Source: Patescibacteria group bacterium (GTDB lineage: Bacteria > Patescibacteriota > Microgenomatia > UBA10105 > UBA927). From it: a DNA stretch of 64,000 bases. Location of the stretch: contig DATKGN010000013.1 in NCBI GenBank assembly GCA_035510735.1, positions 192,596 through 256,595 of the forward strand, given 5' to 3'. Under the pieces are notes generated by a model. The model saw only the letters and a list, made by a program, of their open reading frames with translations. It did not search any database and had not been told where the DNA came from. Positions 1 to 64,000 of the stretch are shown here, piece by piece (within the stretch, counting starts at the first letter, position 1; each line of letters opens with the position of its first letter). Made by a program: the position numbers and the translations under genes.

Positions 1-475
1 GAGCAATCGCGACCCGTTGAATTTGTCCGCCTGAAAGCTGATTTGACAGATTGTGTGCTTTATCTTTTAGATGAACCATCTCAAGCATATCCAATGCCCG
101 TCCTTCCCGATCAGCTATGGGAACATTTCCGTACATCATCGGACGCTCGACATTTTTTAGTACGGTTGTTCGAGCTAAAAGATTAAACGATTGAAAAACA
201 AATCCAATACGTTTGTTGCGAATTTTAGCTAATTGATTTGCGGTATATTTGCTGATTTCGGTTCCATCCAGGTAGTATTGTCCGGACGTGGGGGAATCCA
301 GTGCTCCCATAATATGCATGGCAGTAGACTTGCCGGATCCGGAAGGTCCCATGATTGCCACAAACTCACCCTCAAAGATCTCAATGGTAATCCCTTTAAG
401 CGCTTGATAATCAGAATCACCTAAATGATATGATTTGATTATATTTTTCAAATGAATGACTGGTTCTCTCTTCAT
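1..475 (-). CDS. ABC transporter ATP-binding protein, MacB/LolD-like (3' end runs off window edge)
   Basis: Minus-strand translation from the ATG at 475 gives MKREPVIHLKNII... with Walker A GPSGSGKST and ABC signature LSGGQIQRVAIA near position 1. It is absent from the ORF track because there is no stop inside the window. Confidence 0.85.
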   Translation of the reverse strand, partial: MKREPVIHLKNIIKSYHLGDSDYQALKGITIEIFEGEFVAIMGPSGSGKSTAMHIMGALDSPTSGQYYLDGTEISKYTANQLAKIRNKRIGFVFQSFNLLARTTVLKNVERPMMYGNVPIADREGRALDMLEMVHLKDKAHNLSNQLSGGQIQRVAIA

Positions 476-493
476 ATTTCATATTCAAATCTA

Positions 494-1789
494 TTATCCC
501 GGCGGTCCACCCATCAACCCTCCTTTGCTTTGAGAGCTGGTAGACGTTGATGATGTTGATGTTCCGGTTACCACCTCCATGCCTTCAGCTACACCCTCCA
601 AGATTTCGGTTTCATTGGTACCCTTAATACCCGTTTTTACCTGGACATATTTGAGTTGATTCCCAGGCTTACTTGTATCTCGTACCTGCACAGCTTTACC
701 ACCTTTGTACGGCTTAACCGCACTATTGGGCACCACGAGTGCATTTTCGTGTTTCGTCGTTTCAATGGTGACAACGGCACTCATCTGAGGCTTAATTTGA
801 TTCTCAGAATCCGCAATTTTGACGTAAACATTGTATGTTATCACCCCAGAGGTATCCGTACCGTAATTATCAACCCGAGTTACCTCCCCGCTCAATGTCT
901 TGTCTTTTATTGCGTTAAGTGTAATTGTCGCTTTTTGTCCAACCTTTATTTTATTAATATCTACTTCGTTTATCTGAATTTTCACAATATTTTCCGAAGC
1001 TGTTCCTATAACGAGTACCGGAGAAGCGGATGTATTGGTATTTGAGCCACTGGTATTCATTGCAGCTGTCACTTGATCACCGACACTGTATGATACATTC
1101 GAAATTGTCCCGCCCACCTGTGCAGTAATCACTATATCTTGTGTTGCTTGATAACTTAGCCAAGAACTATTAAGAGCAGCTTGCGCTTGATTAACCGCCG
1201 TTTGTTGATCTTTATATTTGGATTCATCTGCCAACCAATTTTCCTGTGATGTAATAAATGCCGCACTTTCTCTGTTCGTTGAATTAGGTGAACCATCTCC
1301 ATTGGTATACGTAGAATTCGTTGATAAATTATAAAATGTGTCCCAGGCCGTATACATCTGAGATCGCAGTGAGTGAGCGGTAGACTGAGCGGAATTTAAA
1401 TTTTCCTGAGCAGAAAGATAATTTGCATACGCACTGGCTTTATCTTGATCCGATGCCGTTGATTTAACTTTAAAAAGATTATCACCTTTATTAACTAATT
1501 GACCGTTTTCTACATAAAGATCCTCAATAACCCCGCTGGAGACAGAGTACACTGTTAATTGATTGGATTGCACATTTCCGCTTTCGCTAACAGTATCGAC
1601 AACGGTTGCTCTTTTAACGGTGTCAGTGGTTACTTGCCCTTGTTGTTTGCCTGATAAAAGTGGTACAGAAACTAACAGTACGACGGCTCCTGCAGCGATA
1701 ACAGTAAGAATCTTTTTCTTTAAAGATGCATTTTGAAACCATTTTAGAAAACCCGTAAGTTTACTAAAAACAGACCTAAATATCTTCAT
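494..1789 (-). CDS. HlyD/MacA-family periplasmic adaptor (membrane fusion protein) of efflux pump
   Basis: 431 aa with an N-terminal TM segment, long coiled-coil/beta-barrel regions and a biotin-lipoyl-like motif (VYSVSSGVIEDLYVENGQLVNKGDNLFKV). It lies immediately upstream of the ABC ATPase on the same strand. Confidence 0.8.
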   Translation of the reverse strand: MKIFRSVFSKLTGFLKWFQNASLKKKILTVIAAGAVVLLVSVPLLSGKQQGQVTTDTVKRATVVDTVSESGNVQSNQLTVYSVSSGVIEDLYVENGQLVNKGDNLFKVKSTASDQDKASAYANYLSAQENLNSAQSTAHSLRSQMYTAWDTFYNLSTNSTYTNGDGSPNSTNRESAAFITSQENWLADESKYKDQQTAVNQAQAALNSSWLSYQATQDIVITAQVGGTISNVSYSVGDQVTAAMNTSGSNTNTSASPVLVIGTASENIVKIQINEVDINKIKVGQKATITLNAIKDKTLSGEVTRVDNYGTDTSGVITYNVYVKIADSENQIKPQMSAVVTIETTKHENALVVPNSAVKPYKGGKAVQVRDTSKPGNQLKYVQVKTGIKGTNETEILEGVAEGMEVVTGTSTSSTSTSSQSKGGLMGGPPG

Positions 1790-1809
1790 ATAAGTTCAGT
1801 TTATACTGT

Positions 1810-1909
1810 GGCGCTTAAAAGTGACTTAAAATAGAAAATCACTCTTGCATATATATTTATAGTACATCTTTAGCGTATGAATTGGGCGCTTAAAGATCGC
1901 TGAAAATTA
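1810..1909 (-). promoter_or_regulatory. two copies of direct-repeat box CGCTTAAAAG-N3-CTTAAAAT upstream of the adaptor/ABC operon
   Basis: ggcgcttaaaagtgacttaaaata (1810-1833) and gggcgcttaaagatcgctgaaaatta (1884-1909). A third copy sits upstream of the regulator gene (3645-3670). Confidence 0.4.
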
Positions 1910-1928
1910 CTGTATATAGTAATTTATC

Positions 1929-2942
1929 TTAGGCGGCAGAAAGTGGAAGTTGGATTGTAAAGGTCGTGCCGCTGCCAATTTTGCTCTCAACGGAGATAGA
2001 GCCCTTGTGGGACTGGACAATTTCCTTAGCGATCGAAAGTCCTAGACCATACCCAACTGTTTTTGAACGAGATTTATCAGCTTGGTAGAAACGGTCAAAA
2101 ATACGTAAACGATCTTTTTCGGTTATTCCTACCCCTTGATCGGAAACAGTAATCAATACATGGTGATCGGTTTTCTTCGAAGCTAATTTTACTGCTGAAT
2201 GATCAGGGCTATATTTAACGGCATTATCCAATAAAATTACAAAGAGTTCTACAAGGCTTTGTTCCTCACCTCGTAATATATAATCATCAACTACGTTGTT
2301 AATAACAATGTGCTTTTGTTTTGCGAGTGGTACAATTTTTTTCAAAGCAGCTTCCGTAACCTCCAGAAGTGAAACATCTTTCAGTTTTAAGTTCCCGCGT
2401 TTTTTTTGCTGCTTTGTAAGCTCTAATAGATTTTCAGCAAGTCCCTGAAGATTAATTATCTCCTCATAGCTACTTTTTATGAGCTTTTCAGACTCTTCTG
2501 TAGAAATATTTTTTTCAAGCATGGCTACTTCAAATTCTGTGCGAATTGCCGTAATAGGAGTTTTCAACTCGTGCGAAGCGTCAGTAATGAATCTACTTTG
2601 TTCATCCATCATTTCTTTAATCGGACGAAGTGTCCTTCCAGCTAATATATATCCAGCTCCTCCTGATACGCAAAGCACAACACCATTTACTATTATCAAA
2701 ATAAAAAGGATCCTATTTTTTACTGACTCTGGATCAACAGGTGGCGGAAGTGGCATAGGTGTATTTACAGGTGGACTGATTCGAACACTATTTTGTATAT
2801 TAAATTGTTGAAATTCAGACATACGGTCAAGCTGTGTGGCTATGCCCAAATAAATTACTACGCTGAATATTAGAGTAATTATTATGCTAATAATTACATA
2901 CCATGCAGTTAATTTTAGTCTAGTAGAATGGAATGTATTCAT
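1929..2942 (-). CDS. two-component sensor histidine kinase
   Basis: N-terminal TM segment, H-box HELKTPITAI, and HATPase_c motifs (DRFYQAD...GYGLGLSIAKEIV...GSGTTFTIQLP). Confidence 0.85.
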   Translation of the reverse strand: MNTFHSTRLKLTAWYVIISIIITLIFSVVIYLGIATQLDRMSEFQQFNIQNSVRISPPVNTPMPLPPPVDPESVKNRILFILIIVNGVVLCVSGGAGYILAGRTLRPIKEMMDEQSRFITDASHELKTPITAIRTEFEVAMLEKNISTEESEKLIKSSYEEIINLQGLAENLLELTKQQKKRGNLKLKDVSLLEVTEAALKKIVPLAKQKHIVINNVVDDYILRGEEQSLVELFVILLDNAVKYSPDHSAVKLASKKTDHHVLITVSDQGVGITEKDRLRIFDRFYQADKSRSKTVGYGLGLSIAKEIVQSHKGSISVESKIGSGTTFTIQLPLSAA

Positions 2943-2944
2943 AC

Positions 2945-3625
2945 TTATTCTTCTTCCGATAGTCTATAACCACTAAATCCTTTGACGGTATGAATCAGAT
3001 GATTTTTTGGAAAAGGGTCGTCTATCTTCGCTCTCAGATGTCTAATGTAGACCTCTACCGAATTAGGGAGCACATCAGCGTCGTAATCCCACACATGGTG
3101 AATAATTTGTTCTTTCGTAAGAGTCTGATTTTTGTGGTGCATTAGATACTCAAGAAGAGAGTATTCTTTATTTGAAAGTCGAATTTTTTGACCTGCTCGT
3201 TTTACCTCATAATTCGTAGTATCGAGAGTTAGATCAGCAATTGTTAAGATTGTGCCAGCAGAGCTTTGAGGACGGCGGGTCAATGCTTTGATTCGTACCA
3301 ATAGTTCAGCAAAAGCGAATGGTTTTGTTAAATAGTCATCCGCTCCAGAATTGAATCCAAGTACTTTGTCTTCAATTTGACTTTTCGCAGTTAGCATCAA
3401 AATAGGGGTATGAATATTATTCTCTCGAAGCTTTTTGCAAATTTCAATACCATCCACTCCGGGCAACATGACGTCTAAAATGATGACATCATATTCCTCT
3501 GTAACTGCCATATCGTAGCCTTCGTTTCCGTTGTAAATTACATCGACAGCGTATGATTCGTGCTCCAAGCCTTGTTTAACCGCGTTGGCAATTTTATGTT
3601 CATCCTCTATAACCAGAATTCTCAT
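2945..3625 (-). CDS. OmpR/PhoB-family response regulator
   Basis: MRILVIEDE...DVMLPGVDG receiver domain followed by a winged-helix trans_reg_C domain. It is separated by 2 bp from the kinase gene. Confidence 0.9.
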   Translation of the reverse strand: MRILVIEDEHKIANAVKQGLEHESYAVDVIYNGNEGYDMAVTEEYDVIILDVMLPGVDGIEICKKLRENNIHTPILMLTAKSQIEDKVLGFNSGADDYLTKPFAFAELLVRIKALTRRPQSSAGTILTIADLTLDTTNYEVKRAGQKIRLSNKEYSLLEYLMHHKNQTLTKEQIIHHVWDYDADVLPNSVEVYIRHLRAKIDDPFPKNHLIHTVKGFSGYRLSEEE

Positions 3626-3644
3626 ATTATCTATTATATAAATT

Positions 3645-3670
3645 TCGCTTAAAAGTAGCTTAAATTAAGC
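3645..3670 (-). promoter_or_regulatory. third copy of the CGCTTAAAAG-N-CTTAAATT box, in the promoter of the response regulator gene
   Basis: ttcgcttaaaagtagcttaaattaagc, 20-45 nt upstream of the regulator start. Confidence 0.35.
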
Positions 3671-3804
3671 TAGGCAAACATACTACGCTCATGAGACACT
3701 TCCTTTTATACTGTCTCATTTGTCTCATTTAGCCTCGGGGTGATACACTATAGGAGTTAAGTTATAACGATCGTAAGGACCGTGACCGGTACGCTCAAGC
3801 CAAT

Positions 3805-4260
3805 ATGGATACTCAAATTAAAAAAACGACTGACACTGTAGCTGCATTAAATATTGCCAAGAAAAACCCCCACTACTTTAATCCCTATGGTCTAAAAGCA
3901 ATGGAGAAAGATTTCAAAACAGGATTTCTAATAGGCGCCTACCATGAAAATATAATGGTAGGATTTGTCGCATTCAAGGAATTAAATGATCAAACTGTCG
4001 AACTTAAGTGGCTGGCAATAGAACCAAAATATCAAAATCAGGGCACAGGAACGCTTCTTGTAAACGAGGGCGTTACATTACTTCCAAAGAAATATGCTAT
4101 ATGCGAGATGAAAACATTGTCAGAAATTGATCCTGACCTGCAATATGCTAGAACGAGAAAATTTTATAAAAAGCTAGAATTTATACCACTCGAAACAATA
4201 AGCCCATATCCTGATTGGGGAAAAGATAATCCTTGTCAAATATTTGTGAAGGTTTTATAG
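3805..4260 (+). CDS. GNAT family N-acetyltransferase
   Basis: 151 aa with the acetyl-CoA binding motif WLAIEPKYQNQGTGTLLV. Confidence 0.7.
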   Translation: MDTQIKKTTDTVAALNIAKKNPHYFNPYGLKAMEKDFKTGFLIGAYHENIMVGFVAFKELNDQTVELKWLAIEPKYQNQGTGTLLVNEGVTLLPKKYAICEMKTLSEIDPDLQYARTRKFYKKLEFIPLETISPYPDWGKDNPCQIFVKVL

Positions 4261-4333
4261 GATTAAACGCTTCTGGACCGGCGCGCTCAGCAAAATATGT
4301 CAAAAATTACCAGTCTGGGTCATTCGGATACTA

Positions 4334-5005
4334 TTATTCCTCATTGTGTTCAAACAGAGTATCGGTTCCTAACTTTCTTGCCGTAACGAGTATATAATCT
4401 ATGCTAGGTGTATCTATCCATTCTTCCGCTTGTAATCTCCTTTGACTAAATGCCTGCGCAAGACTTTCTTTTGATGGGACTAAATCTTCCTTAAATTCTT
4501 CGCGCTCCCTGTGTTTTTTGTTTAATGCCTCGCGGGATAAATCATGTGCGATGATTAACCTGCCATTAGGTTTTAAAACGCGGGATATCTCACCTATTAA
4601 TCCGGGTATATCACTTTTAAAGTGCGGTAAAGCATTAAATATGATAACGGTATCATATGCATTGCCAGGAAGACCGGTTTCCTGAGCATCCGCCACTACA
4701 AATTTTACTTGATCAGCCATTCCTAACTCATCGGCTTTTGCTTTGGCTCCCGCAAGCATAACCGGAGACACGTCCAGTTCTGTCACAAAACCGATTCTCC
4801 CATTCTGCGCGAACGTCAGGAGGGTTCCTTTACCGCACGCAAGATCTAAAATTATCGCTCCGGGAGTAAAAACATTATGTTGTTCAAATATAGCAGTGAG
4901 ACGCTGTCTTTCAGCATCCCCCGTGAGAGGATTATCCCACGCATTTGTGTATCGTTGACCTACTCTATTCCACGTTTTTTCTGCTTCTACAGCTTCTGGT
5001 CTCAT
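4334..5005 (-). CDS. class I SAM-dependent methyltransferase
   Basis: Motif I ILDLACGKGTLL, motif II VIIFNALPHF, and motif post-II LKPNGRLII. Confidence 0.75.
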   Translation of the reverse strand: MRPEAVEAEKTWNRVGQRYTNAWDNPLTGDAERQRLTAIFEQHNVFTPGAIILDLACGKGTLLTFAQNGRIGFVTELDVSPVMLAGAKAKADELGMADQVKFVVADAQETGLPGNAYDTVIIFNALPHFKSDIPGLIGEISRVLKPNGRLIIAHDLSREALNKKHREREEFKEDLVPSKESLAQAFSQRRLQAEEWIDTPSIDYILVTARKLGTDTLFEHNEE

Positions 5006-5163
5006 ACCTCAATTATAGCATTCTAATGCTCCAAGCATACAATAACAGATATATAGGCAATAATATTTCTCAAGAGATTTTCACCTGTCTCACTTCACTT
5101 CGCTCAGTGTAAATATTTAGATTAGGTGGTGCTACTGAAGAATGAGTCAAAACGCTTCCTTCT

Positions 5164-5829
5164 TTAGTGCCAGTCGATGGGGGTCATACCATTCTTTACA
5201 AGGTATGCGTTACACCGTGAAAAGTGATGGTTTCCGTAAAAATATGTCACGGAATACGGAGACGGGTGAGCAGAAGTTAACACTAAGTTTTTTTCCCTAT
5301 CAATGACTACTCCTTTATTCTGTGCATACCGTCCCCACAACATGTAAACCACGTGTTCACGGTTAGCGTTCAGTGTTTGGATAGTGGCATCGGTAAATGC
5401 TTCCCATCCAATGCCTGCGTGTGACGCCGGGCTTCCCGCCAAAACAGTAAGTACGCTGTTGAGCATGAGAACTCCCTGACCGGCCCAACGGGAAAGATCG
5501 CCGGAGGGAAGGGGCGTAATCTTCAAATCATTTTGAATTTCTTTATAGATATTTTGAAGTGACGGAGGAAGATCGATTCCCTTATTCACAGAAAAAGATA
5601 ACCCGTTTGCCTGATTTTTTCCATGATAGGGGTCCTGCCCGATGATGACCACTTTCACTTTATCAAGGGGCGTGAGATCAAATGCGCGGAAAATATTTCC
5701 GGGAGCTGGATAAACGGTTGTTTTTGTATATTGTTTCTTGACGGCCGTTGTTAATGATTTCCAATACGGTTTATCAAATTCAATCGCGAGTGCCTTTTTC
5801 CATGTGGGATGAATCTTTACGTCGGTCAT
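5164..5829 (-). CDS. ung: uracil-DNA glycosylase (family 1)
   Basis: Water-activating loop VVIIGQDPYHG, GLSFSV, and C-terminal HPSPYSV (HPSPLS-like) motifs. Confidence 0.85.
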   Translation of the reverse strand: MTDVKIHPTWKKALAIEFDKPYWKSLTTAVKKQYTKTTVYPAPGNIFRAFDLTPLDKVKVVIIGQDPYHGKNQANGLSFSVNKGIDLPPSLQNIYKEIQNDLKITPLPSGDLSRWAGQGVLMLNSVLTVLAGSPASHAGIGWEAFTDATIQTLNANREHVVYMLWGRYAQNKGVVIDREKNLVLTSAHPSPYSVTYFYGNHHFSRCNAYLVKNGMTPIDWH

Positions 5830-5908
5830 AAGAGAGTATTATACGCAAAATACCCCTTACACAACACTGAGGAAAAACATCATACCCCAGTCTTGAAGCA
5901 TTTTACAC

Positions 5909-6109
5909 TTACATGTGGAGCATTCCTAAAACCCGGTATATAAGAAGGGCAGGCCAGACGATGGCACGCAAAACCGCCATGACTCCTCCACCGAATGTCG
6001 TGACATGCTGGAAATAATATACAGCCGATCCTATGAGTCCCAATCCGTACACCGCGCCGCCGCCAGCGTTGGCGCCATGATGATGACATTCGCATTTTTC
6101 ATTTTTCAT
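5909..6109 (-). CDS. small hydrophobic protein with Cys/His-rich N-terminus (MKNEKCECHHHG...)
   Basis: RBS AAGGGAGA lies 7 nt upstream of the ATG at 6109. About 66 aa, Gly-rich hydrophobic core. The longer track ORF starting at 6127 lacks an RBS. Confidence 0.4.
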   Translation of the reverse strand: MKNEKCECHHHGANAGGGAVYGLGLIGSAVYYFQHVTTFGGGVMAVLRAIVWPALLIYRVLGMLHM

Positions 6110-6197
6110 AAAATTATCTCCCTTCATAATTTTTCCACATCTGAAGGTTTAATGCTGTAATTTGTCATACGTGCTAATTTGATATAATTCCATCATA

Positions 6198-7277
6198 TTG
6201 AAAAAATACTCAGTGCTGGTAATCCTCGTTTTAGTCATTATCTTTTTGTGGCTGATAGTTGGCTTGCGGAAAAACCAAAGCTTTACTAACGGCATTTTGC
6301 CTATACAATTTCAAGCAAAAACCGATTCCACTAAACCGACTCCCACACCAATACCTGCGTACGACCTGACCATCCCGTATTTGCGGTCACGGACATATAC
6401 AAGCAGCTTGGGAAGCCTCCAAAAGGTAAATGAATACGGGTCGTATACTTCATACGTGACGAGCTATACGTCTGACGGACTTAAGATCAATGGTTTACTT
6501 ACCAAGCCAAGCGGCATCGAACCCCCCGGCGGATGGCCGGGGATTGTTTTTGTCCACGGATACATCCCTCCGAAAACATATGAGACACTGGGACAACCAT
6601 ATTCCGCTTACGTCGATTATCTCGCCAAAAGCGGATTTGTCGTTTTTAAAATTGACCTCCGGGGCCATGGGGATTCACAGGGAGAAGCCCGGGGCGGATA
6701 TTACTCTTCGGATTATGTGATTGACACATTAAACGCGTATGCAGCACTTGCAACTGCAGATTTCGTAAACTCCAAGAAGATCGGAATGTGGGGACACAGC
6801 ATGGCCGGCAATACATTACTTCGGGCTTTTGTCGTCCGCCCCACCATCCCGGCTGTCGTGATTTGGGCAGGGGCAGGATACACCTATGTCGATCTTTCGC
6901 AGTATGGCCTCCATGACGCCAGCTATCAGCCGCTGCCGCGCCCCACCGGCGCATCAGGATCTGCGCAACAAAGGAATACTAATCAGGCAAGACAGATTTA
7001 CGGTGATCCGAGAAACGGTAACCCGTTTTGGAAATTGGTGGCAGCGACGAATTATCTCAATGATTTGAAAGGGGCAATCCAGCTTGATCAGGCAACGGAT
7101 GACCAAACAGTCAGTATCGAATATAGCCGGAATTTAAACATGCTATTAAACGCTACTTCAGTTGTGCATGAGTTTAATGAATTCCCAAGCGGCGGCCACA
7201 ACATATCCGGCGTCAATTTCACGGAAGCAATGAATAAAACCGTCGGGTTCTTTGACACATATCTAAAAGGAAAATAA
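6198..7277 (+). CDS. membrane-anchored alpha/beta hydrolase (S9 peptidase / dienelactone hydrolase-like)
   Basis: N-terminal TM segment, nucleophile elbow GHSMAG, and DLRGHGDS motif. Confidence 0.7.
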   Translation: MKKYSVLVILVLVIIFLWLIVGLRKNQSFTNGILPIQFQAKTDSTKPTPTPIPAYDLTIPYLRSRTYTSSLGSLQKVNEYGSYTSYVTSYTSDGLKINGLLTKPSGIEPPGGWPGIVFVHGYIPPKTYETLGQPYSAYVDYLAKSGFVVFKIDLRGHGDSQGEARGGYYSSDYVIDTLNAYAALATADFVNSKKIGMWGHSMAGNTLLRAFVVRPTIPAVVIWAGAGYTYVDLSQYGLHDASYQPLPRPTGASGSAQQRNTNQARQIYGDPRNGNPFWKLVAATNYLNDLKGAIQLDQATDDQTVSIEYSRNLNMLLNATSVVHEFNEFPSGGHNISGVNFTEAMNKTVGFFDTYLKGK

Positions 7278-7351
7278 GATTTCCGATCGATCATCCCAAG
7301 TCGTCATCCGGAGGTTAGACTTTATCTTTCAAGCAAGAAAGTGATGGTTCC

Positions 7352-7412
7352 CTCGACTCACGCTTGGGATTTCGCTTCCAAAATGAGTAGACGCTCAAAT
7401 TGCCAATCATGC
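7352..7412 (-). repeat. decayed duplicate of the 3' terminus of CDS 7805..8311
   Basis: cgcttgggatttcgcttccaaaatgagtagacgctcaaattgccaatca matches cgctcgggatttcgcttcaaagccagtagtcgctcaaattgtctatcg (7846-7896) at about 44/50 positions with one indel. In the gene's frame it reads QFERLLILEAKSQA*, versus QFERLLALKRNPERSEW in the real gene. Confidence 0.6.
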
Positions 7413-7508
7413 TGACAGGCATGGTGCAAACCAACAGGATAAATCTTATATAAATAACTCTAGGCTTGTTAAATATTGCAATATAGCGTACACTTGTATT
7501 TGCTAGGT

Positions 7509-7799
7509 ATGGAGAATAAAAAAGTCCTAATGGTTATCGGCGGTTTACTTCTTCTTGGAGTTGTTGCCTACGTAGCTTTCTTCTCAGGCAAGCAACAAGC
7601 AATACAAACCCAGGTTCAACCAGCTATGCAAGCCTCACCATCGACAACGTTGACAGAAACGCTAACACCTACGTTAACTTCAACACCAACCCCTACCTTG
7701 ACGTTAACGCCAACACCTACCACAACAAATAGTCCAACCCCCACACCAACAACCATGTCTTCTCCCACTCCCTCCTCGACACCTACCCCGACTCCTTAA
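7509..7799 (+). CDS. small membrane-anchored protein with Thr-Pro repeat tail
   Basis: MENKKVLMVIGGLLLLGVVAYVAFF followed by TPTLTSTPTPTLTLTPTPTT repeats. It sits between gene 7805..8311 and the decayed copy of that gene's 3' end. Confidence 0.4.
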   Translation: MENKKVLMVIGGLLLLGVVAYVAFFSGKQQAIQTQVQPAMQASPSTTLTETLTPTLTSTPTPTLTLTPTPTTTNSPTPTPTTMSSPTPSSTPTPTP

Positions 7800-7804
7800 A
7801 TAAT

Positions 7805-8311
7805 TTAAGTTATTTTTCCTAATTTGAACAAACGGTTATTCCACTCGCTTCGCTCGGGATTTCGCTTCAAAGCCAGTAGTCGCTCAAATTGTCTATCGCG
7901 CTCTTTGGCAGCCGCCGCTTCGGCATTCGTTGGGTTAGCGCGGAAAACTGCCTGCTGTGCGTAAATCGCAGAACCATACGCATGTCTCGGCACGTGGACA
8001 GTCGCAACAGCCTGACCGCATGCGCGGGCAGCGGATCTGGCCGGGCTATCCTCTCCCACATCACGGGCCGCGGCGTGCGAATCAAGCGACACCTTCCGAA
8101 TAACAGCCATCTTAAAGATTCCGTCACCTATCCATTTTTGAAGCGTTTCAATTGCCTTTCGGGGCCGATCATCATCGGGATATTTGTCTTCGAAGAATGG
8201 GAGAACGTGCTGGGCGCACTCAATTGCCCACTTGGCTAATACCTTGTGGTCTGTCTTTCCCACAAGCTCTAGCATTTCAGGATCTTTGTGTGTGATTACA
8301 AATTTTTTCAC
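7805..8311 (-). CDS. hypothetical all-alpha protein (possibly Imm5-like immunity-protein family; from memory only)
   Basis: 168-aa ORF. Its DNA is visibly more GC-rich than its flanks. A decayed duplicate of its 3' end lies at 7352-7412. Confidence 0.5.
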   Translation of the reverse strand: MKKFVITHKDPEMLELVGKTDHKVLAKWAIECAQHVLPFFEDKYPDDDRPRKAIETLQKWIGDGIFKMAVIRKVSLDSHAAARDVGEDSPARSAARACGQAVATVHVPRHAYGSAIYAQQAVFRANPTNAEAAAAKERDRQFERLLALKRNPERSEWNNRLFKLGKIT

Positions 8312-8616
8312 AGAAACTTATCTGCAAAAAGGCGGATTTCCTTGAGGATTGGGAGTATACCTGTGCCTTTCGGCGTCAATGAATACACGACTGATAATTT
8401 ATCCACCGTTTCTTCTTCCCGTTTGATAATCCCCTGCTTTTCAAGTCTTTTCAATCTACTGGTTAGCGTGGTCGGATTAACCCTGGAAATATCACGCTGG
8501 AGTTGGGCGAACCGTTTGTCTCCATCATGCAGCGCCTGAATGATCGCAAGCGTCCAGAAATCTCCAAGCATCTTGAGCTCCTTGTTAGAACATTTGTTGT
8601 GAACTTTGTTTGGCAT
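8308..8616 (-). CDS. HxlR-family winged-helix transcriptional regulator
   Basis: CSNKELKMLGDFWTLAIIQALHDGDKRFAQLQRDI...NPTTLTSRLKRLEKQGII. Confidence 0.8.
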   Translation of the reverse strand: MPNKVHNKCSNKELKMLGDFWTLAIIQALHDGDKRFAQLQRDISRVNPTTLTSRLKRLEKQGIIKREEETVDKLSVVYSLTPKGTGILPILKEIRLFADKFL

Positions 8617-8700
8617 ATTGACAGTACTATAAATATTGTAGTACTATAATTTATGTAGCAGTATATTACTACAGAAACGATTATAAAGTAAAGGCGTTTC
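8617..8700. promoter_or_regulatory. divergent promoter/operator region with palindromes GTACTATAAATATTGTAGTAC and TGTAGcagtatattaCTACA
   Basis: TTGACA-N17-TAGTACTATAAT promoter-like element at 8618-8650, and inverted repeats between the HxlR gene and the quinone reductase gene. Confidence 0.35.
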
Positions 8701-8770
8701 TGAGTATAGACCCATCTAATCACATTTTTCGTCGAGGCGACTCCAAATCTGAGTAAGATGGGATCTATAT
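8700..8770. repeat. inverted-repeat element (TGAGTATAGACCCAtCTA ... TGAGTAAGaTGGGATCTA), copy 1
   Basis: Arms tagacccatcta / agatgggatcta pair. A second copy at 25195-25300 has arms tagacccacct / aggtgggatcta, a compensatory C-to-T and G-to-A change, with an internal hairpin gtcgaggcgac. It lies in the 5' UTR of the reductase gene. Confidence 0.5.
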
Positions 8771-8781
8771 ACCAAAACATT

Positions 8782-9714
8782 ATGAAAACAATACAATTTA
8801 ACGCATATGGTGGCCCCGAAGTGTTAGAATTTCGCGAAGACGCTCAACCCACACTCAAACCCGGACAGGTCCTCATAAAAAATAAAGCCGCAAGCATTAA
8901 TGCAATTGACTGGAAAGTCAGAGCGGGGTTCCTTCAGAAATTTATGCCGGTCACATTTCCCGCCACCATCGGTGGAGATTTCGCCGGCGTTGTCGTCGAA
9001 GTGAATGGAAACGATACCGGATTTAAAGTCGGCGACGAAGTATACGGACAGGCAATCATCTTAAACGGCGGATCAGGCACGATGGCAGAGTTTGTTGCCG
9101 CAAATGGCGCAAATACTGCAAAGAAACCCAAATCAATTAGCTTTAACGAAGCTGGTGCCCTACCGCTAGCCGGCGTCAGCGCAATCCAGGGACTTGAAGA
9201 ACACATTAAACTCAAAAAGGGCCAGAAAATACTTATCCACGGCGGAGCCGGAGGGATCGGGCATATGGCGATCCAGTACGCAAAGTCATTGGGTGCGTAT
9301 GTGGCAACAACAGCAAGCACCAAAGACGTAAAATTTGTGAAAAACTTGGGGGCAGATGAAGTCATAGATTATAAAACCCAAAAATTCGAACTAATCCTGA
9401 AAGATTACGACGCTGTGTTTGATACGGTTGGCGGGGAGACGTTGGATAAATCCTACGATGTCCTCAAAAAAGGCGGAATACTGGTATCTATGGGGCAGGT
9501 CGGAGATGAAACACTTGCCAAGGAACACGAAGTATCTGCCTTTGGACAAATGACCGTCACAGATACGGCACATTTAAATCATCTGACTCAATTAGTGGAG
9601 TCCGGAATCATTAAGGTGCATGTAGACAAAATGTTTCCGCTAATTAAGGCAAAAGAAGCATTTACGTATCAGGAAACAGGCCACCCGCAGGGAAAGGTCG
9701 TCGTCACCATATGA
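8782..9714 (+). CDS. NADPH:quinone oxidoreductase / zinc-type alcohol dehydrogenase-like (MDR family)
   Basis: MKTIQFNAYGGPEVLEF... with an NAD(P) binding site GGAGGIGHMAIQYAK. The ATG at 8782 is preferred over the track start at 8758. Confidence 0.8.
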   Translation: MKTIQFNAYGGPEVLEFREDAQPTLKPGQVLIKNKAASINAIDWKVRAGFLQKFMPVTFPATIGGDFAGVVVEVNGNDTGFKVGDEVYGQAIILNGGSGTMAEFVAANGANTAKKPKSISFNEAGALPLAGVSAIQGLEEHIKLKKGQKILIHGGAGGIGHMAIQYAKSLGAYVATTASTKDVKFVKNLGADEVIDYKTQKFELILKDYDAVFDTVGGETLDKSYDVLKKGGILVSMGQVGDETLAKEHEVSAFGQMTVTDTAHLNHLTQLVESGIIKVHVDKMFPLIKAKEAFTYQETGHPQGKVVVTI

Positions 9715-10307
9715 AAATCCAGATTATCGTAGGGACAACACGACAAGGTCGATTTTCTGAAAAGGCAGCTTCCTATATATTGCAGGAAGCAAAAAAACGA
9801 AAAGAATTTGACGTAGAACTTGTTGATTTACGGGATTACCCGATGCCGTTTTTCGAAGAGCCGATTTCTCCTAAAATGTTTGAAATGACCCACCACGCAT
9901 ACACCAATGAGGTGGTGAAAAAATGGCTAGCCAAAATTTCAGAAGCAGACGGCTACATTATCGTTACGGCTGAATATAACCACGGATATCCGGCGGTCCT
10001 CAAAAACGCCATTGATTTCGGATATAAGGAATGGATCCGCAAATCCGTAGGATTCGTAAGCTACGGTAATTCAGGCGGTGCACGCTCTGTCGAACAGCTG
10101 CGGCAGGTGGTAATCGAATTGGACATGATCCCGATCCGTACGGCAATCCAAATCCCCTTCGACGTCTATATGGCGGTCCGAAATGAAACAGTCCCGGTAA
10201 ACCCTGAACTCTTTGCTCCGTTACGGAAAGGACCTGTCGACCGCGTCGAAGCCTTTTTCACCGATCTTATCTGGACCACAAAAGCCTTAGTCGCGGCACG
10301 AAAGTAA
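9711..10307 (+). CDS. NAD(P)H-dependent FMN reductase
   Basis: MKIQIIVGTTRQGRFSEK... It overlaps the previous CDS by 4 bp (ATGA), indicating an operon. Confidence 0.8.
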   Translation: MKIQIIVGTTRQGRFSEKAASYILQEAKKRKEFDVELVDLRDYPMPFFEEPISPKMFEMTHHAYTNEVVKKWLAKISEADGYIIVTAEYNHGYPAVLKNAIDFGYKEWIRKSVGFVSYGNSGGARSVEQLRQVVIELDMIPIRTAIQIPFDVYMAVRNETVPVNPELFAPLRKGPVDRVEAFFTDLIWTTKALVAARK

Positions 10308-10312
10308 TTACC

Positions 10313-10693
10313 ATGGCAGAGTATATACCCGGAGTTTGTAATATTGGGCCCGCCGAGATTGTCCGAAGAAAGAGTGCGGGATGGGTCGGGGTAACGATGA
10401 GCGCCATCCTAGTGCTGCTTTTTCTTCTATTTCATATACCGTCGGTTTATCGCCTGATCATTTTTCTGCCTGCGGCGCTTGCCGCTTCCGGATTTTTGCA
10501 GGCCTATCTCCATTTCTGTGCAGGATTCGGATTTAAAGGAGTCTATAACCTCATGAAACCGGCGGGCCAAACTGAAACGGTTGAAAAAGCGGAATTCAGG
10601 CAAAAAGATAAGGAAAAAGCCCAAAAAATTATGTTTTTTTCACTCCTTATCGGTCTTGTTGTCGCCGGACTTCTGTACTTCCTCCCTTTATAA
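10313..10693 (+). CDS. hypothetical membrane protein (2-3 TM)
   Basis: 126-aa ORF with two clear hydrophobic helices; no recognisable motif. Confidence 0.4.
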   Translation: MAEYIPGVCNIGPAEIVRRKSAGWVGVTMSAILVLLFLLFHIPSVYRLIIFLPAALAASGFLQAYLHFCAGFGFKGVYNLMKPAGQTETVEKAEFRQKDKEKAQKIMFFSLLIGLVVAGLLYFLPL

Positions 10694-10781
10694 TCCTTCA
10701 GAGAGGTAAAACTATTACATCCAGTCGTGTATAAACTTGTGATTGCGACTACTCACTAGTTACGGGTTCGAGTCTCATCCG

Positions 10782-11570
10782 TCACTGTGTTATTTTATGG
10801 TCGACATTCTTAGGCAAATGAACAATATAGTCACTGCGCAAATCATATAGTTCATCAAATGGTTGTATCTGATACGCTCTCATGTCCACCATAAACTCAT
10901 GGTCACGTAGACCCAATTTTTCTACAGCCCGTATAAACCTCGGCGGAAGATCAGATCTTCCTCCAACAAGTTGAGCACTTGAAACACTCACTCCTGATTT
11001 TATGAGTTGTGGAGCAACATCCAAAGAAAGTTCTGGACCCGGAAATGGATTTTTGACTACATGGCCACCCCCAATTAACGTAACTACTTTATTAACCGCA
11101 CGATCTTTAAGCAATGCAGTAAAATTTGAAACCATTATTTTTTCGTAATCCTGCCTACCATTATGTTTTTCCATAGCTATTGGAACCACCTCGACACCCG
11201 CGTGAACCATAGCTCTGACGATTTGTTGATAATAATAGTCGCTATCCGGTCCGAGGCGGGTTGTCGATAGGTCCAGCTCCGGGTCGGTTTTTAATGTATC
11301 GATTACCGCTTTCGAGCTTACCGGGGCTTCTATGACATAGTGAGTAAAACCAAGCTTCTGCAATTCGGAAATATGTGCAATAAGGTGGTCGCCAATACGC
11401 TCATTTCCATGTGTTTCACCGAGCATAAGGACTTTAGACCCATTAACCATTTGAGGGTAGTCTACGGGATGGGCAGCTTTTGATAATTCTTCAGAAGCTT
11501 TAGAGACATTATCCCAAATACTATCGGGCCTTACGGGAAAATCAGATTCCATGATCGAATTATAGCGCAT
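10782..11570 (-). CDS. ChaN/DUF399-like (TIKI/TraB superfamily) protein
   Basis: VLMLGETHGNERIGDH matches the GExH(D/G)...H motif of ChaN/DUF399 from memory; 262 aa. Confidence 0.4.
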   Translation of the reverse strand: MRYNSIMESDFPVRPDSIWDNVSKASEELSKAAHPVDYPQMVNGSKVLMLGETHGNERIGDHLIAHISELQKLGFTHYVIEAPVSSKAVIDTLKTDPELDLSTTRLGPDSDYYYQQIVRAMVHAGVEVVPIAMEKHNGRQDYEKIMVSNFTALLKDRAVNKVVTLIGGGHVVKNPFPGPELSLDVAPQLIKSGVSVSSAQLVGGRSDLPPRFIRAVEKLGLRDHEFMVDMRAYQIQPFDELYDLRSDYIVHLPKNVDHKITQ

Positions 11571-11695
11571 GAAAGCCTATAAATTGCAACACGACTGTAC
11601 TCATAACGCATTGATACGTCTTCTTGGAAATATACGGAATCTTCCGAAGGACCTATCACATCTTTTGCTCGGTAAAATGTATAATAATCTTCTCT

Positions 11696-12865
11696 ATGCA
11701 ACACCTCTCGCCGGATCAGGAATTGTGTCTCCGACATATTCTGGAATGGTATAAGAAAGATAAACTCGCCATGCAGTATGTCACCCTCGGTGGATACGCA
11801 GGCACCGGGAAAACGACGCTCATTGCGTTCTTACGGAAAGAGCTCAACAGGATTGATAAAAAACTGAAGGTGGGGTTTGCAAGCTACACCGGGAAAGCCG
11901 CGCGGGTGTTGCAAAGCAAATTAAAAGAGGAGAAGGCGGTCTTAAAACATGACACGGTCGGCACCATCCATTCGCTCATCTATACGCCGATCGTCAATGC
12001 ACGCGAGGAGATTGTCGGATGGAAGCAGAAGGAAAAAATTGAGTGTGATCTCATCATCATCGACGAGGCATCGATGGTTGATAGCATCATCTGGGAGCAT
12101 CTCCTCTCCTACCTAAAACCCATTGTGGTTGTCGGCGATCACGGACAACTGCCGCCGGTCAAAGGCAACTTCAACCTCATGGAGAAACCCGACGTGACAC
12201 TTGTTGAGATCCACCGGCAGGCGAAGCACAATCCCATTATTGAGGTATCCATCCAGGCACGCGTGGCGGGAGAAATACGTGTCGGCCGCTATTCGGACAC
12301 GGTAATTAAATTTGACAGAAATGAAAGTGAAACGGGAGAACGGATGACGGAACTGCTCAACAGCTATACGAGCGATACGCTTATTTTGTGCGGGTACAAT
12401 ACGACGCGGAAACGGCTCAATGCATACATCAGAAGCTCTCTTGGTTTTGAGTCCCCTACTCCCGTAAGCGGCGACCGCGTCATCTGTTTGCGGAACAATC
12501 ATAAAGCGAAAATTTATAACGGGATGCTGGGAACCATCCTCCGGATCGAACGGAAAAATGACCAGTGGTACACGGCAGATATCGCCATGGACGGCTCAGA
12601 ATTGAACTATTCCGGCCAGATTTCCGTCGCGCAATTTAATGCAGATACAGCACTTAACTTCACCGAGAACCGGCGCCTCATCATGGGCGGCGATTTATTT
12701 GATTTCGGCTATGCACTCACGGTGCATAAAGCGCAGGGCAGCCAAGCCAAGCGAGTGGTCCTATTTGAAGAGCGGTTCAAGAAAATGGACGATGACCAGT
12801 GGCGGAGGTGGCTCTATACGGCGGTGACGCGGGCCGAAGAAGAGCTCTACATTTTCCCGTCATAG
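11696..12865 (+). CDS. SF1 DNA helicase, RecD/Dda-like (AAA_30 + UvrD_C_2)
   Basis: Walker A GGYAGTGKTT, DEASMV (motif II), VGDHGQLPPV (motif III), and C-terminal LTVHKAQGSQA...YTAVTRAEEEL. The start was moved to the ATG at 11696 (MQHLSPDQEL). Confidence 0.8.
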   Translation: MQHLSPDQELCLRHILEWYKKDKLAMQYVTLGGYAGTGKTTLIAFLRKELNRIDKKLKVGFASYTGKAARVLQSKLKEEKAVLKHDTVGTIHSLIYTPIVNAREEIVGWKQKEKIECDLIIIDEASMVDSIIWEHLLSYLKPIVVVGDHGQLPPVKGNFNLMEKPDVTLVEIHRQAKHNPIIEVSIQARVAGEIRVGRYSDTVIKFDRNESETGERMTELLNSYTSDTLILCGYNTTRKRLNAYIRSSLGFESPTPVSGDRVICLRNNHKAKIYNGMLGTILRIERKNDQWYTADIAMDGSELNYSGQISVAQFNADTALNFTENRRLIMGGDLFDFGYALTVHKAQGSQAKRVVLFEERFKKMDDDQWRRWLYTAVTRAEEELYIFPS

Positions 12866-12893
12866 GAATTTAGCGAAAATCTAGTCTCATTGA

Positions 12894-13637
12894 TCACTCA
12901 AGGATGCCTCTGCGGCGTTGGCGAATTTTGAGTGTCTCATTCAGTTCAGAGAGCACCAGACCGGCAAAAAGAGGCTCCTGTTGAAGTATTTCAATTAATG
13001 CTTTTTGAATGGAAAGATGAGTGGATGCATCCTCTGTGAAAAGAGGCCTTCCATTAAACGCGATGCTCATACTTGCTGCGTCATATTTGATTTCGGATGC
13101 ATACTCATGAATTTCATCGAGATGTCCGTCGCCACGAAAAAGATCAGCGTCGTGTTGAGACTGATCTACCGTGTGATATGTCACATGACCTTCATTCCTA
13201 TTTTGCCAGCGATCAATGAGCTCGTAGTTCCAGTCATAGAGAGCAAACTCTTGGATATAATCAACATGTTGTTCCCCAAAAAGATATAGATCAAAATCCG
13301 CGTTCACAACGTCATCGTAGATCATCGATCCGTAGACAAGAGGGACAACTCCATGTCTTTGTAGCATGCGGTGTTTCGGCTCAAAGAAATCCGTGAGTAT
13401 CTTCCATCCGATCGGCACTTCTGAGTGTTTAGCCTGTTCAGGCGGGATTGAATATTTTTGAAGTTGATCTGCTACAGAGTGAATGTTCTCAAGAGTATCA
13501 GGTTTTTGCATGAGACGGGCATACTCTTCCAACCGATCTACGTCAACACTCCCCCCATCAAGGACGCCCCGAAAGAACGCCCGATATGGAGGGGCGAACG
13601 TATTTAAATACTCTGAACCGGCTTCAGGGTGTGGCAT
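12894..13637 (-). CDS. nucleotidyltransferase-fold protein (Pol-beta-like NTase)
   Basis: LVYGSMIYDDVVNADFDLYLF fits the hG[GS]x9-13 D-x-D pattern. 247 aa; the C-terminal half is unassigned. Confidence 0.4.
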   Translation of the reverse strand: MPHPEAGSEYLNTFAPPYRAFFRGVLDGGSVDVDRLEEYARLMQKPDTLENIHSVADQLQKYSIPPEQAKHSEVPIGWKILTDFFEPKHRMLQRHGVVPLVYGSMIYDDVVNADFDLYLFGEQHVDYIQEFALYDWNYELIDRWQNRNEGHVTYHTVDQSQHDADLFRGDGHLDEIHEYASEIKYDAASMSIAFNGRPLFTEDASTHLSIQKALIEILQQEPLFAGLVLSELNETLKIRQRRRGILE

Positions 13638-13697
13638 CGGGCTATTATACCAAGCTAAATACGTATGGTCAAATTACTACAGGATATCATCAATATA

Positions 13698-13733
13698 TTC
13701 CACCTCGGAGGGTGGGAGTAAAATTCGAGGCTA
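13698..13733 (-). repeat. direct repeat TTCCACCYCGGAGnnGGGAGTAAAAwwCGAGGCTA, copy 2
   Basis: ttccacctcggagggtgggagtaaaattcgaggcta matches ttccaccccggagacgggagtaaaaaacgaggcta (14249-14283). The two copies flank CDS 13746..14189 exactly. Confidence 0.55.
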
Positions 13734-13745
13734 AAAACGCGTAAC

Positions 13746-14189
13746 TTATAGAGGAAATTTTTCCGCTTCAGTGGCTGGATGTGCAATCGGTGATTCTCTC
13801 AGGACTTTAACGACTGCCTCTAATACTTCCACACGTAAATCGAGATTTTCGGGATCTGTGTATATCCACGTCGTAAACTTTTCCAAAGCAGACTCTGGTT
13901 CTGCTGCAGAAGATTTATTAACCCGTGACAATATCATTGAGCGTTCGGGGGACAATGGTTTTGGCGCATATTCATCCAAGCTCATATCTATATACCGGAC
14001 AAATTCGGCCAGCGCGTGGCCCATCTCGTTCGAATGTATATCCGTTGACCCAACGCGAATGGATCCTTTTGCATCGACAACAACCCCGTTAAAAAGTTCG
14101 CCGAGAAGTTGCGGCGGTTTGTCGATAGCGATAATACGAAGGTCTTTATCGAGCGGTTCGCCAACTAATACTCCTTCAGGGTAAGTCAT
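13746..14189 (-). CDS. hypothetical protein (147 aa) flanked by 35-bp direct repeats
   Basis: MTYPEGVLVGEPLDKDLRIIAIDKP...; no motif recognised. Confidence 0.4.
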   Translation of the reverse strand: MTYPEGVLVGEPLDKDLRIIAIDKPPQLLGELFNGVVVDAKGSIRVGSTDIHSNEMGHALAEFVRYIDMSLDEYAPKPLSPERSMILSRVNKSSAAEPESALEKFTTWIYTDPENLDLRVEVLEAVVKVLRESPIAHPATEAEKFPL

Positions 14190-14248
14190 AATTGCACATT
14201 ATAGTAATTTACGATTAATTTGTAAACTATGAGTTATTCCGACATAAA

Positions 14249-14283
14249 TAAAGAATCTTCCACCCCGGAGACGGGAGTAAAAA
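14249..14283 (-). repeat. direct repeat, copy 1 (see 13698-13733)
   Basis: About 30/35 identity to copy 2. Confidence 0.55.
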
Positions 14284-14384
14284 ACGAGGCTATTTCACCA
14301 CCGTTCTTTTGAAGACGCGCCCCTTCTTATCGTACGTGATCCTCCGCAACGAAAGAAGCATCGATTCGCGGCGTTTGATCATTG

Positions 14385-15305
14385 TTATTGGAGGAACAGC
14401 GTGACCATGAGGGGAATATAAAATAGGGCAAACAACGTGCTTAAGAGAACGGTTACAGCAACTTTCTCAGGATGAGATTTGAGAAGTGTTGCGAATGCTA
14501 CTCCGTTTGCGGCAAGGGGTACCACGGATAATAAAATGAGTATGTGATAGATATCCGCGTTGTAGATTTTAAGAAACGTACTATCCAACAACACGAGACC
14601 ACATATGAGAAGCGGCCACACGAAGAATCGGGCGAGAAATGATAAACTGATAAATTTGAAATCAAATTTCCATTCGGTGATCCCCGTCAACCCCAATCCA
14701 ATGAGCATCATGCCTAAAATCGTGTAGGCGCCTTTGAAATTAGAAACAACGTCAGCGTAGATGGAACCGAAACGGACACCGATAAGATTACACACGAAAC
14801 CTACCATGACGGCATAAATAATCGGCAGGGAAAATAATTTTTTGAGACTATCTTTGACGGTGTAGTTGCCCCGTGCCGCAATAAAAACCCCCAACGTGTT
14901 TTCATACACCAGAATTCCGAGTGCGGTAAAGATATAGAGTCCGATGATGTGGTTCGGAAGGAGGAGCATCGCGACCGGCAACCCGAAGTAGCCGCTGTTG
15001 CCATCACCGGAGATAAATGCCAGCATGTTTCGCGTTGAATCTTTCCAAAACAGACTGCCGATGCCGTAAAACAGAAGACATATGATGCAGCTGATTGCGA
15101 ATATCACAATCGGCAACGATATGCTGCTTGCCGTTATGGTTGTTGTGTATATTCCGTTGAAGAAAACTACTGGGGTAACCAAATAAATGACAATCGCGGC
15201 AACCGATTCTTTTTTGACCCCCAGATATTTCCCCGCGATAAACCCGAGGAGAATCGTTATGTACAAGGGGATAAGCTTATAGAGGAGCGATAAAAATATC
15301 GGCAT
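14385..15305 (-). CDS. AEC family transporter (auxin efflux carrier-like membrane transport protein)
   Basis: 306 aa, about 8-10 TM segments, N-terminal MPIFLSLLYKLIPLYITILLGFIAGK typical of Mem_trans. Confidence 0.7.
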   Translation of the reverse strand: MPIFLSLLYKLIPLYITILLGFIAGKYLGVKKESVAAIVIYLVTPVVFFNGIYTTTITASSISLPIVIFAISCIICLLFYGIGSLFWKDSTRNMLAFISGDGNSGYFGLPVAMLLLPNHIIGLYIFTALGILVYENTLGVFIAARGNYTVKDSLKKLFSLPIIYAVMVGFVCNLIGVRFGSIYADVVSNFKGAYTILGMMLIGLGLTGITEWKFDFKFISLSFLARFFVWPLLICGLVLLDSTFLKIYNADIYHILILLSVVPLAANGVAFATLLKSHPEKVAVTVLLSTLFALFYIPLMVTLFLQ

Positions 15306-15375
15306 AGAATGAGTTGAGTACTAGTATAGTTCATGCGATTTATAATGGGAAATCATTTCACGGACGGCACTCACC

Positions 15376-16404
15376 CTATTTCACCGCAGTTAATACGCCC
15401 ATATACGCATGTTCTTTCACTTGTTGTCCTAAAGCGGGATCAGGGTGACCGGTCAGTATGTCAAAGCCGTACAAATATTCTGTTCCCGGTTTTTGTTGTC
15501 CTTGCGCTTGGCCGGTATATGTGTCATCTAATAATCTCACCGTCACGTTCGTAAATCCAAGACCTGTCATCGCTTCATACGCGATCCGGTGAGAGTCTGC
15601 GATAGAATCGATAACGTCAGGTTCAAACCCTAATTCTTTTTGTGCGCGTAAAAATACAAAATTGTGTTGCAAAGATTGGATCTCTTTATCTGCTGTTATT
15701 CGTGTTGTGAACGCCCGTTTCCAGGGTTCCTGAAGATCCATATAGGCAAACCAGAATTCTTTGAGCAATGGCGGCTGTTTATTGCCAAAGACGACCGCCT
15801 GCTCGCGGGTCATCGAAATATAGTAACTGTGAGTAAGATCTTCGTAAGGAAAAAACGGTAATAATATTTTATCTGCATACCGTTTATACAAAATATATTC
15901 ATCCGGTAACAGGTCGGTGAGTATCACGAGCGGACCTCCCGGCTGTAACACCCGGTGAATCTCTGACAGGGGCGGGGCAATGGGTTCAAACTGGTCAAGT
16001 AAATTAAGACTTACGATGGCCTCCTGTGAATTATCGGGTATGTTTAAGCTATTGAGATCTAAATGCAGAACCGGAGCGCGGTCCCCAAGGTGTTTCCGGA
16101 CACGCTCCGTGTCAATATCAGAGTAGGTTATGGTAAGAGACTTACCTGCTGCTTCCACTAATCGATGAAAAGCTCCGGTCCCGGTTCCCAGCTCCAACAC
16201 GCGTTTTTCTTCTAATCTCATTTCCTCTATCACCTGCCCGACGATTTTACCCCTGGCTCTCAATGCATATGATCGGTCCAAATCACCCCGAATCAATGCT
16301 TCCTCTGGTGTTATTCTTCCTATATCTCCGACGGAGCCGAATCGTTTCAGGCCATACTCAATTGCCTCTTCGATTTGTTTCCTATATCCGAATTGTTCCT
16401 GCAT
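15376..16404 (-). CDS. SAM-dependent methyltransferase domain protein with C-terminal extension
   Basis: Motif I VLELGTGTGAF, plus LQPGGPLVI. Confidence 0.65.
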   Translation of the reverse strand: MQEQFGYRKQIEEAIEYGLKRFGSVGDIGRITPEEALIRGDLDRSYALRARGKIVGQVIEEMRLEEKRVLELGTGTGAFHRLVEAAGKSLTITYSDIDTERVRKHLGDRAPVLHLDLNSLNIPDNSQEAIVSLNLLDQFEPIAPPLSEIHRVLQPGGPLVILTDLLPDEYILYKRYADKILLPFFPYEDLTHSYYISMTREQAVVFGNKQPPLLKEFWFAYMDLQEPWKRAFTTRITADKEIQSLQHNFVFLRAQKELGFEPDVIDSIADSHRIAYEAMTGLGFTNVTVRLLDDTYTGQAQGQQKPGTEYLYGFDILTGHPDPALGQQVKEHAYMGVLTAVK

Positions 16405-16576
16405 ATGTGCAGACTAATTATAGCACAAGAATAGAGATTTAGACCGTTATAATGCTCTAAATTACGGTATGAATTACTTTTGTAAATTCATTCCGGGCAT
16501 ATTCCTTGCCGCCGGGAAATAAGCGGTGGGGCATGGGTGTATAATTAGCCTCAAAACTCACCAAGGGGTAGCATAT

Positions 16577-17011
16577 ATGGCTAGTAATGCAGAAAGAAGA
16601 TCCGGGGCGGCTTTGCATATTGTGACAGATATTAGTGCTGCAGTGAACGGGGCATGTATCGGAGCCGGAATAGCCTTGAACGAGCCTTTATTGATAATCT
16701 TAGGATCAGGGTTGGCTATCCAAGGAGGACACGTGGTATTTATCTATCATCATTTCAACGAAAAAATAGATAAAATGAGTCATGACTTTGATAGAAGAAT
16801 GGATGAAATGAATCAAAGAGTTGATGAGCTGGCACATAAATTAGATGAACATGAACATAATTCTACGATTGTGTTTCAAGACGGCGAGCCCGTTGAACCG
16901 AATCCCGACACCGCCACTCAGGATGAGATTAATACTTATAAAACAGCTGTTCTCAATGCCGGCTTCACCCCGCCGAATGAGTCAAATAATAATGAAACAC
17001 CTCACCAATAG
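16577..17011 (+). CDS. hypothetical membrane protein with acidic/disordered C-terminus
   Basis: RBS AAGGGG lies before the ATG at 16577 (MASNAERRSG...), followed by one or two TM segments and then HDFDRRMDEMNQRVDELAHKLDEHEH. Confidence 0.4.
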   Translation: MASNAERRSGAALHIVTDISAAVNGACIGAGIALNEPLLIILGSGLAIQGGHVVFIYHHFNEKIDKMSHDFDRRMDEMNQRVDELAHKLDEHEHNSTIVFQDGEPVEPNPDTATQDEINTYKTAVLNAGFTPPNESNNNETPHQ

Positions 17012-17064
17012 CGAAAGAAGCGGTGGGCGTGAGGTGTATAATGGCGCTATTCACTACCTGACGT

Positions 17065-17937
17065 ATGCCGATTGAAAATCCAGCGCAGTACCACGAATCC
17101 GGTCCGATGCGGATAGAAGGCTTGTTTGAACCCTCCGCGTTTGAGGCGTTTGATTTGGTTGATTTTGGCGACTCCCCTTTTCCTCTCGTAATCGGACTGG
17201 TAAGGTGGCCTTCGGGCACCAGGATAAAAGCATCCTGCATAGAGGGAGGTTATCCTCTAGCAGAAATCTCGAAAGTCCACGATCTCGACCGAACTCACCG
17301 ATTTACGGGTCCTGTCATCTCTTCACAGGAGCCCGCGGAGCCGGGCGTTGTCATGGCCCATGTGAAGTACGCGCCGGGAACAGACGTCTATATCATCAAG
17401 GAGGGTTACGACGGCAAATGCGGCATCTATGATGTACACGTCAATCCGTTTGGCTATATAGATGAGGAAGACGCAGCATTACGCGCGGAAGCTCTCAATC
17501 ACATGCAGGAACGGGACACCCTTCAGGCGCGGCTTGCAAAATCTAAGAACGATTTAGAGATTGCAAGAATTCTGCTTTCCGGTCAGGAGTTTGATATAGA
17601 ACATAATCAGAAAGAGATCGAAGATTTAACAAGAAGAATCGCTGAGTTGGAATTAAACGGCGGTATAAAGGATCAAACACAGGTTGACCTCTCGGTCCTC
17701 GGACTACGCGGTGTCGGCTTCAATGAACTGGCTGGCGCGGATCAAGCGGAACTATTGTCGGCAATTGAGAAAGAATTGTACCGGTCTCTTCACCCCGACC
17801 GTTTCGGCGGTTTAGGGCGCGATGTCAGTCACCTTCAGGATGCGGCGACAAAGATCATTCAGCTGAAAATCGCCGCCATCGGGAGGTTACGAAACAGATA
17901 CGCGATACGAAAATACGATCCGCCCCATTCGTATTAA
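17065..17937 (+). CDS. hypothetical protein with central coiled coil
   Basis: 290-aa ORF; LQARLAKSKNDLEIARILLSGQEFDIEHNQKEIEDLTRRIAELE. Confidence 0.4.
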   Translation: MPIENPAQYHESGPMRIEGLFEPSAFEAFDLVDFGDSPFPLVIGLVRWPSGTRIKASCIEGGYPLAEISKVHDLDRTHRFTGPVISSQEPAEPGVVMAHVKYAPGTDVYIIKEGYDGKCGIYDVHVNPFGYIDEEDAALRAEALNHMQERDTLQARLAKSKNDLEIARILLSGQEFDIEHNQKEIEDLTRRIAELELNGGIKDQTQVDLSVLGLRGVGFNELAGADQAELLSAIEKELYRSLHPDRFGGLGRDVSHLQDAATKIIQLKIAAIGRLRNRYAIRKYDPPHSY

Positions 17938-18027
17938 ATCCATTTCGAAAAGTAGAAAACGGTAAGTTTGGGTGTATAATGGCTCTGAAAAGGGCATAAA
18001 GAAAAAATAACAATACATAAAAATATT

Positions 18028-18546
18028 ATGCAAAGCATTAATCAGACGCAAGCTGCTATTGCTAAATATCAAGTTGCAATAAATAAAAATATCTCTGAAA
18101 GTGAAATTCTTTGGAACCGATACAACGCTCTATTAGTTTTTAATTCAATACTCATAACGGCGATAGGATTTTCATATCAGGGGAACTTAAACCTACCATT
18201 ACTTGTGGTTGCCAGCTTGCCAATCGCGGGGCTTCTGTCGTGCTATTTGTGGTTTATCGTCACACTTCGCGGTTTTCAGTGGATAAAATTCTGGACAGTT
18301 ACAGCTAGAAAGATCGAAGAAAAATATCTACCTGATGATAATCCTATTTTAAATCCGATAAATAATGGCAAAAATCATAGGGAGGATGTTGTTGGGTGGC
18401 CTAAAACTCAAATAGCATCTTATATATTAATTTTGGTAACAGCTATTTTGTATCTTATTTTTTTAGCCAATCTACTGAATACAAAATCGTTTCACAAAAA
18501 TATTTTTCATTCACAACAACGAACAATGCACCGGTATATTAAATAG
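18028..18546 (+). CDS. hypothetical membrane protein (3 TM)
   Basis: 172-aa AT-rich ORF with hydrophobic helices. Confidence 0.4.
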   Translation: MQSINQTQAAIAKYQVAINKNISESEILWNRYNALLVFNSILITAIGFSYQGNLNLPLLVVASLPIAGLLSCYLWFIVTLRGFQWIKFWTVTARKIEEKYLPDDNPILNPINNGKNHREDVVGWPKTQIASYILILVTAILYLIFLANLLNTKSFHKNIFHSQQRTMHRYIK

Positions 18547-18584
18547 TGTTACTTTTTGTTAGACCCTCTAGGTAGGTTTCTACT

Positions 18585-18625
18585 TCACACCCTTCGTAAT
18601 CGCTCCTCCGTGGGATCAAAGTACA
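18585..18625 (-). repeat. decayed copy A of ABC-exporter 3' terminus (most degenerate)
   Basis: Minus-sense ...cccacggaggagcgattacgaagggtgtgaagtag aligns, with indels, to the real terminus ...ccgcggacacgctatcgttgaggaagcagagtaa. Confidence 0.45.
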
Positions 18626-18722
18626 AGAGAAATTAAAGCTTTAGCTTGTCGCGAATGGTATAATTGCGCTGAAGTAATAATTGAACTGCGACTCTATATC
18701 GGTCTCTAATTTACTATATTAC

Positions 18723-19604
18723 ATGAAAAAGGCACAGGTTTTTATAAGCTGTGGACAAAAAGATGATAGCGAAAAAGTCTTTGGAGAATATTTAGAAAAA
18801 TACTTCGTGGCTCGTGGTTTTGACACATATTTCGCTGAAGAAGTTCATAGCTCCAAGCCCCTATTACTGAGCATATTCGACGCTCTTAAAGAAAGTGAAT
18901 ATTTTGTTAGCGTTAACCCTCATAGAAAAGAAACGGGCGATACAGGTTCAATATTCGTTCAGCAAGAAATTGCGGTCGCTTCTTCATTAAGAATGCCTAT
19001 TATTGCATTTCATCAAAAGGGAGTACGAAGAACAAATGGTATGTCTGGGGGCCTCCATCTTAATAGCATTGAGGTTAATGAACCGAGAGAAATGAAGCAT
19101 CTGTTGGGCAAGGTCACTGCTTTGTGGGATAACACATCTAGAAATCAGCTTTTCCTGAAGATAGCTAATCCAAGTCTAAATATTCTAAATCAAAACAGTC
19201 AACTTACAAATTGGTGGCATATCTCTTGTCGGAATGGATCAAGTCTTAAACACGCAAAAGGATGTATGGCTTATATAGATAAAATTTTTGGTGCAAATAG
19301 AAAAAATATAATAACTATACCTTATAAATGTGAAATAGTGTGGGCTGGAGTAGGAATACATAGCATAACAATTGCTAAAAAAACTGAGAGGGATTTTGAC
19401 GCCATATTTACATTCAACGGATCAGGCGTATGGCACCCACAAATATTACAAACATCAACTATATACAAATATCCTTCATTAACAGATGGCATATATAATA
19501 TTGAATATTTAGTTGTAAGTGATAATTTTCCCGACGCGAGATTATTAGTTAAATTGAAGCTTCAAAAAGATATTATGACAGTCATAAAACAAAGACAATT
19601 ATAG
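18723..19604 (+). CDS. TIR-like (TIR_2/DUF1863-type) domain protein with unknown C-terminal domain
   Basis: N-terminus VFISCGQKDDSEKVFGEYLEKYF...EYFVSVNPHRKETGDTGSIFVQQEIAVASSLRMPIIAF follows the TIR_2 pattern (vFISY..D ... S.W...E). The roughly 170-aa C-terminal half is beta-rich and unassigned. Confidence 0.5.
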   Translation: MKKAQVFISCGQKDDSEKVFGEYLEKYFVARGFDTYFAEEVHSSKPLLLSIFDALKESEYFVSVNPHRKETGDTGSIFVQQEIAVASSLRMPIIAFHQKGVRRTNGMSGGLHLNSIEVNEPREMKHLLGKVTALWDNTSRNQLFLKIANPSLNILNQNSQLTNWWHISCRNGSSLKHAKGCMAYIDKIFGANRKNIITIPYKCEIVWAGVGIHSITIAKKTERDFDAIFTFNGSGVWHPQILQTSTIYKYPSLTDGIYNIEYLVVSDNFPDARLLVKLKLQKDIMTVIKQRQL

Positions 19605-19619
19605 TCGAATGATATAACT

Positions 19620-20456
19620 ATGAAGAGAAAACTTATCGACGTTCCTATTCAGTATGAGAGCATTATAAAAACTGCCTTTATTACAAGAACAAAATCTATA
19701 AATGACTTTAAGGAACGTGATTTTAAACGTTTAATTAAAGCTGTGCGGGATAGTGGCATTAAGAATAGATATGTCCTATCAGATATTGATAAGGATAATT
19801 ATCTAGTTCCTGACACTGATTTAACCGTGACTGTCATTAAAGATAAAAACCCTACAAGCGCAATTTCGCTAAATAAGGCTCTTCAGAGGATAAGAGAAGA
19901 TGATGTTAATCCGAAAGCATTTTTGATTTCCTCGCAAGAGGTGATCTTAACGGATGATCATATTAATAGACTCATTAAAGTGTTAAACGACGACCCTACT
20001 CTTCTTGTAGCTGGGTATAAATTTACCATTAAGGATGAAGAATTAAATAGTGAGTTGCAGTGGTATTATGCAAGGAAAAAATTGATAGCGTTTAAGGTGC
20101 CCTGGAATACCTGCGCCCTCTGGAATTACAAGTTATTCGATAAGTACGTGGAAGAGTTTGATGAAATCACGACTAAAAACCCTTTTAACCCAGTGTGTGT
20201 TTGTATTGATAACGTCTGCAGTCAAACAGAACACGTGGGAATGGAGGATGGGCTTGCTATTGCAAAGGCATTGACTCAAAATGAACGTCTAAAATACAAG
20301 TTAATAAGTGCGGACCCACCACTCTGTTGGAAAGTCAATGTTGATAGAATAAATGAACATAGGAAAAAACTTGCCAGAAAAGATACAGTAATGCGAGATT
20401 TTATGGAGGTTAAAAAATATTCTATCGATAAGTCACGAAATGCTAGGATGGAGTAG
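19620..20456 (+). CDS. hypothetical protein, possibly GT-A-fold glycosyltransferase-like
   Basis: C-terminal VPWNTCALWNYKLFDKYVEEFDE...GMEDGLAIAKAL resembles the GT2 acceptor/ED motif region; weak. Confidence 0.35.
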   Translation: MKRKLIDVPIQYESIIKTAFITRTKSINDFKERDFKRLIKAVRDSGIKNRYVLSDIDKDNYLVPDTDLTVTVIKDKNPTSAISLNKALQRIREDDVNPKAFLISSQEVILTDDHINRLIKVLNDDPTLLVAGYKFTIKDEELNSELQWYYARKKLIAFKVPWNTCALWNYKLFDKYVEEFDEITTKNPFNPVCVCIDNVCSQTEHVGMEDGLAIAKALTQNERLKYKLISADPPLCWKVNVDRINEHRKKLARKDTVMRDFMEVKKYSIDKSRNARME

Positions 20457-20550
20457 ACCTGTCCTGGAGTACCGAATTGATAGGTTCCTACTCAATATCC
20501 TCCGTAATCGCCCTTCCGCGGAATTGGGAAATATACAAATCGGACGGAAA
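20457..20550 (-). repeat. decayed copy B of ABC-exporter 3' terminus plus conserved downstream segment
   Basis: Minus-sense gatttgtatatttcccaattccgcggaagggcgattacggaggatattgagtag reads DLYISQFRGRAITEDIE*, versus DLYNSQFRGHAIVEEAE* in the real gene. It starts 15 nt after the stop of CDS 20555..21265. Confidence 0.7.
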
Positions 20551-20554
20551 TTCT

Positions 20555-21265
20555 TTACGAACTCGTTCCACTAGGTTTATCTTTCAACCATCTTCTGGAA
20601 GTATATATTAACCTGCCGTTAAACGGTCCGCTGTGATTAGGATCGAGTTTTGATAAATTCTCAACTAAAACCCTGTCATCCGCAGACAATTCATGCAACC
20701 TTTCCAGTAGGTTTTCCAATAAATTATTGTCATGAAAGTATCCCCGCAGGTGATACTTTTCACTCGATTGTTTGATTTTGTTCATGCTATCCTCTAAGGC
20801 TTGATATGTATCATCAGCAAGGAGCGTAAGCTGTTGAATCCGATAATCATCCTCATGTGTAAATCGAAACAACGCAATACTTGCGCCCATATATGTTCCG
20901 AGCATAACGGAGGGGTTTCTGATTGTGCCGATTATATAATCCGTTGATTGATGTAAAAGATTATTTTCTTCTGGGGTTCTTGAGGTTTTTGCACAAAGAG
21001 CTTCGCCCATCCACGCCATTGTTGTCATATTGCATTCTACTAATGATGAAACTACAACCACTTCGTCATCACTCTCAGTAGGAAACCTATCGACCAGAAT
21101 CTGAAGAACTTCAGTCGGTTTCTGCAAAAAAAATGATTCAACTTTAGCCCTGTATTCAAATGGACTGCGGGTTTTTAATAGATTATCGACCGATTGAGCA
21201 AGAGTTATAATATTTTGATCGTTTTGCGGAGGTAATATTTGCTTCGGAGCACCTTCATCTATCAT
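20555..21265 (-). CDS. hypothetical protein (236 aa), cassette gene
   Basis: MIDEGAPKQILPP...; no motif recognised. It is flanked by copies C and B. Confidence 0.45.
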   Translation of the reverse strand: MIDEGAPKQILPPQNDQNIITLAQSVDNLLKTRSPFEYRAKVESFFLQKPTEVLQILVDRFPTESDDEVVVVSSLVECNMTTMAWMGEALCAKTSRTPEENNLLHQSTDYIIGTIRNPSVMLGTYMGASIALFRFTHEDDYRIQQLTLLADDTYQALEDSMNKIKQSSEKYHLRGYFHDNNLLENLLERLHELSADDRVLVENLSKLDPNHSGPFNGRLIYTSRRWLKDKPSGTSS

Positions 21266-21299
21266 ATGAAGAACGATACAATATTCTGTAATTCGTGTC

Positions 21300-21395
21300 C
21301 AATTTCATCCTGACAGATGTACGAATTATTGTTTACAATTCCATAACCGCCCGGCCGCGGAATTGGGAATTGGAGAGGTCGGCGTATTTCATAAA
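21300..21395 (-). repeat. decayed copy C of ABC-exporter 3' terminus plus conserved downstream segment
   Basis: Minus-sense reads FMKYADLSNSQFRGRAVMEL*, followed by ACAATAATTCGTACATCTGTCAGGATGAAATTGGA. Copy E has the related GGAATAATAATTGTACATCCGAGGGACGGAATTGGA. Confidence 0.7.
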
Positions 21396-21451
21396 GTCGG
21401 AGCGCAGCACGTATGAGATCTCCACAGACGTATTTATTCGGCAAAAATTAA

Positions 21452-22723
21452 TTAAGAATCGAAGGAAGACAAAAAAGCATTTAACTTTTCCGATAATGCT
21501 TTCCAAAGTGGTTTGATTACAAACTTTGCTTCCTCATCAATTTCCGAACTGAATTGCGATGTTGCAATGGCGTACCTTTTTTCAAGTTCAGTTTTCATAT
21601 AACGCAAACTATTTTGTGCCTGAGGAGATACAGATTCCGGAAGTAATCCCAATGCGGTAAGGGCGTAGAAAAAAGTCAAAGCATCTCTTCTTAACGAAGG
21701 TAATACTACTGTTTCAAGTGATTCGCCTGAATGCGTATCTTTACGATCAATTTCCACGGCAGGCATGACTACATCCTCAGATCCGTTTAAAATTTTTTCT
21801 GCAACAGACTCCGACAAATAGTTTAGAGCATCTCGATACGTTGGTATTTCCTGAACCCTGTCTGTTGGATCAAGTTTTTTTAACCCATAACCATATGGAT
21901 TATTTTTTGTAGCCATATCCATATATATTGAATATAGGCCATCCGGAGTTGTAAGAACACCGTCATAACAGGCAACAGTCATTGAATCTCTGCTTATTAC
22001 CTGTCTTTCTGGGTGTCGAATAAATTTACCCAATTTTTTTATTGTTTCTTCGTTCACTTCTTTGGCAACCCTAAATTGTCCCTCAATATACTTTGCATCT
22101 AAACCCAACGTGTAGAGTTGTCTTTTGATTGAATAAACTGTTTCTTTATTTGAATCGGTTATAGAAAATCTTACGGTATGAAGCGAGGTGTCGTTATATA
22201 AAGTTATATCACGCTTCGAAACGTCCTGAAGATGCTGAAGAAGTTTAACAACTATTGCTTCAGTTCCTTTCGGAACAGTAGTGGATGTATATATTTTTTG
22301 TTCACGCCGTAAATGCGGAATTAATGCGGAAACCACATCATCGTAATCATATGAAGTCCCGTCTTGTCTGTTGCCGCTTATATCAAACGGGTCAGACGCC
22401 CAATAGAGTGCGACCCGTTCAGGCAGATACTTCGCGTATTTTGTAGCAAATTGAGTGAATGACTCAAAATCAAAACCTGATGTAATTTTACGTTTAACAT
22501 CAAAACTACACCATGGGCAACCTCCAGTACAACCATCTGTAAATTGTAGATGCTGCATACCTTTTAATAGGGATTGTCTGACCGGTTCGGGGAAGGCCTC
22601 AAACATTTGGAGAATGTCAACAGGATCTCTGTTCCTCCTCATCTCTATGAGAGAATATATTCTGTCTGTTATTGGGAAATTGTTTGATTGGGGTGTTAGA
22701 TCTGATTGTCGTGATTCCGGCAT
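21452..22723 (-). CDS. putative radical SAM protein (atypical; CTGGCPWC = Cx3Cx2C)
   Basis: 423 aa with the single cluster QFTDGCTGGCPWCSFD at residues about 60-75. No SPASM or second cluster. C-terminal 150 aa is helical. Confidence 0.45.
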   Translation of the reverse strand: MPESRQSDLTPQSNNFPITDRIYSLIEMRRNRDPVDILQMFEAFPEPVRQSLLKGMQHLQFTDGCTGGCPWCSFDVKRKITSGFDFESFTQFATKYAKYLPERVALYWASDPFDISGNRQDGTSYDYDDVVSALIPHLRREQKIYTSTTVPKGTEAIVVKLLQHLQDVSKRDITLYNDTSLHTVRFSITDSNKETVYSIKRQLYTLGLDAKYIEGQFRVAKEVNEETIKKLGKFIRHPERQVISRDSMTVACYDGVLTTPDGLYSIYMDMATKNNPYGYGLKKLDPTDRVQEIPTYRDALNYLSESVAEKILNGSEDVVMPAVEIDRKDTHSGESLETVVLPSLRRDALTFFYALTALGLLPESVSPQAQNSLRYMKTELEKRYAIATSQFSSEIDEEAKFVIKPLWKALSEKLNAFLSSFDS

Positions 22724-22794
22724 GTCTAAATTCTATCATGTAAAGTAATTATTTCTTAATTCGTCATCGGGTAAGAGAAATTTATTACTGGATT

Positions 22795-22850
22795 TCTGTT
22801 CCGAACTCTCCGTAATCGCTCTCCCCCGAAACTGGCTGTTATAAGGGTGG
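22795..22850 (-). repeat. decayed copy D of ABC-exporter 3' terminus
   Basis: Minus-sense reads HPYNSQFRGRAITESSEQ; about 60 nt upstream of the radical SAM start. Confidence 0.65.
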
Positions 22851-22930
22851 GCGTGTTCAGATGAGCCTATAGTTGACTTTTGAAAACTACTTCCTATAAT
22901 TGAGAATAACTTGTTTCTATTTTAGATTGT

Positions 22931-23521
22931 ATGAATACGCACCACGAAATAGCTGAAATATCCCAAGAGTTTGTGGGAATAGACGACTCACTCAGAGCCG
23001 ATATATTAAACGGTTCTCACGAATGGTTACAATCATACATAACTGTTGTCTCTGAAATTGATAACCGGTTATCAGATAAAAATCCTGACCGGATTATCAG
23101 CGGACTCCTCATTGACGAGCTTAAATACAATAAAACTCAGGAACTACAAGCGGCGGCCCTTACTATTCACCGAGCTAAAGACGCGCATACGAGGCCGGAT
23201 GCACGGGACTGGAAAAGAATACAGGGAGCTATCGGGCATGACTGGTTTTATGCTGCGCTCATTGTACAAGTTTTTGGTGACCGAATGCCGGAAGCCTGCC
23301 ATACTTTTTTGGCAAAACAAGTAGACGACATAAAACCGTTTGTCAGGCAGGTCGTGACGACAAACACACCACTAGATCCACAAGAGATGTGGCATCCGGT
23401 AAAGAGCTTCCAACATGCTTTGGAGCGCATTCGGGAGAGACCTGAACTTGGGGTAACGCAGGAAGATGTTAATTACGCCCGGGAGCAACTGCTGTCAATC
23501 GGTAAACTCAATCGCCACTAG
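22931..23521 (+). CDS. hypothetical protein (196 aa), cassette gene
   Basis: ORF with a plausible start; no motif recognised. Confidence 0.4.
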   Translation: MNTHHEIAEISQEFVGIDDSLRADILNGSHEWLQSYITVVSEIDNRLSDKNPDRIISGLLIDELKYNKTQELQAAALTIHRAKDAHTRPDARDWKRIQGAIGHDWFYAALIVQVFGDRMPEACHTFLAKQVDDIKPFVRQVVTTNTPLDPQEMWHPVKSFQHALERIRERPELGVTQEDVNYAREQLLSIGKLNRH

Positions 23522-23528
23522 AGTAGAT

Positions 23529-24044
23529 TCAAAAATATTCCTCAGAATTTATTCCTTCTTTTTTCATTCTATCTGAAGCCTCCCTTAATAGCGGATTCAG
23601 TTGCCTGCACGCATATATACCTACTTCCTTTAAGCCTAACGCTTCAAAAGCTTCAGGTTCGCTATAATCATTTCTATCTCTTCCTTCTCCTGCTAAATTA
23701 ACCTTATGCATAAGAAGCTCGTTGTAAACTTGATATTGATTCAGTGCGGTATCGATTTGTCTAACAAGGTCTCTATTATGTTCTAAGAACTGGGCCCATG
23801 GTCCTGCACATTCTGCTTCCACGCGATTTAAAGGTACATACAAATTTTTCCTGTATTCCTGAGGGTCAGCTGCTTTTTCAGCTCCAAACAAAGATTGAAA
23901 AAGTCTCCAAAAATTGTTGCCAAACAACTCAGGGTCGTTGGTTCGCTCAGAGGGAGTAAATTCGTCTGGTGGTACTTTCGGTGCACGTATTACCAGATCA
24001 ACATAATAATCGTGGGGATGGCTTATTGGTGCACGGTCGTTCAT
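23529..24044 (-). CDS. hypothetical protein (171 aa), cassette gene
   Basis: Convergent with the previous ORF; no motif recognised. Confidence 0.4.
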   Translation of the reverse strand: MNDRAPISHPHDYYVDLVIRAPKVPPDEFTPSERTNDPELFGNNFWRLFQSLFGAEKAADPQEYRKNLYVPLNRVEAECAGPWAQFLEHNRDLVRQIDTALNQYQVYNELLMHKVNLAGEGRDRNDYSEPEAFEALGLKEVGIYACRQLNPLLREASDRMKKEGINSEEYF

Positions 24045-24089
24045 TTAGAGGATCATATCAAACTATAACATCTTGTCAAACTTTTGAGG

Positions 24090-24172
24090 AATGTTCCAAT
24101 TCCGTCCCTCGGATGTACAATTATTATTCCTTATCCTAAGTAACCGCCCCCGCGGAGAACTTCTGTTCTCAC
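24090..24172 (-). repeat. decayed copy E of ABC-exporter 3' terminus plus conserved downstream segment
   Basis: Minus-sense cagaagttctccgcgggggcggttacttag reads QKFSAGAVT*, followed by an AATAATTGTACATCCG...GGACGGAATTGGA block shared with copy C. Confidence 0.55.
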
Positions 24173-24457
24173 CGCCTTAAGGCCGCATCTCTTATAGGTC
24201 AAGATGCGGCACAAAGGGCCGTAATTCTCACTATGTATGAACGCATTAAGAAACGAGCCCTTAAGGCCGCATCTTTTAATAACTTGATCGATTTAGACCC
24301 GCGTGTTTGTCGTCATTCTGGCGAGCGAGTCAACGAGAGTGTCCAGAATCCCAACCGGATGCTGGACAAGCCAGCATGACGAGAAAACCTTTCCAAACGA
24401 GCCCTTAAGCTATTCATCAGTTTCGGGTTATACGATACGACTCTTAACTGAAAGGGG
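24172..24457 (+). other. hairpin- and repeat-rich non-coding region (candidate sRNA or regulatory leader) upstream of CDS 24458..25033
   Basis: Direct repeats aaacgagcccttaaggccgcatct at 24172-24191 (partial), 24252-24278 and 24396-24411 (partial). Hairpins ggccgcatct-N11-agatgcggc, attctgg-N21-ccagaat and atgctgg-acaag-ccagcat. Confidence 0.3.
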
Positions 24458-25033
24458 GTGATATATATCGTTACTAAAAAACAAATACTAACAGCCGCAG
24501 CTTCCATCGCCATAATCGGATCAGTCGTCGCAGTTCCTATGCCGGCATACGCCGCAGGGAATGGCTTTTTTGGAGGGAGTAATTTTCTCTCCAATTTTGT
24601 CAACTTTTTCTCACAAAAGTTTGGACTCGACAAAACGCAGGTTACCAATGCCATGAATGACTTTCACACGCAGCAAATGGCAAATACCACACCGCGTCCG
24701 ACGCCGACCCAACAGCAGATGGATGCACGGGAAAAGGCCAGGCTCGATCCGCTGGTGACTTCGGGCAAGATAACAGCAGCTCAGGAGACGGCGATCATCG
24801 CCGAGCTTGACGCATTGCATACGAAATATCCACCTTCGGCCGGACAAACATCGGATCAACGGAAAACCCAGATGCAGAACATGCAGAACGACTGGAAAAC
24901 GTGGGCTACAGCCAATAATATCGATCCGACCATCGTAGGCGCCGCAGGCGTGGGCATGATGGGAGGCAGAGGAAGAGGGTTTGGAAGAGGAAATTGGGGT
25001 AAAACTACTCCAACTCCAACACCGACCCCGTAA
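24458..25033 (+). CDS. secreted hypothetical protein with signal peptide and C-terminal TPTPTPTP tail
   Basis: GTG start at 24458 after RBS AAAGGGGG (start uncertain). KKQILTAAASIAIIGSVVAVPMPAYAAG signal peptide; Gln/Met-rich; ends GRGRGFGRGNWGKTTPTPTPTP. Confidence 0.45.
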   Translation: MIYIVTKKQILTAAASIAIIGSVVAVPMPAYAAGNGFFGGSNFLSNFVNFFSQKFGLDKTQVTNAMNDFHTQQMANTTPRPTPTQQQMDAREKARLDPLVTSGKITAAQETAIIAELDALHTKYPPSAGQTSDQRKTQMQNMQNDWKTWATANNIDPTIVGAAGVGMMGGRGRGFGRGNWGKTTPTPTPTP

Positions 25034-25123
25034 TTAAGCAATATCGCCAACCAAAGCACCCTGATAAGTCAGGGTGCTTTGAAACGTACTTATTAAACCT
25101 AGAAAATAGATTGTTCTCCACAT

Positions 25124-25185
25124 TCAAAGTCGCGGCCCTCCGCAGAACTGAGAATTAGAGGTCGGCGTATACCACAAAAACTCAT
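25124..25185 (-). repeat. decayed copy F of ABC-exporter 3' terminus
   Basis: Minus-sense reads FLWYTPTSNSQFCGGPRL*, versus real GFYADLYNSQFRGHAIVEEAE*. It lies 120 nt downstream of the real stop. Confidence 0.6.
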
Positions 25186-25194
25186 TTCGTAACT

Positions 25195-25300
25195 AAGTTT
25201 TTGAGTATAGACCCACCTAATCAAATTTTTCGTCCGAGGGACTTGTCCCGCACGAAGCCTGGGATCTAGCGACAAATTTGAGTAAGGTGGGATCTAAAAT
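25195..25300. repeat. inverted-repeat element, copy 2 (see 8700-8770), abutting the ABC-exporter stop codon
   Basis: ttgagtatagacccacctaatcaa ... ttgagtaaggtgggatctaaaatcc, with internal hairpins gtccgagggac and ttgtcccgcacgaagcctgggatctagcgacaa. Confidence 0.5.
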
Positions 25301-25303
25301 CCT

Positions 25304-27265
25304 TTACTCTGCTTCCTCAACGATAGCGTGTCCGCGGAATTGGGAGTTATACAAATCAGCATAGAAGCCTTTTTGGGCAAGGAGCCTTTTATGTGTCCCC
25401 TTCTCTATAATTGCCCCGTGATTCATGACGAGGATGAGATCGGCGTCGCGGATGGTTGAGAGCCGGTGGGCGATGACAAAACTCGTCCTACCCTTCATAA
25501 GCTTCCCCATGGCTTCCTGAATAAGAAGTTCAGTCCGGGTATCGACGCTGCTCGTTGCTTCATCAAGGATAAGGATCTCGGGATCAGCCAGGAACGCACG
25601 GGCGATAGTGAGAAGTTGTTTCTGGCCTTGGGAAATGTTCGTGGCGTCCTCGTTTAACACCATCTTGTAGCCCTCAGGAAGCGTCCGTATAAAGTGGTCG
25701 GCGTAGGCCTCTTTTGAAGCCAATACGATTTCTTCCTCCGTTGCATCTTCGCGGCCGTAAGCGATATTATCCCGGAGCGTCCCATGGAAAAGCCAGGTAT
25801 CCTGTAAGACCATACCGAACATTCGGCGAAGATCGGCGCGTTTGAGTTTTGTGATATCAACGCCGTCAACCAAAATTTTTCCGCCGTTCACTTCGTAGAA
25901 ACGCATGAGTAAATTAACGAGGGTCGTCTTGCCGGCTCCGGTCGGTCCCACAATGGCGATCATATGACCCGGTTTTACATCAATATTCATATCTTCAATG
26001 AGGATCTTATCTTTGCTGTATCCGAATTTGACGTGCTCGAATTTGACGGCACCCTTTGGTTCTTTGATAACCTCAGGTTTGGCTATTTCCTTGACCTGTT
26101 CTTCCTCATCCAAAAGCTCAAAAACCCGCTCGGCGGAGGCGATTGCGGACTGGATGACGTTTGCGATATTGGCAAGCATGGTGATGGGCTGGGAAAATGA
26201 AGAAGAATACTGGATAAATGCCTGCACGTCACCGATTGAAATGGCGCCCTGTGTGGCCATGATGCCACCGACGACTGCGACGAGGACGTAGCCAACGTTA
26301 CCGACAAACCGCATGAGCGGCATGATGATACCGGAAACAAATTGCGCCTGCCATCCGGCTTCATAAAGGCTGTTATTGAACACATCAAACTGGGCGATCG
26401 CTTTGTGTTCATGCCCGAACGCTTTGACGATCTTGTGCCCCGAATACATTTCTTCGACGTGACCGTTTAAGTCACCGAGTGACCGTTGCTGTTTCCGGAA
26501 GAAATCCTGTGAGCGTTTCGCAATACCGGTCACGACAAATATGCTAAGAGGAAGTGTTGCAAGCACGATGAGTGTTAGCTGCCAGCTAATTGAGAGCATC
26601 ATGATAAGAACACCGATGAGAGATACGACGGAGGTAATAAGCTGCGTCACGCTCTGCTGGAGCGTCGAGCCGATGTTATCCATATCGTTAACCGCGCGGC
26701 TTAAAATTTCTCCGTGCGTACGCCCGTCGAAGTATTTGAGCGGCAATCGCGAGAGTTTTTCATCCACCTCTCGGCGCAATTTGTAGATCGTACGCTGCGC
26801 AACACCTGCCATCAGGAATTGCTGGATGAAAATAAAAACAGAGCTTATGACATAGAGTCCGAGCAAAATAAGAAGAACCCTTCCGATATAGCCGAATTCG
26901 ATGCCGGGAACGGGCGCCAGATGGAGAGGAAGTGTGGGGTTCGCAAGCAATTGCTTTTGGACGACGGAATTTTTTACCTGCACGATGAAACTCGCAAGCA
27001 AATCATTGAAAAGCTTGGTGGTCGCGAGTCCCAATATTTTCGGGCCCACAATGTTAAATATCGTACCCATGATGGCTGAGATAACGACGATCGAAAGGAG
27101 AGTTTTTTCCGGTCGGAAATATCCTAACAGTCTCTTGAGTGTCCCCCCGAAATCTTTTGCCTTCTCGACCGGCCTGCCCATAGCACCCCAGCCGCCCCGA
27201 TTCATGGGGTTCGCATGCACTTCATCACGCGGTTTATTTTTTAGTTTGGTTGCGTCATCACTCAT
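25304..27265 (-). CDS. ABC exporter, fused permease/ATP-binding subunit (MdlB/MsbA-like)
   Basis: 653 aa: 6-TM domain then an NBD with Walker A GPTGAGKTT, LSGGQ-like ISQGQKQLLTIARA, and Walker B ILILDEATS. Confidence 0.9.
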   Translation of the reverse strand: MSDDATKLKNKPRDEVHANPMNRGGWGAMGRPVEKAKDFGGTLKRLLGYFRPEKTLLSIVVISAIMGTIFNIVGPKILGLATTKLFNDLLASFIVQVKNSVVQKQLLANPTLPLHLAPVPGIEFGYIGRVLLILLGLYVISSVFIFIQQFLMAGVAQRTIYKLRREVDEKLSRLPLKYFDGRTHGEILSRAVNDMDNIGSTLQQSVTQLITSVVSLIGVLIMMLSISWQLTLIVLATLPLSIFVVTGIAKRSQDFFRKQQRSLGDLNGHVEEMYSGHKIVKAFGHEHKAIAQFDVFNNSLYEAGWQAQFVSGIIMPLMRFVGNVGYVLVAVVGGIMATQGAISIGDVQAFIQYSSSFSQPITMLANIANVIQSAIASAERVFELLDEEEQVKEIAKPEVIKEPKGAVKFEHVKFGYSKDKILIEDMNIDVKPGHMIAIVGPTGAGKTTLVNLLMRFYEVNGGKILVDGVDITKLKRADLRRMFGMVLQDTWLFHGTLRDNIAYGREDATEEEIVLASKEAYADHFIRTLPEGYKMVLNEDATNISQGQKQLLTIARAFLADPEILILDEATSSVDTRTELLIQEAMGKLMKGRTSFVIAHRLSTIRDADLILVMNHGAIIEKGTHKRLLAQKGFYADLYNSQFRGHAIVEEAE

Positions 27266-29000
27266 GGGATTCCTCTTCTATCTCTGCCGCCGATAATTGC
27301 GACGTGACGATTCCGCGATAAACATCGCACGTCTTCATAAGATCGTTATGGCGCCCGTGTCCGACAATTTTTCCGTCGTCAAGGACGATGATCTGATCGG
27401 CATCTATAACCGTACTTACGCGCTGGGCCACAATAATGACGGTCGCCTCCCTGGTCTCTCCCTTAAGGGCTGTACGAAGTCGCGCGTCAGTTTTAAAGTC
27501 GAGTGCGGAGAATGTATCGTCAAATACGTAAATCTCAGGTTTCCGTACAAGCGCCCGGGCAATAGAAAGACGCTGCATCTGTCCGCCTGAAACGTTGGTT
27601 CCGCCCTGGGATATACGGGACTCAAACCCCTCCGGCATCTTCGAAATAAAGTCTGTGGCCTGCGCGACATCAGCCGCATGTTTGATTTCGGATTCCTTTG
27701 CGTCTTCTTTGCCATAGCGTATATTTTCATTAATCGTCCCTGAAAAAAGTACTGCTTTTTGCGGCACAAATCCGATCTTCGCTCGAAGCTCAGCCTGCGT
27801 CACCTCGCGGGTATCAACGCCGTCGACCAAAATTTTGCCCTTTTCCACATCGTAAAAACGCGGGATAAGATTCACCATGGTCGATTTACCCGACCCGGTG
27901 CCGCCGATAATGGCCGTCACTTCTCCAGGGGCGGCCGCGAAAGAAATATCAGTGAGGGCCGGTTTCTCCGCACCGTGATAGCTGAAAGTAACGTTGTCAA
28001 ACTCAACATATCCTTTTTGTTTTGAGGGAGATCTCTTTTTTTTCGGGTCGTTGATTTCCGGCTCCATAGCCATTACCTCGTTAATCCGGGTGGCCGATGC
28101 TTCAGCACGCGGGATCATAACAAATGTGACGGCGACCATGAGAAGCGAAAAAAGGATCTGGAATGCATACTGCAAAAACGCAAACATGGCCCCCAGTTCC
28201 AGCTTATCGGCAGCTACCCTGCGGCTTCCGAACCAGATGATGGCGACACTTGATACGTTTATCGTGAGCATCATGACCGGCATCATCGTCGCCATGAGCT
28301 GATTGACTTTTATTGCTATATTTGTCACGTCGTGATTGGCTACATCAAAGCGCTCCTCCTCGTGTTTAATCCGGTTAAATGCACGCACGACCCGCACTCC
28401 GGTAAGGTTTTCATCAAGAATCAAATTTAATTTGTCCAATTTGACCTGCATAACGCTAAATAGTGGAATGGCTTTAATTAAAAGCACAACGATAACAGCC
28501 ACAAGAAACGGCATGATCGCAACGAGTACCCATGCGAGTCCCACATCCTCATGGAGGGCTAAAATAATGCCGACAACAAGCGTAATCGGGGCGGTAATAA
28601 GGAGGTTGAAAATCATCACCATGACCTGCTGAATCTGGTTGGTGTCGTTGGTCGTCCTCGTGATAAGCGATGCAGTACTGATGGTGTCAAACTCATGAAG
28701 CGAAAAGTGCTGGACTTTTTTGAAAATATCGGCCCGCATGAGCGTGCACATGCCTGTAGCTATCTGGGAGGAATAATAGGTTCCGACGACCGCACAGATT
28801 GTGCCCGCAATAGCCACAAGAGCCATGAGGCCACCGGTCCGCCAGATAAATGCCGTATCAAACGCCGAAATGCCTTTATTGACGATGTCCGCCATGAGGG
28901 TTGGGAGGTAGAGGTTAGCAACCGACTGCCCGATTGCCAGGACAAAGACAAGGATCAGAAGATATTTATATGGCCGAAGATACTTTAATAGTTTAAGCAT
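27258..29000 (-). CDS. ABC exporter, fused permease/ATP-binding subunit (MdlA-like partner)
   Basis: 580 aa: TMD then NBD with GGTGSGKST, VSGGQMQRLSIARA and IYVFDDTFSALD. An 8-bp overlap with the partner gene indicates a heterodimeric exporter. Confidence 0.9.
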   Translation of the reverse strand: MLKLLKYLRPYKYLLILVFVLAIGQSVANLYLPTLMADIVNKGISAFDTAFIWRTGGLMALVAIAGTICAVVGTYYSSQIATGMCTLMRADIFKKVQHFSLHEFDTISTASLITRTTNDTNQIQQVMVMIFNLLITAPITLVVGIILALHEDVGLAWVLVAIMPFLVAVIVVLLIKAIPLFSVMQVKLDKLNLILDENLTGVRVVRAFNRIKHEEERFDVANHDVTNIAIKVNQLMATMMPVMMLTINVSSVAIIWFGSRRVAADKLELGAMFAFLQYAFQILFSLLMVAVTFVMIPRAEASATRINEVMAMEPEINDPKKKRSPSKQKGYVEFDNVTFSYHGAEKPALTDISFAAAPGEVTAIIGGTGSGKSTMVNLIPRFYDVEKGKILVDGVDTREVTQAELRAKIGFVPQKAVLFSGTINENIRYGKEDAKESEIKHAADVAQATDFISKMPEGFESRISQGGTNVSGGQMQRLSIARALVRKPEIYVFDDTFSALDFKTDARLRTALKGETREATVIIVAQRVSTVIDADQIIVLDDGKIVGHGRHNDLMKTCDVYRGIVTSQLSAAEIEEESHE

Positions 29001-29049
29001 GCGATTGGTAGATAGATTCTATTTTATAGTATGCGAGACGTGGGTATAA

Positions 29050-29120
29050 TACCCTGCATTGACATTCATCGATCAATATATTATACTCTATAATAGTTAG
29101 ATAATCAAACTATATTACCA
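29050..29120 (+). promoter_or_regulatory. sigma70-like promoter TTGACA-N17-TATACT with downstream palindrome TATAATAGTTagataatcAAACTATATTA (candidate MarR operator)
   Basis: -35 at 29059-29064, -10 at 29082-29087, inverted repeat at 29089-29117, MarR ATG at 29125. Confidence 0.4.
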
Positions 29121-29124
29121 TCTT

Positions 29125-29562
29125 ATGAAAACTGACACTACCAATGACTTGGTTGAGAGAATATTTAAAGTCGCCCGTCTTATGAAAGACGAGATGTCGT
29201 ATACGCACGACGTAACACACTTAAGTATATTACAAATTCAGACGCTGTTTTTCCTCAAGCATGACAAAGATAAAAATATTTCCATGAGTGACATCGCAGC
29301 GTATTTCCGGATTGAACTGCCATCCGCAACGAGCCTCGTCAATAAGCTCTGTGACCAGAAGCTGGTAGAGCGTCGCGCTGACCAAAACGACAGACGACTC
29401 GTGTTAATAACACTGACTGCTGATGGAAAAACGATGCTGGAGGATGCAATGTGCGCGCGCAGGAAAAAACTCGAAAAAATTCTGTCATACTTATCGGAAA
29501 AGGAAAAATCGGACTTATCAAGTATCTTCAAAACACTGTATAATAAATTACAAGTAAAATGA
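29125..29562 (+). CDS. MarR family transcriptional regulator
   Basis: LSILQIQTLFFLKHDKDKNISMSDIAAYFRIELPSATSLVNKLCDQKLVERRADQNDRRLVLITLTADGK. Confidence 0.8.
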   Translation: MKTDTTNDLVERIFKVARLMKDEMSYTHDVTHLSILQIQTLFFLKHDKDKNISMSDIAAYFRIELPSATSLVNKLCDQKLVERRADQNDRRLVLITLTADGKTMLEDAMCARRKKLEKILSYLSEKEKSDLSSIFKTLYNKLQVK

Positions 29563-30656
29563 ATAGGAAACGGATCGTCATAGTACTTGGCCTCGTCGCA
29601 CTGCTCATCATAGCAGGCGTTGTTGTGAGAAATCCCGTCGCCTATTCCAAGACAAACGCGGGACCAACGACGACCACATCGGTACAATTTGTACAATCTT
29701 CAATTACCGCAGACGGGGCCGTAACGGCTCAGGACGAGGCAGTACTGAATTTTCAGTTAGCAGGCAAACTCCAGTACCTTCCTGTGAAAGTCGGAGATAA
29801 GGTATATCAGGGGCAAACAATTGCATCGCTTGACTCTTATGCCCTCAGGCAGGAATTGCAACTTGCATCAAATGCCTACCAGTTGGTAAAAAATGGCACG
29901 GATCAAACACAGGAGTATAAGCAGGCAGGCATTTTGGAAGGTCAAACGCGGTACGCGCTTGACTTATCCAATAAGCAGGGTTACGCAGCAGTCACGGAAG
30001 CTACAGTTGTCTATGATACGGTGCAGCGCATCGTGGATGATGACCTCCTTGCCCAAAATTCAGCGCAAATAGGTGTTGATTTGGCAAAATATGCGGTAAC
30101 GCTTGCGAGTCTCACGTCGCCCATCAACGGTATCATCACCTATGAAGACGTCACCGTCCCCGGAGTAAACATTACACCGGTTACGACCTTCGTGGTCGCA
30201 GACCCGGCCTCCATGGTTTTCCGTGCCAACGTCCCCTTGGAGAATATCTACTATATCAGTGTTGGAAGCCCGGTTACGCTTGCTATTGACGGCATAGCAC
30301 ATAAGATAACCGGCACGGTAGTCAAAATATTTCCGACGAAGGTAACTCTCAAGAGCGGGCAGGCAGTGTATCAGGTTGATGTGGTCAGTGATGAACTAAA
30401 GAAACTTGCAAAATTAGACATGACAGGAAGTGCCATCATCAGTACGAATTCCGATAATGTCGCCCTCGTCCCCGCCTGGACAGTGCTGGGGGGCAAATAT
30501 GTCTGGGTGGACAATAACGGAACGCCGGAGCTAAGAACCGTGACCGCAGGAAAGATTCATGGAAAAGAAATAGAGATCACAAGCGGACTCTCCCCCAACG
30601 ACAACATCATCACTGATCCGAAATTCATATCAACACGCAAATATCTCATGTTATGA
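29559..30656 (+). CDS. HlyD family secretion/efflux adaptor protein
   Basis: N-terminal TM segment, biotin-lipoyl-like VKVGDKVYQGQTIASLD, long alpha-hairpin, beta-barrel. Overlaps the MarR gene stop. Confidence 0.75.
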   Translation: MNRKRIVIVLGLVALLIIAGVVVRNPVAYSKTNAGPTTTTSVQFVQSSITADGAVTAQDEAVLNFQLAGKLQYLPVKVGDKVYQGQTIASLDSYALRQELQLASNAYQLVKNGTDQTQEYKQAGILEGQTRYALDLSNKQGYAAVTEATVVYDTVQRIVDDDLLAQNSAQIGVDLAKYAVTLASLTSPINGIITYEDVTVPGVNITPVTTFVVADPASMVFRANVPLENIYYISVGSPVTLAIDGIAHKITGTVVKIFPTKVTLKSGQAVYQVDVVSDELKKLAKLDMTGSAIISTNSDNVALVPAWTVLGGKYVWVDNNGTPELRTVTAGKIHGKEIEITSGLSPNDNIITDPKFISTRKYLML

Positions 30657-31291
30657 AAAAAGAATTCCCATTATTCAAAAATAAAAAACTCTTGAGAATC
30701 GTCGGCGGCGTCTTTGTGGTGGTCCTGCTTTTGGTAGCATGTATCATCTTTCAGAAAATGACCGGGAGAGTATTTATTGACAACTCACTTATTCAATCTC
30801 CGGTCATCACGATTTCCCCATCCTCATCCGGTAAAGTGCAGGAAATTGACGTTAAGGAGGGGGCTACCGTACAAAACGGTGATACGCTGGCAGTCGTCGG
30901 CTCTGAAACCCTTCGCGCCGACACGGACGGGCTCGTTATATCGGCCCCGGATCTGACCGGATCAACAGTGAATCCCACAACACAGCTCATCCAAATGATA
31001 CGGCCGGTTAATCTACGCGTTACGGGTACAATCGATGAGAATAAAGGATTAAAAGACATCCATGTCGGGCAGGTCGTTTCATTTACGGTCGATGCGTTAC
31101 CGGGTAACACATATTGGGGGTATGTCGATGAAATCTCGCCGAGTGCTGTGGCTCCTGCATTTTCTTTTTCGACGTCAACCGAACGGGCGACACAACAATT
31201 TACCGTGTATGCAAAATTTGACTCAGCTTTATACCCCGCTATAAAAAACGGCATGTCCGCAAAAATGGTTGTGTACACGAAGACAAAATAA
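30653..31291 (+). CDS. short HlyD-like adaptor protein
   Basis: N-terminal TM segment, GKVQEIDVKEGATVQNGDTLAVV lipoyl-like motif. 212 aa with a 4-bp overlap upstream. Confidence 0.55.
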   Translation: MKKEFPLFKNKKLLRIVGGVFVVVLLLVACIIFQKMTGRVFIDNSLIQSPVITISPSSSGKVQEIDVKEGATVQNGDTLAVVGSETLRADTDGLVISAPDLTGSTVNPTTQLIQMIRPVNLRVTGTIDENKGLKDIHVGQVVSFTVDALPGNTYWGYVDEISPSAVAPAFSFSTSTERATQQFTVYAKFDSALYPAIKNGMSAKMVVYTKTK

Positions 31292-32238
31292 TGAGTGTCT
31301 CTCCCAAAAATCCTTCTGAAAACTCATTCAAAAAAATAGCCGGCTTCATTGTCCTTATTCTTGTTGGTATCTTTATCGGACGGATATTTTTGAGTCAGGC
31401 AAAACAAATACAGGCCTCCCTCGCGCTCGTGAGCTGGGTGAATATCCTGTTGAGCGTCATCATGTTTCTCTTCTATTTTTACGCGAGGGCGCTTTCATGG
31501 AACCTAATACTCAAATCCCTGGGAAGCCATTTTAAAATTAAAGATAGTTTATTTGCATGGTTTGCCGGAGAATCAACGAGATATGTACCCGGAAACGTCT
31601 GGTCCTTCGCGAGTAGATTTTTTTTATCCGTAACCCACGGGGTGCCCAAGACTAACGTCATTCTTTCGATACTGTTGGAAATCATTCTCATGCTGCCGGT
31701 AACGTTATTGTTATCAGTTCCGGCTCTTTGGATAAATTATGGAAAAGTGCATTTCAGCGTACTCACCGTTCTTGTCGTTATTGGTGTTCTCGCTCTGGCG
31801 ACCGGTATACTATTTTTCAGCAAGCGGGCGAAACAAGCGCTCAAAGAGCTACGGCACGTCCCACGAAAAATCTTTTTTACGAATACCTTCCTCGGCGCTT
31901 TACTTCTGCAGATCCTGGCGTGGAGCGCATTCGGATTGGGAAATTACTTTCTGATACAGCCGTTTGCACAGCACGTGTCCGCGGGCTTAGTTGTCTCGAT
32001 TTCCATACTCGCATGGTTTTTAGGGTATATAAGTATCGTGACTCCCATGGGTTTAGGAGTAAGAGAGGGTGCGCTTATTTTGCTTCTCGGGTCGGGCATC
32101 GGCCAGGGCCAGGCCGGGCTCGCTGCAGTTTTATCCCGGGTCGTACTTACATCGACTGAGGGCATAAACCTGCTTTATTGGTTGTATATATATCAAGGTA
32201 AAAAGAACAAAACGTTATTATCTCCGCACGTCAAGTAA
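31291..32238 (+). CDS. flippase-like / LPG-synthase-TM-like (UPF0104) integral membrane protein
   Basis: 315 aa, about 8 TM segments, ESTRYVPGNVWSFASRFF motif region typical of this family (from memory). Confidence 0.5.
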   Translation: MSVSPKNPSENSFKKIAGFIVLILVGIFIGRIFLSQAKQIQASLALVSWVNILLSVIMFLFYFYARALSWNLILKSLGSHFKIKDSLFAWFAGESTRYVPGNVWSFASRFFLSVTHGVPKTNVILSILLEIILMLPVTLLLSVPALWINYGKVHFSVLTVLVVIGVLALATGILFFSKRAKQALKELRHVPRKIFFTNTFLGALLLQILAWSAFGLGNYFLIQPFAQHVSAGLVVSISILAWFLGYISIVTPMGLGVREGALILLLGSGIGQGQAGLAAVLSRVVLTSTEGINLLYWLYIYQGKKNKTLLSPHVK

Positions 32239-33036
32239 TTCTTTAGAATAATCAACATACGTATTAAATAACATCGCTGACTCTGCTACTTTACCGCTGT
32301 TATACAGTAAATTTTTATCTACAGACAAGTCAAAGGGTTCAATAGATAGCTCTTCCATCTTTTTAGCCAACGACAACCACCCTTTCGCAAATGCTCTTTC
32401 GTCAGCATGAACAGCATCGACTACCGGATCTTTAATGCCTTCCATTGTTAGAAGATGAGTTATTCCGTATGTTGCCAACAAAGCACGGAAGTATCTGATC
32501 TGATGTTTAGATCCTCTTGTTTCGGGATCAAATGAAACGACTGTTTCTATCCTTTGAACAAAGGGTATCACATCGCTAAATGTATCCCGTAATCCTACAG
32601 AGATTGTTCCTCCGTTTTGAAAAACCAAGGGATTGATATTTCCATAACCGTAACAGTCTTCGGGTTCTCCGATTTTTGAATAATAGCGTGTCAGAAGTAT
32701 TCTCTTTTTTAGAACATCGCTAATCTGATCGGGGCTATTATAAATCGCGTTAAGATCGGTTAACATTGCCGGCGCCATATCGTCCCTGCTTAAACCGTTA
32801 TTCAAATACCACGATCCTAACGCAAATAAAATTGACCTCTCAGAAGTAAGATCACCATCTAATTGCTCAGTCGCACATCTGCGCCTGCGGGAAAGCGCCA
32901 TAGTCTCTCTTGTGAGCTGAAGGATCGAATCGGGATCCAACTCGGAAATACTACTATCGGGAACATGTCTGTATCCTCCATCATATTCCTTTCGGCTATT
33001 GGGATGGCCTGTTATTATGCTCCAGAATCCACTCAT
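32218..33036 (-). CDS. hypothetical protein
   Basis: Start chosen at MSGFWSIITGHP (33036), preceded by the GTACTATA promoter-like motif. The track ORF extends to 33105. Confidence 0.4.
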   Translation of the reverse strand: MSGFWSIITGHPNSRKEYDGGYRHVPDSSISELDPDSILQLTRETMALSRRRRCATEQLDGDLTSERSILFALGSWYLNNGLSRDDMAPAMLTDLNAIYNSPDQISDVLKKRILLTRYYSKIGEPEDCYGYGNINPLVFQNGGTISVGLRDTFSDVIPFVQRIETVVSFDPETRGSKHQIRYFRALLATYGITHLLTMEGIKDPVVDAVHADERAFAKGWLSLAKKMEELSIEPFDLSVDKNLLYNSGKVAESAMLFNTYVDYSKELLDVRR

Positions 33037-33151
33037 ATGAGAAGATATAGTACTATGTCTTTGAAAAACAATCAAGAAAAAATAAACAGGCTGTAAGGAG
33101 TACATTGCCCGAGTCCGTTCGAATCAACGTTGTTCAACGAATGCTCATTCT

Positions 33152-34135
33152 TTACCACCGATAATGGACGTGAGGTTTGATGAACGAACCGTAAATTTTC
33201 TCTACTTTTGCCAAAACCTCTGCTTTGAGAGGGGGAAGGTCGCTGGCTTTGCTATTTTCCAAAACCTGCTCAGGAGTTTTTCCGCCGGCAATCACTGTGG
33301 AAACGGCGTCATGCATAAGGATCCACTTTAGGGCAAACTGCGACATCGTGTATCCTGTTGGAATAACGCTTTTGAGTTTTTTTACCGCGGAAATGCCCGT
33401 CTCAAAGTCCACACCAGCGAACGTTTCTCCAACATCAAACATTTCGCCGTGCCGGTTATACGAACGATGGTCATTGTTTGTAAACTTCGAATTGCGGTCA
33501 AATTTGCCCGTCAAAAGTCCGCTTGCCAGCGGAACCCGAACGATAACCCCGATATTGCGTTTGACAGCTTCATGAAAAAATAATTCCATCGGCCGCTCCC
33601 GGAACATGTTAAAAATAATCTGCACCGTCGAGACGTTAGGGAATTCAATCGCTTTCAATGCTTCCTCCACTTTTTCAACGCTCACGCCATAATGACGAAT
33701 CTTCCCTGATTTCACCAAATCATCCAGTGCTTCAAAGACCTCCGGCATGTAATAGACCGGGGTCGGTGGACAATGAAGCTGAAGTAAATCAAGGCAATCA
33801 ACTCCAAGATTTTTGAGACTGCGGTCAATAAAAGCAACGAGATTTCTCTTCGTATACCCTTCGGTTACATGAGGATTAAGTCTTCTGCCTGCTTTTGTGG
33901 CTACATAAAAAGAAGTTTTTTCCGTTAGCCTGAATTTTGCAATAAACTTTTCACTCCTGCCATCTCCGTAGACATCAGCAGTATCGATGAAGTTGATTCC
34001 AATCTTCGGCAACGTTCGAAGCGTAGACAATGCCTGACCTTCTGATACATCACCCCAGTCCGCACCCAATGACCATGAACCGTATCCAATCTCAGACACT
34101 CTATATCCGGTTTTCCCAAGTATTCTATATTTCAT
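33152..34135 (-). CDS. aldo/keto reductase
   Basis: MKYRILGKTGYRVSEIGYGSWSLG...INFIDTADVYGDGRSE. Confidence 0.8.
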   Translation of the reverse strand: MKYRILGKTGYRVSEIGYGSWSLGADWGDVSEGQALSTLRTLPKIGINFIDTADVYGDGRSEKFIAKFRLTEKTSFYVATKAGRRLNPHVTEGYTKRNLVAFIDRSLKNLGVDCLDLLQLHCPPTPVYYMPEVFEALDDLVKSGKIRHYGVSVEKVEEALKAIEFPNVSTVQIIFNMFRERPMELFFHEAVKRNIGVIVRVPLASGLLTGKFDRNSKFTNNDHRSYNRHGEMFDVGETFAGVDFETGISAVKKLKSVIPTGYTMSQFALKWILMHDAVSTVIAGGKTPEQVLENSKASDLPPLKAEVLAKVEKIYGSFIKPHVHYRW

Positions 34136-34294
34136 ATGCACTATAGTACGCGGAATCAAAGCAGGTCTCAAGAAGAAGATATGTAAACTCGCCTATTATA
34201 TGAAGTTAACTTCGAGCTTAGGTGCCGGTTTAAATGATATATAGATCTGTGACGAGAGTACTCGATTCAAACAATTCAGCCTTTCTCCGGGAAA

Positions 34295-34690
34295 TTACAT
34301 CATGCGGTGAGACATATTCAACGCGGCTGCAAAGAAATGTCCGGCCTGGAGAAACTTTTGATTATTTATTTCTTCTTTTCGATAGAGTATCACCTGCGTT
34401 GACGAATGAAGTTCGGTAAGCGTATGCCAGATTTCATCAGGCGATGTCGGATAATCCCAGAAGCTCATATCCATCTCAATTCCTCCGAGATTCAACCCGT
34501 CTAAGGGAGTCTTAAAATCTGCAAACTTAACAAGTCTTCGACCTGATAAATCGAGGAGAGCTGATTCGGCCAGAAAATATGAAGAGACACTCTCAAACGG
34601 AATAAATCGGTGATCCCTCTCACATATTCGTGATTAAACCGGTCTCCCTCCATACTGACGTTCATGATAGGTGATTGTATGTGCGGGCCT
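34295..34690 (-). pseudogene. possible frameshifted remnant of a small gene
   Basis: Two minus-strand reading frames (MNVSMEGDRFNHEYVRGITDLFRL...LRLP* and ...NLGGIEMDMSFWDYPTSPDEIWHTL...) abut across about 15 nt in a 580-nt stretch with no intact gene. Confidence 0.25.
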
Positions 34691-34752
34691 TACAAAGTCA
34701 ATATTAACGGTCTAAACCTCTCTCAGGCTCCGATTAATGGTACAATGACCTC

Positions 34753-35730
34753 ATGTTAGTCGATAATATCAACCTCACGATCAAAGCCGGAAACGGCGGC
34801 AGCGGCTCAGGACACCTCAGGCGGGATGGCCAGACGGCCAAGGGCGGCCCGGACGGCGGAAACGGTGGTAATGGCGGTAATATCTATTTTCAAGGCTCAC
34901 ACAACGTTACAGACCTCCGTGAATTCCGCTACAAAAAGAAGATTGAGGCGGAAAACGGCACGGATGGTAAAAAGCAGAAAATGTTCGGCAAGAACGCCCC
35001 CAACGTCACGACGGTTGTCCCTCTGGGGACCCGGATCACTGATCTCAAAACGAAGGCTATCGTTGAAATTACGGATACGACTTCGATACTGTTCGCGCGC
35101 GGCGGGAAGGGTGGACGGGGCAACGTTGAATTTAAATCATCTACCAACCAGACGCCGACAAATTTCGACGTCGGAGAAAAGGGAGAGGAAAAATATCTGT
35201 TCCTAGAACTCCGGCTCATTGCGGAAATCGGTCTCATCGGACTTCCGAACGCCGGGAAAAGTAGCCTTCTCACTGTATTAACGAACGCCACACCAGCAAT
35301 CGGCGCCTATCCGTTTACGACGCTCGAACCCACGATCGGCATGCTGGGAACTCATCCCATCGCCGACATCCCCGGACTCATTGAGGGAGCATCAAAAGGC
35401 AAAGGCCTGGGAATAGATTTCCTACGGCATATCGAGAAAACAAAAATCCTCCTACATTGCCTCGACGTTACAAGTGCCGACCCGCAACAGGCGTATAACA
35501 CAATACGGGAAGAATTTAGGGCGTTTGATCCCCTCTTGTTGGATAAACCTGAATACATAGTCCTCACGAAAACTGATCTAACTGACGTTGATACGATTAA
35601 AAAAGTCACGAAACTCTTCACCAAAGCAAAAAAACACGTGCTGGCCTCTTCGGTGTATGATGAAAAAACGGTGGAAGCGCTCAAAAAAACGCTCGCTAAA
35701 CTTCTGACAGCAACAACTGCGGCGGTATGA
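34753..35730 (+). CDS. obg: GTPase Obg (N-terminal Obg fold + G domain, no C-terminal OCT domain)
   Basis: Gly-rich GGSGSGHLRRDGQTAKGGPDGGNGGNGG, G1 GLIGLPNAGKSSLL, G4 TKTD. Confidence 0.9.
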   Translation: MLVDNINLTIKAGNGGSGSGHLRRDGQTAKGGPDGGNGGNGGNIYFQGSHNVTDLREFRYKKKIEAENGTDGKKQKMFGKNAPNVTTVVPLGTRITDLKTKAIVEITDTTSILFARGGKGGRGNVEFKSSTNQTPTNFDVGEKGEEKYLFLELRLIAEIGLIGLPNAGKSSLLTVLTNATPAIGAYPFTTLEPTIGMLGTHPIADIPGLIEGASKGKGLGIDFLRHIEKTKILLHCLDVTSADPQQAYNTIREEFRAFDPLLLDKPEYIVLTKTDLTDVDTIKKVTKLFTKAKKHVLASSVYDEKTVEALKKTLAKLLTATTAAV

Positions 35731-36203
35731 AACAACTATTTTTGAAAAAAGAACCAAGAATTCCGTTTACCAAAGAGGGCTATCAAAAACTGATTGAAGA
35801 AAAAGCAAGCCTGACTGCACAAAGACCTGATGCTGTTGAGCATCTGCGGCTTGCACGGAATATGGGTGATCTTTCCGAAAACGGCTACTACAAAGCATCG
35901 CGCCAAAAATTGTCCTTCATAGATTCCAGAATCCGCCGGGTTGAACGCTTAATCCGACTTGCGGTGATTGTTGAATCGACACATGGCGGTATGGTTGATA
36001 TAGGAAGCGTCGTAACGGTATCAGATGGAACAAACACGTCGCAATATTCAATTGTCGGAGGCTATGAATCAGATCCTTCAAAAAAAACAATTTCACATAT
36101 TTCCCCCTTAGGAAAAGCACTTATGAGTAAAAAACAAAACGATGTTGTTGAGGTCAGAGCCCCTTCGGGGATTAAAAAATACAGAATTCTCATAATTAGC
36201 TAA
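35727..36203 (+). CDS. greA: transcription elongation factor GreA
   Basis: ARNMGDLSENGYYKASRQKLSFIDSRIRRVERLI coiled-coil plus C-terminal FKBP-like domain; 4-bp overlap with obg. Confidence 0.85.
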   Translation: MKQLFLKKEPRIPFTKEGYQKLIEEKASLTAQRPDAVEHLRLARNMGDLSENGYYKASRQKLSFIDSRIRRVERLIRLAVIVESTHGGMVDIGSVVTVSDGTNTSQYSIVGGYESDPSKKTISHISPLGKALMSKKQNDVVEVRAPSGIKKYRILIIS

Positions 36204-36205
36204 TG

Positions 36206-37090
36206 CTATTCGGGCAAATACAGACTTTTACCTTTCTTCACAACTAACCCGTCTTTTATAAGGCTCCCGATAATTGATTGGAGAAACTGCCGGGGTTTAC
36301 CGTATTTTTTTATCAAGTTTGTAATGAGCTGATCCTCACCGATTTTATCTTGACGGAGAATATCAATAATGCGACCGCGGTAAAAACGGTTGGATTCCTT
36401 GAAGGGAATTGATTTCTTCTTTTCTGCTGTTCTGCCTATTCGCCTCATCGGCGGATGGATCTTCTTTAACTTAGAAGATCCAAAGTCCATAAGCGCCTGG
36501 TGCCACTCCCAGGATTTCCCTACGGGCACCAATTGGTCGGCCGCAGCCTGAATAACCGCCGGTTTCTGTGGTTTATCTCTAAAAAAGAAATGCGTAATGA
36601 TTTGACGTATGTTTGTGTCGACCATAGCGACATTTTGTCGATAAGCGAACACCATAATTGCTCGAGCAGTATATATACCCAATCCGGGGAGTTTAGTAAG
36701 TGACTCCTCATCTTTTGGAAAAATTCCATGGTAAATCCTGACAACTTCCTGCGCAGTCTTATAGAGATACAGCGCCCGGCGGTTATATCCCATCCCCTTC
36801 CAGATCCGCAAAACATCACCAGGAGAGGCTTTTGCAAGGTCATATACTGTCGGGTACCGTTCGATAAACTCACGGTACTTCGGGAGGACCCGAAGTACCT
36901 GCGTCTGCTGGAGCATCACTTCAGAAACGAGAATTTTATACGGATCGTTCGTACGCCGCCACGGGAGGTCGCGGCGATTGGTTTTCCACCAGGAAAAAAT
37001 GAATCGTTGAAATTCATCCATCCGCTTTGTTGGTATATTCATTGCCGATAATACTAACAGAGACTCTCCGATAATGGAAAGTCTCTGCAT
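36206..37090 (-). CDS. HhH-GPD DNA glycosylase, MutY/Nth-like (no Fe-S cysteines)
   Basis: LPWRRTNDPYKILVSEVMLQQTQV...LPGLGIYTARAIM; the C-terminal part lacks the Cx6Cx2Cx5C cluster. Confidence 0.7.
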   Translation of the reverse strand: MQRLSIIGESLLVLSAMNIPTKRMDEFQRFIFSWWKTNRRDLPWRRTNDPYKILVSEVMLQQTQVLRVLPKYREFIERYPTVYDLAKASPGDVLRIWKGMGYNRRALYLYKTAQEVVRIYHGIFPKDEESLTKLPGLGIYTARAIMVFAYRQNVAMVDTNIRQIITHFFFRDKPQKPAVIQAAADQLVPVGKSWEWHQALMDFGSSKLKKIHPPMRRIGRTAEKKKSIPFKESNRFYRGRIIDILRQDKIGEDQLITNLIKKYGKPRQFLQSIIGSLIKDGLVVKKGKSLYLPE

Positions 37091-37122
37091 TTTAACTAAG
37101 TAACCAACTAACTAAATAACTA

Positions 37123-37821
37123 TTACGGCGTCGGTGTGACCGTTGGTGTAACAGTTGCTTTCACCGGCAGACTGAAGTCTCTGACTTCCGTTACTTCTGT
37201 TATAGTGCTTGAAGTCCTATCCCACAAACCCCGAACGCGGATCTTATGGCCGACTGCAATGTCGGACTGTGCAAGTGTTCCGCCCTTACGATCCTTAAAC
37301 TTTGTTGTCGATGACACAGTCACCGTCTGATTACCGCGCTCGACGGTTGTCATCGTCCAGCCTGAACTTGTGAGTGATTGAACGGTTCCGAAAAATACCC
37401 CGTTATACTTCTGTATCGATACATCGCGGACCAGTTTCGCCTGGATTGTCGTGTTTGTACTGTCCGTCCAGGTTCCGTACACATTCACCGTATCGCCAAC
37501 CTGCATTTCAGTTATGGATCCTTTTCCCCAATATCTGCGACGATCCTGTGTGTTTCCATCGGTAAGAACCGTATACGTTTTGCCGTTTTGACTAACGGTG
37601 AGCGTTGTACCATTAATTCCCGTGATACTTGCTCCAATTAAGGAAGCGTGGGTTTGCAAAAATGTTCTGATTTTCCCGCCTGCTGTCGCAAAATTTTTTC
37701 CGATGCCTTCACCAACAGCCCGTAAAAACGGGTGCCCCATAGCTGCAAAAGCTGGGGTAGCCGTCGTAAGACCAAACCCGAGTAGAATCATTATCCAAAA
37801 TATCTGCATTTTTTGTTTCAT
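37123..37821 (-). CDS. secreted hypothetical protein with TVTPTVTPTP C-terminal tail
   Basis: RBS AAGGAG then a signal peptide MKQKMQIFWIMILLGFGLTTATPAFA. Confidence 0.5.
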   Translation of the reverse strand: MKQKMQIFWIMILLGFGLTTATPAFAAMGHPFLRAVGEGIGKNFATAGGKIRTFLQTHASLIGASITGINGTTLTVSQNGKTYTVLTDGNTQDRRRYWGKGSITEMQVGDTVNVYGTWTDSTNTTIQAKLVRDVSIQKYNGVFFGTVQSLTSSGWTMTTVERGNQTVTVSSTTKFKDRKGGTLAQSDIAVGHKIRVRGLWDRTSSTITEVTEVRDFSLPVKATVTPTVTPTP

Positions 37822-37859
37822 AGTTGTTCTCCTTTAGTACTATATATAGTACGCATAAA

Positions 37860-37892
37860 CCGCCAATAAAGTTTCATCAGGTTTATTGGGCG
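37860..37892 (-). terminator. hairpin CGCCAATAAA-N11-TTTATTGGGCG overlapping the stop of CDS 37883..38368
   Basis: 10-bp stem with one bulge, followed on the minus strand by TTTATG. Confidence 0.3.
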
Positions 37893-38368
37893 GGACTATA
37901 CGTAACGGTAAAATCTTTTTCTGCGTAAGAGCCGTTTGAATCGTTTGCCGTGACGGTAACAATGTTATCTCCCTCATCCAGCGACACCTGGGCCGTAAAG
38001 TTACCTCCGGCATCTGCGGTCACTTCCGTATCATTAACAAAGATATCAGCCGCCGGAACCGTATGACCTTTGACAACAACACTTGCGACTGTCACGGTGC
38101 TTTTATCCGAAGGACTTGTTAGAGCAAGAGTGATCTGTGAAACAGCCGGAATCGGCGACGGCAATGGTTTCGCTGTCGGTATCGTCGTGACCGGTGCACC
38201 CTGATTATTTTGCGTAGTACCCTGTTGCGTCATGCTCGTTGGCGTTTCTCCCTGAGTCATACCCGTTGAAGATGCCATTTGTTGCAATTTGTTCCGGCTG
38301 TAGAGATAATATCCAGCACCTCCGGCAACAAGAACAACGAGTAATGCAATAATAATCGTCTGTTTCAT
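37883..38368 (-). CDS. membrane-anchored hypothetical protein with beta-rich (Ig-like) ectodomain
   Basis: N-terminal TM segment, Thr/Gln-rich linker, VTVASVVVKGHTVPAADIFVNDTEVTADAGGNFTAQVSL. Confidence 0.45.
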   Translation of the reverse strand: MKQTIIIALLVVLVAGGAGYYLYSRNKLQQMASSTGMTQGETPTSMTQQGTTQNNQGAPVTTIPTAKPLPSPIPAVSQITLALTSPSDKSTVTVASVVVKGHTVPAADIFVNDTEVTADAGGNFTAQVSLDEGDNIVTVTANDSNGSYAEKDFTVTYSPAQ

Positions 38369-38398
38369 ACGTACCTCTATGTACTAGTGTAATCAATA

Positions 38399-38776
38399 TT
38401 ACACATATTTATCAAGTTGTCGGCGTTTTTCGCGAATTAGTTTCCTTTTATTACCCGTAAATACCCATAGAATAATAAGCAGGAAAATCGCTATGGCTCC
38501 CAATAACAAATAGTTTTGCGGTACTCCCTGCCAAAAAATCCACAGCGTGTCCCGCCAATAGGATGCAATGATCTCAGGATCCTGAGTAAAGATGCTAAGA
38601 AGTGACCAGCTTTGTTCTGTGGATAGCACGCTTATGATTGCCCACAAAATGGAAAGCGTTATGATAACGAGGATGGCCATAGAGACAATAAAACGCCGCT
38701 GCCATGAGTCGGTATTTTTCCGCTCGAACCGGACCACCCGGTCCATGACCGGTTTTGTAATATCAGGTGTTTTCTT
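38399..38776 (-). CDS. putative anti-sigma factor-like membrane protein
   Basis: MKKTPDITKPVMDRVVRFERK... followed by two TM segments. It overlaps the ECF sigma gene stop, giving an operon. Confidence 0.4.
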   Translation of the reverse strand, partial: KKTPDITKPVMDRVVRFERKNTDSWQRRFIVSMAILVIITLSILWAIISVLSTEQSWSLLSIFTQDPEIIASYWRDTLWIFWQGVPQNYLLLGAIAIFLLIILWVFTGNKRKLIREKRRQLDKYV

Positions 38777-39317
38777 CATAATGTAATTTTTTCCGTAACG
38801 CAACCTTTGCGCGTTTAAGATGGGTCCGAACCGTATTGACGGGAATATGTAATTCCCTACTGACTTCTTCATACGACAATTCATGAAAATAGTAAAGAGT
38901 GATGACCCGTTTATATTTTTGAGGCAAATGTGAAACGGCAAGCTTCACGGACGCAATCCTGTCCGAACGGAATATCTGCTCGATAAATGGTTCATCATCC
39001 TCTATATCCACAATCTCCTCCAAGGATACGGTTGCCTTTTTTGATCGAATTGCCGAGAAAGCTGTGTTTTTCGCAATTTCAAACATATATGTCGAAAATT
39101 TTCTCTCAGGGTCAACACGGCTAATATGACGATATACGTTAAACAATGCGTCCTGGACGACTTCAGAGGCCACAGCCTCATCGTGAACGATCCGCATGAC
39201 GAAGACAAAAAGCCCACGCTGATAGCGTACGACCAGTTTCTCATAGGCAATGATATTGCCCTTTTGTATGGCTACTACGAGCTCGCGATCGTTTGTCTCA
39301 TACATACGTGAAGCCAA
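38763..39317 (-). CDS. RNA polymerase sigma-70 factor, ECF subfamily
   Basis: Region 2 VVRYQRGLFVFVMRIVHDEAVASEVVQDALFNVY and region 4 LSYEEVSRELHIPVNTVRTHLKRAK. Confidence 0.85.
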   Translation of the reverse strand: MASRMYETNDRELVVAIQKGNIIAYEKLVVRYQRGLFVFVMRIVHDEAVASEVVQDALFNVYRHISRVDPERKFSTYMFEIAKNTAFSAIRSKKATVSLEEIVDIEDDEPFIEQIFRSDRIASVKLAVSHLPQKYKRVITLYYFHELSYEEVSRELHIPVNTVRTHLKRAKVALRKKLHYEENT

Positions 39318-39335
39318 TTATAGTACAATAAGGCC

Positions 39336-40196
39336 ATGAAAACTGGTGTTGTCGCAATCATCGGTCGGCCGAACGTCGGCAAATCAACGCTTCTCAATCA
39401 TATATTGGGACACAAAGTGTCTATCACGTCGCCGAAGCCGCAGACGACGCGGTTTAACATCCAGGCGGTCTATGAGGATGAACGCGGTCAGATACTGTTT
39501 GTCGACACGCCGGGCGTATTCGGAAAAATTGATGACCCATTGGGCAAGCGCATCAATCTGCAGGCTGAAGAATCACTCGCAGGAGGCGTTGATCTGGTCA
39601 TCTACATGATTGATCACACACGGGAGCGGGATTTTGAAGAGAATAAAACGCTTGGTATCGTGAGAAAAGCGAAAGTACCGAAAATTTTAGTAATCAATAA
39701 GATTGATGTCAAAGAACCAACGCACATCATCCAATACAAATTCATGGAAGAAGAGTTTGATGCCGTCGTTGAAGTCTCGGCTCTCGAACATAAAAACATT
39801 CCAACACTCCTTGACACGATATTTTCATTTTTGAAAGAGGGCGAACCGATTGTTGATACAAAAACACTCACACAACCGGCACTCAACCTCGATAGCAAGA
39901 TGTTCGTCGCAGAAATTATACGGGAAAAGGCATATTTATTTCTCCGCCGCGAAGTGCCCTATACGTTAACCACGGTTGTCGACGAAACAACCGAACGTAC
40001 AAACGGTAATTTGTATATCCGCGCAAGAATTTTAACTTCGGCGGACCGATATAAAGCGATGATCGTGGGCAAAGGCGGCGTGATGATCAAAGAAATCAGT
40101 ATGGCCGCACGGAAAGAACTGGAAACCGCGACAAACAAAAAAGTATATCTGGAGCTCACCGTGGAAACCGATCCACACTGGATAGACCTAATGTAA
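39336..40196 (+). CDS. era: GTPase Era
   Basis: G1 GRPNVGKSTLLN, G3 DTPG, G4 NKID, C-terminal KH domain. Confidence 0.9.
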   Translation: MKTGVVAIIGRPNVGKSTLLNHILGHKVSITSPKPQTTRFNIQAVYEDERGQILFVDTPGVFGKIDDPLGKRINLQAEESLAGGVDLVIYMIDHTRERDFEENKTLGIVRKAKVPKILVINKIDVKEPTHIIQYKFMEEEFDAVVEVSALEHKNIPTLLDTIFSFLKEGEPIVDTKTLTQPALNLDSKMFVAEIIREKAYLFLRREVPYTLTTVVDETTERTNGNLYIRARILTSADRYKAMIVGKGGVMIKEISMAARKELETATNKKVYLELTVETDPHWIDLM

Positions 40197-40241
40197 TAGA
40201 TAAGACTGCAACGCAGGTTACTTGGTTAATTGGTTACTTTG

Positions 40242-41675
40242 TTATTTGGTTGTTAGTCGTTTTAGCGTTTCGTCTTTTCCCAGTATTTCCAATGATTCAA
40301 GAAGCGGCGGACCGACAGTTTTACCCGTAACCGCAACCCGAAGCTCCATAAATACATCCTTTGCCTTAACATTCCCCTTCTCTGCGGCCTCCCTAATGGA
40401 TTTCTCCATCGCATCATGATTCCAATCACAGTTATTTAAAGCATCTCTTCCAATTTTTAATGCGCTTTCCTGTAATGGCCGCTCTAATTCGCGGGGCCGC
40501 TCAAAGAAAAAGCCTGCAAGAGATTTAAACTCCGATAACAGTTTCATGCGGTCTTTAATTAGCGGTAATATATTTATAAGAAGTGCATCATCTAACTTCT
40601 CATCCGTATAGAAATTTTTAATCAGATCTTTTATCTCTGCGTCTGACTTCATCCGTAAATACTCCCCGTTCATCCAACGTAGTTTCTCCGTATCAAATAT
40701 TGGCGCTGTTGTCTGGACTGCTTCGAGCGTGAACTTTTGTGTCATCTCCAAAACCGTGAATATATCTTTCCCTCCGGGATAGGCCCATGCCATGGTGGCC
40801 AAATAATTTTTTATTGCCTCCGGTAAATATCCTTTTGTTTTGTAGTCGGAAACCCACACAGGATTTTTCCGTTTACTAAGCTTACTTTTATCGGGATTTC
40901 GAAGCAATGATGCATGGGCAAACTGCGGAAGTTCCCATCCGAAAAATTGATAGAGGAGTATGTGCTTCGGTGTCGACGAAATCCACTCTTCACCCCGTAT
41001 GATATGAGTAATTTTCATGATATGGTCGTCAACAACGACCCCAAGGTGATAGGTGGGAAATCCATCCGATTTCAGAAGTACCTGATCGTCAATCAGTTTA
41101 TTTTCAAATGAAATATCGCCCCGGATTATATCGTGAAAGGTCGATACTCCGTCATCGGGAACATTAAGACGGATGACATGCTTTTCCCCGCCTGCGGCCC
41201 GCTTTTTCGCTTCTTTTGGATCCAATTTTTTGCACAAACCGTCATACATGGGGGGCAAGTGCTTCGCCTCCTGATCTTGCCGCATCTCTGCCAACCGTTC
41301 GGGAGTGCAAAAACAGTAATATGCATGACCTTTTGCTATCAGCTCTTCTGCATATTTTTTATAAATATCCAATCGTTCTGACTGACGATATGGAGCATAC
41401 GGACCGCCATTATCCGGCCCTTCGTCATGAGGAATCCCCAACCAGCGGAGTGATTCGAGAATCCGCGCTTCAGACCCTTCAACAAACCTTGTTCGATCAG
41501 TATCCTCTATTCGGATGATGAATTGGCCGTTATTTTTCTTCGCAAAAACATAATTGATAAGCGCAGTATAGGCATTTCCGATATGAAGATCCTGACCTGT
41601 CGGCGAAGGAGCGATGCGTGTGCGGACAATTGACATAACAAGATTGATTCTACCATCTGAGCCACGTATACTCAA
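40242..41675 (-). CDS. gltX: glutamate--tRNA ligase
   Basis: HIGH motif TRIAPSPTGQDLHIGNAYTAL and KMSKS-like LSKRKNP. The true start may be MSIVRT at about 41636. Confidence 0.9.
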   Translation of the reverse strand: MSIRGSDGRINLVMSIVRTRIAPSPTGQDLHIGNAYTALINYVFAKKNNGQFIIRIEDTDRTRFVEGSEARILESLRWLGIPHDEGPDNGGPYAPYRQSERLDIYKKYAEELIAKGHAYYCFCTPERLAEMRQDQEAKHLPPMYDGLCKKLDPKEAKKRAAGGEKHVIRLNVPDDGVSTFHDIIRGDISFENKLIDDQVLLKSDGFPTYHLGVVVDDHIMKITHIIRGEEWISSTPKHILLYQFFGWELPQFAHASLLRNPDKSKLSKRKNPVWVSDYKTKGYLPEAIKNYLATMAWAYPGGKDIFTVLEMTQKFTLEAVQTTAPIFDTEKLRWMNGEYLRMKSDAEIKDLIKNFYTDEKLDDALLINILPLIKDRMKLLSEFKSLAGFFFERPRELERPLQESALKIGRDALNNCDWNHDAMEKSIREAAEKGNVKAKDVFMELRVAVTGKTVGPPLLESLEILGKDETLKRLTTK

Positions 41676-41695
41676 AGTATAAGTTGTTATCCGCT

Positions 41696-41745
41696 AAACG
41701 TTAACCGTTAACCGCGATTAACCGTTTAACGATTAGCGCTTAACG
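41696..41745. repeat. cluster of TTAACCG/TTAACG repeats in the gltX divergent promoter region
   Basis: aaacgTTAACCGTTAACCGcgaTTAACCGttTAACGattagcgcTTAACGatg. Confidence 0.3.
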
Positions 41746-42810
41746 ATGCAAAATATGTCTTCCCTGACCGAGACAGCGTATTACACACGACGTGCAGTTA
41801 ATTGGACCATTTTGGGTGTTATCGCCTACTTTGTCCTTCGCATTCTCTGGAGCATAATCGTTATTATTTGGCTCATGATTTTCCCGCCCCAACAGGCTTT
41901 GCCTAATCATGCCTTCGGAAGACTTCCTGCTCTTCAATTTCCGACCCAGGCAACTCCATCCGCACAGATCAGCTATACACTACAAACGATTGAAGGATCG
42001 GTGCCAACTGCATCGTCATCTGCCACCGTCTATTTCATGCCTAAAAGTGCAGCTAACCTTCTTGCCCTGACCAACACTGAGGATTTTGCCACAAAAATGC
42101 AGTTTGACCCGACTCCGATCCAGGAAAGCAAAAACATCTACCGTTTTAACGACGCAGATTACCCGCTTCGAAGCCTACGATATGATATCGTTTCTTCTAA
42201 TTTCATCGTCCGGTATACATTTGAGCGCGATTTGTCCATCTTTACCGAAAAAAATCTACCAGACGACAACGGGGCAAAAACGGAAGCCACTACACTCCTT
42301 GAATCAAATGGTTTATATCCAAGCGACTTCAACGGCGGACCGATCACCGTATCTTATCTCAAACTAAGCGGCATTCAGTTAGCTCCGGGGCGAAGTCTAT
42401 CTGATAGCGATGCGTTACGGGTTGATTTTTTTAGAAACTTAATCGGCGACACCCCTGTAGTTGCACCAATTCCGGATGAAGGACCAATATCTATTATAAT
42501 ATCGGGATCATCAAACCCACGAAAACGCATTATACAGTTTGCCTATACCTATTGGCCGATTGATTATCAGACAACGGCGACATATCCTCTCATTACGAGC
42601 TCACAGGCTTGGAGTGAACTACAACAAGGTCAAGGATATATCGCACACTATCCGGATAATACTACCACAGCTGTAGTACGAAACGTCTATTTAGCTTACT
42701 ATGACACGTACGATCCACAAACATATCTGCAGCCGGTTTTCGTATTCTCGGGGGATAATAATTTTATTGCATACGTCCCGGCGGTGATGTCCGATTGGAT
42801 AGAACAATAA
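41746..42810 (+). CDS. membrane-anchored hypothetical protein (extracytoplasmic domain)
   Basis: 354 aa with one N-terminal TM segment (WTILGVIAYFVLRILWSIIVIIWLMIF). Confidence 0.45.
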   Translation: MQNMSSLTETAYYTRRAVNWTILGVIAYFVLRILWSIIVIIWLMIFPPQQALPNHAFGRLPALQFPTQATPSAQISYTLQTIEGSVPTASSSATVYFMPKSAANLLALTNTEDFATKMQFDPTPIQESKNIYRFNDADYPLRSLRYDIVSSNFIVRYTFERDLSIFTEKNLPDDNGAKTEATTLLESNGLYPSDFNGGPITVSYLKLSGIQLAPGRSLSDSDALRVDFFRNLIGDTPVVAPIPDEGPISIIISGSSNPRKRIIQFAYTYWPIDYQTTATYPLITSSQAWSELQQGQGYIAHYPDNTTTAVVRNVYLAYYDTYDPQTYLQPVFVFSGDNNFIAYVPAVMSDWIEQ

Positions 42811-43785
42811 TTACTGACTTTGACCGTAGGGCACCCACTGGTAATTTGCGAATATCCAGTTAATAAGCTTCTCTGTGTCACCGAACCGGTCCTGACTGTG
42901 TAAAACCACCGTAATCACTTTATGACCATTACGGTCAACGAGTGTCATCAAATTTTCTCCGGCTTCCTCGGTCCAACCGGTTTTTATACCCCCAACACCA
43001 GGGATTTTCCCCAACAGTTCGTTCACATTTTTCAGTGGATAAAAATACGTATGGGTAACGTCTGAGATGGTAATTTCAGGGATTGCAACCATTTTTGCGA
43101 TGGTTTTATTTTGGAGCGCTACACTTCCTAAATGTGCTAAATCGATGGGCGTCATTTTATGGTTAGGATCATCAAAACCTACAGGATTTGTGAATGTGCT
43201 GTGATCGAGATGTAACGCTTGCGCCTTCTTATTCATAGCGTCAACAAATGCCGGCTCTCCACCGGGATAATGGTCGGCAATCGCCCATGCAGCATCGTTA
43301 CCGGAATAAATAAGAGCGCCGTAGAGTAAATTTTCGACCGTCATTTGCTCCCCGGGAACAAGCCCCATCACCTGTCCGTCAACCGTCGCCGTTTTTATAG
43401 TTACAACATCATCGAGATTATATGAGTCCAGTGCAACAAGTGCGGTCAAAATTTTCGTTGTCGATGCGGGAGATAGCGAAACATCGGCATTTCGTTTATA
43501 CATAAACACTCCAGAATTTATATCCAAAACGACAACACCGGTAGCTGTCACTTCACTCCCTGGATATACACCCGTACTATTTGTCGGGTACGGTGCGGGG
43601 GTGGGCACATTAAGCGATACGGTAGGATTTGAGATCGGTTCTGCAAGTTTTCCGATGGTATAAATATTTTGCCCCGGGCTCAACAGAATAAATATTCCTA
43701 CAAAGATAAGGAAGAGTATTTTATCCCAGTTGGTTATAAACCAAGGGATTTTCTGTACAGATGCTCTTTTTTTCTTCTTAGCCAT
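42811..43785 (-). CDS. D-alanyl-D-alanine carboxypeptidase (serine-type, PBP5/6-like)
   Basis: SxxK SPASTTKI, SxN YSGNDAA, KTG KTGWT. N-terminal membrane anchor. Confidence 0.8.
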   Translation of the reverse strand: MAKKKKRASVQKIPWFITNWDKILFLIFVGIFILLSPGQNIYTIGKLAEPISNPTVSLNVPTPAPYPTNSTGVYPGSEVTATGVVVLDINSGVFMYKRNADVSLSPASTTKILTALVALDSYNLDDVVTIKTATVDGQVMGLVPGEQMTVENLLYGALIYSGNDAAWAIADHYPGGEPAFVDAMNKKAQALHLDHSTFTNPVGFDDPNHKMTPIDLAHLGSVALQNKTIAKMVAIPEITISDVTHTYFYPLKNVNELLGKIPGVGGIKTGWTEEAGENLMTLVDRNGHKVITVVLHSQDRFGDTEKLINWIFANYQWVPYGQSQ

Positions 43786-45693
43786 TTACGATGTCTTCGC
43801 GTACGCGCCTGTGATGGGTCTTGCTACCTTTTCGTAATCCTTTTCCGATAACGCGATTGATTTATTATGCAGTCCTGCATTGAATGCAACCCGCGTATTT
43901 GTGGCTAAACCGTTTTCCATATAAATCGGTATACCGAAAATATGCCCGAACGGCGGTACAGCCCCGATTGGAACCGATGTTACGGTAAGTACTTCATCCG
44001 GCGTCGCCATACGGAGGTCCCGTACGTCAAATAATTTTTTAAATACCTTCATGTCAACTTTTTGATCTCCCGCGATAACCACCATGACCGGTTTCCCATC
44101 GGCAAACATAACAAGCGCTTTGGCTCCCATGTGAGGATCAGTATTTCTGATTTTCGCCGCTTCCTCACTTGTGGTCACCGGCTCGTGTTCATAGGCTTCA
44201 TATTGAATCTTATTCGCTTCAAGCAAATCGACTATCTCTTTATAGACGGCGTCACCCCCCCTGGGACCCGTCTTCTTCAAAACCGTAATGCCGACTTCAT
44301 TTAATTGCTCTTCAGTTGCTTCACTCGGGGCATCCATAACGCTCGTTTGCCCGGAAGCGCTTGCCGGAAATGCCATAACTTCCCGAATACTGAGCTCTCC
44401 TAACACGGTAAATAAAAACCGGTCAACTCCGGGAGCAATCCCTCCATGCGGCGGTACTCCATAGGTGAAAGCAGTGAGCATATGCTCAAATTGGCTCTTT
44501 TGAGCCGCACTAAATCCGATGAGATCAAACACTTTCTCCTGTATTTCCCGCTTATGAATTCTTATGCTGCCCCCTCCGACCTCATAACCGTTCAGAATCA
44601 TATCATGTTGCAATCCACGGACTTTGGTCGGATCCGTATCAAGGAGCGCGATATCATCAGGATGTGGCGCGGTAAACATATGATGAGAAGGTGCAAATTT
44701 GGCGCTTCCCGACCCATGATAGAAATCCGCCTCCGACTGCTCGGTAAAAAGCGGAAAATCTACCGTCCAGGAAAAAGCTAGTTCGTTAGGATCATTTTTA
44801 TTTTTCCGTAAGTCCGGTTTGTCCGTCCCGTATTTCGCAATTGCCTCTTTGTGCGGAATTCTCGGCCAGGGAGTCTGTGATATATGTTTTTCGGGAAATA
44901 ATTTCGTCACTAATTTTGTAAACAGGTCTTCCGCAAGCCGGATAATATCTTCCTGCGTCACAAATGACATTTCAATATCAAGCTGGGTAAACTCACCGTA
45001 CGCACGGTCTTTTCTTGGGTCCTCATCGCGGAAACATCGGGCAATCTGAAAATACCGTTCCAAACCCGCTACCATCAATAACTGCTTATACTGTTGGGGC
45101 GATTGCGGGAGCGCATAAAATTTACCTTTTTGAAGCCTCGAGGGGACGATAAAATCCCGTGCTCCTTCCGGTGTCGTTTTCGTTAACATCGGTGTTTCCA
45201 CCTCTATAAAATCAAGAGCGGTTAGGTAATTTCTGATAAACGTGGTCGCCTGAGAGCGGACACGAAGATTCCGCGTCATTCTGGGACGTCTGATATCCAG
45301 GTAGCGGTATTTCAGCCTGGTTTCTTCGTTAATATCGAGTCCGTCCGTATCAATAGGGAACGGCAGTTCTCTTGCTTTATTGATAATGAGCATTTTTTTC
45401 ACTTCAATCTCAATTGCTCCTGTAGTCAGTTTCGCGTTCACCATGTTATCCGGCCGTTTTTTGACGACACCAACGACCTCTACCACATCCTCAGGCCGCG
45501 CATCGGCAAGTTCCTTAGAGGATACCATCTGGACGATCCCTGTGCGGTCACGAAGATCCAAAAACATGATTTTCCCGTGATCACGGCGGTTATTTATCCA
45601 ACCCTGAAGGAGGACTTCTTTTCTGATAAGATCAGTTGTTTTTATTATAAGAGTTCTCTCCATACCTGACTCCATCATAACAAATAACCTCAA
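43786..45693 (-). CDS. aspS: aspartate--tRNA ligase fused to C-terminal YbaK/ProX-type deacylase-like domain
   Basis: AspRS motifs FLDLRDRTG, QSPQQYKQLLMVAG, FRDED, GGGSIRIH, GIAPGVDRFL...REVMAFP, with no GAD insertion. After about residue 480 comes a roughly 150-aa domain matching the YbaK/tRNA_edit pattern (KALVMF...VMVVIAGDQKVDMKVFKKL...GAVPPFG). It is one uninterrupted ORF. Confidence 0.85.
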   Translation of the reverse strand: MRLFVMMESGMERTLIIKTTDLIRKEVLLQGWINNRRDHGKIMFLDLRDRTGIVQMVSSKELADARPEDVVEVVGVVKKRPDNMVNAKLTTGAIEIEVKKMLIINKARELPFPIDTDGLDINEETRLKYRYLDIRRPRMTRNLRVRSQATTFIRNYLTALDFIEVETPMLTKTTPEGARDFIVPSRLQKGKFYALPQSPQQYKQLLMVAGLERYFQIARCFRDEDPRKDRAYGEFTQLDIEMSFVTQEDIIRLAEDLFTKLVTKLFPEKHISQTPWPRIPHKEAIAKYGTDKPDLRKNKNDPNELAFSWTVDFPLFTEQSEADFYHGSGSAKFAPSHHMFTAPHPDDIALLDTDPTKVRGLQHDMILNGYEVGGGSIRIHKREIQEKVFDLIGFSAAQKSQFEHMLTAFTYGVPPHGGIAPGVDRFLFTVLGELSIREVMAFPASASGQTSVMDAPSEATEEQLNEVGITVLKKTGPRGGDAVYKEIVDLLEANKIQYEAYEHEPVTTSEEAAKIRNTDPHMGAKALVMFADGKPVMVVIAGDQKVDMKVFKKLFDVRDLRMATPDEVLTVTSVPIGAVPPFGHIFGIPIYMENGLATNTRVAFNAGLHNKSIALSEKDYEKVARPITGAYAKTS

Positions 45694-45828
45694 TGAACTA
45701 TATTATCACACGGATTACCCTGTTTGTTGAAGTAATTACTATTGACAACGTATTGTAATATATATTACAATTAAGCCTATAATTCATATATGAACCCAAC
45801 CAACCGTATTATTGTCCAACTTATTACA

Positions 45829-45909
45829 CTCCTTACGAAAGGAGAGGTCGCGTGGTGAAATAACGTTACATTTTTTCTCACGAGACCTCCTTCAATAGGA
45901 GGTTTTTTT
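45829..45909 (+). promoter_or_regulatory. leader with alternative hairpins and an intrinsic terminator that sequesters the RBS of CDS 45910..46176
   Basis: CTCCTTacgaAAGGAG (45829-45844); GGAGAGGTCGCGTG (45839-45854) can pair with CACGAGACCTCC (45878-45889); terminator ACCTCCTtcaatAGGAGGT plus TTTTTTT (45884-45909) ends at the ATG. Confidence 0.45.
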
Positions 45910-46176
45910 ATGCCCTGCACAGAAATAGTTATCGCTACTGAAAAATTATCTGATAAATTTGACCCGAACGATCCATGCACTCTCAAAATGGAGGAAAAAC
46001 TGTTATCGTTGAATATTTTCGGTGGTCGAATTCAGGGTGTCAAACCAATAGAAAACAGGGCCGGTGGAACCTTGCCCCCAAATAGCGGACACAAAACAAT
46101 TGAAGGCCATGATCTCATTATTGCCCCGGAAGGATCACACACCATTGTTGTCCTGGGAGAGGTCGGTAAAAAATAA
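45910..46176 (+). CDS. small hypothetical protein (88 aa)
   Basis: Strong RBS AGGAGG 8 nt upstream of the ATG; MPCTEIVIATEKLSDKFDPNDPCTLKMEE... Confidence 0.45.
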   Translation: MPCTEIVIATEKLSDKFDPNDPCTLKMEEKLLSLNIFGGRIQGVKPIENRAGGTLPPNSGHKTIEGHDLIIAPEGSHTIVVLGEVGKK

Positions 46177-46179
46177 GTG

Positions 46180-47832
46180 CTACACCACTTTTATATCTTT
46201 AATCTTTAACTGTAATCTCGTGCTTCCATTCCAGGTGTTCATATCGATGGAATAGGCAATATCGATGGGTTTATCAGGCCGGAGTGACGGATAGACCTTG
46301 CCTAAACCGAATGCTATCGCATCGACAATGACTCCCGCCTGTCTGAGTTTTAATTTCATATGTTTCCCTTCGGCGCCAACCAGCCGGCTATCGACGACCT
46401 CAACTCCTGTTGATGAGAATAACGGCTCGGGATTGCCGAAACCGAACGGCTCAAATTCCTGTATCGCCCGCCATAGATCCTCCGTGGCGTTTGATAAAGG
46501 CAAAGCGACATCAATGGGAAGAACACGTAGTAATTGTTCTTCGCCTAACTCTTTCTCTGCAAGTTCACTAAGACGCCGCTCCAATGCATCAAGATTTTTT
46601 GTTTCGACAGTAAATCCCGCAGCCATTGGATGGCCTCCTACGTCAACAAGAATGTCGCTGCAACTCCTGATCGCGTCAACAATATTGAATCCGGTAATCG
46701 ACCGCGCAGACGCTTTTGAATAGATTTCGCCGACTGACAAGACGATAGACGGGCGGTAATATTCCTCAACAAGTCTCCCTGCAACCAATCCGATAATCCC
46801 GGGATTGTAACTTTCGTGTGCGATAAACAATAACTTCTTTACATTCCCTGATGCATCTTTTTGCACCAATCCCTTTGCATGAGCCGACGTATCAACGGTC
46901 AGTTGCTGGCGTTCTTTATTTGTAAGACTCAGTTTTCGCGCTAATAGCATCGCCTTATCTTCCCGGTTTGTGCACATAAGTCGAAGTGCATCCATCGCGT
47001 GAACCAATCTCCCCATAGCATTAATCCTCGGGGCTATGACATGGGAAATATCAAATGTTGAAAGCTCGCCCTTCGTCAATCCTGCGTCGGATATGAGCGC
47101 AGTGAGCCCGATACGTTTTGTTTTATTGAGCACTGCCAATCCGAATTTTGTTATAGACCGATTCGCACCGATTAAAGGAACGAGATCTGCAATCGTCCCG
47201 ATGGTCGCAAGGGCTAATAATTCATCGTGATGCGCGGGATCCAGTTCTTTTGCCACGAACCATGAGACCCCTGCTCCGCAGAGACTCGTCGTGTGAACGG
47301 TTACGCAGTCGGGAAGTTTTTTGGGTTTCATGTGATGATCGGTGACGACAACATCAATTCCCAGAGACTTTGCGTACTCTACCTTGTCGTAAGCAGAAAT
47401 TCCGTGATCGACGGTGACGATGAGCGACGGCGTATATTGTTTAAAAACGCTGTCTATCCCCTTTTTCGACAAACCATATCCTTCCTCAGCCCTATCGGGA
47501 ATATACGGCATAACGTTTCCGCCGAGTTTATGAATCGTTTCCCACATGATGGCACCCGCTGTAATCCCGTCTGCATCATAGTCCGCATACACAATAATCG
47601 ACTCATGCAAGCGTATCGCCTTATTAATCCGTTTCACCGCTTTTGCAAGTGATGAGAAACTGATGTCAACGTCTTTTGCAGTTAAATCATACGGATTTTT
47701 CGGATGAAGATACTCTTCAATTTCTTTTTTTGTCTTTAATCCGCGGTTTAAGAGTAAAACCGAGATAATATCGCGGACGCTTAACGGTGACAACGTTGAT
47801 TTCGGTGTATAGCGTATCTGCCACTTCTTCAT
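46180..47832 (-). CDS. recJ: single-stranded-DNA-specific exonuclease RecJ
   Basis: DHH motifs YADYDADGITAGAI, VDHGISA, DVVVTDHH, followed by a DHHA1 domain. Confidence 0.9.
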   Translation of the reverse strand: MKKWQIRYTPKSTLSPLSVRDIISVLLLNRGLKTKKEIEEYLHPKNPYDLTAKDVDISFSSLAKAVKRINKAIRLHESIIVYADYDADGITAGAIMWETIHKLGGNVMPYIPDRAEEGYGLSKKGIDSVFKQYTPSLIVTVDHGISAYDKVEYAKSLGIDVVVTDHHMKPKKLPDCVTVHTTSLCGAGVSWFVAKELDPAHHDELLALATIGTIADLVPLIGANRSITKFGLAVLNKTKRIGLTALISDAGLTKGELSTFDISHVIAPRINAMGRLVHAMDALRLMCTNREDKAMLLARKLSLTNKERQQLTVDTSAHAKGLVQKDASGNVKKLLFIAHESYNPGIIGLVAGRLVEEYYRPSIVLSVGEIYSKASARSITGFNIVDAIRSCSDILVDVGGHPMAAGFTVETKNLDALERRLSELAEKELGEEQLLRVLPIDVALPLSNATEDLWRAIQEFEPFGFGNPEPLFSSTGVEVVDSRLVGAEGKHMKLKLRQAGVIVDAIAFGLGKVYPSLRPDKPIDIAYSIDMNTWNGSTRLQLKIKDIKVV

Positions 47833-47859
47833 GAGTCATATGATATCATAGGGGCAGCT

Positions 47860-49209
47860 ATGATAAAGCTCCCAAAACAAGCACAATCCATCATTGATGA
47901 GGTGAAAAAAAACGGTTTTGATGCTTATGCAATCGGCGGGTCCGTCCGCGATTTACTCATGGACCGGCCGACGAAAGGTTGGGATTTTACGACAAATGCA
48001 ACTCCCGAAGATCTCTTGCGCATTTTCCCGGACAGTTTTTATGATAATCAGTTCGGTACGGTAGGGATTAAGATGCGGGATACCGATGAAACAGTAACGG
48101 ACGTTTACGAAATCACGACATATCGTAGCGAAGAAGGATATAAAGACCACCGCCATCCTGACAAGATTAGCTGGGGCAAAACATTGGCAGGTGACTTGGG
48201 CCGGCGCGATTTTACGATCAATGCAATTGCCTGTGACGGACAAAAAATAGTGGACCCGTATGACGGTCAAAAAGATTTAAAGGATAAAATAATCCGTACG
48301 GTCGGGAACCCGGACGATCGCTTCAAAGAGGACGCTCTCCGTATGATGCGCGCTATCCGTCAGGCGAGCGAGCTCGGATTCATGATTGACCCGATGACCC
48401 TTGCAGCGATCAAAAAAAACGCAGTTCTCCTCAAGGAAATATCAATTGAACGCATCCGCGATGAGTTATTGAAACTGCTTGCATCTTCGTATGCAGCAGA
48501 CGGAATTCTGCTCCTTAAAAGTAGCGGACTTCTCACATTCATCATCCCCGAACTTATCCCTGCATTTGACGTGCAGCAAAAAAGCCCGAAGCGCCATCAC
48601 ATTTACGACGTGGGCACTCATTGTGTCATGGCCATGAAATACTGCCCGTCAAAAGACCCGATCATTCGACTGGCGACACTCCTTCATGACATCGGCAAGG
48701 TACATACATTTAAGAAAGATGATACCGGATTAATCACCTTTTATAACCATGAGGTTGTGGGTGCAAGAATCGCGAGAAGTATTTGTTACCGCCTAAAACT
48801 CTCTAAAAAACAAATAGATAAAGTCGTAACACTTATTCGATGGCATCAGTTCAGCGTAGACGAACGACAGACAGACAGCGCCATACGAAGAATCATTCGC
48901 CATGTCGAAAAAGAAAATCTCGATGACATGCTCGCCCTCCGGATCGGAGACCGGCTCGGCGGCGGAGCGCAAGAAACTTCATGGCGCCTGGAACTTTTTA
49001 AAAAACGCCTTATCGACGTCCAAAAACAGCCCTTCAGCGTCACTGATCTTAAAATTAATGGTTTTGATGTCATGAAAACACTCGGCGTTAAACCCGGTCC
49101 TGTTATCGGGAAACTCTTAAACCAGCTGTTTGCCGAAGTGGAAGCCGGGACGCTCCAAAATGAACGGGAAGCATTACTGTCTCGTCTTAAACAACTCATT
49201 TTCAATTAA
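47860..49209 (+). CDS. cca: CCA tRNA nucleotidyltransferase (PolyA_pol head + HD domain)
   Basis: AYAIGGSVRDLLMDRPTKGWDFTT, RRDFTINAIA, HD motif LLHDIGK. Confidence 0.85.
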   Translation: MIKLPKQAQSIIDEVKKNGFDAYAIGGSVRDLLMDRPTKGWDFTTNATPEDLLRIFPDSFYDNQFGTVGIKMRDTDETVTDVYEITTYRSEEGYKDHRHPDKISWGKTLAGDLGRRDFTINAIACDGQKIVDPYDGQKDLKDKIIRTVGNPDDRFKEDALRMMRAIRQASELGFMIDPMTLAAIKKNAVLLKEISIERIRDELLKLLASSYAADGILLLKSSGLLTFIIPELIPAFDVQQKSPKRHHIYDVGTHCVMAMKYCPSKDPIIRLATLLHDIGKVHTFKKDDTGLITFYNHEVVGARIARSICYRLKLSKKQIDKVVTLIRWHQFSVDERQTDSAIRRIIRHVEKENLDDMLALRIGDRLGGGAQETSWRLELFKKRLIDVQKQPFSVTDLKINGFDVMKTLGVKPGPVIGKLLNQLFAEVEAGTLQNEREALLSRLKQLIFN

Positions 49210-49214
49210 GTATT

Positions 49215-49754
49215 ATGAGTGTTGATGTATTAGCAAATCAATTTCCTGGGGCAATATTAATTGATAAAAGAGAATCAATTGTTCTGCGTTCTAAAGATTT
49301 AGCAATACATATTTATCCACTAGATGCTCAACATGATATAAACGTGGTTAAACGTTTGCAAATTATACAAAATACTATGGAATCGTGTTTATCAGAGCAA
49401 CAAACAAGCATTCAATTTCCTGATGGTAGAATAGTAGCGCTTCGTGGTAACCCAATATTAAAAGCAGATCTTCTCAAGGATGGAAGGGTGTATACAGAAA
49501 GTCCGTTTATTTCTGGTCAAACTATATCCCAAATAATAAGAGCTATCCCTTCAAACCATTGGTTATCTGATGAACTTGTTTCAGTTGGAGAAATCGGCGT
49601 ACTCGAACGTATAGAAAAAGCTTTGGCAGGAGCCTGTGACAAAACAATATTAGGAAGAGTAAATACTATCAGTTATAACACAAAGGCACCTAAAGAGAAT
49701 TTAATAGTTATCACCGATCCCGTAGAATTTGCTGACTCGTTATGGAATATTTAA
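49215..49754 (+). CDS. hypothetical protein (179 aa, AT-rich)
   Basis: ORF immediately after cca; no motif recognised. Confidence 0.4.
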   Translation: MSVDVLANQFPGAILIDKRESIVLRSKDLAIHIYPLDAQHDINVVKRLQIIQNTMESCLSEQQTSIQFPDGRIVALRGNPILKADLLKDGRVYTESPFISGQTISQIIRAIPSNHWLSDELVSVGEIGVLERIEKALAGACDKTILGRVNTISYNTKAPKENLIVITDPVEFADSLWNI

Positions 49755-49799
49755 AGTATTTTGAAGTTAAATACCCTAATGGTTTCTATCGACAAATAA

Positions 49800-50672
49800 T
49801 TACTTTTTTCTCTTTTCCCACCGATCCCAAAGAATAAGAATCGGAGTCGCAATAAAATCCGAGGAGTATGTCCCTGATATGGTGCCGATGAGAAGTGCGA
49901 AGATAAACCACCGGACGGTCTCCCCCCCCATAAGAACCAGCGCCAACAGCATGAAAATAATGGTGAGTGAATTGGCAAGCGACCTTCCAACGGTTTGCGT
50001 AAGCGCCTTATCACACAACTGGTCAAACGGCAGCCGGTCACCGCGCTTCAGCATTTCGCGGATGCGGTCAAACACGACAATGGTATCGTGCACCGAAAAG
50101 CTCATGGTCGTCAAAAATGCCGTTACAAATAATGTATCGACTTCTATGTGCAAAAAGTGTCCGAGTAATGAAAAAGTCCCCAAAACAACGAGAAGATCAT
50201 GGATAAGGGCAAGAATTGCAGCTACGCCGAATTTAATATTCTTAAATGCATACGCAACATACGACAGCATTGCGATAATTGCGACAATCGCCGCCATCAC
50301 GGTTTTTTGCAACAGCTCTTTCCCTAAAACCGGACCGACGGTATCGTTCCTTACAATTTCCGGCTTTTCAGGACTGGAGGTAATCGCATTTTCCAGTTTC
50401 GCAAGTTCGGCGTTTGAAACAGGCTTCAAACGCACTAAATAATTATTGCCGGTTGAAAATTGGATGTTCGCCGCAATAATTTTTTGCCCTGATAATATAT
50501 TTTCAACAACAGATTGCGGCACATTCGATTTATAATGCAGTTCGATTAACGTGCCGCCCGTAAAATCCACTGCAGGCAATAATCCAAACCGGAGTAGTGC
50601 AAAAGTACCCGGAACGAGTACAAGGGCGGATATTAAAAAATAGAGCCAGATGAATCTTGAAAAACGAATCAT
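49800..50672 (-). CDS. secF: protein translocase subunit SecF
   Basis: 290 aa, 6 TM segments, SecD/SecF conserved GPVLGKELL and FDRIRE motifs; adjacent to secD. Confidence 0.9.
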   Translation of the reverse strand: MIRFSRFIWLYFLISALVLVPGTFALLRFGLLPAVDFTGGTLIELHYKSNVPQSVVENILSGQKIIAANIQFSTGNNYLVRLKPVSNAELAKLENAITSSPEKPEIVRNDTVGPVLGKELLQKTVMAAIVAIIAMLSYVAYAFKNIKFGVAAILALIHDLLVVLGTFSLLGHFLHIEVDTLFVTAFLTTMSFSVHDTIVVFDRIREMLKRGDRLPFDQLCDKALTQTVGRSLANSLTIIFMLLALVLMGGETVRWFIFALLIGTISGTYSSDFIATPILILWDRWEKRKK

Positions 50673-50688
50673 ATGTTTTGAAAATTAT

Positions 50689-52110
50689 TTATGCGTCTTC
50701 GGATTTTTTCTTATCCTTTTCTTTATAGAGAACCCGTAAAAACGTCCTCGTTACGATTATACCGGTAAACAAGCTCGTCACGACACCGATAAATAATGTG
50801 ACGGCAAATCCGCGCACCATTCCGGAACTCGGAAGAAACTGCCAGTTACCGGGGTTAAATAACACCGCGCAGGTGATCATGGTAGTGATGTTCGCATCCC
50901 GGATACTGTCCCACGCCCTTCCGAATCCTAACTCCAATGCGACTCTCCAGGGTTTACCCAATCGTTTTTCTTCTTTAAAACGTTCAAAAATCAGAATATT
51001 GCTGTCCACAGCCATACCGATCGACAAAAGAAATCCTGCAACCCCAGGGAGCGTCAACGTTATCGGAATCCACCGGTAAATCGCAAAATTGAGTAAACCG
51101 TACAAAATAAGCGCCATGTCGGCAAACAGTCCGAGCCACTCGTATTTCGCTATCATAAACGCGGCAACGATAAGTAAGCCAATTCCCCCAGCGCGAATAC
51201 TTTGGATAACCGATTCCTGCCCTAAGGTAGCGCCAACAGTCTGCTTTTCTACAACAGTGACCGGTACGGGCAATGCGCCGGCATTAAGTTGCAATGCAAG
51301 CGTTTTCGCCGCATCCTGCGTAAAACTGCCCGTAATGACGGCCTTTCCATCACTAATCTCGGTATTTACCCTCGGCCAGGTAACCGGAAAATCATCTAAG
51401 AATATCGCAAGAGGTTTCCCGATGAGCCGTTTGGTGATAGCATCAAATTTAGCCCCGCCGGCACTATTAAATTCCAGGGAGACTTCAGGTTCACCGGTTT
51501 GGGAACTAAAATCCATGAGCGCCCGGGTAAGATCTTTACCGGTTAAACCGGTCGATTTCGTATTGTCCAAGGTCGGAATGAGAAACGCCGACGTCGATGA
51601 TTCCTGATAATTCGTGAATTCGCGGAATTCCAATTGAGCTGTTTGTCCGATAAGCGCTATCGCACGGTTCACATCGGTCACTCCGGGTAGTTCAACAAGT
51701 ATGCGGTATGAATCCTTATTTTGTGCCGACTGAACGATTGGCTCGGAAACACCAAAAAGATTGACCCGCCGCTCAATCACCTGTTTTGCAGAATCAAGTG
51801 CTGACGTGCGATCCGCGGGCTTTATGTCCTTCATATTTGCTTCCAGCGTTACATTCGCGCCCCCGGATAAATCCAAACCCAATTGGGTTTTGAAGTCTTT
51901 ATTGACAGCCATCCCGAATAAGGAAAAATGAATAGATAATGGGTTAACGATACGGTCAACGGAAACCGGTCCAACGCGAAACTTCAGATGATAATTTTCC
52001 GGTAAATCAATCGCTATAAGGAGAAGCGCTAATAGGATGAGAATAATAAATACTCTACGCGGCGTTTTAAACATATCACTGATAGTATAAATACATGACG
52101 TTTGAAACAA
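50689..52110 (-). CDS. secD: protein translocase subunit SecD
   Basis: 473 aa, large periplasmic loop then 6 TM segments; LGLDLSGG, IVVEKQTVGATLG, FERFKEE. Confidence 0.9.
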   Translation of the reverse strand: MFQTSCIYTISDMFKTPRRVFIILILLALLLIAIDLPENYHLKFRVGPVSVDRIVNPLSIHFSLFGMAVNKDFKTQLGLDLSGGANVTLEANMKDIKPADRTSALDSAKQVIERRVNLFGVSEPIVQSAQNKDSYRILVELPGVTDVNRAIALIGQTAQLEFREFTNYQESSTSAFLIPTLDNTKSTGLTGKDLTRALMDFSSQTGEPEVSLEFNSAGGAKFDAITKRLIGKPLAIFLDDFPVTWPRVNTEISDGKAVITGSFTQDAAKTLALQLNAGALPVPVTVVEKQTVGATLGQESVIQSIRAGGIGLLIVAAFMIAKYEWLGLFADMALILYGLLNFAIYRWIPITLTLPGVAGFLLSIGMAVDSNILIFERFKEEKRLGKPWRVALELGFGRAWDSIRDANITTMITCAVLFNPGNWQFLPSSGMVRGFAVTLFIGVVTSLFTGIIVTRTFLRVLYKEKDKKKSEDA

Positions 52111-52129
52111 TTACCGATTATGAAGATTG

Positions 52130-52711
52130 TCAGCTTACCAGATCCTCTTCATCTCCAACAATCATAATCCGTGAACCCCCGACAACCGATAATACAAACG
52201 GATCCCTTCGAGATTTTCTGAAACTGAATTCTTCTTCCGTCATCACCGTATAATTGATTTCCCGCTCACGACGAGCTTCTTCCGCTTTAATGATATGGGA
52301 AAGCTCCGGTAACACAACATTCCCAACAACTAATAAGTCAACGTCTGTTTGTGATTTTTTCTCCAACCCTCTCAGATATCGCCCTGAGACCATGACGAAT
52401 TTGAGTTTTCCTAATTTTGCCCGCTGCTTGATAATATCTGCTCCCAAACCTGACGCCTTACCAATAAGCTCCATAAGCTCATAATACAAAGGGTAGTCTT
52501 TTCGGAATGAATAAAACAGCCTATTAGCCCGCTGCTCTTTTGAAACCATCCCCGCAGCTTCCATGTGGGCAAGCTCTCGCCTGACCGCATTTATCTCTTC
52601 GTCAACTTTGCGGACGATATCGCGTACATGGAAAATTGTACCCGGGTGGCTGAGGAATAAGGTGAGAATTTTTACACGAACCCTGGAAATGATAATATCT
52701 TCAAGCATCAT
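52130..52711 (-). CDS. winged-HTH domain protein with C-terminal NTase-like region (putative regulator)
   Basis: ArsR-like wHTH SRVRVKILTLFLSHPGTIFHVRDIVRKV...RRELAHMEAAGMV, then DVDLLVVGNV. The start was chosen at MMLEDI. Confidence 0.4.
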   Translation of the reverse strand: MMLEDIIISRVRVKILTLFLSHPGTIFHVRDIVRKVDEEINAVRRELAHMEAAGMVSKEQRANRLFYSFRKDYPLYYELMELIGKASGLGADIIKQRAKLGKLKFVMVSGRYLRGLEKKSQTDVDLLVVGNVVLPELSHIIKAEEARREREINYTVMTEEEFSFRKSRRDPFVLSVVGGSRIMIVGDEEDLVS

Positions 52712-52743
52712 ACAAGCCTCCCAGGGCAGGCAACCATTATACG

Positions 52744-53934
52744 TTAATAGGTTACGGGTGTCCCCGTCGGCAGCATTTCTATCCAAATTTGACCGCGATT
52801 GAAACTCACTTCTTTACCGGTCAGATCATAAAATACAGTTCGGGCGTCCCGTGTCGTTTTTCGCCACGTAACTTTTATCACCTTACCGTCCTGAAACAAT
52901 AACCCGTTTCCAACGCCGATATTATTGTATAAAAGGTGACCATGTTCATCGACCGGTCCTGTCTCAGCCGCAAACAATATAACAACATCGTGTGCAGTCA
53001 GTTGCTTCTTTGTCTCTAAATCAATGTGTGGTGCACCGCCATTAAACCGTTTGTACGTATCGGATGCACGGTCAAAATCCCACCTCACACCATACTCGCT
53101 CTCGTAGCCCTTCCACGCGACGAAACTTGCTGAAAAAGATGCCGCCCGATCTGATAACGCTGCATCATCTTTAAACTTCCACGAGCGGAAATCTTTATCC
53201 CACGCCACGTTATCATTGTTGGCGTCAACATTTGTCCAACCGCGGGTAGCTGCAAGGCTAATGAGTTTATCCGTCGAACACGTCATCGTATGCTCTGTTG
53301 CAACGGGATGATCAAGACGGTCATAGTTTCGATAACACGTAGGGAATGATATTCCGAATTGGTCCATATCTTTAATGCCGTATTGGCCAATCTGGCAAAG
53401 CGCTTTCGCCCGCGGATCAACAGTCGGATCACTACAAACGCCTGCCCCACCGACATGATTATATAACGCGTCATATTCAAGAACCCAAGGGAGGAAAAAT
53501 GTCCGAGCGCTTCGGACCGGTGCAGCATTGACATTTCGGACCGCAATACCACAATAAAACACTGCCATAAACCGGGTTATACCGCCCTCTGCAACTGACT
53601 CATAGATGACGTCGGCATACGAGAGACCCGATTGCGGTCTCGCATCTGTATGATTTTCTATCATGATGGCGAGAGGCCTGCGTTTCAACCAAATATCCTT
53701 TTCCTGCGTTGTATAGAACTGACCGTTAAGAGGACACGCTTCTGTTTTCGGAACTGACGGGTCAATAACAAAATGCGCCTGACTATCATTTGCGACCGTT
53801 GATGAAATAGTCATCGAAGGAAGCGGTTGTTTTTTCGGAGCAAATAGGCTGAATCCGGCAAACGATAAACCGGTCGAGATAAGGTATAAGGCAATTCCCA
53901 CAAATGTTGTTGCTATATATTGTTGTTTGTTCAT
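52744..53934 (-). CDS. DUF3048 domain protein (YerB-like lipoprotein)
   Basis: RPLAIMIENHTDARPQSGLSYADVIYESVAEGGITRFMAVF is the hallmark DUF3048 block; N-terminal TM segment. Confidence 0.7.
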   Translation of the reverse strand: MNKQQYIATTFVGIALYLISTGLSFAGFSLFAPKKQPLPSMTISSTVANDSQAHFVIDPSVPKTEACPLNGQFYTTQEKDIWLKRRPLAIMIENHTDARPQSGLSYADVIYESVAEGGITRFMAVFYCGIAVRNVNAAPVRSARTFFLPWVLEYDALYNHVGGAGVCSDPTVDPRAKALCQIGQYGIKDMDQFGISFPTCYRNYDRLDHPVATEHTMTCSTDKLISLAATRGWTNVDANNDNVAWDKDFRSWKFKDDAALSDRAASFSASFVAWKGYESEYGVRWDFDRASDTYKRFNGGAPHIDLETKKQLTAHDVVILFAAETGPVDEHGHLLYNNIGVGNGLLFQDGKVIKVTWRKTTRDARTVFYDLTGKEVSFNRGQIWIEMLPTGTPVTY

Positions 53935-54416
53935 ACGTCCTTTCCGTTTAATGATTCCGCTTCCTGTATCGCGCGACTTTCTTCTTTTGAAAGCTCGTAT
54001 TCCTCCCCTTTACCTGCACGAATTGCCTTCACATACCATCTATTCCCGGTTCTCGCATAGAGCGACGTCATAACAATACCATTATCACCGCCATCGAGTA
54101 ATGCTAATGTAAAACTTTGACTTCCGCCGGTATCAGAAAATGGGTTAAACCGAACCAACCCGATCTTCTGAATATGCAATTTCCCATCCGATACAAGACT
54201 CTTTATCGAGCGCTCAATGTCTGCGGTTTGTTTCTGCAGCCCCTTCTGATTTTTAACAATTACTTCAAGTACTTCTTTTAATCCGTGGCTTGTAATACCA
54301 TTCGTAAGGCGGTTATAGTGGCTGATCATGCGAAACAAAACAACACTTAATACACTCAGCCAAACGATAATAAACACCCACACAAATGAAAAAAAGCCTC
54401 CGCCATTGAACACCAT
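53931..54416 (-). CDS. membrane-anchored hypothetical protein (DUF4446-like)
   Basis: N-terminal TM segment, then IGLVRFNPFSDTGGSQSFTLALLDGGDNGIVMTSLY. Confidence 0.45.
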   Translation of the reverse strand: MVFNGGGFFSFVWVFIIVWLSVLSVVLFRMISHYNRLTNGITSHGLKEVLEVIVKNQKGLQKQTADIERSIKSLVSDGKLHIQKIGLVRFNPFSDTGGSQSFTLALLDGGDNGIVMTSLYARTGNRWYVKAIRAGKGEEYELSKEESRAIQEAESLNGKDV

Positions 54417-54533
54417 TGGTATTCATCATATTACGACCATCATTGTATGATGTCAATAATATATTGCGTTTAAAGTATACCGATTTGACAAGGCTAAGTT
54501 TTCTATGCTACGCTCAGGCTCACGAGGCTAGTT

Positions 54534-54812
54534 ATGCCTAAGAAAACAAGAAGAGAAAAAATACTGGCAGAACAAAGACGAAAAGCTCCAGCGCCAGGGC
54601 GATCTTTCGCTCCTGCGACGACCCAAAGCACCACACTAGCACCCGGAACGTTTTCATTCCAAGCATCACCTCATATATCCAGTGAACGCGTCGAAAAACC
54701 CGATACTCAGGAATTATCGGTAATTCAACATGATCTTACAAAAACAATCATTCTCGCAGCAATCGCAATAGGTTTAGAACTTGGAGCATACTGGATGCTT
54801 CACGGAAAATAA
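54534..54812 (+). CDS. small hypothetical protein with C-terminal TM segment
   Basis: 92-aa ORF; basic N-terminus, hydrophobic C-terminus. Confidence 0.35.
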   Translation: MPKKTRREKILAEQRRKAPAPGRSFAPATTQSTTLAPGTFSFQASPHISSERVEKPDTQELSVIQHDLTKTIILAAIAIGLELGAYWMLHGK

Positions 54813-54844
54813 ATTAAATTTACGAGAGGAGGTGAATAACAAAT

Positions 54845-54985
54845 ATGGCAAGTATGTATTGTGTAAAATGTCGCGCGAAGAGAGAAGATCCCAACGCGGT
54901 AAAAGTTACCATGAAAAATGGTAAACCAGCAATGAAAGGTAAATGCCCGGTCTGTGGAACGGGTATGTACAAAATTGGTGGCTAA
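54845..54985 (+). CDS. 46-aa zinc-ribbon protein (two CxxC pairs; DUF5679-like)
   Basis: RBS GAGGAGG lies 8 nt before the ATG. MASMYCVKCRAKREDPNAVKVTMKNGKPAMKGKCPVCGTGMYKIGG. Absent from the ORF track because it is under 60 aa. Confidence 0.5.
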   Translation: MASMYCVKCRAKREDPNAVKVTMKNGKPAMKGKCPVCGTGMYKIGG

Positions 54986-55053
54986 GATTTTTTTGCAAAG
55001 AAATCCTGCCTCCATTGACATTTATGTCTTTGGATTTGGATAGGTATAACATT

Positions 55054-55078
55054 AAAACCCCGCTTCTGGCGGGGTTTT
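55054..55078. terminator. bidirectional intrinsic terminator AAAACCCCGCttctgGCGGGGTTTT
   Basis: Perfect 9-bp GC-rich stem flanked by an A-run and a T-run, between convergent genes. Confidence 0.7.
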
Positions 55079-55120
55079 AATGTATTTGTCATACTGTTCA
55101 ATCAGAATTGATATATAGGT

Positions 55121-56680
55121 TTAAGAATTATCTTTTGGTCTGTACTGCAACGCTTCGGCGATATGAATGACAGCAATCTCCTTTTCTCCGGCTAAATCTG
55201 CGATTGTTCTCCCCATCCTTACCATCCGGTAATAGCTTCTCGCCGATAAGTTCATTCGAGTTACCGCCTGACGTAAAAACGCTATAACTTCATCTGATAA
55301 TGGACAATTGTCATTGATCATCTTTGTGGTCATTTCGCCATTTGAATGAATACCGATACGTACAAACCGTTTCAACTGAATATTCCGTGCTTTCTGTACG
55401 CGCTGCCGTATGATGGACGACGATTCGGCCCGATCATGAGCTGTGCAGACTAGCTTATCAACATCTACTTCTGAAACATACATATGAAGATCTATTCGGT
55501 CTAACATTGGACCGGAAATTCTTTTTTGATACCGTGAAATATTCCCGGGTAAGCAATGACATATTTTTGTTTTAGAACCAAAATTACCGCAGGGACAGGG
55601 GTTTGCGGCACCGACGAGCATAAATTTTGCCGGATAGGTCACGCTGCCTACCGCGCGGGATATATGAACAATGCCATCTTCAACCGGCTGCCGTAATGCT
55701 TCTATCACATGCCGCGGATATTCAGGAAGTTCATCCAAAAACAGTACGCCGCGGTGCGCAAGGGATATTTCTCCCGGTTGCGGGCGAATGCCGCCGCCAA
55801 TGAGACCGATCCTGCTCGTTGTATGATGCGGTGCCCGAAACGGTCTATGTCGAATTATCGACTGTCCGGGAGGCAGATTTCCGGTCACAGAATAAATCTT
55901 TGTAACTTCTATGGCCTCTTGTTCAGTGAGCTCTGGTAGTATGGAGGGAAGTGCTCTCGCAAGCATCGTTTTACCCGCCCCTGGCGGGCCCTGCATGTAG
56001 AGATTGTGACCTCCAGCTGCTGCAATCTCAAGCGCGCGTTTAACGTATTCCTGACCCTGAATATCCGCCATATCAAAATCAAACTCTCTTGAATCCTCAA
56101 AACTTGAAAAAGACGTATGCTTTTGAGGAGTAATAACTGAACTTTTAGTTAAGTGGTGGAAAAGCGCTAGTAACGTCGGTACCGGATAAATATTTACCCC
56201 TTTTATAATAGATGCTTCCTTGGCATCAATCGACGGAAGATAGAGACCGTCCAATTTTTTTTCTTTCGCAAGAAGCGCAATAGATAACACACCGTTCGTA
56301 TGCCGGACACTCCCGTCAAGAGAAAGTTCGCCGAAAAAAATGTTTTGTTCGTCCGGAAGAACGAGTTGACCCGATGCAACGAGAATACCAAACGCAATTG
56401 GAAGATCATATGCGGGACCCACCTTTGGCAAATCTGCGGGAGCCAAATTTACCGTGATTCGTTTCGCCGGAAATTCAGCTCCACTGTTTTTTATGGCAGA
56501 CCTAACCCGTTCACGACTCTCCTCTACCGCCTTATCGGGTAATCCAACGATGGTAAAAGAAGGCAAACCCTGCGACGCAATATCGACCTCAACGGTTATG
56601 AGAACGGCCTCAAGACCGACGACCGCTCCTGATGTTATTTTGGCAAGCATTGTCCTTGAACATACAATACTTTTTGACAA
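55121..56680 (-). CDS. comM: YifB/ComM family Mg-chelatase-like AAA+ ATPase
   Basis: Lon-like N-domain, Walker A GPPGAGKTM, Walker B VLFLDELPE, ChlI-like C-terminus. Confidence 0.9.
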   Translation of the reverse strand: MSKSIVCSRTMLAKITSGAVVGLEAVLITVEVDIASQGLPSFTIVGLPDKAVEESRERVRSAIKNSGAEFPAKRITVNLAPADLPKVGPAYDLPIAFGILVASGQLVLPDEQNIFFGELSLDGSVRHTNGVLSIALLAKEKKLDGLYLPSIDAKEASIIKGVNIYPVPTLLALFHHLTKSSVITPQKHTSFSSFEDSREFDFDMADIQGQEYVKRALEIAAAGGHNLYMQGPPGAGKTMLARALPSILPELTEQEAIEVTKIYSVTGNLPPGQSIIRHRPFRAPHHTTSRIGLIGGGIRPQPGEISLAHRGVLFLDELPEYPRHVIEALRQPVEDGIVHISRAVGSVTYPAKFMLVGAANPCPCGNFGSKTKICHCLPGNISRYQKRISGPMLDRIDLHMYVSEVDVDKLVCTAHDRAESSSIIRQRVQKARNIQLKRFVRIGIHSNGEMTTKMINDNCPLSDEVIAFLRQAVTRMNLSARSYYRMVRMGRTIADLAGEKEIAVIHIAEALQYRPKDNS

Positions 56681-56786
56681 AAATCAGTGTTCAACCATAC
56701 ATTCATGGGTCCCGGGACGAAGCATGCATTCTACCAACAATGTACGAGATAAATCGCGGCCTTTGCAAATAAATGGTATAATTATA

Positions 56787-57331
56787 GGGCACATTGGAAT
56801 CCGAATTCTCGCTCTCCTTCGCTCTTTGCTCCGCAAAGAGCTTCGGACGAGCAAGCCCCACATATTACAAATGGCGGGCCTGCCCTCCGTAGCTCCGAAC
56901 GAAGTGAGGAGCGGAGGAGGGAGGAAAGTCCAGACAGCGGAATGCAAGGGACGGAACGTAAGTTCCGCGTCGAATCCTTCGGTGAAACTCAGGATGGCTG
57001 AGCGAAGTCGAAGGCAAGACCGGGTGTTCCGGTAACGAAAGAAACCGGAAACGACTCCCGAAATTACGGGATGAGAGAGCCACAGAGACGATCTTAGATC
57101 TGACTCATGCTTGTCATATCAATTGAATGACCAGTATGAATGGTTTAAGGGTGAAACGTTGGCAATCCCACCTGCTGCAACCGGCGAATGTCCCGCCATC
57201 ATTATGCATTCAAAATTCCGCATTTTGCGGAAGCGGGGCGAAGTTTACGGGCATCAGAGAAATGAGAATTTACCCTCCAGAGCAATCGAAGGGGAAACAG
57301 AATCTGGCTTATGAGATTCCAATGTGCACAA
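56787..57331 (+). ncRNA. rnpB: RNase P RNA (bacterial type A-like, long P3 region)
   Basis: TATAAT at 56778-56783. P1 GCACAUUGGAAUC (56789-56801) pairs perfectly with GAUUCCAAUGUGC (57315-57327). P4 strands GGAAAGUCCAGAC and ACAGAAUCUGGCUUAUGAG. GGUAACG...GAAACC, GCCACAGAGACGA and AAGGGUGAAACGUUGGCAA blocks appear in the expected order. Confidence 0.65.
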
Positions 57332-57339
57332 ATAATTCT

Positions 57340-58371
57340 TCACGTTTTTGAGGAATTTTTTGTTCGTTGCCGCAACCCGGACATGGCTGATTTTGTTACA
57401 TAATGTGTAAGCAATTCCTGGATAACTAAAGCAACAGGCACGGCGAGGATCGCGCCGACAACACCTGCAAGTCTACCACCGATTAATAATACTAATATGG
57501 TGATAATCGGGGCTAATCCAACGCTTTTGCGCATAATAACCGGAACGAGGACATTGTTTTCTAATTGTTGAACGATAATATATAACGCAATCACACTCAA
57601 TGCGAGAAACGGTGATGTTGCAAGTCCGACAATCACTGCAGGTATGGCGCCAAGAACAGGACCAATCATAGGGACTAACTCAAGTGACCCCGCGAGTATC
57701 GCAAGCGGCAACGCAAAATCAACTCTCAGAATAGATAATCCGATGAACGACATAAGTCCGACAGCCGTCATCAATAATAATTCCCCTCGTACCCATAATC
57801 CTAAGCGCCGTTCGATCGAACGAAGTAATACCATAATATCTTTTGACAGAGATTCTCCTAGCACGCTCGTAATAATCTCCTCTGCTTGGTGACGTTCTAA
57901 AAGAAAATAAAATGTGAACGCAAATACGGTTAAAAACGTTACGATATTAGAAAATATGCCGAACGTCACATTCACAAGGCTTGCTCCAATAGGTGCTATC
58001 TGCTGGCTGATTGATGAAATATTCAGATTCCCATACGGTATGATTCGACCCGCTGCTGTCGGTAGCGCCTGAATAAGTCGACCGAATTGAATAATAAGGG
58101 TGGGCAAAGCACTAATAACCGTCACGCCGAAAAACCCGAAAAGCACAATATAGACGAGAAGAATTCCCACAATTTTGGGTATATGCAATCGTTCTAAATA
58201 GGAAACAACCGGATGGATGGCGGTCATAAGGAGGAATGCGATAAAGAGCAAAAACAAAATATCCCGGATAAGCACCAGAAGCCATGCAATGACAATGAAG
58301 GATAGTGTTATTAAAATTGTTTTAATGGATATCTCTACTCGGCTGTTTATCATTCGCTTTGAGTATACCAT
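57340..58371 (-). CDS. AI-2E family transporter (PerM/YhhT-like)
   Basis: 343 aa, 7-8 TM segments, conserved C-terminal GAILAVPVALVIQEL block. Confidence 0.8.
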   Translation of the reverse strand: MVYSKRMINSRVEISIKTILITLSFIVIAWLLVLIRDILFLLFIAFLLMTAIHPVVSYLERLHIPKIVGILLVYIVLFGFFGVTVISALPTLIIQFGRLIQALPTAAGRIIPYGNLNISSISQQIAPIGASLVNVTFGIFSNIVTFLTVFAFTFYFLLERHQAEEIITSVLGESLSKDIMVLLRSIERRLGLWVRGELLLMTAVGLMSFIGLSILRVDFALPLAILAGSLELVPMIGPVLGAIPAVIVGLATSPFLALSVIALYIIVQQLENNVLVPVIMRKSVGLAPIITILVLLIGGRLAGVVGAILAVPVALVIQELLTHYVTKSAMSGLRQRTKNSSKT

Positions 58372-59345
58372 GCGTTAACTCTCTCTGCTATATCGCGCTC
58401 ATATCCCACAATTGAACTGTCATACCATATGATGGTTTTTCTTTTTTTAAACCACGTCAACTGTCTTTTCGCATAGTGCTGTTCCGCCGTCTTCCATTCA
58501 TGGATAATAGCTCCAATAAGTTTTTTTCTGTCACCAACCCTGGCTTCAAAATACGTTTTCCACTGAGAATAGCCAAGACCACTCATTGAAGGTATGTTCC
58601 AAGAATAGCCCGCTCCAAGAAGATCCTGAATCTCTCGAATAATCCCATCTTCAACCCTTGCATCCACCCGCGCATCTATCTTCTTATCTAATTTCTGCTT
58701 CGGCATTGTTAAACCGATCATAAGCACATCAGAAACTGGTATTTTGCTCACCATATAGTCCGTATTTATATTTACCTCTAGCTCGATTCTTCTCACAAGT
58801 CTCCGCGGGTTGTTCCTGTCGGAATTATTCATTGATGCCAATATCTGCGGATTTATAGTATTCAATTTCAATTGAAGTGCATCGCTCGAAAGCGTTAGCA
58901 ATTCCTCCCGTAGTTTGTCATTACGTGGAACGGATATCGTATCAGGCGGATTAAGTAAGGCATCAATATAAAATCCAGTCCCGCCAACGAGTATCGGTAG
59001 CTTACTCCGGGACCAAATGTTTTTAATAACGCTCGTCGCCAACGATTGAAAATGCGAAACGCTGAAATCTTCATTAGGGAGAACGACATCATACATCCAA
59101 ATAGGCACACCAAACATGTCATATGCAAACAATTCATAATTCTTATTTCTAAAATCAATGTTGAATTCTAAATTTTTAATTTTAGACTTTCGTGGGAGAT
59201 CTTTACCCGTTCCTATATCCATCTCTTTATACACCTGACGCGAATCAGCAGAAACAAGTTCTCCGTTTAATAACGTTGCAAGGTGAATAGCTGCTGCCGT
59301 TTTGCCGGCACCTGTGGGGCCGCAGATGACCAAAATTTTTTGCAT
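58350..59345 (-). CDS. miaA: tRNA dimethylallyltransferase
   Basis: P-loop ICGPTGAGKTAAAIHLA, DSRQVYKEMDIGT. Confidence 0.9.
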   Translation of the reverse strand: MQKILVICGPTGAGKTAAAIHLATLLNGELVSADSRQVYKEMDIGTGKDLPRKSKIKNLEFNIDFRNKNYELFAYDMFGVPIWMYDVVLPNEDFSVSHFQSLATSVIKNIWSRSKLPILVGGTGFYIDALLNPPDTISVPRNDKLREELLTLSSDALQLKLNTINPQILASMNNSDRNNPRRLVRRIELEVNINTDYMVSKIPVSDVLMIGLTMPKQKLDKKIDARVDARVEDGIIREIQDLLGAGYSWNIPSMSGLGYSQWKTYFEARVGDRKKLIGAIIHEWKTAEQHYAKRQLTWFKKRKTIIWYDSSIVGYERDIAERVNAWYTQSE

Positions 59346-59347
59346 GA

Positions 59348-60568
59348 TTAGCAGTATGTTCCGTTTCTCAAATTGGTTTTATTGATGAGTTCATCCAAAT
59401 AATCCCACCGACGTTTCTTTTCTTTATAGGAAATGTCGTCATGGTACACCTTATGCGCGGCTGTCATTTGCCGATCCGAATACATGGCAATATACGCCTT
59501 TGAAAAACCGACCTCCTTTGCAAGGGATACGGTATTTTTAAACTGCTCTTCAGTCTCCCCGCAAAAACCGACAATAATATCGGTGGAAAGAGAAACGCCG
59601 GGAATCTTTTTTTTCATTTTACCAACCAAATCCAGATATTCTTCACGCGTATACCACCGGTTCATTTTTTTTAACATATTGCTGTCTCCGGATTGCACAG
59701 GAAGATGAATTTGGCGGGATATTTTCGGATTCTGTGCAATTGTTTCGATAAGCTCATCCGAGAAATCCCAGGGATTGCTTGAGATAAAATCAATCGATTC
59801 AATGCCGTCAATTTTCGCAATTTCGGATAATAGCGTGGGAAACAATGTCGGAATCCGGAGTCGTCCTAAGTGTTTTACAAAGGTTGGTTTAATCTGTTTT
59901 CCTTTTACTTCGTACGTTGCATCACTTTTTTGTTTATTATCAAAATATAATGGTCCATCGACATCCCGCATCACCTGCACGTTTTTCTCTCCGAGAATTA
60001 AATCAGCCCCGTATGAATTTACGTTTTGCCCCACCAGTGTTATATTTTTGTATCCTTTTTCTGCAAGTTCATAACATTCCAAAAGAATATCATCGAACGG
60101 CCTGCTGATCTCCCGTCCTCGTGTGAACGGAACAACGCAAAACGTACAGAAGTTGTTGCACCCATTACTTATGGGGACCCACGCATGGACAGAATCTCCG
60201 CGAAGCGGTGCGTGATCGAAACCGACTTCTTCTATCGGTAAGAACTCATCAACCACAGGCATCTTTTTCTTGAGCAGCGCAAGCATCCTTCCTGTTTTTT
60301 CGCGCGCCGCCATGCCAACCATACAACCGGTCACGACAATCTTCATCTTCCTTCCGGCCTTTTTTTCTTTTGATAAATTGTAGACCAACCCGTATACCCG
60401 GTCCTCCGCTTTTTGCCGGATCATACAGGTATTGATGATAATATCATCGGCTTTTTGCATAGAAGGAGCTTCGGAATATCCCCGTGATTGATAATAAGAA
60501 GCAACGCGTTCGCTATCTGCTTCATTGGCCGCGCAGCCGAAGGTTTGAATAAAAAACTTCATACCCAT
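59348..60568 (-). CDS. miaB: tRNA-i6A37 methylthiotransferase (radical SAM, MiaB-like)
   Basis: N-terminal MTTase cysteines FGCAANEAD...CMIR, radical SAM CNNFCTFC, C-terminal TRAM domain; adjacent to miaA. Confidence 0.85.
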   Translation of the reverse strand: MGMKFFIQTFGCAANEADSERVASYYQSRGYSEAPSMQKADDIIINTCMIRQKAEDRVYGLVYNLSKEKKAGRKMKIVVTGCMVGMAAREKTGRMLALLKKKMPVVDEFLPIEEVGFDHAPLRGDSVHAWVPISNGCNNFCTFCVVPFTRGREISRPFDDILLECYELAEKGYKNITLVGQNVNSYGADLILGEKNVQVMRDVDGPLYFDNKQKSDATYEVKGKQIKPTFVKHLGRLRIPTLFPTLLSEIAKIDGIESIDFISSNPWDFSDELIETIAQNPKISRQIHLPVQSGDSNMLKKMNRWYTREEYLDLVGKMKKKIPGVSLSTDIIVGFCGETEEQFKNTVSLAKEVGFSKAYIAMYSDRQMTAAHKVYHDDISYKEKKRRWDYLDELINKTNLRNGTYC

Positions 60569-60746
60569 AGTTTTTTGTAAAAACCGCCGTCCCGTGTAAT
60601 CAGCGGGGCGAATGTAACAATGTGATATTTCATACCGTCAGATTGTATCATGTTGACCACCAAGAAAGGAATTAGATTGACTCGTGGGTGTCTGCCAATG
60701 TCACCTCTCCGGCAACCCACCGATGAGGCGGGAGGCGGAAGGAATT

Positions 60747-61496
60747 TTAGTCCGTCAGAACAAACTTTTCTAAAACTATCGCGACACCGTCTTCGTATAC
60801 TGTCGGCGCAATAAAATCGGCGATCGCTTTAAGTTCGGGCACAGCATTTCCCATCGCGATTTTTAACCCACACGCCATGAGGAGCGGAAAATCATTGTAC
60901 CCGTCTCCCACACCGATAATATCCTTTGTTTCAATTCCTAATATACGGGCAATTTCGACAATTCCATGGAGTTTTGATGCCTCCCTATCCGTCACATCGA
61001 TGCTCATATACCGTTTATTCCAGGCATTTAATTTCTGAACAGTAATGTTTGGAATTTTCTTAAACTCCGTCACAATGCTGTCAATCATCAGTCGATCAAC
61101 CTCTGGAAAGTAGACACTGAGAATTTTTTCCTGAATATTGTCTCCCGTATATTCGACGTCTTCGACCCCATTATATTGAATGGCTCTTAATTTATTTTTT
61201 TTTGCCGCTTCAAAAATATCTGACAAAGATTCCCGGGGTAACAATTTTTCGTATACAATCTCTTTCGTCACCGGATCATAGATCTGCGTTCCGTTCGTGA
61301 GAATACACGGACCTGATAAATCTAGGTGCGATAAAATCGGCATGGTATCAACTAACGTTCTGGCTGTTGCAACGCAAATGTGAATTCGGTTTTTTGCGCG
61401 ACCTATGGCTTGCGTAACGCGTTCACTTGGTACGCTGGATTTACCATGCGGCACAGTCGTATCATCCAAATCTAACATGATGGCTTTATACTTCAT
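60747..61496 (-). CDS. Cof-type HAD-IIB family hydrolase
   Basis: MKYKAIMLDLDDTTV (motif I) and GDGYNDFPLL (motif IV). Confidence 0.8.
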   Translation of the reverse strand: MKYKAIMLDLDDTTVPHGKSSVPSERVTQAIGRAKNRIHICVATARTLVDTMPILSHLDLSGPCILTNGTQIYDPVTKEIVYEKLLPRESLSDIFEAAKKNKLRAIQYNGVEDVEYTGDNIQEKILSVYFPEVDRLMIDSIVTEFKKIPNITVQKLNAWNKRYMSIDVTDREASKLHGIVEIARILGIETKDIIGVGDGYNDFPLLMACGLKIAMGNAVPELKAIADFIAPTVYEDGVAIVLEKFVLTD

Positions 61497-61510
61497 ATGA
61501 GGAGAAGCTA

Positions 61511-62368
61511 TTATTCTTTACCGACGATGACTTCCGTGTCGTACGATGCACTGTCTTTCAGATTGGCCGCTGAAGTACTCAGGGAGTAAGAGTCACCTAA
61601 ATCTTTTTCAAGTAAAGATATATAATCTTTTCTTGCAGCTTTAACAACGATCTGCGTTTTATCGTAATTATAATTATCTGCGTTACCTGTTCCGACCACT
61701 GTATATCCTTTACTTTCGAGAAGTGACTTCATCTTCAATGCAACTCCCGCTTTACCGCTGCCGTTTAATACCTGCACTGAGAGTGCACTTCGCAAGAGTG
61801 TTTGCGGTGTCGGCGTTGGCGTTATTTTCATGGGGGTAGGTGTCGGTGTCGGCATGGAAATAATTTTTGGGAATGAGTGGACTTTGCCTGTTATGAGAAC
61901 TAACCCGCCGCCAACAACAATACAGGCAACGATGACACCAATTGCCCACAGTATTATTGAGTTAGTAGATCGTTTTGTATGGACGGATATCTCAGGCATT
62001 ACCTGCGGCTCTCCTTCCCGTTTTTTTTCAAAAAGTTCATCAACCAATTCTTTTCTCTTTACGTCTTCGCTGTCACTCGTTGTAGAAAATGAAGCATTCG
62101 CCGAAACGGGAGTCTGTTCTGCATTTTCATGAACCGGTGTTGTATGTTCTTCCGTAAGGTTTTGCGTTTCGGTGGCTGGCGTTGGCACCGTTTCAGAAAC
62201 GCCTGCTTCGTCTGACGGAATTTCCTCAACCACTTCAACCACCTGTGTGACAACCGGTTTCTTTTCTTCTTTTGCCAAACTTTCCTCAAGTGACGGCGCA
62301 GATGCCTCAACGTGGGTCGTATGGAGCCTTGTTGTTCTTCGTTTCACTACCATAGCTATAGTGTACAC
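61511..62368 (-). CDS. LytR_C domain-containing membrane protein
   Basis: Disordered acidic N-terminus, one TM segment, PTPTPTP linker, C-terminal VQVLNGSGKAGVALKMKSLLESKGYTVVGTGNADNY matching LytR_C. Confidence 0.6.
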   Translation of the reverse strand: MYTIAMVVKRRTTRLHTTHVEASAPSLEESLAKEEKKPVVTQVVEVVEEIPSDEAGVSETVPTPATETQNLTEEHTTPVHENAEQTPVSANASFSTTSDSEDVKRKELVDELFEKKREGEPQVMPEISVHTKRSTNSIILWAIGVIVACIVVGGGLVLITGKVHSFPKIISMPTPTPTPMKITPTPTPQTLLRSALSVQVLNGSGKAGVALKMKSLLESKGYTVVGTGNADNYNYDKTQIVVKAARKDYISLLEKDLGDSYSLSTSAANLKDSASYDTEVIVGKE

Positions 62369-62394
62369 AATATTACAGCTTTTGTCATTTAGGC

Positions 62395-62430
62395 ACCAAA
62401 AAAGGAACCCCGCGAGTTGCGGGATTCCTA
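62395..62430 (-). terminator. intrinsic terminator GGAATCCCGCAACTCGCGGGGTTCC + UUUUUUU downstream of hup
   Basis: 11-bp stem immediately 3' of the HU gene on the minus strand, followed by a T7 run. Confidence 0.7.
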
Positions 62431-62451
62431 TCTTTTGGTTGTCCGATTCAT

Positions 62452-62724
62452 TTACCGGACCACTTTTTTCAAGGCTTTGCCAGCTGTAAACCCTGGGGTT
62501 TTGCGCGCTGGGATTTGGATCGGAGCACCCGTTTGCGGGTTTCGACCTGTTCGTGCTTTACGGGATCGGACCATAAATGTTCCGAATCCGGTCACGACAA
62601 CTTTATCACCTTTTTTCAGTGCATCGGTTATTGAACCGAAAACTGCTGCGACTGATTCGCGAGATGCTTTGGCGGTAAGATTCGCTTTTTTTGCAACAAC
62701 TTCAACGAGATCTGCTTTGGTCAT
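62452..62724 (-). CDS. hup: DNA-binding protein HU
   Basis: MTKADLVEVVAKKANLTAKASRESV...GFGTFMVRSRKARTGRNPQTGAPIQIPARKTPGFTAGKALK. Confidence 0.9.
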   Translation of the reverse strand: MTKADLVEVVAKKANLTAKASRESVAAVFGSITDALKKGDKVVVTGFGTFMVRSRKARTGRNPQTGAPIQIPARKTPGFTAGKALKKVVR

Positions 62725-62926
62725 GTGTGTTTCACCTCCTTTTGAGCAGAAGGATAGAATAAGCTGAAAAATTTTTCGTCCCGACCTGACGGGATCTACG
62801 AGGCAATGTAATGAATTTAGATTATTCTGTCAATATATCAAAAATCGTAAGACGTCAGTATGCTCTATTTACAGAGCAGCTCGTTACAGAGGTTACTAGA
62901 ACAATCTACTTAGACCGACAAATTTA

Positions 62927-64000
62927 TTATTTTGCTATTTCCGTAGCCCGTAGCTCGCGGATGACGGAAATTTTTATCTGTCCCGGATACGTCAACTTTT
63001 CCTCAACCTCTTTTTTGATTTCTGACGCCATAACGGTGGCCGACGCATCATCGACAGACCCAGGATCTACCATAACGCGCAGCTCCCGTCCCGCCTGAAA
63101 CGCGAATGACTCAACGACACCTTTATGCGCTTTTGCGATTCCCTCCAGGTCAGTAAGCCGTTTAATATAATCCTCATGATTTTCATACCGGGCACCTGGC
63201 CTACTTCCTGAGATTGCATCCGCTATATAAACAAGCGTCGATTCAACGGACGTAAACGGCGTATCCTCATGATGCTGAGCGACACAATCAATTACTCTCT
63301 GCGGCATACCGTATTTTTTAAGAAGCTCAACTCCAAGCTCGACGTGACTGCCTTCTTTGTCCATGATGACTTTACCAATATCATGCATAAGACACCCGAG
63401 ACGCACCGTATTTACGTCTGCCTTAATTTCCTGAGCAAGAGCGATACCGATCTTCGTCTCTTCAAGCGTATGGGCGATCATATTCTGACCGTAGGAAAAC
63501 CGATATTTAAACTTCCCGAGGTGTGCGACGAGCGGAGCCGGCAAATTGTACACTCCGACCGCATGACATAATTTTTGTCCCTCTTCAAACATGATCCGGT
63601 CAAGTTCTTTCCTGACCTGTTCCACAATTTCTTCGATTCTTCCGGGTTGTACTCTGCCATCACGAAGAAGCCTCTCAAGTGTTATACGTGCAACCTCTCG
63701 CCGCACAGGATCAAAACATGACAAACGGATAACGCCCTCTTCATCCAAATCGACGTCAACCCCGGTGGCCTGTTCAAACGTTCTTATGTTCCGGCCTTCC
63801 TTACCGATAATCCTGCCCTTCATATCTTCATCGGCAATCTTAATAACCGAAACCGTATATTCGGGGACATAGTCGGTCGCTCCATGCCGCATAGCGTCGA
63901 CAAGAATCTCTTTGGATTTAACGTCCGCCTCTTCCTCTGCTTTGATGTGTGCCTCTTTTATCTCCTTGGCGACATCTTCTTTAAGCTGTCCGCGGAGGGC
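62927..64000 (-). CDS. rny: ribonuclease Y (KH + HD domains; N-terminal part beyond window edge)
   Basis: KH motif MKGRIIGKEGRNIR, HD motif GCLMHDIGK, C-terminal GQIKISVIRELRATEIAK. The reading frame continues upstream of the track ORF through 64000 (...KSKEILVDAMRHGATDYV). Confidence 0.85.
   Translation of the reverse strand, partial: ALRGQLKEDVAKEIKEAHIKAEEEADVKSKEILVDAMRHGATDYVPEYTVSVIKIADEDMKGRIIGKEGRNIRTFEQATGVDVDLDEEGVIRLSCFDPVRREVARITLERLLRDGRVQPGRIEEIVEQVRKELDRIMFEEGQKLCHAVGVYNLPAPLVAHLGKFKYRFSYGQNMIAHTLEETKIGIALAQEIKADVNTVRLGCLMHDIGKVIMDKEGSHVELGVELLKKYGMPQRVIDCVAQHHEDTPFTSVESTLVYIADAISGSRPGARYENHEDYIKRLTDLEGIAKAHKGVVESFAFQAGRELRVMVDPGSVDDASATVMASEIKKEVEEKLTYPGQIKISVIRELRATEIAK

What the first reader, a model, noticed from the sequence alone, without database searches (positions are those of the whole stretch)
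7352..7896. Second instance of the gene / small cassette / old-3'-end architecture at CDS 7805..8311
The last about 50 nt of the GC-rich gene 7805..8311 (encoding ...RDRQFERLLALKRNPERSEW...) reappear, at about 44/50 identity with one indel, at 7352-7412. There they translate in the same sense as QFERLLILEAKSQA*. The 435 bp between the real and decayed ends holds only the small Thr-Pro-tailed membrane ORF 7509..7799.

Two independent loci in one 64-kb window therefore show cargo inserted between a gene's functional 3' end and a decaying duplicate of it. That argues for a general end-targeting integration or exchange mechanism in this genome rather than a one-off event.
Basis: seen in the sequence. 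Interest (0 to 1): 0.6.

Follow-up and report, generated by a model that had tools for sequence, protein, structure and literature searches.

The report
Displaced old gene end beside insert
About 490 bases downstream of an intact small gene lies a dead, frameshifted copy of that gene's last 25-34 codons, with one small membrane-protein gene wedged in between: a real scar of past gene acquisition in a candidate-phyla bacterium, of a kind already known elsewhere, whose mechanism cannot be fixed from this sequence.

Summary
Window 7348-7413 matches the 3' end of CDS 7805..8311 (7839-7902) at 50/62 alignment columns. The local score is 56, against 21.2 +/- 2.4 in 1000 shuffles (maximum 33). The gene is an Imm5_like protein, translationally coupled to an upstream HxlR regulator.

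The downstream copy is a relic, not a decayed copy of the present end:
- It shares the lineage-specific QFERLL..KRNP with the live gene.
- It keeps a Trp found in all 119 homologues, which the live gene has lost.
- It carries one +1 frameshift.

The 385-bp insert holds a real small gene. Homologues in two related genomes sit next to a cupredoxin gene.

A second locus behaves the same way. The ABC exporter gene 25304..27265 has three in-frame tail relics downstream. Two of five related genomes (six loci) also carry such relics, with different boundaries.

The best reading is that recombination brought in a foreign allele end plus a neighbouring gene and displaced the native 3' end. No recombinase or nuclease was found. 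Sixty-four other Imm5_like loci show no comparable relic. A general end-targeting mechanism is therefore not shown.

This is a new member of a known kind of genome scar, of moderate-to-low interest.

The parts
7805..8311 (-). Intact Imm5_like gene (168 aa, GTG start). Its start overlaps the HxlR stop codon (GTGA).
   Evidence: Pfam PF21805 at E 1.3e-40. It is 64-72% identical to the 22 non-redundant homologues aligned from many phyla (BLASTP 68-75% over the top 120). The overlap with HxlR can be read.
7839..7902 (-). Live copy of the repeated segment, the last ~30 codons of the gene (..RDRQFERLLALKRNPERSEW..).
   Evidence: Alignments. It has Arg where 119/119 homologues have Trp.
7317..7419 (-). 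Relic of an Imm5_like 3' end, reading (E)(R)DWQFERLLIL, then a +1 frameshift, then KRNPKRE.. up to TAA. Similarity is robust over 7348-7413. The extension to 7317 and 7419 is inferred.
   Evidence: It shares the lineage-specific QFERLL..KRNP with the live gene only. It lies 40 nt from the stop of the convergent hydrolase gene.
7420..7508 (.). AT-rich spacer upstream of the small ORF. It has no homology to the gene family or to relatives. Several assemblies break at 7439-7468.
   Evidence: No + strand promoter-like hit was found upstream of the small ORF.
7509..7799 (+). Cargo: a small membrane protein (96 aa; one N-terminal TM helix plus a Thr/Pro-rich tail), convergent with the Imm5_like gene. 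The two stop codons are 5 nt apart.
   Evidence: Homologues occur in L108 (6463..6756; 56% over 66 aa) and L110 (8352..8639). Each lies 6-7 nt downstream of a cupredoxin gene. No Pfam family.
8308..8616 (-). HxlR-type regulator upstream of, and co-oriented with, the Imm5_like gene.
   Evidence: Pfam PF01638 at E 2e-19. HxlR is absent from all 80 other Imm5_like loci.
6198..7277 (+). Alpha/beta hydrolase, convergent with the relic. It is probably the native downstream neighbour of the old gene end.
   Evidence: Pfam. Relatives at 70-86% aa identity have unrelated genes downstream.
25304..27265 (-). Parallel case: a conserved ABC exporter gene with tail ..FYADLYNSQFRGHAIVEEAE*.
   Evidence: Pfam. 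It is 80-93% identical across Patescibacteria.
22799..22855 (-). ABC tail relic c (HAHPYNSQFRGRAITESSE).
   Evidence: E 1e-4. It differs from the live tail by 7 synonymous and 2 non-synonymous codon changes.
21339..21386 (-). ABC tail relic b (YADLSNSQFRGRAVME, then L*). It lies 66 nt after the 423-aa ORFan gene.
   Evidence: E 2.6e-6.
20491..20559 (-). ABC tail relic a (RKEFPSDLYISQFRGRAITEDIE, then stop). It abuts the stop codon of the 236-aa ORFan gene.
   Evidence: E 2.2e-6. Its tail resembles those of orthologues P0246 and P0261.

Best explanation
The relic at 7317-7419 is the displaced native 3' end of an Imm5_like gene that once ended 40 nt from the convergent hydrolase gene.

A piece of DNA from a related donor carried a diverged copy of the same gene, or at least its 3' part. 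Directly behind it came the donor's neighbour, the small membrane-protein gene 7509..7799. This DNA was recombined in. One crossover used homology inside or upstream of the gene. The other junction, at about 7419/7420, fell inside the last ~34 codons of the resident gene. That junction came either from an illegitimate join or from single-crossover (Campbell-type) insertion of a circular fragment.

The gene stayed intact, now with a foreign end. The cargo came in behind it. The resident end was left stranded and later picked up one +1 frameshift.

Shown: the repeat, its family identity, its polarity (the relic carries the ancestral Trp), its frameshift, the reality of the cargo gene and its presence at other loci, and the same architecture at the ABC exporter here and in relatives.

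Inferred: the donor, the crossover positions and the recombination pathway.
For: 1. The repeat is real and highly non-random.
2. Both copies share QFERLL..KRNP, which none of 119 homologues has. They are therefore sister alleles, not chance family matches.
3. The relic keeps the invariant Trp of ERDWQ and the live gene has Arg, so the relic was not copied from the present end.
4. Homology starts sharply at the ERDWQ codons (7419). It probably ends at the stop codon, where each copy meets a different context: the hydrolase for the relic and the cargo for the live end.
5. A single extra G accounts for the broken frame.
6. The cargo gene has homologues in related genomes at a different locus, next to cupredoxin, downstream of the ABC exporter. 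It therefore does move between contexts.
7. Imm5_like genes also move between contexts. They have no conserved neighbours in 80 loci, and in L112 one sits 12 nt after the ABC exporter stop.
8. The ABC exporter shows the same pattern three times in the window, and again in L108 and L110. Relic c differs mostly by synonymous changes, relic a resembles other natural alleles, and the relic boundaries vary. This fits allele-end replacement by recombination.
9. No integrase or nuclease gene is present.
10. No second Imm5_like copy occurs in 80 other loci, which argues against a tandem-paralogue origin.
Against: No donor and no 'empty site' relative could be found. All contigs carrying these genes are 100% identical to the window. 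The nearest hydrolase relatives (70-86% aa) have no synteny here. The direction and the single-event nature of the change are therefore inferred.

Four of the five ABC relics begin within about 10 codons of each other (YADLY). That clustering is tighter than random illegitimate joins would predict. It hints at a preferred site, or at relics acting as inherited homology arms.

The last ~14 codons of the relic align only weakly with the live end.
Confidence: 0.55

Rival explanations
1. This is a remnant of a site-specific integrative element. An integrase-bearing element inserted into the 3' end of the Imm5_like gene and brought its own replacement end (attL/attR duplication). Deletions then reduced it to about 0.4 kb holding one small gene.
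For: The topology (gene, cargo, duplicated 3' end in direct orientation) is exactly that of attL/attR. Serial relics behind the ABC exporter resemble tandem accretion at a single att site, and three or four of them start near the same codons. In L091/L095 a ~97% identical direct repeat of about 85-95 nt starts 12 nt before an Imm5_like stop codon and brackets a 1.6-kb, two-gene insert.
Against: No integrase, transposase or recombinase domain was found in about 60 ORFs of the window. No conserved sequence flanks the relics beyond the coding tail. The longest exact run shared by the two Imm5 copies is 13 nt. The L108 relic spans ~72 codons while others span ~15-23, so there is no fixed att boundary. 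Sixty-four other Imm5_like loci lack relics, and no Imm5_like gene occurs in IMG/VR.
Confidence: 0.15
2. This is decay of a tandem paralogue. Two Imm5_like genes once stood in tandem, as immunity genes often do. A later insertion-deletion replaced the first ~134 codons of the distal copy with the small-ORF segment.
For: Immunity-protein genes of polymorphic toxin systems commonly form arrays (own knowledge; Zhang et al. 2012, PMC3482391, listed). The two copies are each other's closest relatives.
Against: None of the 80 other Imm5_like loci has a second copy or fragment. This route needs two events rather than one, and the insert must end 5 nt after the live gene's stop. The ABC exporter relics cannot be explained this way, since three 1.9-kb paralogues would each have to be trimmed to ~50-70 nt.
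Confidence: 0.15
3. This is endonuclease-driven end replacement, as seen for mobile ORFs in fungal mitochondria. A free-standing homing nuclease cut near the gene's end. Repair from a nuclease-bearing allele co-converted a foreign C-terminus and left the native one downstream. The nuclease gene has since been lost.
For: The architecture matches the atp6, atp9, cox2 and nad3 gene hybrids (inserted C-terminus, mobile ORF, native C*-terminus; mostly synonymous divergence) described in PMC3630166 and PMC6279837. In L110 the ABC relic directly abuts a GIY-YIG gene.
Against: No nuclease domain lies in or near the Imm5 cargo or in the window's ABC cassettes. The L110 GIY-YIG protein is only 100 aa and sits 3.6 kb from the ABC gene. 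The ORFan cargo proteins could not be modelled (pLDDT 41).
Confidence: 0.08
4. The match is chance similarity or an assembly chimera.
For: None beyond the short length of the match.
Against: 0 of 1000 shuffles reach the score. The copies share lineage-specific codons. Four independent assemblies span the region identically.
Confidence: 0.01

Closest known systems
Gene hybrids made by mobile endonuclease ORFs in fungal mitochondria (Allomyces atp6; Glomus atp6/atp9/cox2/nad3)
   Same: A conserved gene keeps a functional but foreign C-terminal coding end. Inserted DNA follows it. The native C-terminal segment survives downstream as an unexpressed relic. The divergence between the two ends predates the event and is largely synonymous (PMC3630166; PMC6279837).
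   Different: Here the inserted DNA carries no recognisable endonuclease. The cargo is a small membrane-protein gene on the opposite strand. The host is a Patescibacteria chromosome, not an organelle.
attL/attR duplications of integrative elements that target the 3' ends of genes (tRNA, tmRNA or protein-coding genes), including tandem accretion
   Same: There is a direct repeat of the target gene's 3' end on both sides of the acquired DNA. The gene is kept intact by an element-borne replacement end. Serial relics appear where events repeat (own knowledge; ICE review PMC5812530, listed).
   Different: There is no integrase and no conserved att arms. Relic lengths vary between events. The insert is only ~0.4 kb.
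Homology-facilitated illegitimate recombination, or 'recombination at the border', during uptake of foreign DNA (de Vries & Wackernagel 2002; Prudhomme et al. 2002; cited in the reference list of PMC2884548)
   Same: One homologous anchor in a shared gene plus one illegitimate junction traps adjacent foreign DNA. This predicts variable junction positions and needs no dedicated recombinase.
   Different: The classical cases were defined experimentally and usually delete recipient DNA. Here the pathway is only inferred from the scar, and the donor is unknown.
Displaced 'orphan' modules of polymorphic toxin loci (rhs, cdiA, maf)
   Same: New 3' modules recombine onto a conserved gene and push older ends downstream. 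Imm5 is an immunity family of such systems (PMC3482391).
   Different: No toxin gene lies nearby. The repeated part is the same short tail, not alternative toxin domains preceded by a conserved homology block.

Membership tests
Imm5_like protein family (PF21805): live gene and relic | Significant match to the family profile, and the conserved C-terminal motif ER[DENQ]WQ..LL.L | tested here: met
   The live gene scores E 1.3e-40, 138.7 bits against a cut-off of 25. The relic encodes (Q)(H)DWQFERLLIL, with the Trp present in 119/119 homologues.
Site-specific integrative element (attL/attR) | An integrase or recombinase gene within or next to the insert | tested here: not met
   No such Pfam domain was found in about 60 ORFs across the 64-kb window. 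No NCBIfam or PHROG hits for the cargo ORFs.
Site-specific integrative element (attL/attR) | An identical core at both ends, and the same target boundary in independent events | tested here: not met
   The longest exact shared run is 13 nt. ABC relic boundaries range from ~15 to ~72 codons. However, three window relics start within ~8 codons of each other.
Site-specific integrative element (attL/attR) | An empty site or an excised form in relatives or the population | not testable with these tools
   All retrievable contigs are identical to the window. Assembly forks at 7439-7468 in four samples hint at a variant, but reads cannot be accessed.
Mobile endonuclease ORF with C-terminal duplication (fungal mitochondrial type) | A functional inserted C-terminus in frame with the gene core, plus a native C-terminal relic downstream | tested here: met
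   The 168-codon ORF is intact with a family-like tail. The relic lies 490 nt downstream with a frameshift.
Mobile endonuclease ORF with C-terminal duplication (fungal mitochondrial type) | A LAGLIDADG or GIY-YIG endonuclease ORF between the two C-termini | tested here: not met
   The only ORF between the copies is a 96-aa TM/Thr-Pro protein with no family hit. A GIY-YIG gene occurs only beside the L110 ABC relic.
Homology-facilitated illegitimate recombination or Campbell-type recombinational insertion | A donor segment homologous to the recipient gene (the anchor) with contiguous foreign DNA | tested here: inconclusive
   The two ends are sister alleles at ~80% identity, and the cargo gene exists at other loci in relatives. 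No donor sequence was found.
Homology-facilitated illegitimate recombination or Campbell-type recombinational insertion | An illegitimate junction with microhomology between donor and recipient | not testable with these tools
   Testing this needs the donor and the pre-insertion recipient sequence. Neither is available.
Integron gene cassette | attC sites bounding the cassette, and an IntI/attI platform | tested here: not met
   No inverted-repeat attC-like site lies at the cargo ends. There is no integrase in the window. The repeats are coding tails of the adjacent gene.
Polymorphic-toxin orphan/displaced module array | An adjacent toxin gene whose variable C-terminal domains are displaced along with their immunity genes | tested here: not met
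   The neighbours are HxlR, a Zn-ADH-type oxidoreductase, an FMN reductase and a hydrolase. There is no toxin domain.

The most novel reading that the evidence does not exclude
Patescibacteria of this group may build their flexible gene tracts by a cassette-accretion process aimed at the 3' ends of conserved genes. Stranded tail relics would then serve as portable right-hand homology arms, so that a cassette could be exchanged between genomes by two homologous crossovers, one in the gene body and one in the relic. Alternatively, one of the ORFan cargo proteins could be an unrecognised end-targeting nuclease or recombinase. Either version would explain serial relics with similar start points behind the ABC exporter, and the same architecture at the Imm5_like gene.
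Probability: 0.12. Interest if true: 0.7.

Novelty: new member of a known kind. Interest (0 to 1): 0.35.

Why it matters
Candidate-phyla (Patescibacteria) genomes are small, and how they gain genes is poorly understood. Recognisable mobile elements are scarce in them; none was seen in this window.

A stranded gene end marks exactly where foreign DNA was joined in and in which direction. With the ABC-exporter relics here and in two related genomes, it points to the ends of conserved genes as recurrent entry points for new genes in this lineage.

It also carries practical warnings:
- The 3' ends of such genes may be foreign, so they can mislead phylogenies.
- Short relic ORFs should not be annotated as genes.

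If a dedicated mechanism lies behind the pattern, it would be new. On present evidence it is an ordinary recombination scar.

Tried and rejected
- **Exact-protein look-ups.** Look-ups for the Imm5_like, small-ORF, hydrolase and HxlR proteins returned only contigs 100% identical to the window, so there was no variant or empty site.
- **Hydrolase relatives.** A genome-collection scan and look-ups of hydrolase relatives (70-86% aa) found no synteny downstream, so no ancestral state could be read.
- **Relic scan of other Imm5_like loci.** In 80 metagenomic loci, only L059 (a near-perfect tandem duplication of the gene's repeat-rich 3' end, at a contig end) and L091/L095 (an ~85-95-nt intergenic direct repeat) scored. 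Neither is a coding-tail relic of this kind.
- **IMG/VR scan.** It found no Imm5_like gene.
- **Repeat 13695-13733 / 14255-14292.** I rejected it as a third instance. Both copies lie about 58-100 nt upstream of the start codons of two minus-strand genes, so it is a repeated leader or promoter, not a gene end.
- **Larger tandem duplication.** Rejected.
- **Relic as a structured RNA or terminator.** The fold is only modest (z -2.3 on the + strand, -1.1 on the - strand). There was no Rfam hit and no terminator call in the relic or spacer.
- **L091 repeat motif.** A search for it in the window found nothing.
- **Cargo ORFans.** There were no Pfam, NCBIfam, PHROG or PDB hits. Single-sequence AlphaFold models of the 236-aa and 423-aa proteins had pLDDT 41, so no fold search was run.
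- **Cupredoxin remnant upstream of the small ORF.** None was found.
- **Primary HFIR paper.** The paper (PMC122324) is not held in the library.
Full report
**1. What was checked**

The finding claims that the last ~50 nt of the minus-strand gene 7805..8311 recur at 7352-7412, with only the small ORF 7509..7799 in between. Reading the sequence and the ORF list confirms the layout.

The repeat finder reports two adjacent blocks: 7361-7381 against 7851-7871, and 7379-7413 against 7868-7902. They are offset by one base. MAFFT and a local aligner join them into one alignment. That alignment has 50 identical positions in 62 columns (80.6%) and 4 gap columns.

The score of 56 compares with 21.2 +/- 2.4 in 1000 dinucleotide-preserving shuffles of the 3 kb downstream. 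The largest shuffle score is 33. The same test on all 137 window ORFs of at least 80 codons gave a mean of 22 and sd of 5.2, with this locus at the top.

It is not part of a larger tandem duplication, because nothing else in 7000-8700 is repeated. It is not an assembly artefact, because four independent assemblies cover the whole region at 100% identity.

**2. What the pieces are**

- **The gene.** It is a member of the Imm5_like family (PF21805, E 1.3e-40). Its GTG start overlaps the stop codon of an upstream HxlR-type regulator (GTGA).
- **The family.** It is widespread and well conserved, with 1694 proteins at E<=1e-10. The best 120 are 68-75% identical by BLASTP and include proteins labelled as archaeal and as Candidatus Curtissbacteria.
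- **The host.** It is a Patescibacteria (candidate phyla radiation) bacterium. The identical ABC protein P0241 is labelled 'Patescibacteria group bacterium', and hydrolase relatives come from Patescibacteria, Levyibacteriota, Daviesbacteria and Microgenomates.
- **The left neighbour.** To the left of the relic, 40 nt away and convergent, an alpha/beta hydrolase gene ends at 7277.

**3. The downstream copy is a relic of a sister allele, not a decayed copy of the present end**

On the minus strand the copy reads ..CQHDWQFERLLILEAKSQA*.

All 119 non-identical homologues carry ER[DENQ/Y]WQ at this point. The Trp is present in every one of them. The live gene alone has Arg (ERDRQ), while the relic has Trp.

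Conversely, 'QFERLL' and the following 'KRNP' occur in both window copies and in none of the 119 homologues. The two copies are therefore each other's closest relatives, yet the relic cannot have been copied from the live end as it now stands.

Removing a single G (TTTTGG against TTT-G) puts the relic into the live gene's frame. It then reads LLILKRNPKRESREPSLSCLKDKV and ends at TAA exactly 20 codons after 'LLxL', as the live gene does. The strong similarity covers the first ~19 codons (7348-7419). The rest aligns weakly, which fits a tail that varies across the family.

Homology starts abruptly at the ERDWQ codons (7419/7420). It probably ends at the stop codons. Beyond them each copy has its own context: the hydrolase for the relic, and the cargo for the live end.

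**4. The cargo**

The ORF 7509..7799 encodes an N-terminal membrane helix followed by a Thr/Pro-rich tail. It is a real gene.

Homologues with the same N-terminus lie in two related genomes: L108 at 6463..6756 (56% over 66 residues) and L110 at 8352..8639. In each case the homologue sits 6-7 nt downstream of a cupredoxin gene, in the variable region behind the ABC exporter.

The similarity begins at the start codon, not upstream of it. The window contains no cupredoxin remnant. The cargo gene therefore occurs in different contexts in related genomes.

**5. Relatives of the locus**

Every contig that encodes the exact Imm5_like, small-ORF, hydrolase or HxlR protein is identical to the window. 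The next Imm5_like relative is only 75% identical.

Hydrolase relatives have unrelated genes downstream:

| Hydrolase relative (aa identity) | Gene downstream |
|---|---|
| 86% | TPR-like gene |
| 78% | 2H-phosphodiesterase-like gene |
| 76% | DUF1697 gene |
| 70% | gene of unknown function |

No empty site and no donor is available. That is the main limit on this analysis.

Four assemblies break at 7439-7468, 20-50 nt from the relic boundary, while four others run through. This suggests a co-occurring variant in some samples. It could not be followed up without access to the reads.

**6. Is there a general phenomenon?**

*Within the window.* A protein-level scan compared the last 45 residues of each of 100 ORFs with the 6 kb downstream. 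Only two genes have tail relics: the Imm5_like gene and the ABC exporter 25304..27265.

The exporter's tail, FYADLYNSQFRGHAIVEEAE*, recurs three times downstream, each time in frame:
- relic c, YNSQFRGRAITESSE, at 22799-22855;
- relic b, YADLSNSQFRGRAVME(L*), at 21339-21386;
- relic a, DLYISQFRGRAITEDIE*, at 20491-20559.

They are separated by ORFan genes of 423 and 236 codons and by a 2.4-kb segment.

Relic c differs from the live tail and from relics a and b mainly by synonymous codon changes, for example 7 synonymous against 2 non-synonymous over the 10 core codons. For relics a and b the counts are roughly even, 2-3 of each. Relic a resembles the live tails of orthologues in other lineages, such as RGRAITEDVG and RGRAITEDME. 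At least some of these relics therefore look like ends that were once functional in other alleles.

*In relatives.* The exporter is a conserved gene (80-93% identity). In four of the six related loci the upstream neighbourhood is conserved (membrane-fusion protein and/or MarR genes before the ABC pair), whereas the downstream side differs in every lineage.
- L108 (93% identity) has a frameshifted relic of the last ~72 codons, behind one convergent gene.
- L110 has a relic of the last ~15 codons plus the stop, abutting a GIY-YIG gene.
- L109, L111 (a shorter contig of the L110 lineage), L112 and L113/L114 have none.
- In L112 an Imm5_like gene sits 12 nt behind the exporter.

*Against generality.* In 80 other Imm5_like loci there are no conserved neighbours and no second fragments. 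Among the 64 with more than 300 nt downstream, there is no cargo-separated tail relic. Two loci showed other kinds of repeat: a tandem duplication in L059, and a direct repeat of about 85-95 nt bracketing a two-gene insert in L091/L095.

Both window loci lie in one tract, about 7.3-25.3 kb, that is rich in ORFs with no family match.

No integrase, transposase or homing nuclease domain was found in about 60 ORFs.

**7. Most likely mechanism**

The simplest account is a single recombination event. DNA from a related donor carried a diverged Imm5_like gene end and its convergent neighbour, the small membrane-protein gene. One side joined by homology within the gene. The other side joined inside the resident gene's last ~34 codons, through an illegitimate junction or through Campbell-type insertion of a circular fragment.

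The gene remained intact with a foreign end. The native end was stranded next to its old neighbour, the hydrolase, and later suffered one frameshift.

The variable relic lengths at the ABC exporter, the absence of a recombinase, and the allele-like, largely synonymous divergence of relic c all fit this account. I give it about 0.55.

The rivals are:
- a decayed site-specific element (0.15), supported by topology and by the clustered start points of three or four ABC relics;
- decay of a tandem paralogue (0.15), weakened by 0 of 80 loci having tandem copies and by the ABC case;
- a lost homing endonuclease (0.08);
- chance or artefact (0.01).

**8. Comparison with what is known**

The closest described analogue is the gene hybrids made by mobile endonuclease ORFs in fungal mitochondria. 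There a foreign C-terminus and the mobile ORF are inserted, and the native C*-terminus is left downstream, unexpressed. Inserted and native ends share only 63.5% nucleotide identity but 91% amino-acid identity (PMC3630166; see also PMC6279837).

The topology is also that of attL/attR duplications of elements that target gene 3' ends. The proposed pathway is that of homology-facilitated illegitimate recombination (references in PMC2884548).

The present case fails the defining tests for an integrase element and for an endonuclease ORF (no enzyme gene). It can only be said to work like these systems. I classify it as a new member of a known kind of scar.

**9. Verdict**

Interest is 0.35.

The most novel reading not excluded is a relic-guided or enzyme-driven cassette accretion at the ends of conserved genes in Patescibacteria. 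I give it about 0.12.

Noticed in passing
window 20491-20559, 21339-21386, 22799-22855 (relics); 25304-27265 (gene): Three in-frame relics of the ABC exporter's last 16-23 codons lie downstream of the intact gene, separated by ORFan genes. Relic c differs from the live tail mostly by synonymous codon changes, and relic a resembles tails of orthologues in other lineages.
   Followed up: yes
L108 5073-5257; L110 9540-9604: Related Patescibacteria genomes also carry ABC-tail relics downstream of their exporter genes. L108 has ~72 codons, frameshifted, behind one convergent gene. L110 has ~15 codons plus the stop, abutting a 100-aa GIY-YIG gene (9253..9555).
   Followed up: partly
L112 11927-12394: In a genome whose ABC exporter is 85% identical, an Imm5_like gene (155 aa; 60% identical to the window's) starts 12 nt after the exporter's stop. 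The family belongs to the same flexible gene pool.
   Followed up: partly
window 7439-7468: Contigs from four independent assemblies end in this interval, 20-50 nt from the relic boundary (SRR8695230, SRR8676592, SRR8676594, JGI 3300038458). In SRR8695230 the left and right contigs overlap by exactly 30 nt (k-1). Four other assemblies run through. This suggests a co-occurring structural variant.
   Followed up: partly
L026 1007-1037 (joins window at 8264): One MEGAHIT contig follows the window from 9269 down to 8264 (codon ~16 of the Imm5_like gene). It then continues with 31 unrelated bases not found anywhere in the window. This could be a variant or a chimeric end.
   Followed up: no
window 7886-7888 (codon 140 of gene 7805..8311): The live Imm5_like protein has Arg where all 119 retrieved homologues have Trp (ERDWQ). 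This lies right at the upstream limit of the relic homology.
   Followed up: partly
window 13695-13733 and 14255-14292: A 38-nt direct repeat (TTCCACCYCGGAG..GGGAGTAAAA..CGAGGCTA) lies about 58-100 nt upstream of the starts of two adjacent minus-strand ORFan genes (12894..13637 and 13746..14189). It is probably a repeated promoter or leader.
   Followed up: partly
L091 and L095, about 4462-4545 and 6162-6245: A ~97% identical direct repeat of about 85-95 nt begins 12 nt before an Imm5_like stop codon. It brackets a 1.6-kb insert holding a 177-aa membrane protein and a 215-aa TM/Thr-Pro-linker protein. The repeat contains two 24-nt sub-repeats (TTGAGGCTAAAnCAAAGCTGsGGG).
   Followed up: partly
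L059 2590-2804: A near-perfect duplication of the repeat-rich 3' end of an Imm5_like gene lies ~125-155 nt downstream, at the contig end. The region holds tandem GCGAGTTTGCGAGTAGC units.
   Followed up: no
window 21452-22723 (-): This 423-aa ORFan cargo protein contains a CxxxCxxC motif (GCTGGCPWC), reminiscent of radical-SAM enzymes. It has no Pfam, NCBIfam, PHROG or PDB match, and the single-sequence AlphaFold model was unusable.
   Followed up: partly
window 20514-20523: Relic a contains a perfect 10-nt palindrome, TTCCGCGGAA. The live ABC tail has the 8-nt palindrome TCCGCGGA at the same position. This is the best-conserved core of the four copies.
   Followed up: no
window 7294-7304 and 7361-7371: An inverted repeat (ATCCCAAGTCG / CGCTTGGGAT) pairs the spacer after the hydrolase stop with part of the relic. 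The + strand fold has z = -2.3. It may be a leftover bidirectional terminator.
   Followed up: partly
L108 6463-7185; L110 8352-9089: A small TM/Thr-Pro protein gene follows a cupredoxin gene by 6-7 nt in two related genomes, so the two form a conserved gene pair. The window's copy (7509..7799) stands alone, without a cupredoxin gene.
   Followed up: partly

Follow-up and report, generated by a model that had tools for sequence, protein, structure and literature searches.

Copies of an ABC-exporter gene end divide an accessory region of a Patescibacteria genome into small units

The exporter gene and the copies of its 3' end

In the 64-kb window (the whole stretch of DNA analysed), an intact ABC exporter gene lies on the minus strand at 25304..27265, with its stop codon at 25304 (653 aa; ABC_membrane and ABC_tran by Pfam), as the second gene of a heterodimer pair whose partner is at 27258-29000. 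The exporter protein shows 85% amino acid identity to Gottesmanbacteria/Patescibacteria homologues, and its C-terminus is strongly conserved across phyla, where almost every one of 146 alleles has GFYADLYNSQF. The gene's working 3' end (…GFYADLYNSQFRGHAIVEEAE and stop; 25299..25370, minus strand; profile match E 4e-14), referred to as REF, is the attL-like copy now in use, and its best DNA matches elsewhere are the ABC ends of relatives. Besides REF, six direct-repeat remnants of this end (its last ~60 bases), all on the minus strand, split a 6.7-kb stretch of this Patescibacteria (CPR) genome into small accessory-gene units; all six had been proposed in a preliminary description, and all were recovered where it had placed them or a few bases away.

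Copy F (25109..25185, minus strand) is a type II allele in which a 2-nt deletion shifts the frame (C-F nhmmer E 5e-4, SW z 13). Copy E (24094..24172, minus strand), also type II and the most decayed, looks weakest yet real, and is related to C (C-E SW z 10.4; profile E 0.11). Copy D (22785..22860, minus strand) is type I (B-D nhmmer E 4e-3, SW z 6.7) and encodes SQFRGR wholly by synonymous codons relative to REF. Copy C (21296..21400, minus strand) is type II (YADLSNSQFRGRAVMEL and stop) and carries a post-stop extension (B-C nhmmer E 1e-3, SW z 10.5), while copy B (20481..20554, minus strand), type I and the best preserved (DLYISQFRGRAITEDIE and stop; REF-B nhmmer E 3e-5, SW z 12), begins at the stop codon of the 236-aa gene 20555..21265. 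The last copy, A (18573..18634, minus strand), is type I and frameshifted (B-A nhmmer E 1e-4, SW z 14), and lies ~40 nt from the stop of a convergent 8xMP gene. Pairwise links were obtained by single-sequence nhmmer searches of the 64-kb window, and z values by comparing Smith-Waterman (SW) scores with those of shuffled sequences. The nhmmer searches gave no comparable match in the window outside 18.5-25.4 kb, and a profile made from six of the copies picks out these seven sites in the window and no others, with E as the next-best match.

REF-F, REF-D and REF-A are each not significant alone, as could be the case if the similarity were due to chance or if a generic dispersed repeat overlapped the gene end by accident. 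The transitive links, however, are strong (z 6.7-14), the peptide is kept through synonymous codons, and no copies turned up elsewhere in the window, nor outside ABC ends in the 2.3 Mb of related loci, where the remnants' best matches are real ABC 3' ends. The profile search, SW shuffles and codon test (below) thus effectively refute this explanation, which we consider scarcely credible, and the repeats derive from the ABC gene end rather than from a generic REP element, as first suggested.

Two details of the repeats differ from their first account, and a third holds in part. The copies were said to be progressively degenerate, but preservation is best in B, the fifth from the gene, and F and E, which lie closest to it, rank among the poorest. 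The CCGCGG core said to be shared by all is exact only in REF, B, C and E, and deviates in F (CTGCGG), D (TCGGGG) and A (CCACGG). Finally, the ~35-nt extension beyond the stop, attributed to C, E and B, is significant for C and E (p<0.002) but not for B (p=0.24); in C and E it runs into the promoter-like region of each downstream cassette.

Units and their cargo

The repeats delimit units of 194, 988, 1326, 1469, 839 and 1908 bp, and the proposal that they bound one- or two-gene units is borne out for the cargo-bearing ones. The 194-bp unit between REF and F is gene-less and of 'microCIME' size, its sole content being a hairpin (MITE/REP-like) element at 25197..25296 on the minus strand (fold -34.7 kcal/mol, z -3.2), of which a second copy lies at 8697-8775 (21-nt arm, 2 matches vs 0 expected). 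Unit 1 carries a 191-aa ORF (24458..25033, plus strand; also called as a gene on independent contigs) that has no function assigned and no Pfam, NCBIfam or PADLOC match, and behind it lie ~410 non-coding nt that include a strong hairpin at 24170-24300 (z -4.0). Unit 2 contains a 171-aa gene (23529-24044, minus strand), with a promoter-like site (24079-24052, 11/12 matches) directly after copy E, and a 196-aa gene (22931-23521, plus strand); neither matched anything in four profile libraries.

Unit 3 encodes a 423-aa protein (21452..22723, minus strand), previously named as radical SAM. It has no Pfam match and is better termed a radical-SAM-like candidate, the support being a CxxxCxxC motif that is unchanged across seven homologues and weak Foldseek matches to MiaB, viperin and HydG (E 0.04 and worse). 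Only 6 homologues occur among 5.8e9 proteins, and those examined each lie in a different context, without an ABC remnant. The extension of copy C contains a promoter-like site (TGGACA-17-TATCGT) upstream of the next gene, that of unit 4, which encodes a 236-aa orphan protein (20555..21265, minus strand); a homologue search among 5.8e9 proteins returned only the protein itself. Unit 5 (18681..20456, plus strand) comprises a GT-A fold glycosyltransferase (19620-20456; AF2 pLDDT 94.6; Foldseek PDB match 6yv7, E 8e-7) and a ~293-aa protein (18723-19604) with a possible N-terminal TIR-like domain (TIR_2 is weakly matched by 5/30 relatives). Homologues of the unit 5 genes occur singly in unrelated CPR contexts; across the cargo, homologue counts are 6, 0 and 65, contexts always differ, occurrence is patchy, the genes move singly, and no repeats of this kind were found adjoining the homologues. 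Beyond copy A, an 8xMP-family membrane protein gene (18028..18546, plus strand; Pfam PF24838, E 9e-14), with no homologue near any related ABC gene, is either the original ABC neighbour or the cargo of the oldest unit.

Cassette gene orientation is mixed, and some of the cassettes bring a promoter-like site of their own. The AT-richness ascribed to the cassettes as a whole applies to 18-23 kb only (G+C 34-39%, with flanks at 45-50%), whereas the two units nearest the ABC gene are flank-like at 43-48%.

Origin of the remnants in diverged alleles

REF, B, C and D differ mainly by synonymous codon changes. In the codon test, REF-D shows 7 synonymous vs 2 non-synonymous changes (P<2e-4 vs random mutation), B-D 6 vs 1 and C-D 8 vs 3 (P<=2e-4 each). 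Codon variants of C and D (TACGCCGACCTC, AGCCAGTTT) are present in functional alleles of relatives, to which C and D are 73% and 69% identical, as against 65% and 54% to REF; for C, the 73% match is the functional ABC end of L087. The remnants did not arise, then, by decay of the resident end. Because the differences are mostly synonymous, and because C and D are nearer to the functional ends of other lineages, each remnant was once a working end of a diverged allele.

Selection on paralogues would also account for synonymous differences, and tandem duplicates of the whole ABC operon are known in two other genomes (L011 and L062), as would suit an origin from ancestral tandem operon copies, with other genes behind each, that were deleted to their last ~60 nt. 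In B, C, D and F, though, the point where homology to the ABC gene sets in lies 57-69 nt ahead of the stop, a 12-nt span that random deletions of paralogues would not produce. Such decay would take six independent deletions of ~3.7 kb each, with endpoints within ~12 nt and neighbouring cargo untouched; moreover, no longer ABC fragment survives in the array (tblastx), and the cargo is compositionally foreign and orphan. We regard this origin as very improbable.

Phage 21 and e14 insert at icd, where the gene stays functional thanks to a replacement 3' end brought by the element, which differs from the host's mainly at synonymous sites, and the displaced host end is left as a remnant. Remnants that were once functional, diverged ends are what such element-borne replacement ends predict.

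Proposed accretion at the gene end and comparison with known systems

We favor, with moderate confidence, reading the region as an accretion island, in which small integrative elements inserted serially and site-specifically at the ABC 3' end. The attachment site would overlap the last ~60 nt of the exporter gene; each incoming element would have brought its own copy of the gene end, completing the gene once integrated, and would have pushed the previous end and all behind it further downstream. Since an incoming end displaces the older one, each remnant would belong with the cassette downstream of it, and the C/E extension, leading into promoter-like sites, likewise links each copy with the unit that follows it. 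The elements would have lost, or never had, their own recombinase, leaving six units of 0.19-1.9 kb without mobility genes, equivalent to CIMEs plus one of microCIME size, with rare accessory genes as cargo (the GT-A glycosyltransferase, the possibly TIR-like protein, the radical-SAM-like protein and orphans). We infer that integration used a recombinase encoded elsewhere or since lost, and likewise infer the order of events and that the array is now static.

In favor of accretion, the seven copies share one strand, are all statistically linked and lie within 18.5-25.4 kb only, with similar 5' limits, and the codon analysis adds support to the initial view that the layout fits serial integration at an attachment site overlapping a gene 3' end. 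Synteny with four related loci (L001, L002, L003 and L021; ABC protein ~75-85% amino acid identity) covers 25.3-31.3 kb and stops exactly at the ABC stop codon, and none of the 160 related ABC loci has a homologue of any gene of 13-25.2 kb nearby. The rare, patchy cargo, its partly low G+C and the precedents described below also speak for accretion. Against it, decay does not increase with distance, unlike in the simplest 'newest next to the gene' model. No recombinase was detected in the window, as previously noted: Pfam scans of its 71 ORFs (at least 70 aa, greedy non-overlapping call; cutoffs E<=0.01 within 13.7-30.7 kb and E<=1e-5 outside it) gave no match to an integrase, a resolvase or a transposase. 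Also against accretion, viral contigs yielded no attP-bearing element, and a downstream remnant occurs at 0/137 homologous ABC 3' ends in other genomes, which indicates that use of the ABC gene as an attachment site is not widespread. The window is matched at 100% identity by nine contigs that come from six samples or assemblies and have the cassette order unchanged, with no sign among them of excision, gain or loss of cassettes, or variant cassette number.

The lack of a recombinase in the window and the resemblance of the remnants to alleles of other lineages would also suit recombinase-independent capture, in which circular or linear foreign DNA that chanced to have an ABC-family 3' end, taken up for example by natural transformation, recombined with the gene end as anchor (Campbell-type homologous or homology-facilitated illegitimate recombination); with so conserved a C-terminus, many donors would have this short homology in common. 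Yet 60 bases at 55-75% identity are a very poor substrate for homologous recombination, and double-crossover or anchor-type events exchange the resident end without leaving a duplicate. A single crossover would require a circular donor with only the terminal ~60 nt, six times and with a near-equal 5' limit, which amounts to an attP signature, and not one such event is seen at the 137 related ABC 3' ends. We therefore judge capture unlikely, with some small probability left to it.

A still-active cassette system, whose units a recombinase from another locus would shuffle, excise and capture in trans, would form an integron-like or tycheposon-satellite-like array anchored in coding sequence. The units are uniformly small, without recombinase and bounded by same-orientation repeats, the TTCCGCGGAA palindrome is the best conserved repeat part, and cargo genes travel singly in other CPR genomes. 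On the other hand, F, D and A carry frameshifts or heavy mutation of the putative core, the array is identical across contigs from six samples or assemblies, and cargo homologues elsewhere have no adjacent repeats of this kind; we find live sites improbable. Integron arrays likewise have small one- or two-gene units, a recurring recombination-site-like repeat and a fixed anchor, but the integron-like label first given to the region does not fit: attC-type hairpin folding is missing (z about 0 in 6/7 repeats), IntI is absent, orientation is mixed, cassettes have promoter-like sites of their own, and the repeat is a piece of coding sequence.

Returning to accretion, SGI1 at trmE is another element that targets a gene 3' end (PMC2297512), and there, as at icd and, on this reading, in the ABC array, a substitute 3' end keeps the gene functional; phage 21/e14 and SGI1 are single large integrase-encoding elements, whereas the array consists of six minimal units without integrase. 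In Prochlorococcus tycheposon islands, serial integration in a streamlined genome pushes older elements inward and leaves partial target copies between small cargo modules (bioRxiv 10.1101/2020.12.28.424599). Scattered partial target copies and, on our reading, successive integrations at one site are common to both, but the tycheposon target is a tRNA gene rather than a protein-coding one, and tycheposons carry a tyrosine recombinase or fragments of one, of which the array has no trace.

A protein-coding target had been presented as unusual, but remnant patterns at gene ends are already known for other genes in other bacteria: integrase-less CIMEs (1.2-13 kb) and microCIMEs (130-220 bp), decayed ICE/IME derivatives, occupy the 3' ends of rpmG, rpsI, fda and rplL as tandem arrays in Streptococcus salivarius/S. 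thermophilus (PMC7563491). As in the ABC array, their units are bounded by direct repeats from the target 3' end, the target is intact, and recombination and transfer genes are all absent from the units. Sizes match, with cargo units of 0.84-1.9 kb and the gene-less unit of 194 bp, and both include glycosyltransferases in their cargo. The streptococcal CIMEs were detected only in tandem with a functional ICE, IME or integrase element (PMC7563491), whereas none adjoins the target here; the present array sits in a CPR/Patescibacteria bacterium and at an ABC exporter gene, and the likeness does not imply descent from conjugative elements. The ABC array has six units in a row, compared with at most three reported for the streptococcal CIMEs.

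An ABC exporter gene and six extra copies of its end

In this Patescibacteria (CPR) genome, the ABC exporter gene (25304-27265, minus strand; Pfam ABC_membrane and ABC_tran) encodes 653 aa in an intact ORF completed by its working 3' end, here called REF (25299-25370). Downstream of its stop codon, and on the same strand, lie six extra copies of the gene's last ~45-70 nt, designated F (25109-25185), E (24094-24172), D (22785-22860), C (21296-21400), B (20481-20554) and A (18573-18634). Single-sequence nhmmer searches of the 64 kb link REF to B (E 3e-5), B to A (E 1e-4), B to C (E 1e-3), B to D (E 4e-3) and C to F (E 5e-4), with no comparable match in the window outside 18.5-25.4 kb. Smith-Waterman scores compared with those of shuffled sequences give z of 6.7-14 for the nhmmer-linked pairs and 10.4 for C and E; copy E, the least obvious, is therefore also real. 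A profile of six copies recovers exactly the seven sites within the window. Together with the synonymous-codon test described below, the profile sites and shuffle scores refute chance similarity or a generic repeat as the source of the copies, and we give that reading almost no weight. A dispersed REP/MITE repeat was likewise rejected, with 0 copies outside the array in 64 kb and only true ABC ends recovered in 2.3 Mb of related loci.

Measured in register, the units delimited by the copies are 194, 988, 1326, 1469, 839 and 1908 bp long, and all copies are positioned between gene units, in agreement with the preliminary description. The progressive degeneration reported there is not borne out, as the best preserved copy is B, the fifth, and the worst are F, E and A. 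Other parts of that description hold for some copies or units only: the CCGCGG core, said to be shared by all, is exact in REF, B, C and E but inexact in the remaining copies; the extension past the stop codon described for C, E and B is significant between C and E (p<0.002) but not for B; and the cassettes described as AT-rich have 34-39% G+C across 18-23 kb, but 43-48% in the two units nearest the gene. ABC homology in B, C, D and F begins within ~12 nt of a single point, 57-69 nt before the stop codon.

The exporter belongs to an operon at 25.3-31.3 kb (two ABC genes, MarR and two membrane-fusion proteins) that is syntenic with its closest relatives (L001, L002, L003 and L021), and this synteny ends exactly at the ABC stop codon. 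Amino acid identity is 85% to a Candidatus Gottesmanbacteria homologue and 82-84% to other Patescibacteria copies. Homologues from Ktedonobacteria, Paenibacillus and Clostridium share 60-75% aa identity (window 25304-29000; loci L004-L079), and those on contigs labelled Chloroflexota or Chloroflexia (L004, L005) share 79-82%; these sequence identities across phyla suggest either that the operon moved between phyla or that the metagenome-assembled contigs are misbinned. The remaining genes of the window are housekeeping genes (Obg, GreA, Era, GluRS, AspRS, RecJ, SecDF, MiaA, MiaB, RNase Y).

No homologue of any gene at 13-25.2 kb was found near ~160 related ABC loci, and an empty site sought through such homologues beside related ABC genes was not found, so that the pre-insertion state is not reconstructable. 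A profile nhmmer search of 162 loci (2.3 Mb) detected neither arrays nor single remnants in relatives, and when 137 homologous ABC ends were each queried against their own downstream DNA, none had a remnant (0/137). The sole second ABC ends downstream of those tested belong to two full tandem duplicates of the operon, in L011 (at 5.7 and 11.8 kb) and L062 (at 5.5 and 11.8 kb). Such duplicates lend some support to an origin of the array from tandem ABC paralogues that decayed, but this origin is very improbable, since it needs six deletions sharing an endpoint and no longer fragment survives.

Remnants as former gene ends and their proposed tandem accretion

In a codon alignment of REF, B, C and D, most differences are synonymous. 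Codon changes number 7 synonymous vs 2 non-synonymous between REF and D (in the YNSQFRGxAxxE block), 6 vs 1 between B and D and 8 vs 3 between C and D, with P<=2e-4 against random mutation for each of the three pairs. For example, SQFRGR is written AGC CAG TTT CGG GGG AGA in D, and TCC CAA TTC CGC GGA followed by CAC (His) or AGG in REF and B. Functional alleles of relatives contain the variant codons of the remnants, namely TACGCCGACCTC, which encodes YADL in C and F, and AGCCAGTTT, seen in D. C and D are 73% and 69% similar to the working ends of other lineages, compared with 65% and 54% to REF, and when D was searched against 2.3 Mb of related loci it best matched true ABC 3' ends. Neutral decay of copies of the resident end is ruled out, because the differences are mostly synonymous. 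The synonymous bias, the codons of functional alleles and the similarity to the ends of other lineages show that every remnant formerly served as the functional terminus of some diverged allele. Along the array, alleles of type I (B, A, D and perhaps REF) alternate with those of type II (C, F and E). The ~35 nt past the pseudo-stop common to C and E continue into promoter-like sites that would serve the following gene (TTGACA-16-TATGAT after E, TGGACA-17-TATCGT in C), which indicates that each copy is associated with the unit downstream of it.

Tandem accretion of small integrative elements at the ABC 3' end is the best-supported explanation of the array, and we hold it to be somewhat more probable than all else combined. 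Small elements would have inserted one by one at an attachment site within the 3' end of the ABC gene, the attP of each would have carried a replacement gene end, and the previous end would have been displaced downstream at every insertion. Accretion explains why the copies share an orientation and have similar 5' limits, why the displaced ends bear the mark of purifying selection, why each copy is linked to the cassette downstream of it, why synteny breaks at the stop codon and why the cargo is foreign and patchy. Against it stand the lack of a detected recombinase in the window, the lack of remnants at all 137 homologous ABC ends, the lack of an attP-like donor in viral contigs, an array that is invariant across nine contigs, and a decay that is unordered by distance from the gene. 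Homology-driven capture following DNA uptake is an unlikely substitute, because 60 nt at 55-75% identity is a poor substrate and such events do not yield six end duplications with a fixed limit.

Mobility genes and comparison with known systems

The earlier observation that the window carries no recombinase was confirmed by Pfam scans of 71 ORFs of at least 70 aa (from a greedy non-overlapping call), which detected no integrase, resolvase or transposase. The cassette ORFs contain no integrase, relaxase, coupling protein or T4SS genes by Pfam and NCBIfam, with nothing significant in PHROGs or PADLOC. On viral contigs, an attP search with the type II pattern gave 0 matches, and the 8 matches to the type I pattern were all attributed to chance by profile score and context. 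No strain variant or excision was seen: nine contigs drawn from six samples or assemblies all match the window at 100% identity, and nothing indicates current mobility of the array. Among independent short-read contigs of the same strain, L080 and L172 break at ~23620 (twice, in one sample), L172 ends at 18600 inside copy A and L173 starts at 22795 inside copy D; contig ends fall inside repeat copies in 2 of 18 cases, which is not significant.

A cassette system that is still active and mobilised in trans is distinctly improbable, given the mutated cores in F, D and A, the absence of attC-like folding and the invariance of the array. Equally doubtful is a reading in which CPR bacteria would use the conserved ABC-exporter end to receive mini-cassettes that lack a recombinase, each bringing a ~60-nt 'gene-end adaptor' and a promoter of its own, with capture, and possibly exchange, taking place in trans or following DNA uptake; if true, this would amount to a cassette system anchored in a coding sequence, unlike either integrons or tRNA-targeting islands. 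The likeness to an integron proposed in the preliminary description does not stand, as every integron-defining feature tested is absent: there is no IntI (Phage_integrase-type match) in the window, the copies do not form attC-type hairpins (single-strand DNA folds with z -0.9 to +0.3 in 6/7), and the cassettes are neither unidirectional nor promoterless.

The closest counterparts are decayed integrative-element derivatives of streptococci that lack mobility genes, namely CIMEs of 1.2-13 kb and microCIMEs of 130-220 bp. In S. salivarius they form tandem series at the 3' termini of the genes rpmG, rpsI, fda and rplL (PMC7563491). The locus works like such an array in its structure, with units that lack mobility genes and are bounded by direct repeats (seven same-strand copies) of a target gene's 3' terminus, the gene itself being intact, but neither descent from an ICE or IME nor tandem association with one was found, and no ICE or IME signature gene is present in 64 kb. 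In tycheposon islands, older elements are pushed into the island and leave partial tRNAs (bioRxiv 10.1101/2020.12.28.424599). The displaced older units and partial target copies match the array here, but the defining tRNA target and the tyrosine recombinase at the element end are both absent from the window. When phage 21 or e14 integrates at icd, the element supplies a substitute gene end. Similarly, displaced and current ends here differ mainly at synonymous sites, but an integrase gene adjoining the att site inside the element, as in those phages, was not found.

The target gene and the phylum are new here, and so long and clean a run of minimal units is unusual. Accretion at a gene 3' end, itself already known, is extended to this gene and this phylum, and no new mechanism is revealed. 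CPR (Patescibacteria) genomes are tiny, and little is known about their acquisition of accessory genes. The locus reads as a clear fossil record in which no fewer than six acquisitions, made separately at a single site, are each tagged by a displaced gene end. If the responsible recombinase is in the full genome, it would define an attB/attP pair and could supply an integration tool for a lineage that is uncultivated; if no recombinase exists, the array would point to recombinase-independent capture.

Cargo genes and non-coding elements

Among the cargo genes are one for a glycosyltransferase, which may modify the cell surface, and others almost without counterpart elsewhere. The eight cargo genes divide evenly between the exporter's strand and the opposite one, and promoter-like sites with 11/12 matches occur inside units. 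A 236-aa cargo protein has no homologue among 5.8e9 proteins. The 423-aa protein (21452-22723) has six homologues, and the four contexts examined all differ. Its CxxxCxxC motif, invariant in seven homologues, and weak Foldseek matches to MiaB, viperin and HydG (E>=0.04) agree with its earlier labelling as radical SAM, but there is no Pfam match and the assignment is only plausible. For the 278-aa protein there are 65 homologues, mostly from CPR where they are named, in unrelated single-gene settings in the three contexts examined; its modelled structure identifies it as a GT-A fold glycosyltransferase (pLDDT 94.6; Foldseek 6yv7, E 8e-7). No ABC gene or remnant was present near homologues of the 423-aa and 278-aa proteins in the contexts examined. 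Beside the glycosyltransferase gene, a 293-aa protein (18723-19604, plus strand) belongs to an unannotated family (~566 representative clusters) whose N-terminal FxSCGQ…E motif is invariant. TIR_2 is matched weakly by 5 of 30 relatives (best E 0.001), and the protein may be a TIR-like partner enzyme of the neighbouring GT-A glycosyltransferase. Other cargo ORFs gave zero or marginal matches in Pfam, NCBIfam, PHROGs and PADLOC, and no significant defence-system or phage annotation was obtained for the cargo from PADLOC or PHROGs.

The sole content of the 194-bp unit between REF and F is a hairpin element of ~80-100 nt, present in two copies on the minus strand (25197-25296 and 8697-8775; folds with z -3.2 and -4.0), one directly past the ABC stop codon and the other in a divergent intergenic region beside an Imm5_like gene. 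Its 21-nt arm GATTAGRTGGGTCTATACTCA has 2 matches vs 0 expected, and the element looks like a MITE/REP-type element. Unit 1 contains a non-coding stretch of ~410 nt (24045-24457) in which the motif TTAAGGGCTCGTTT is repeated and a long hairpin lies at 24170-24300 (-46.4 kcal/mol, z -4.0); this stretch could represent an RNA that has escaped annotation or what is left of an element end. A search of the whole window, hairpins included, matched no family in Rfam, not even tRNA. The Imm5_like gene (7805-8311, minus strand; Pfam E 7.5e-39) encodes a putative immunity protein with no obvious toxin partner nearby. Just past the last repeat copy, a 290-aa protein (17065-17937, plus strand) matches no Pfam family; its C-terminal 'LHPDRFGG' and a weak HscB match suggest a J-domain-like tail.

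Follow-up and report, generated by a model that had tools for sequence, protein, structure and literature searches.

Two adjacent, co-directional genes in the genome of a Patescibacteria group bacterium raise the question of whether a TIR-like protein and a glycosyltransferase-like protein make up a two-gene defence system. The genes, here called ORF1 and ORF2, lie in a stretch of DNA of 64,000 nucleotides, which was analysed as a whole and is called the window. A preliminary description had presented them as a cassette. The structure and relatives of each product, and the genes found next to these relatives, are reported below.

The gene pair and its surroundings

ORF1 (18723..19604, plus strand) encodes a protein of 293 aa, as counted from the ATG. 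A longer frame opens at TTG 18681, and the N-termini of the family agree with the ATG start. ORF2 (19620..20456, plus strand) encodes 278 aa, and the gap between the two genes measures 15 nt. Coordinates and strand are as first described, and all the peptides quoted at that time (VFISCGQKDD, EYFVSVNPHRKETGDTGSIFVQQEIAVASSLRMPIIAF, VPWNTCALWNYKLF, EEFDE, GMEDG) were found in the ORFs. The pair is AT-rich, as had been stated, the GC content being 0.349 in ORF1 and 0.360 in ORF2, versus 0.442 in the whole window. Tens of end-to-end homologues for each ORF, and invariant motifs, mark both as real above chance. The extended -10 element TGGTATAAT reported upstream of the pair is present at 18656..18664 (plus strand), 59 nt 5' of the ORF1 ATG. 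It was read directly from the letters and is a candidate element; it has no -35 partner, and is therefore omitted by a two-hexamer promoter scan. ORF1 and ORF2 are probably co-transcribed at this locus. The same arrangement was found in six contigs from other samples, which are all 100% identical in sequence and hence represent one population.

The segment that holds the pair belongs to an insertion hot spot, along which copies of the terminus of an ABC gene recur. Copies A and B had been given as its boundaries, and the two are of unequal quality. Copy B (20488..20544, minus strand), which belongs to repeat families D1 and D3 and encodes ...DLYISQFRGRAITEDIE* upon translation, is the strong one (E=2e-14 with nhmmer). 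Copy A (18579..18615, minus strand), recognized by alignment, is degenerate (nhmmer E=0.03 in the window). ABC-terminus copies fold no better than shuffled sequences (z -0.5 to +0.1), and an attC-like hairpin structure, as expected at the boundaries of integron gene cassettes, was rejected on these scores. Integrases were not found among 19 of the larger ORFs between 8.7 and 25.3 kb, scanned with Pfam, Rfam families were not found in the 8–30 kb interval, and no tRNA was found in the window. The AT-rich segment shared by the two genes is probably part of a hot spot located downstream of an ABC-transporter gene, and both its composition (GC 0.35–0.36 versus 0.44) and its location between ABC-terminus copies would suit a foreign origin. 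The preceding inter-repeat segment, outside the pair, hosts a gene (18028..18546, plus strand; GC 0.343) for a two-TM protein of 172 aa, assigned to the Pfam family 8xMP (PF24838, E=8.9e-14). A literature search on 8xMP and PF24838 retrieved nothing relevant.

ORF1, a two-domain protein

Single-sequence searches with ORF1 and ORF2 against Pfam, NCBIfam, PADLOC and PDB sequences gave nothing usable, and the family of ORF1 was defined through its homologues. Full-length homologues form 51 clusters, and the family counts 1,516 representatives at E<=1e-3 (~1,500 clusters at 50% identity). All the relatives found derive from metagenomes or metagenome-assembled genomes. A two-domain layout of ~300 aa is common to all the top 150 representatives. 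Pfam, NCBIfam and PADLOC cover none of the members that were examined, and a cluster look-up of ten diverse representatives returned unnamed metagenomic proteins only. In PADLOC the family has two faint matches to ThsB, and nothing else. Relatives were not found in IMG/VR, INPHARED or PLSDB, and a phage or plasmid origin was rejected on this ground. The AlphaFold2 model of ORF1 (pLDDT 90.5, pTM 0.82) features an N-terminal flavodoxin-like (beta-alpha)5 domain (residues 1–135, 18723..19127, plus strand), with elements E5-10, H15-30, E34-37, H49-57, E60-65, H77-88, E93-97 and H121-131, followed by an all-beta domain.

The N-terminal domain had been assigned to the TIR_2/DUF1863 pattern. By sequence it is TIR-like, although no member of the family reaches the gathering score of TIR_2 (PF13676; 28 bits), the best scoring 23.9 bits (E=6.5e-5). 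Sub-threshold TIR_2 matches were found in 41 of 187 members (23/43 and 18/144 in two sets), and span residues 6–64, corresponding to profile positions 1–57, in the first half of the model. ORF1 of the window does not match TIR_2 at E<=1. In the 187 members scanned, Pfam signals recur for TIR_2, DUF4062 and TIR only, and none of these proteins matches the deoxyribosyltransferase models (PF05014 and relatives). Aligned by hhalign to the SARM1 TIR, whose sequence was verified, the family gives E=3e-4 and a probability of 40% over 112 columns, and pairs Glu82 with Glu642 and Phe78 with Trp638. Matches to LlNDT (E=0.47) and DNPH1 (E=0.058), both represented by unverified sequences, cover short stretches only, and MyD88, RPS4 and L6 gave nothing. 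Profile searches of the PDB with ORF1 alignments A1 and A5, and with alignment A2, found nothing significant, and no PDB TIR. A conserved Glu at the position used by TIR NADases had been noticed at the outset, and holds throughout: Glu82 (codon at 18966..18968, plus strand), in the motif GS-x-F-x-Q-Q-E, is invariant in 43 (A1) and 144 (A5) members of the family. This invariance and the SARM1 alignment point to Glu82 as the predicted catalytic residue.

The flavodoxin-like, five-strand alpha/beta fold of the AlphaFold2 model was matched by Foldseek to SPARTA TIR-APAZ chains and viral TIR proteins; this fold is also common to NDT-like enzymes. In the viral library BFVD, phage nucleoside 2-deoxyribosyltransferases and CMP hydrolases were found at E values of 2.6e-5 to 6e-4, TIR proteins at 2e-3 to 2e-2. 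Query-normalised TM scores, calculated with the uncropped ORF1 model, are alike for NDT-labelled and TIR matches (0.31–0.35); target-normalised scores of nucleoside 2-deoxyribosyltransferases are 0.61–0.63. Compared as a whole chain to the PDB, ORF1 retrieved mostly proteins that likewise have two domains but are not related to it (GH3 glucosidases, NAD kinase, aIF2-gamma; TM 0.25–0.34), and these matches do not classify its N-terminal domain. The preliminary description had named a non-TIR flavodoxin-like family as the finding that would speak against its assignment, and the data go half way there, BFVD E values favouring the phage enzymes while profile matches to deoxyribosyltransferases are missing in the 187 members. 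Because Glu82 falls on Glu642 of SARM1, and fold matches to phage nucleoside 2-deoxyribosyltransferases are at least as good as those to TIRs, we name the N-terminal part an N-glycosidase domain of TIR/N-ribosyltransferase-like type; a beta-sandwich of ~155 aa comes after it.

The beta-sandwich (residues ~140–293, 19140..19601, plus strand) corresponds to the C-terminal domain described initially as beta-rich and of roughly 170 aa. It is indeed beta-rich, but shorter, as nine strands are predicted by AlphaFold2 between residues 143 and 292. Pfam matches of this region in the family are faint only, all to Ig-like or beta-sandwich models (Y_Y_Y, CR4_N, ICAM D2). In the family alignment Asn171 is invariant, and Cys181, Glu204, Trp207, Gly209, Arg223 and Asp226 are nearly so. 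The domain is tightly packed, and would serve as a regulatory, ligand-sensing or oligomerisation module.

ORF1 shares with bacterial and SARM1-type TIRs (TIR_2, PF13676, and the STIR clan, including DUF4062) a VFIS-type first strand, the (beta-alpha)5 topology, a Glu in the helix that follows strand 3, and an aromatic residue four positions earlier. In contrast to these, ORF1 joins its domain to a beta-sandwich particular to the family, and no effector, NLR, SAVED, STING or pAgo partner lies beside it. Enzymes of the NDT/DNPH1/CMP-hydrolase superfamily (Nuc_deoxyrib_tr, PF05014) have the same flavodoxin-like fold and a catalytic Glu in the equivalent helix. They differ in featuring a glycine-rich D/S-x-G-x-x-x-E-x-G motif, where ORF1 has S-x-F-x-Q-Q-E-x-A, and leave no sequence-profile signal in the ORF1 family; an extra beta-sandwich domain is not known from them. 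As Thoeris ThsB and standalone bacterial TIRs, ORF1 is a small TIR-type protein with an additional non-TIR part, at times located in defence neighbourhoods; in contrast to Thoeris, no recurring effector gene is found beside its relatives (86 loci). Standalone TIRs were explicitly set aside in the 2025 survey of TIR systems. The predicted place of Glu82, in the helix that succeeds strand 3, is also that of the catalytic Glu in TIR NADases and of the Glu nucleophile in the structurally related N-(deoxy)ribosyltransferases. Most likely, ORF1 would cleave NAD+ or a nucleotide at an N-glycosidic bond.

ORF2, a soluble protein with a GT-A fold

ORF2 homologues form 65 clusters. The AlphaFold2 model (pLDDT 95.3) agrees with the GT-A-like character ascribed earlier to the protein: the fold is GT-A, GT2-like, matched by Foldseek with a probability of 1.00 and TM scores of 0.5–0.6 to many GT2 structures. 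The top 50 PDB matches are all GT-A enzymes (TM up to 0.61), and include PcManGT (6yv7, TM 0.61), BcsA, hyaluronan and chitin synthases, SpsA, GtrB and DPMS. At the sequence level, ORF2 of the window has no match to Pfam glycosyltransferase profiles (Glycos_transf_2 etc.). Among 51 members of the family searched against Pfam, faint matches to MobA-like NTP_transf_3 were found in 6, to Glyco_transf_21 and Glycos_transf_1 once each. We are confident that ORF2 has a GT-A (GT2-like) fold, as modelled, with no family match at the sequence level.

The C-terminal block VPWNTCALWNYKLF ... EEFDE ... GMEDGL (20097..20255, plus strand) stands out by conservation. Pro161, Asn163, Thr164, Trp168, Phe180 and Gly207-Leu212 are invariant in the family. 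ORF2 shares with GT2-family GT-A enzymes (PcManGT 6yv7, SpsA 1qg8, GtrB, DPMS) the FDE ... G-x-ED-x-L block, which is typical of the C-terminal half of GT2 proteins. In contrast to these enzymes, it features S-x-E in place of DxD, an invariant T-R after strand 1, and a basic C-terminal helix with a conserved HRxKLARK motif, and has no membrane segments (maximum Kyte-Doolittle value of a 19-mer 0.62). A DxD is absent after strand 4 (E100-104), which is followed by Ser105-Gln-Glu107 (19932..19940, plus strand). Ser105 is invariant, and Glu107 at least 90% conserved, in the family. Judging from the secondary-structure register, these residues may be equivalent in position to the DxD of GT-A enzymes. 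That members of the ORF2 family reside in gene clusters for glycans or the cell wall was considered and rejected, the neighbours being heterogeneous.

Conservation of the pairing and role of the genes

Co-localisation was assessed by searching six-frame ORFs of 108 loci with profile HMMs of both families. The search detected an ORF1 relative in 86 loci, an ORF2 relative in 22, and both in none. The 107 loci other than that of the window comprise 86 for the ORF1 family and 21 for the ORF2 family. Of the former, 49 extend at least 1 kb downstream and 53 at least 1 kb upstream of the gene; of the latter, flanks of this size are available upstream in 18, downstream in 18 and on both sides in 15. 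Many loci are short, and the test has full power in about half of them only. The partner is missing also in the nearest relatives, L105 (62% identity to ORF1), and L106 and L107 (52–53% identity to ORF2). L105 comes from a related genome, its helicase and UDG being 76% and 78% identical to window genes, and has a hydrolase, not a glycosyltransferase, after the ORF1 homologue. The TIR plus glycosyltransferase architecture proposed in the preliminary description does not hold, and the observation named there as its disproof, a pair that is never co-localised elsewhere, is what the 107 other loci present. PADLOC includes no such system, and no literature on anti-phage operons combining a TIR and a glycosyltransferase was found by title. 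The systematic survey of 2025 on TIR systems mentions none, and the word 'glycosyltransferase' does not occur in it. Since the genes do not co-occur in the 107 other loci, the pair is not a new two-gene defence system.

Neighbours are heterogeneous in both families. No recurrent neighbour family, neither a ThsA-type nor any other effector, was found among the 86 ORF1 loci. One relative (L006) resides inside a type I restriction-modification operon (hsdM, hsdS, X, TM protein, hsdR), others adjoin SIR2_2-like, NucS_C+EVE and FRG genes, and one is found in an integrase/HTH island. In one clade the gene is kept between leuC and leuD-leuB across ~30% protein divergence, a pattern that suits stable inheritance better than a defence island.

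Taken together, ORF1 and ORF2 are on balance probably independent, horizontally acquired accessory genes that share a segment by chance, rather than a conserved two-gene system. ORF1 would most likely act as a single-protein conflict or abortive-infection enzyme, as some of the neighbourhoods suggest; ORF2 would be a member of a separate soluble GT2-like family, likewise devoid of a conserved partner. A possible, though rather unlikely, reading is that ORF1 is a non-immune nucleotide or nucleoside N-glycosidase or transferase of the deoxyribosyltransferase-like superfamily, devoted to nucleotide salvage or metabolism, a matter of relevance in auxotrophic Patescibacteria, and ORF2 an unrelated envelope glycosyltransferase. 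The best single-domain BFVD matches, to nucleoside 2-deoxyribosyltransferases and CMP hydroxymethylase-type hydrolases, point in this direction, as do the leuC-leuD synteny and the lack of a conserved effector partner; the S-x5-E spacing of ORF1 also fits the NDT/DNPH1 motif. Pfam signals argue for the opposite, being limited to TIR_2 where the two kinds of model compete (41 versus 0 of 187 members). Moreover, the family aligns to the SARM1 TIR and fails to align to LlNDT and DNPH1, the aromatic residue four positions before Glu82 is a feature of TIRs (Trp638) and not of NDTs, and ORF1 has a low GC content and a patchy distribution, and is found at times in restriction-modification or integrase contexts.

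That the two genes are a lineage-specific immune module, the TIR-like protein sensing or signalling and the GT-like protein working as effector or modifier (e.g. by glycosylating the TIR product or a phage target), is very unlikely. The 15-nt spacing, common strand, similar low GC and location in the same A–B segment suggest joint arrival, and the arrangement recurs across samples of one population; yet neither the nearest relatives nor the related genome have both genes, each family resides in heterogeneous contexts of its own, and systems of this type are missing from PADLOC and the 2025 survey. It is highly improbable that the A–B segment is one mobile unit in a cassette array that resembles an integron but lacks an integrase, and that arose through successive insertions at the 3' end of the ABC-transporter gene, with the two genes mobilised together and acting as such a module, e.g. 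with a TIR-derived nucleotide or a phage component as the substrate of the GT. Only a slight chance, smaller still, is given to a Thoeris-like association in which the upstream 8xMP membrane protein is the true partner of ORF1, a TIR signal producer coupled to a membrane effector, and ORF2 a bystander. The 8xMP gene is co-directional, equally AT-rich and 176 nt upstream of ORF1, and TM proteins are among the putative effectors of Thoeris-type TIR systems newly catalogued in the 2025 survey. Against this, the degenerate copy A and the -10-like element lie between the two genes. Small TM-containing neighbours of ORF1 relatives (33/129, 26%) are mutually unrelated, and their fraction is close to what we take to be the background of membrane proteins. 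8xMP or small membrane proteins as recurring partners were rejected, as no 8xMP homologue is found near any of the 86 relatives.

As the proposed TIR plus glycosyltransferase architecture fails, this locus adds no new type of system to the catalogue. The lasting value resides in the ORF1 family, in which a TIR/N-ribosyltransferase-like domain with an invariant Glu is joined to a conserved beta-sandwich. The ORF2 family would add a sequence-orphan, GT2-like enzyme with S-x-E for DxD. If ORF1 is metabolic, it would be an unrecognised nucleotide-processing enzyme in salvage-dependent organisms. Should it instead act on its own as an immune sensor with NADase or nucleotidase activity, TIR-type immunity would gain a new sensor module and reach into Patescibacteria and further lineages that are uncultivated.

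ORF1, ORF2 and their families

In the window, which derives from a Patescibacteria-group MAG, ORF1 (18723-19604, + strand, 293 aa) and ORF2 (19620-20456, + strand, 278 aa) run in the same direction, separated by 15 nt. Both ORFs are genuine, and every peptide quoted in the preliminary description was found in the window. The pair is AT-rich, as had been claimed (GC 0.349 in ORF1 and 0.360 in ORF2 vs 0.442 in the window). Likewise AT-rich (GC 0.343) is the upstream gene (18028-18546, + strand), which encodes a 172-aa protein with two TM segments that matches the octameric membrane protein family of Pfam (8xMP, PF24838) at E=9e-14; none of the literature searched dealt with this family. The sequence TGGTATAAT lies at 18656-18664. 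As single queries, neither ORF1 nor ORF2 matched Pfam, NCBIfam, PADLOC or PDB sequences.

Full-length ORF1 homologues formed 51 clusters in a word-indexed search, and an exhaustive profile search identified 1,516 family representatives at E<=1e-3, each standing for a cluster at 50% identity; 432 of them reached E<=1e-30. A two-domain layout of ~300 aa is common to all of the best 150 of the 1,516, and the diverse representatives looked up (10 of 10) are unnamed metagenomic proteins. The AlphaFold2 model, built from the family alignment (pLDDT 90.5, pTM 0.82), predicts that residues 1-131 form a (beta-alpha)5 domain and residues 143-292 an all-beta domain of nine strands, the latter giving just faint Ig-like or beta-sandwich signals. 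Phe7, Tyr60, Gln81, Glu82 and Asn171 are invariant among 144 diverse members.

ORF2 homologues form 65 clusters. The GT-A fold proposed for ORF2 is backed by its predicted structure (AlphaFold2, pLDDT 95.3), whose 50 best PDB fold matches are all GT-A glycosyltransferases, mostly GT2, and include PcManGT (TM 0.61), BcsA, hyaluronan and chitin synthases, RmlT, SpsA, GtrB and DPMS. Sequence profiles gave faint MobA-like NTP_transf_3 matches in 6 of 51 family members, and otherwise nothing. Invariant residues are Arg23, Asn85, Ser105, Gly132, Pro161, Asn163, Thr164, Trp168, Phe180, the block from Gly207 to Leu212 (GMEDGL), Lys250, Arg253 and Lys254; judging from the strand register, S105-x-E107 would occupy the expected DxD site. 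No hydrophobic segment was found in ORF2. Two diverged paralogues of the family reside on separate contigs (L094, L099) of one Saccharibacteria MAG (CAYPQL01).

The N-terminal domain of ORF1

TIR NADases and N-(deoxy)ribosyltransferases have a common fold, with the catalytic Glu in an equivalent helix, and the N-terminal domain of ORF1 was compared with both. When each family member was scanned with the whole of Pfam, TIR_2, DUF4062 and TIR alone came up repeatedly, and no member scanned matched the deoxyribosyltransferase models. TIR_2 was matched by 23 of 43 members at E<=1 and by 18 of 144 at E<=0.01 (best 6.5e-5), always from the first strand onwards (residues 6-64 on profile positions 1-57); the top score (23.9 bits) lies below the gathering score of 28 bits. 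An hhalign comparison matched the domain profile to the human SARM1 TIR, checked against PDB for sequence and numbering, across 112 columns at E=3e-4 and 40% probability, pairing VFISCGQ with VFISYRR, Phe78 with Trp638, and the invariant Glu82 with the catalytic Glu642, which bears out the conserved Glu noticed earlier at the TIR-NADase position. The same profile gave nothing against provisional sequences of L. leichmannii nucleoside 2-deoxyribosyltransferase (NDT), human DNPH1, MyD88, RPS4 and L6.

Sequence comparisons thus weakly favour a TIR identity; comparisons of the predicted structure are ambiguous. Whole-chain Foldseek searches of PDB returned mostly unrelated two-domain proteins, with SPARTA TIR-APAZ chains among the top matches. 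In a viral library, the best single-domain matches were phage NDTs and CMP hydrolases, with E-values between 2.6e-5 and 6e-4; TIR proteins came next (E 2e-3 to 2e-2), the query-normalised TM being equal for the two groups (0.31-0.35). The domain is quite probably TIR-like, short of demonstrated membership in TIR_2. The domain guesses of the preliminary description were largely right: a GT-A fold in ORF2 and a TIR-like domain in ORF1 stand, a proven TIR does not. The invariance of Glu82 suggests chemistry on N-glycosidic bonds under either the TIR or the NDT-like reading.

Genomic settings of the two families

The two genes had been proposed to form a TIR plus glycosyltransferase defence architecture. 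Loci were fetched for ORF1 (85, from JGI metagenomes and exact-protein look-ups) and ORF2 (19, from GTDB genomes), along with contigs of the closest relatives, and profile HMMs of both families were run on all their six-frame ORFs. ORF1-type genes were found in 86 loci, ORF2-type genes in 22, and both in none. Outside the window's own population, flanks of at least 1 kb were available downstream in 49 and upstream in 53 of 86 ORF1 loci, and upstream in 18, downstream in 18 and on both sides in 15 of 21 ORF2 loci. The nearest relatives lack the partner; in L105, a locus from a related genome (helicase 76%, UDG 78% identical to the window genes), a 62%-identical ORF1 homologue is followed by an alpha/beta-hydrolase instead of a glycosyltransferase. 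The other contigs bearing the pair are solely 100% identical copies of the window locus from other samples. Clustering the neighbours all-vs-all and summarising their Pfam content revealed no recurrent partner of either family, and neither family was present in IMG/VR, INPHARED phages or PLSDB plasmids. On these loci the proposed architecture is unsupported, and the pair is not a conserved system. The 8xMP gene and small membrane proteins, considered as ORF1 partners, did not recur among the neighbours of relatives.

Some ORF1 relatives reside in defence-type settings. In L006 (3167-10564), a relative sharing 55% identity lies together with a 200-aa single-TM protein between hsdS and hsdR in a type I R-M operon (hsdM, hsdS, ORF1 relative, TM protein, hsdR) whose gene boundaries abut or overlap. 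Others adjoin a SIR2_2-like protein (L036, L037), a NucS_C+EVE protein (L044) or an FRG protein (L053), or lie within an integrase/AAA_25/HTH island (L003). In five distinct lineages of one clade, an ORF1-family gene is kept between leuC and leuD-leuB (L054, L056, L060, L074, L076, L077), the order being leuC-like, ORF1-type, leuD-like and Iso_dh genes (e.g. L060:784-3497); LeuC is 66-76% and the ORF1-type protein 55-72% identical among them. This is an unexpectedly stable, housekeeping-type place for a TIR-like gene. Its conservation counts against a purely defensive role, so that a function can be offered for ORF1 only as a prediction.

Repeats of the ABC gene terminus

The ABC-transporter gene (25304-27265, - strand) ends in YNSQFRGHAIVEEAE and a stop codon. 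Its last ~15 codons and stop (own terminus at 25303-25361) are repeated as diverged copies in the same orientation at 22795-22853, 21327-21385 and 20488-20544 (copy B), all three at nhmmer E<=1e-12, with weaker copies at 25130-25167, 18579-18615 (copy A) and possibly 24125-24156. Copies decay with distance from the gene, show no hairpin signal, and divide the region into segments of one to three genes. As described earlier, copies A and B bound the segment that ORF1 and ORF2 fill, and the adjacent segment holds the 8xMP gene. A 423-aa ORF (21452-22723, - strand) is alone in its segment, and features a CTGGCPWC (CxxxCxxC) motif and a faint Radical_SAM match (E=0.08, residues 60-79). Two independent assemblies of the same population start less than 20 nt apart in copy A (L111 at 18600, L112 at 18619), and two others (L113, L114) at the same base of ORF1, 19521; these shared breaks could stem from differences between strains at the cassette boundaries.

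A direct repeat of ~80 nt (8696-8770 and 25197-25300), made of a 47-nt core, 85% identical, and a second 28-nt block, brackets 16.5 kb directly downstream of the ABC gene, perhaps as the two ends of a composite island. By Pfam, this region encodes ADH, FMN reductase, RecD-like helicase, permease and methyltransferase; no integrase was detected among 19 of the larger ORFs (8.7-25.3 kb) scanned with Pfam. RecD-like helicase and UDG genes, adjacent in L105 (2990-4818), are 5.8 kb apart in the window (5164-5829, 11624-12865), and the interval contains the left ~80-nt repeat, which suggests insertions relative to the L105 layout.

The repeated termini suggest successive insertions where the ABC gene ends, in what would be an accretion hot spot; this would account for unrelated accessory genes lying side by side. 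The explanation that we moderately favour, as a whole, is that ORF1 and ORF2 are two independent accessory genes: ORF1, from a large TIR-like plus beta-sandwich family without database annotation or conserved partner gene, would most probably cleave NAD+ or a nucleotide, and ORF2 would be a sequence-orphan GT2-like enzyme. What gives the locus its value is mainly that the ORF1 family is so large yet lacks annotation, together with the cassette-like hot spot.
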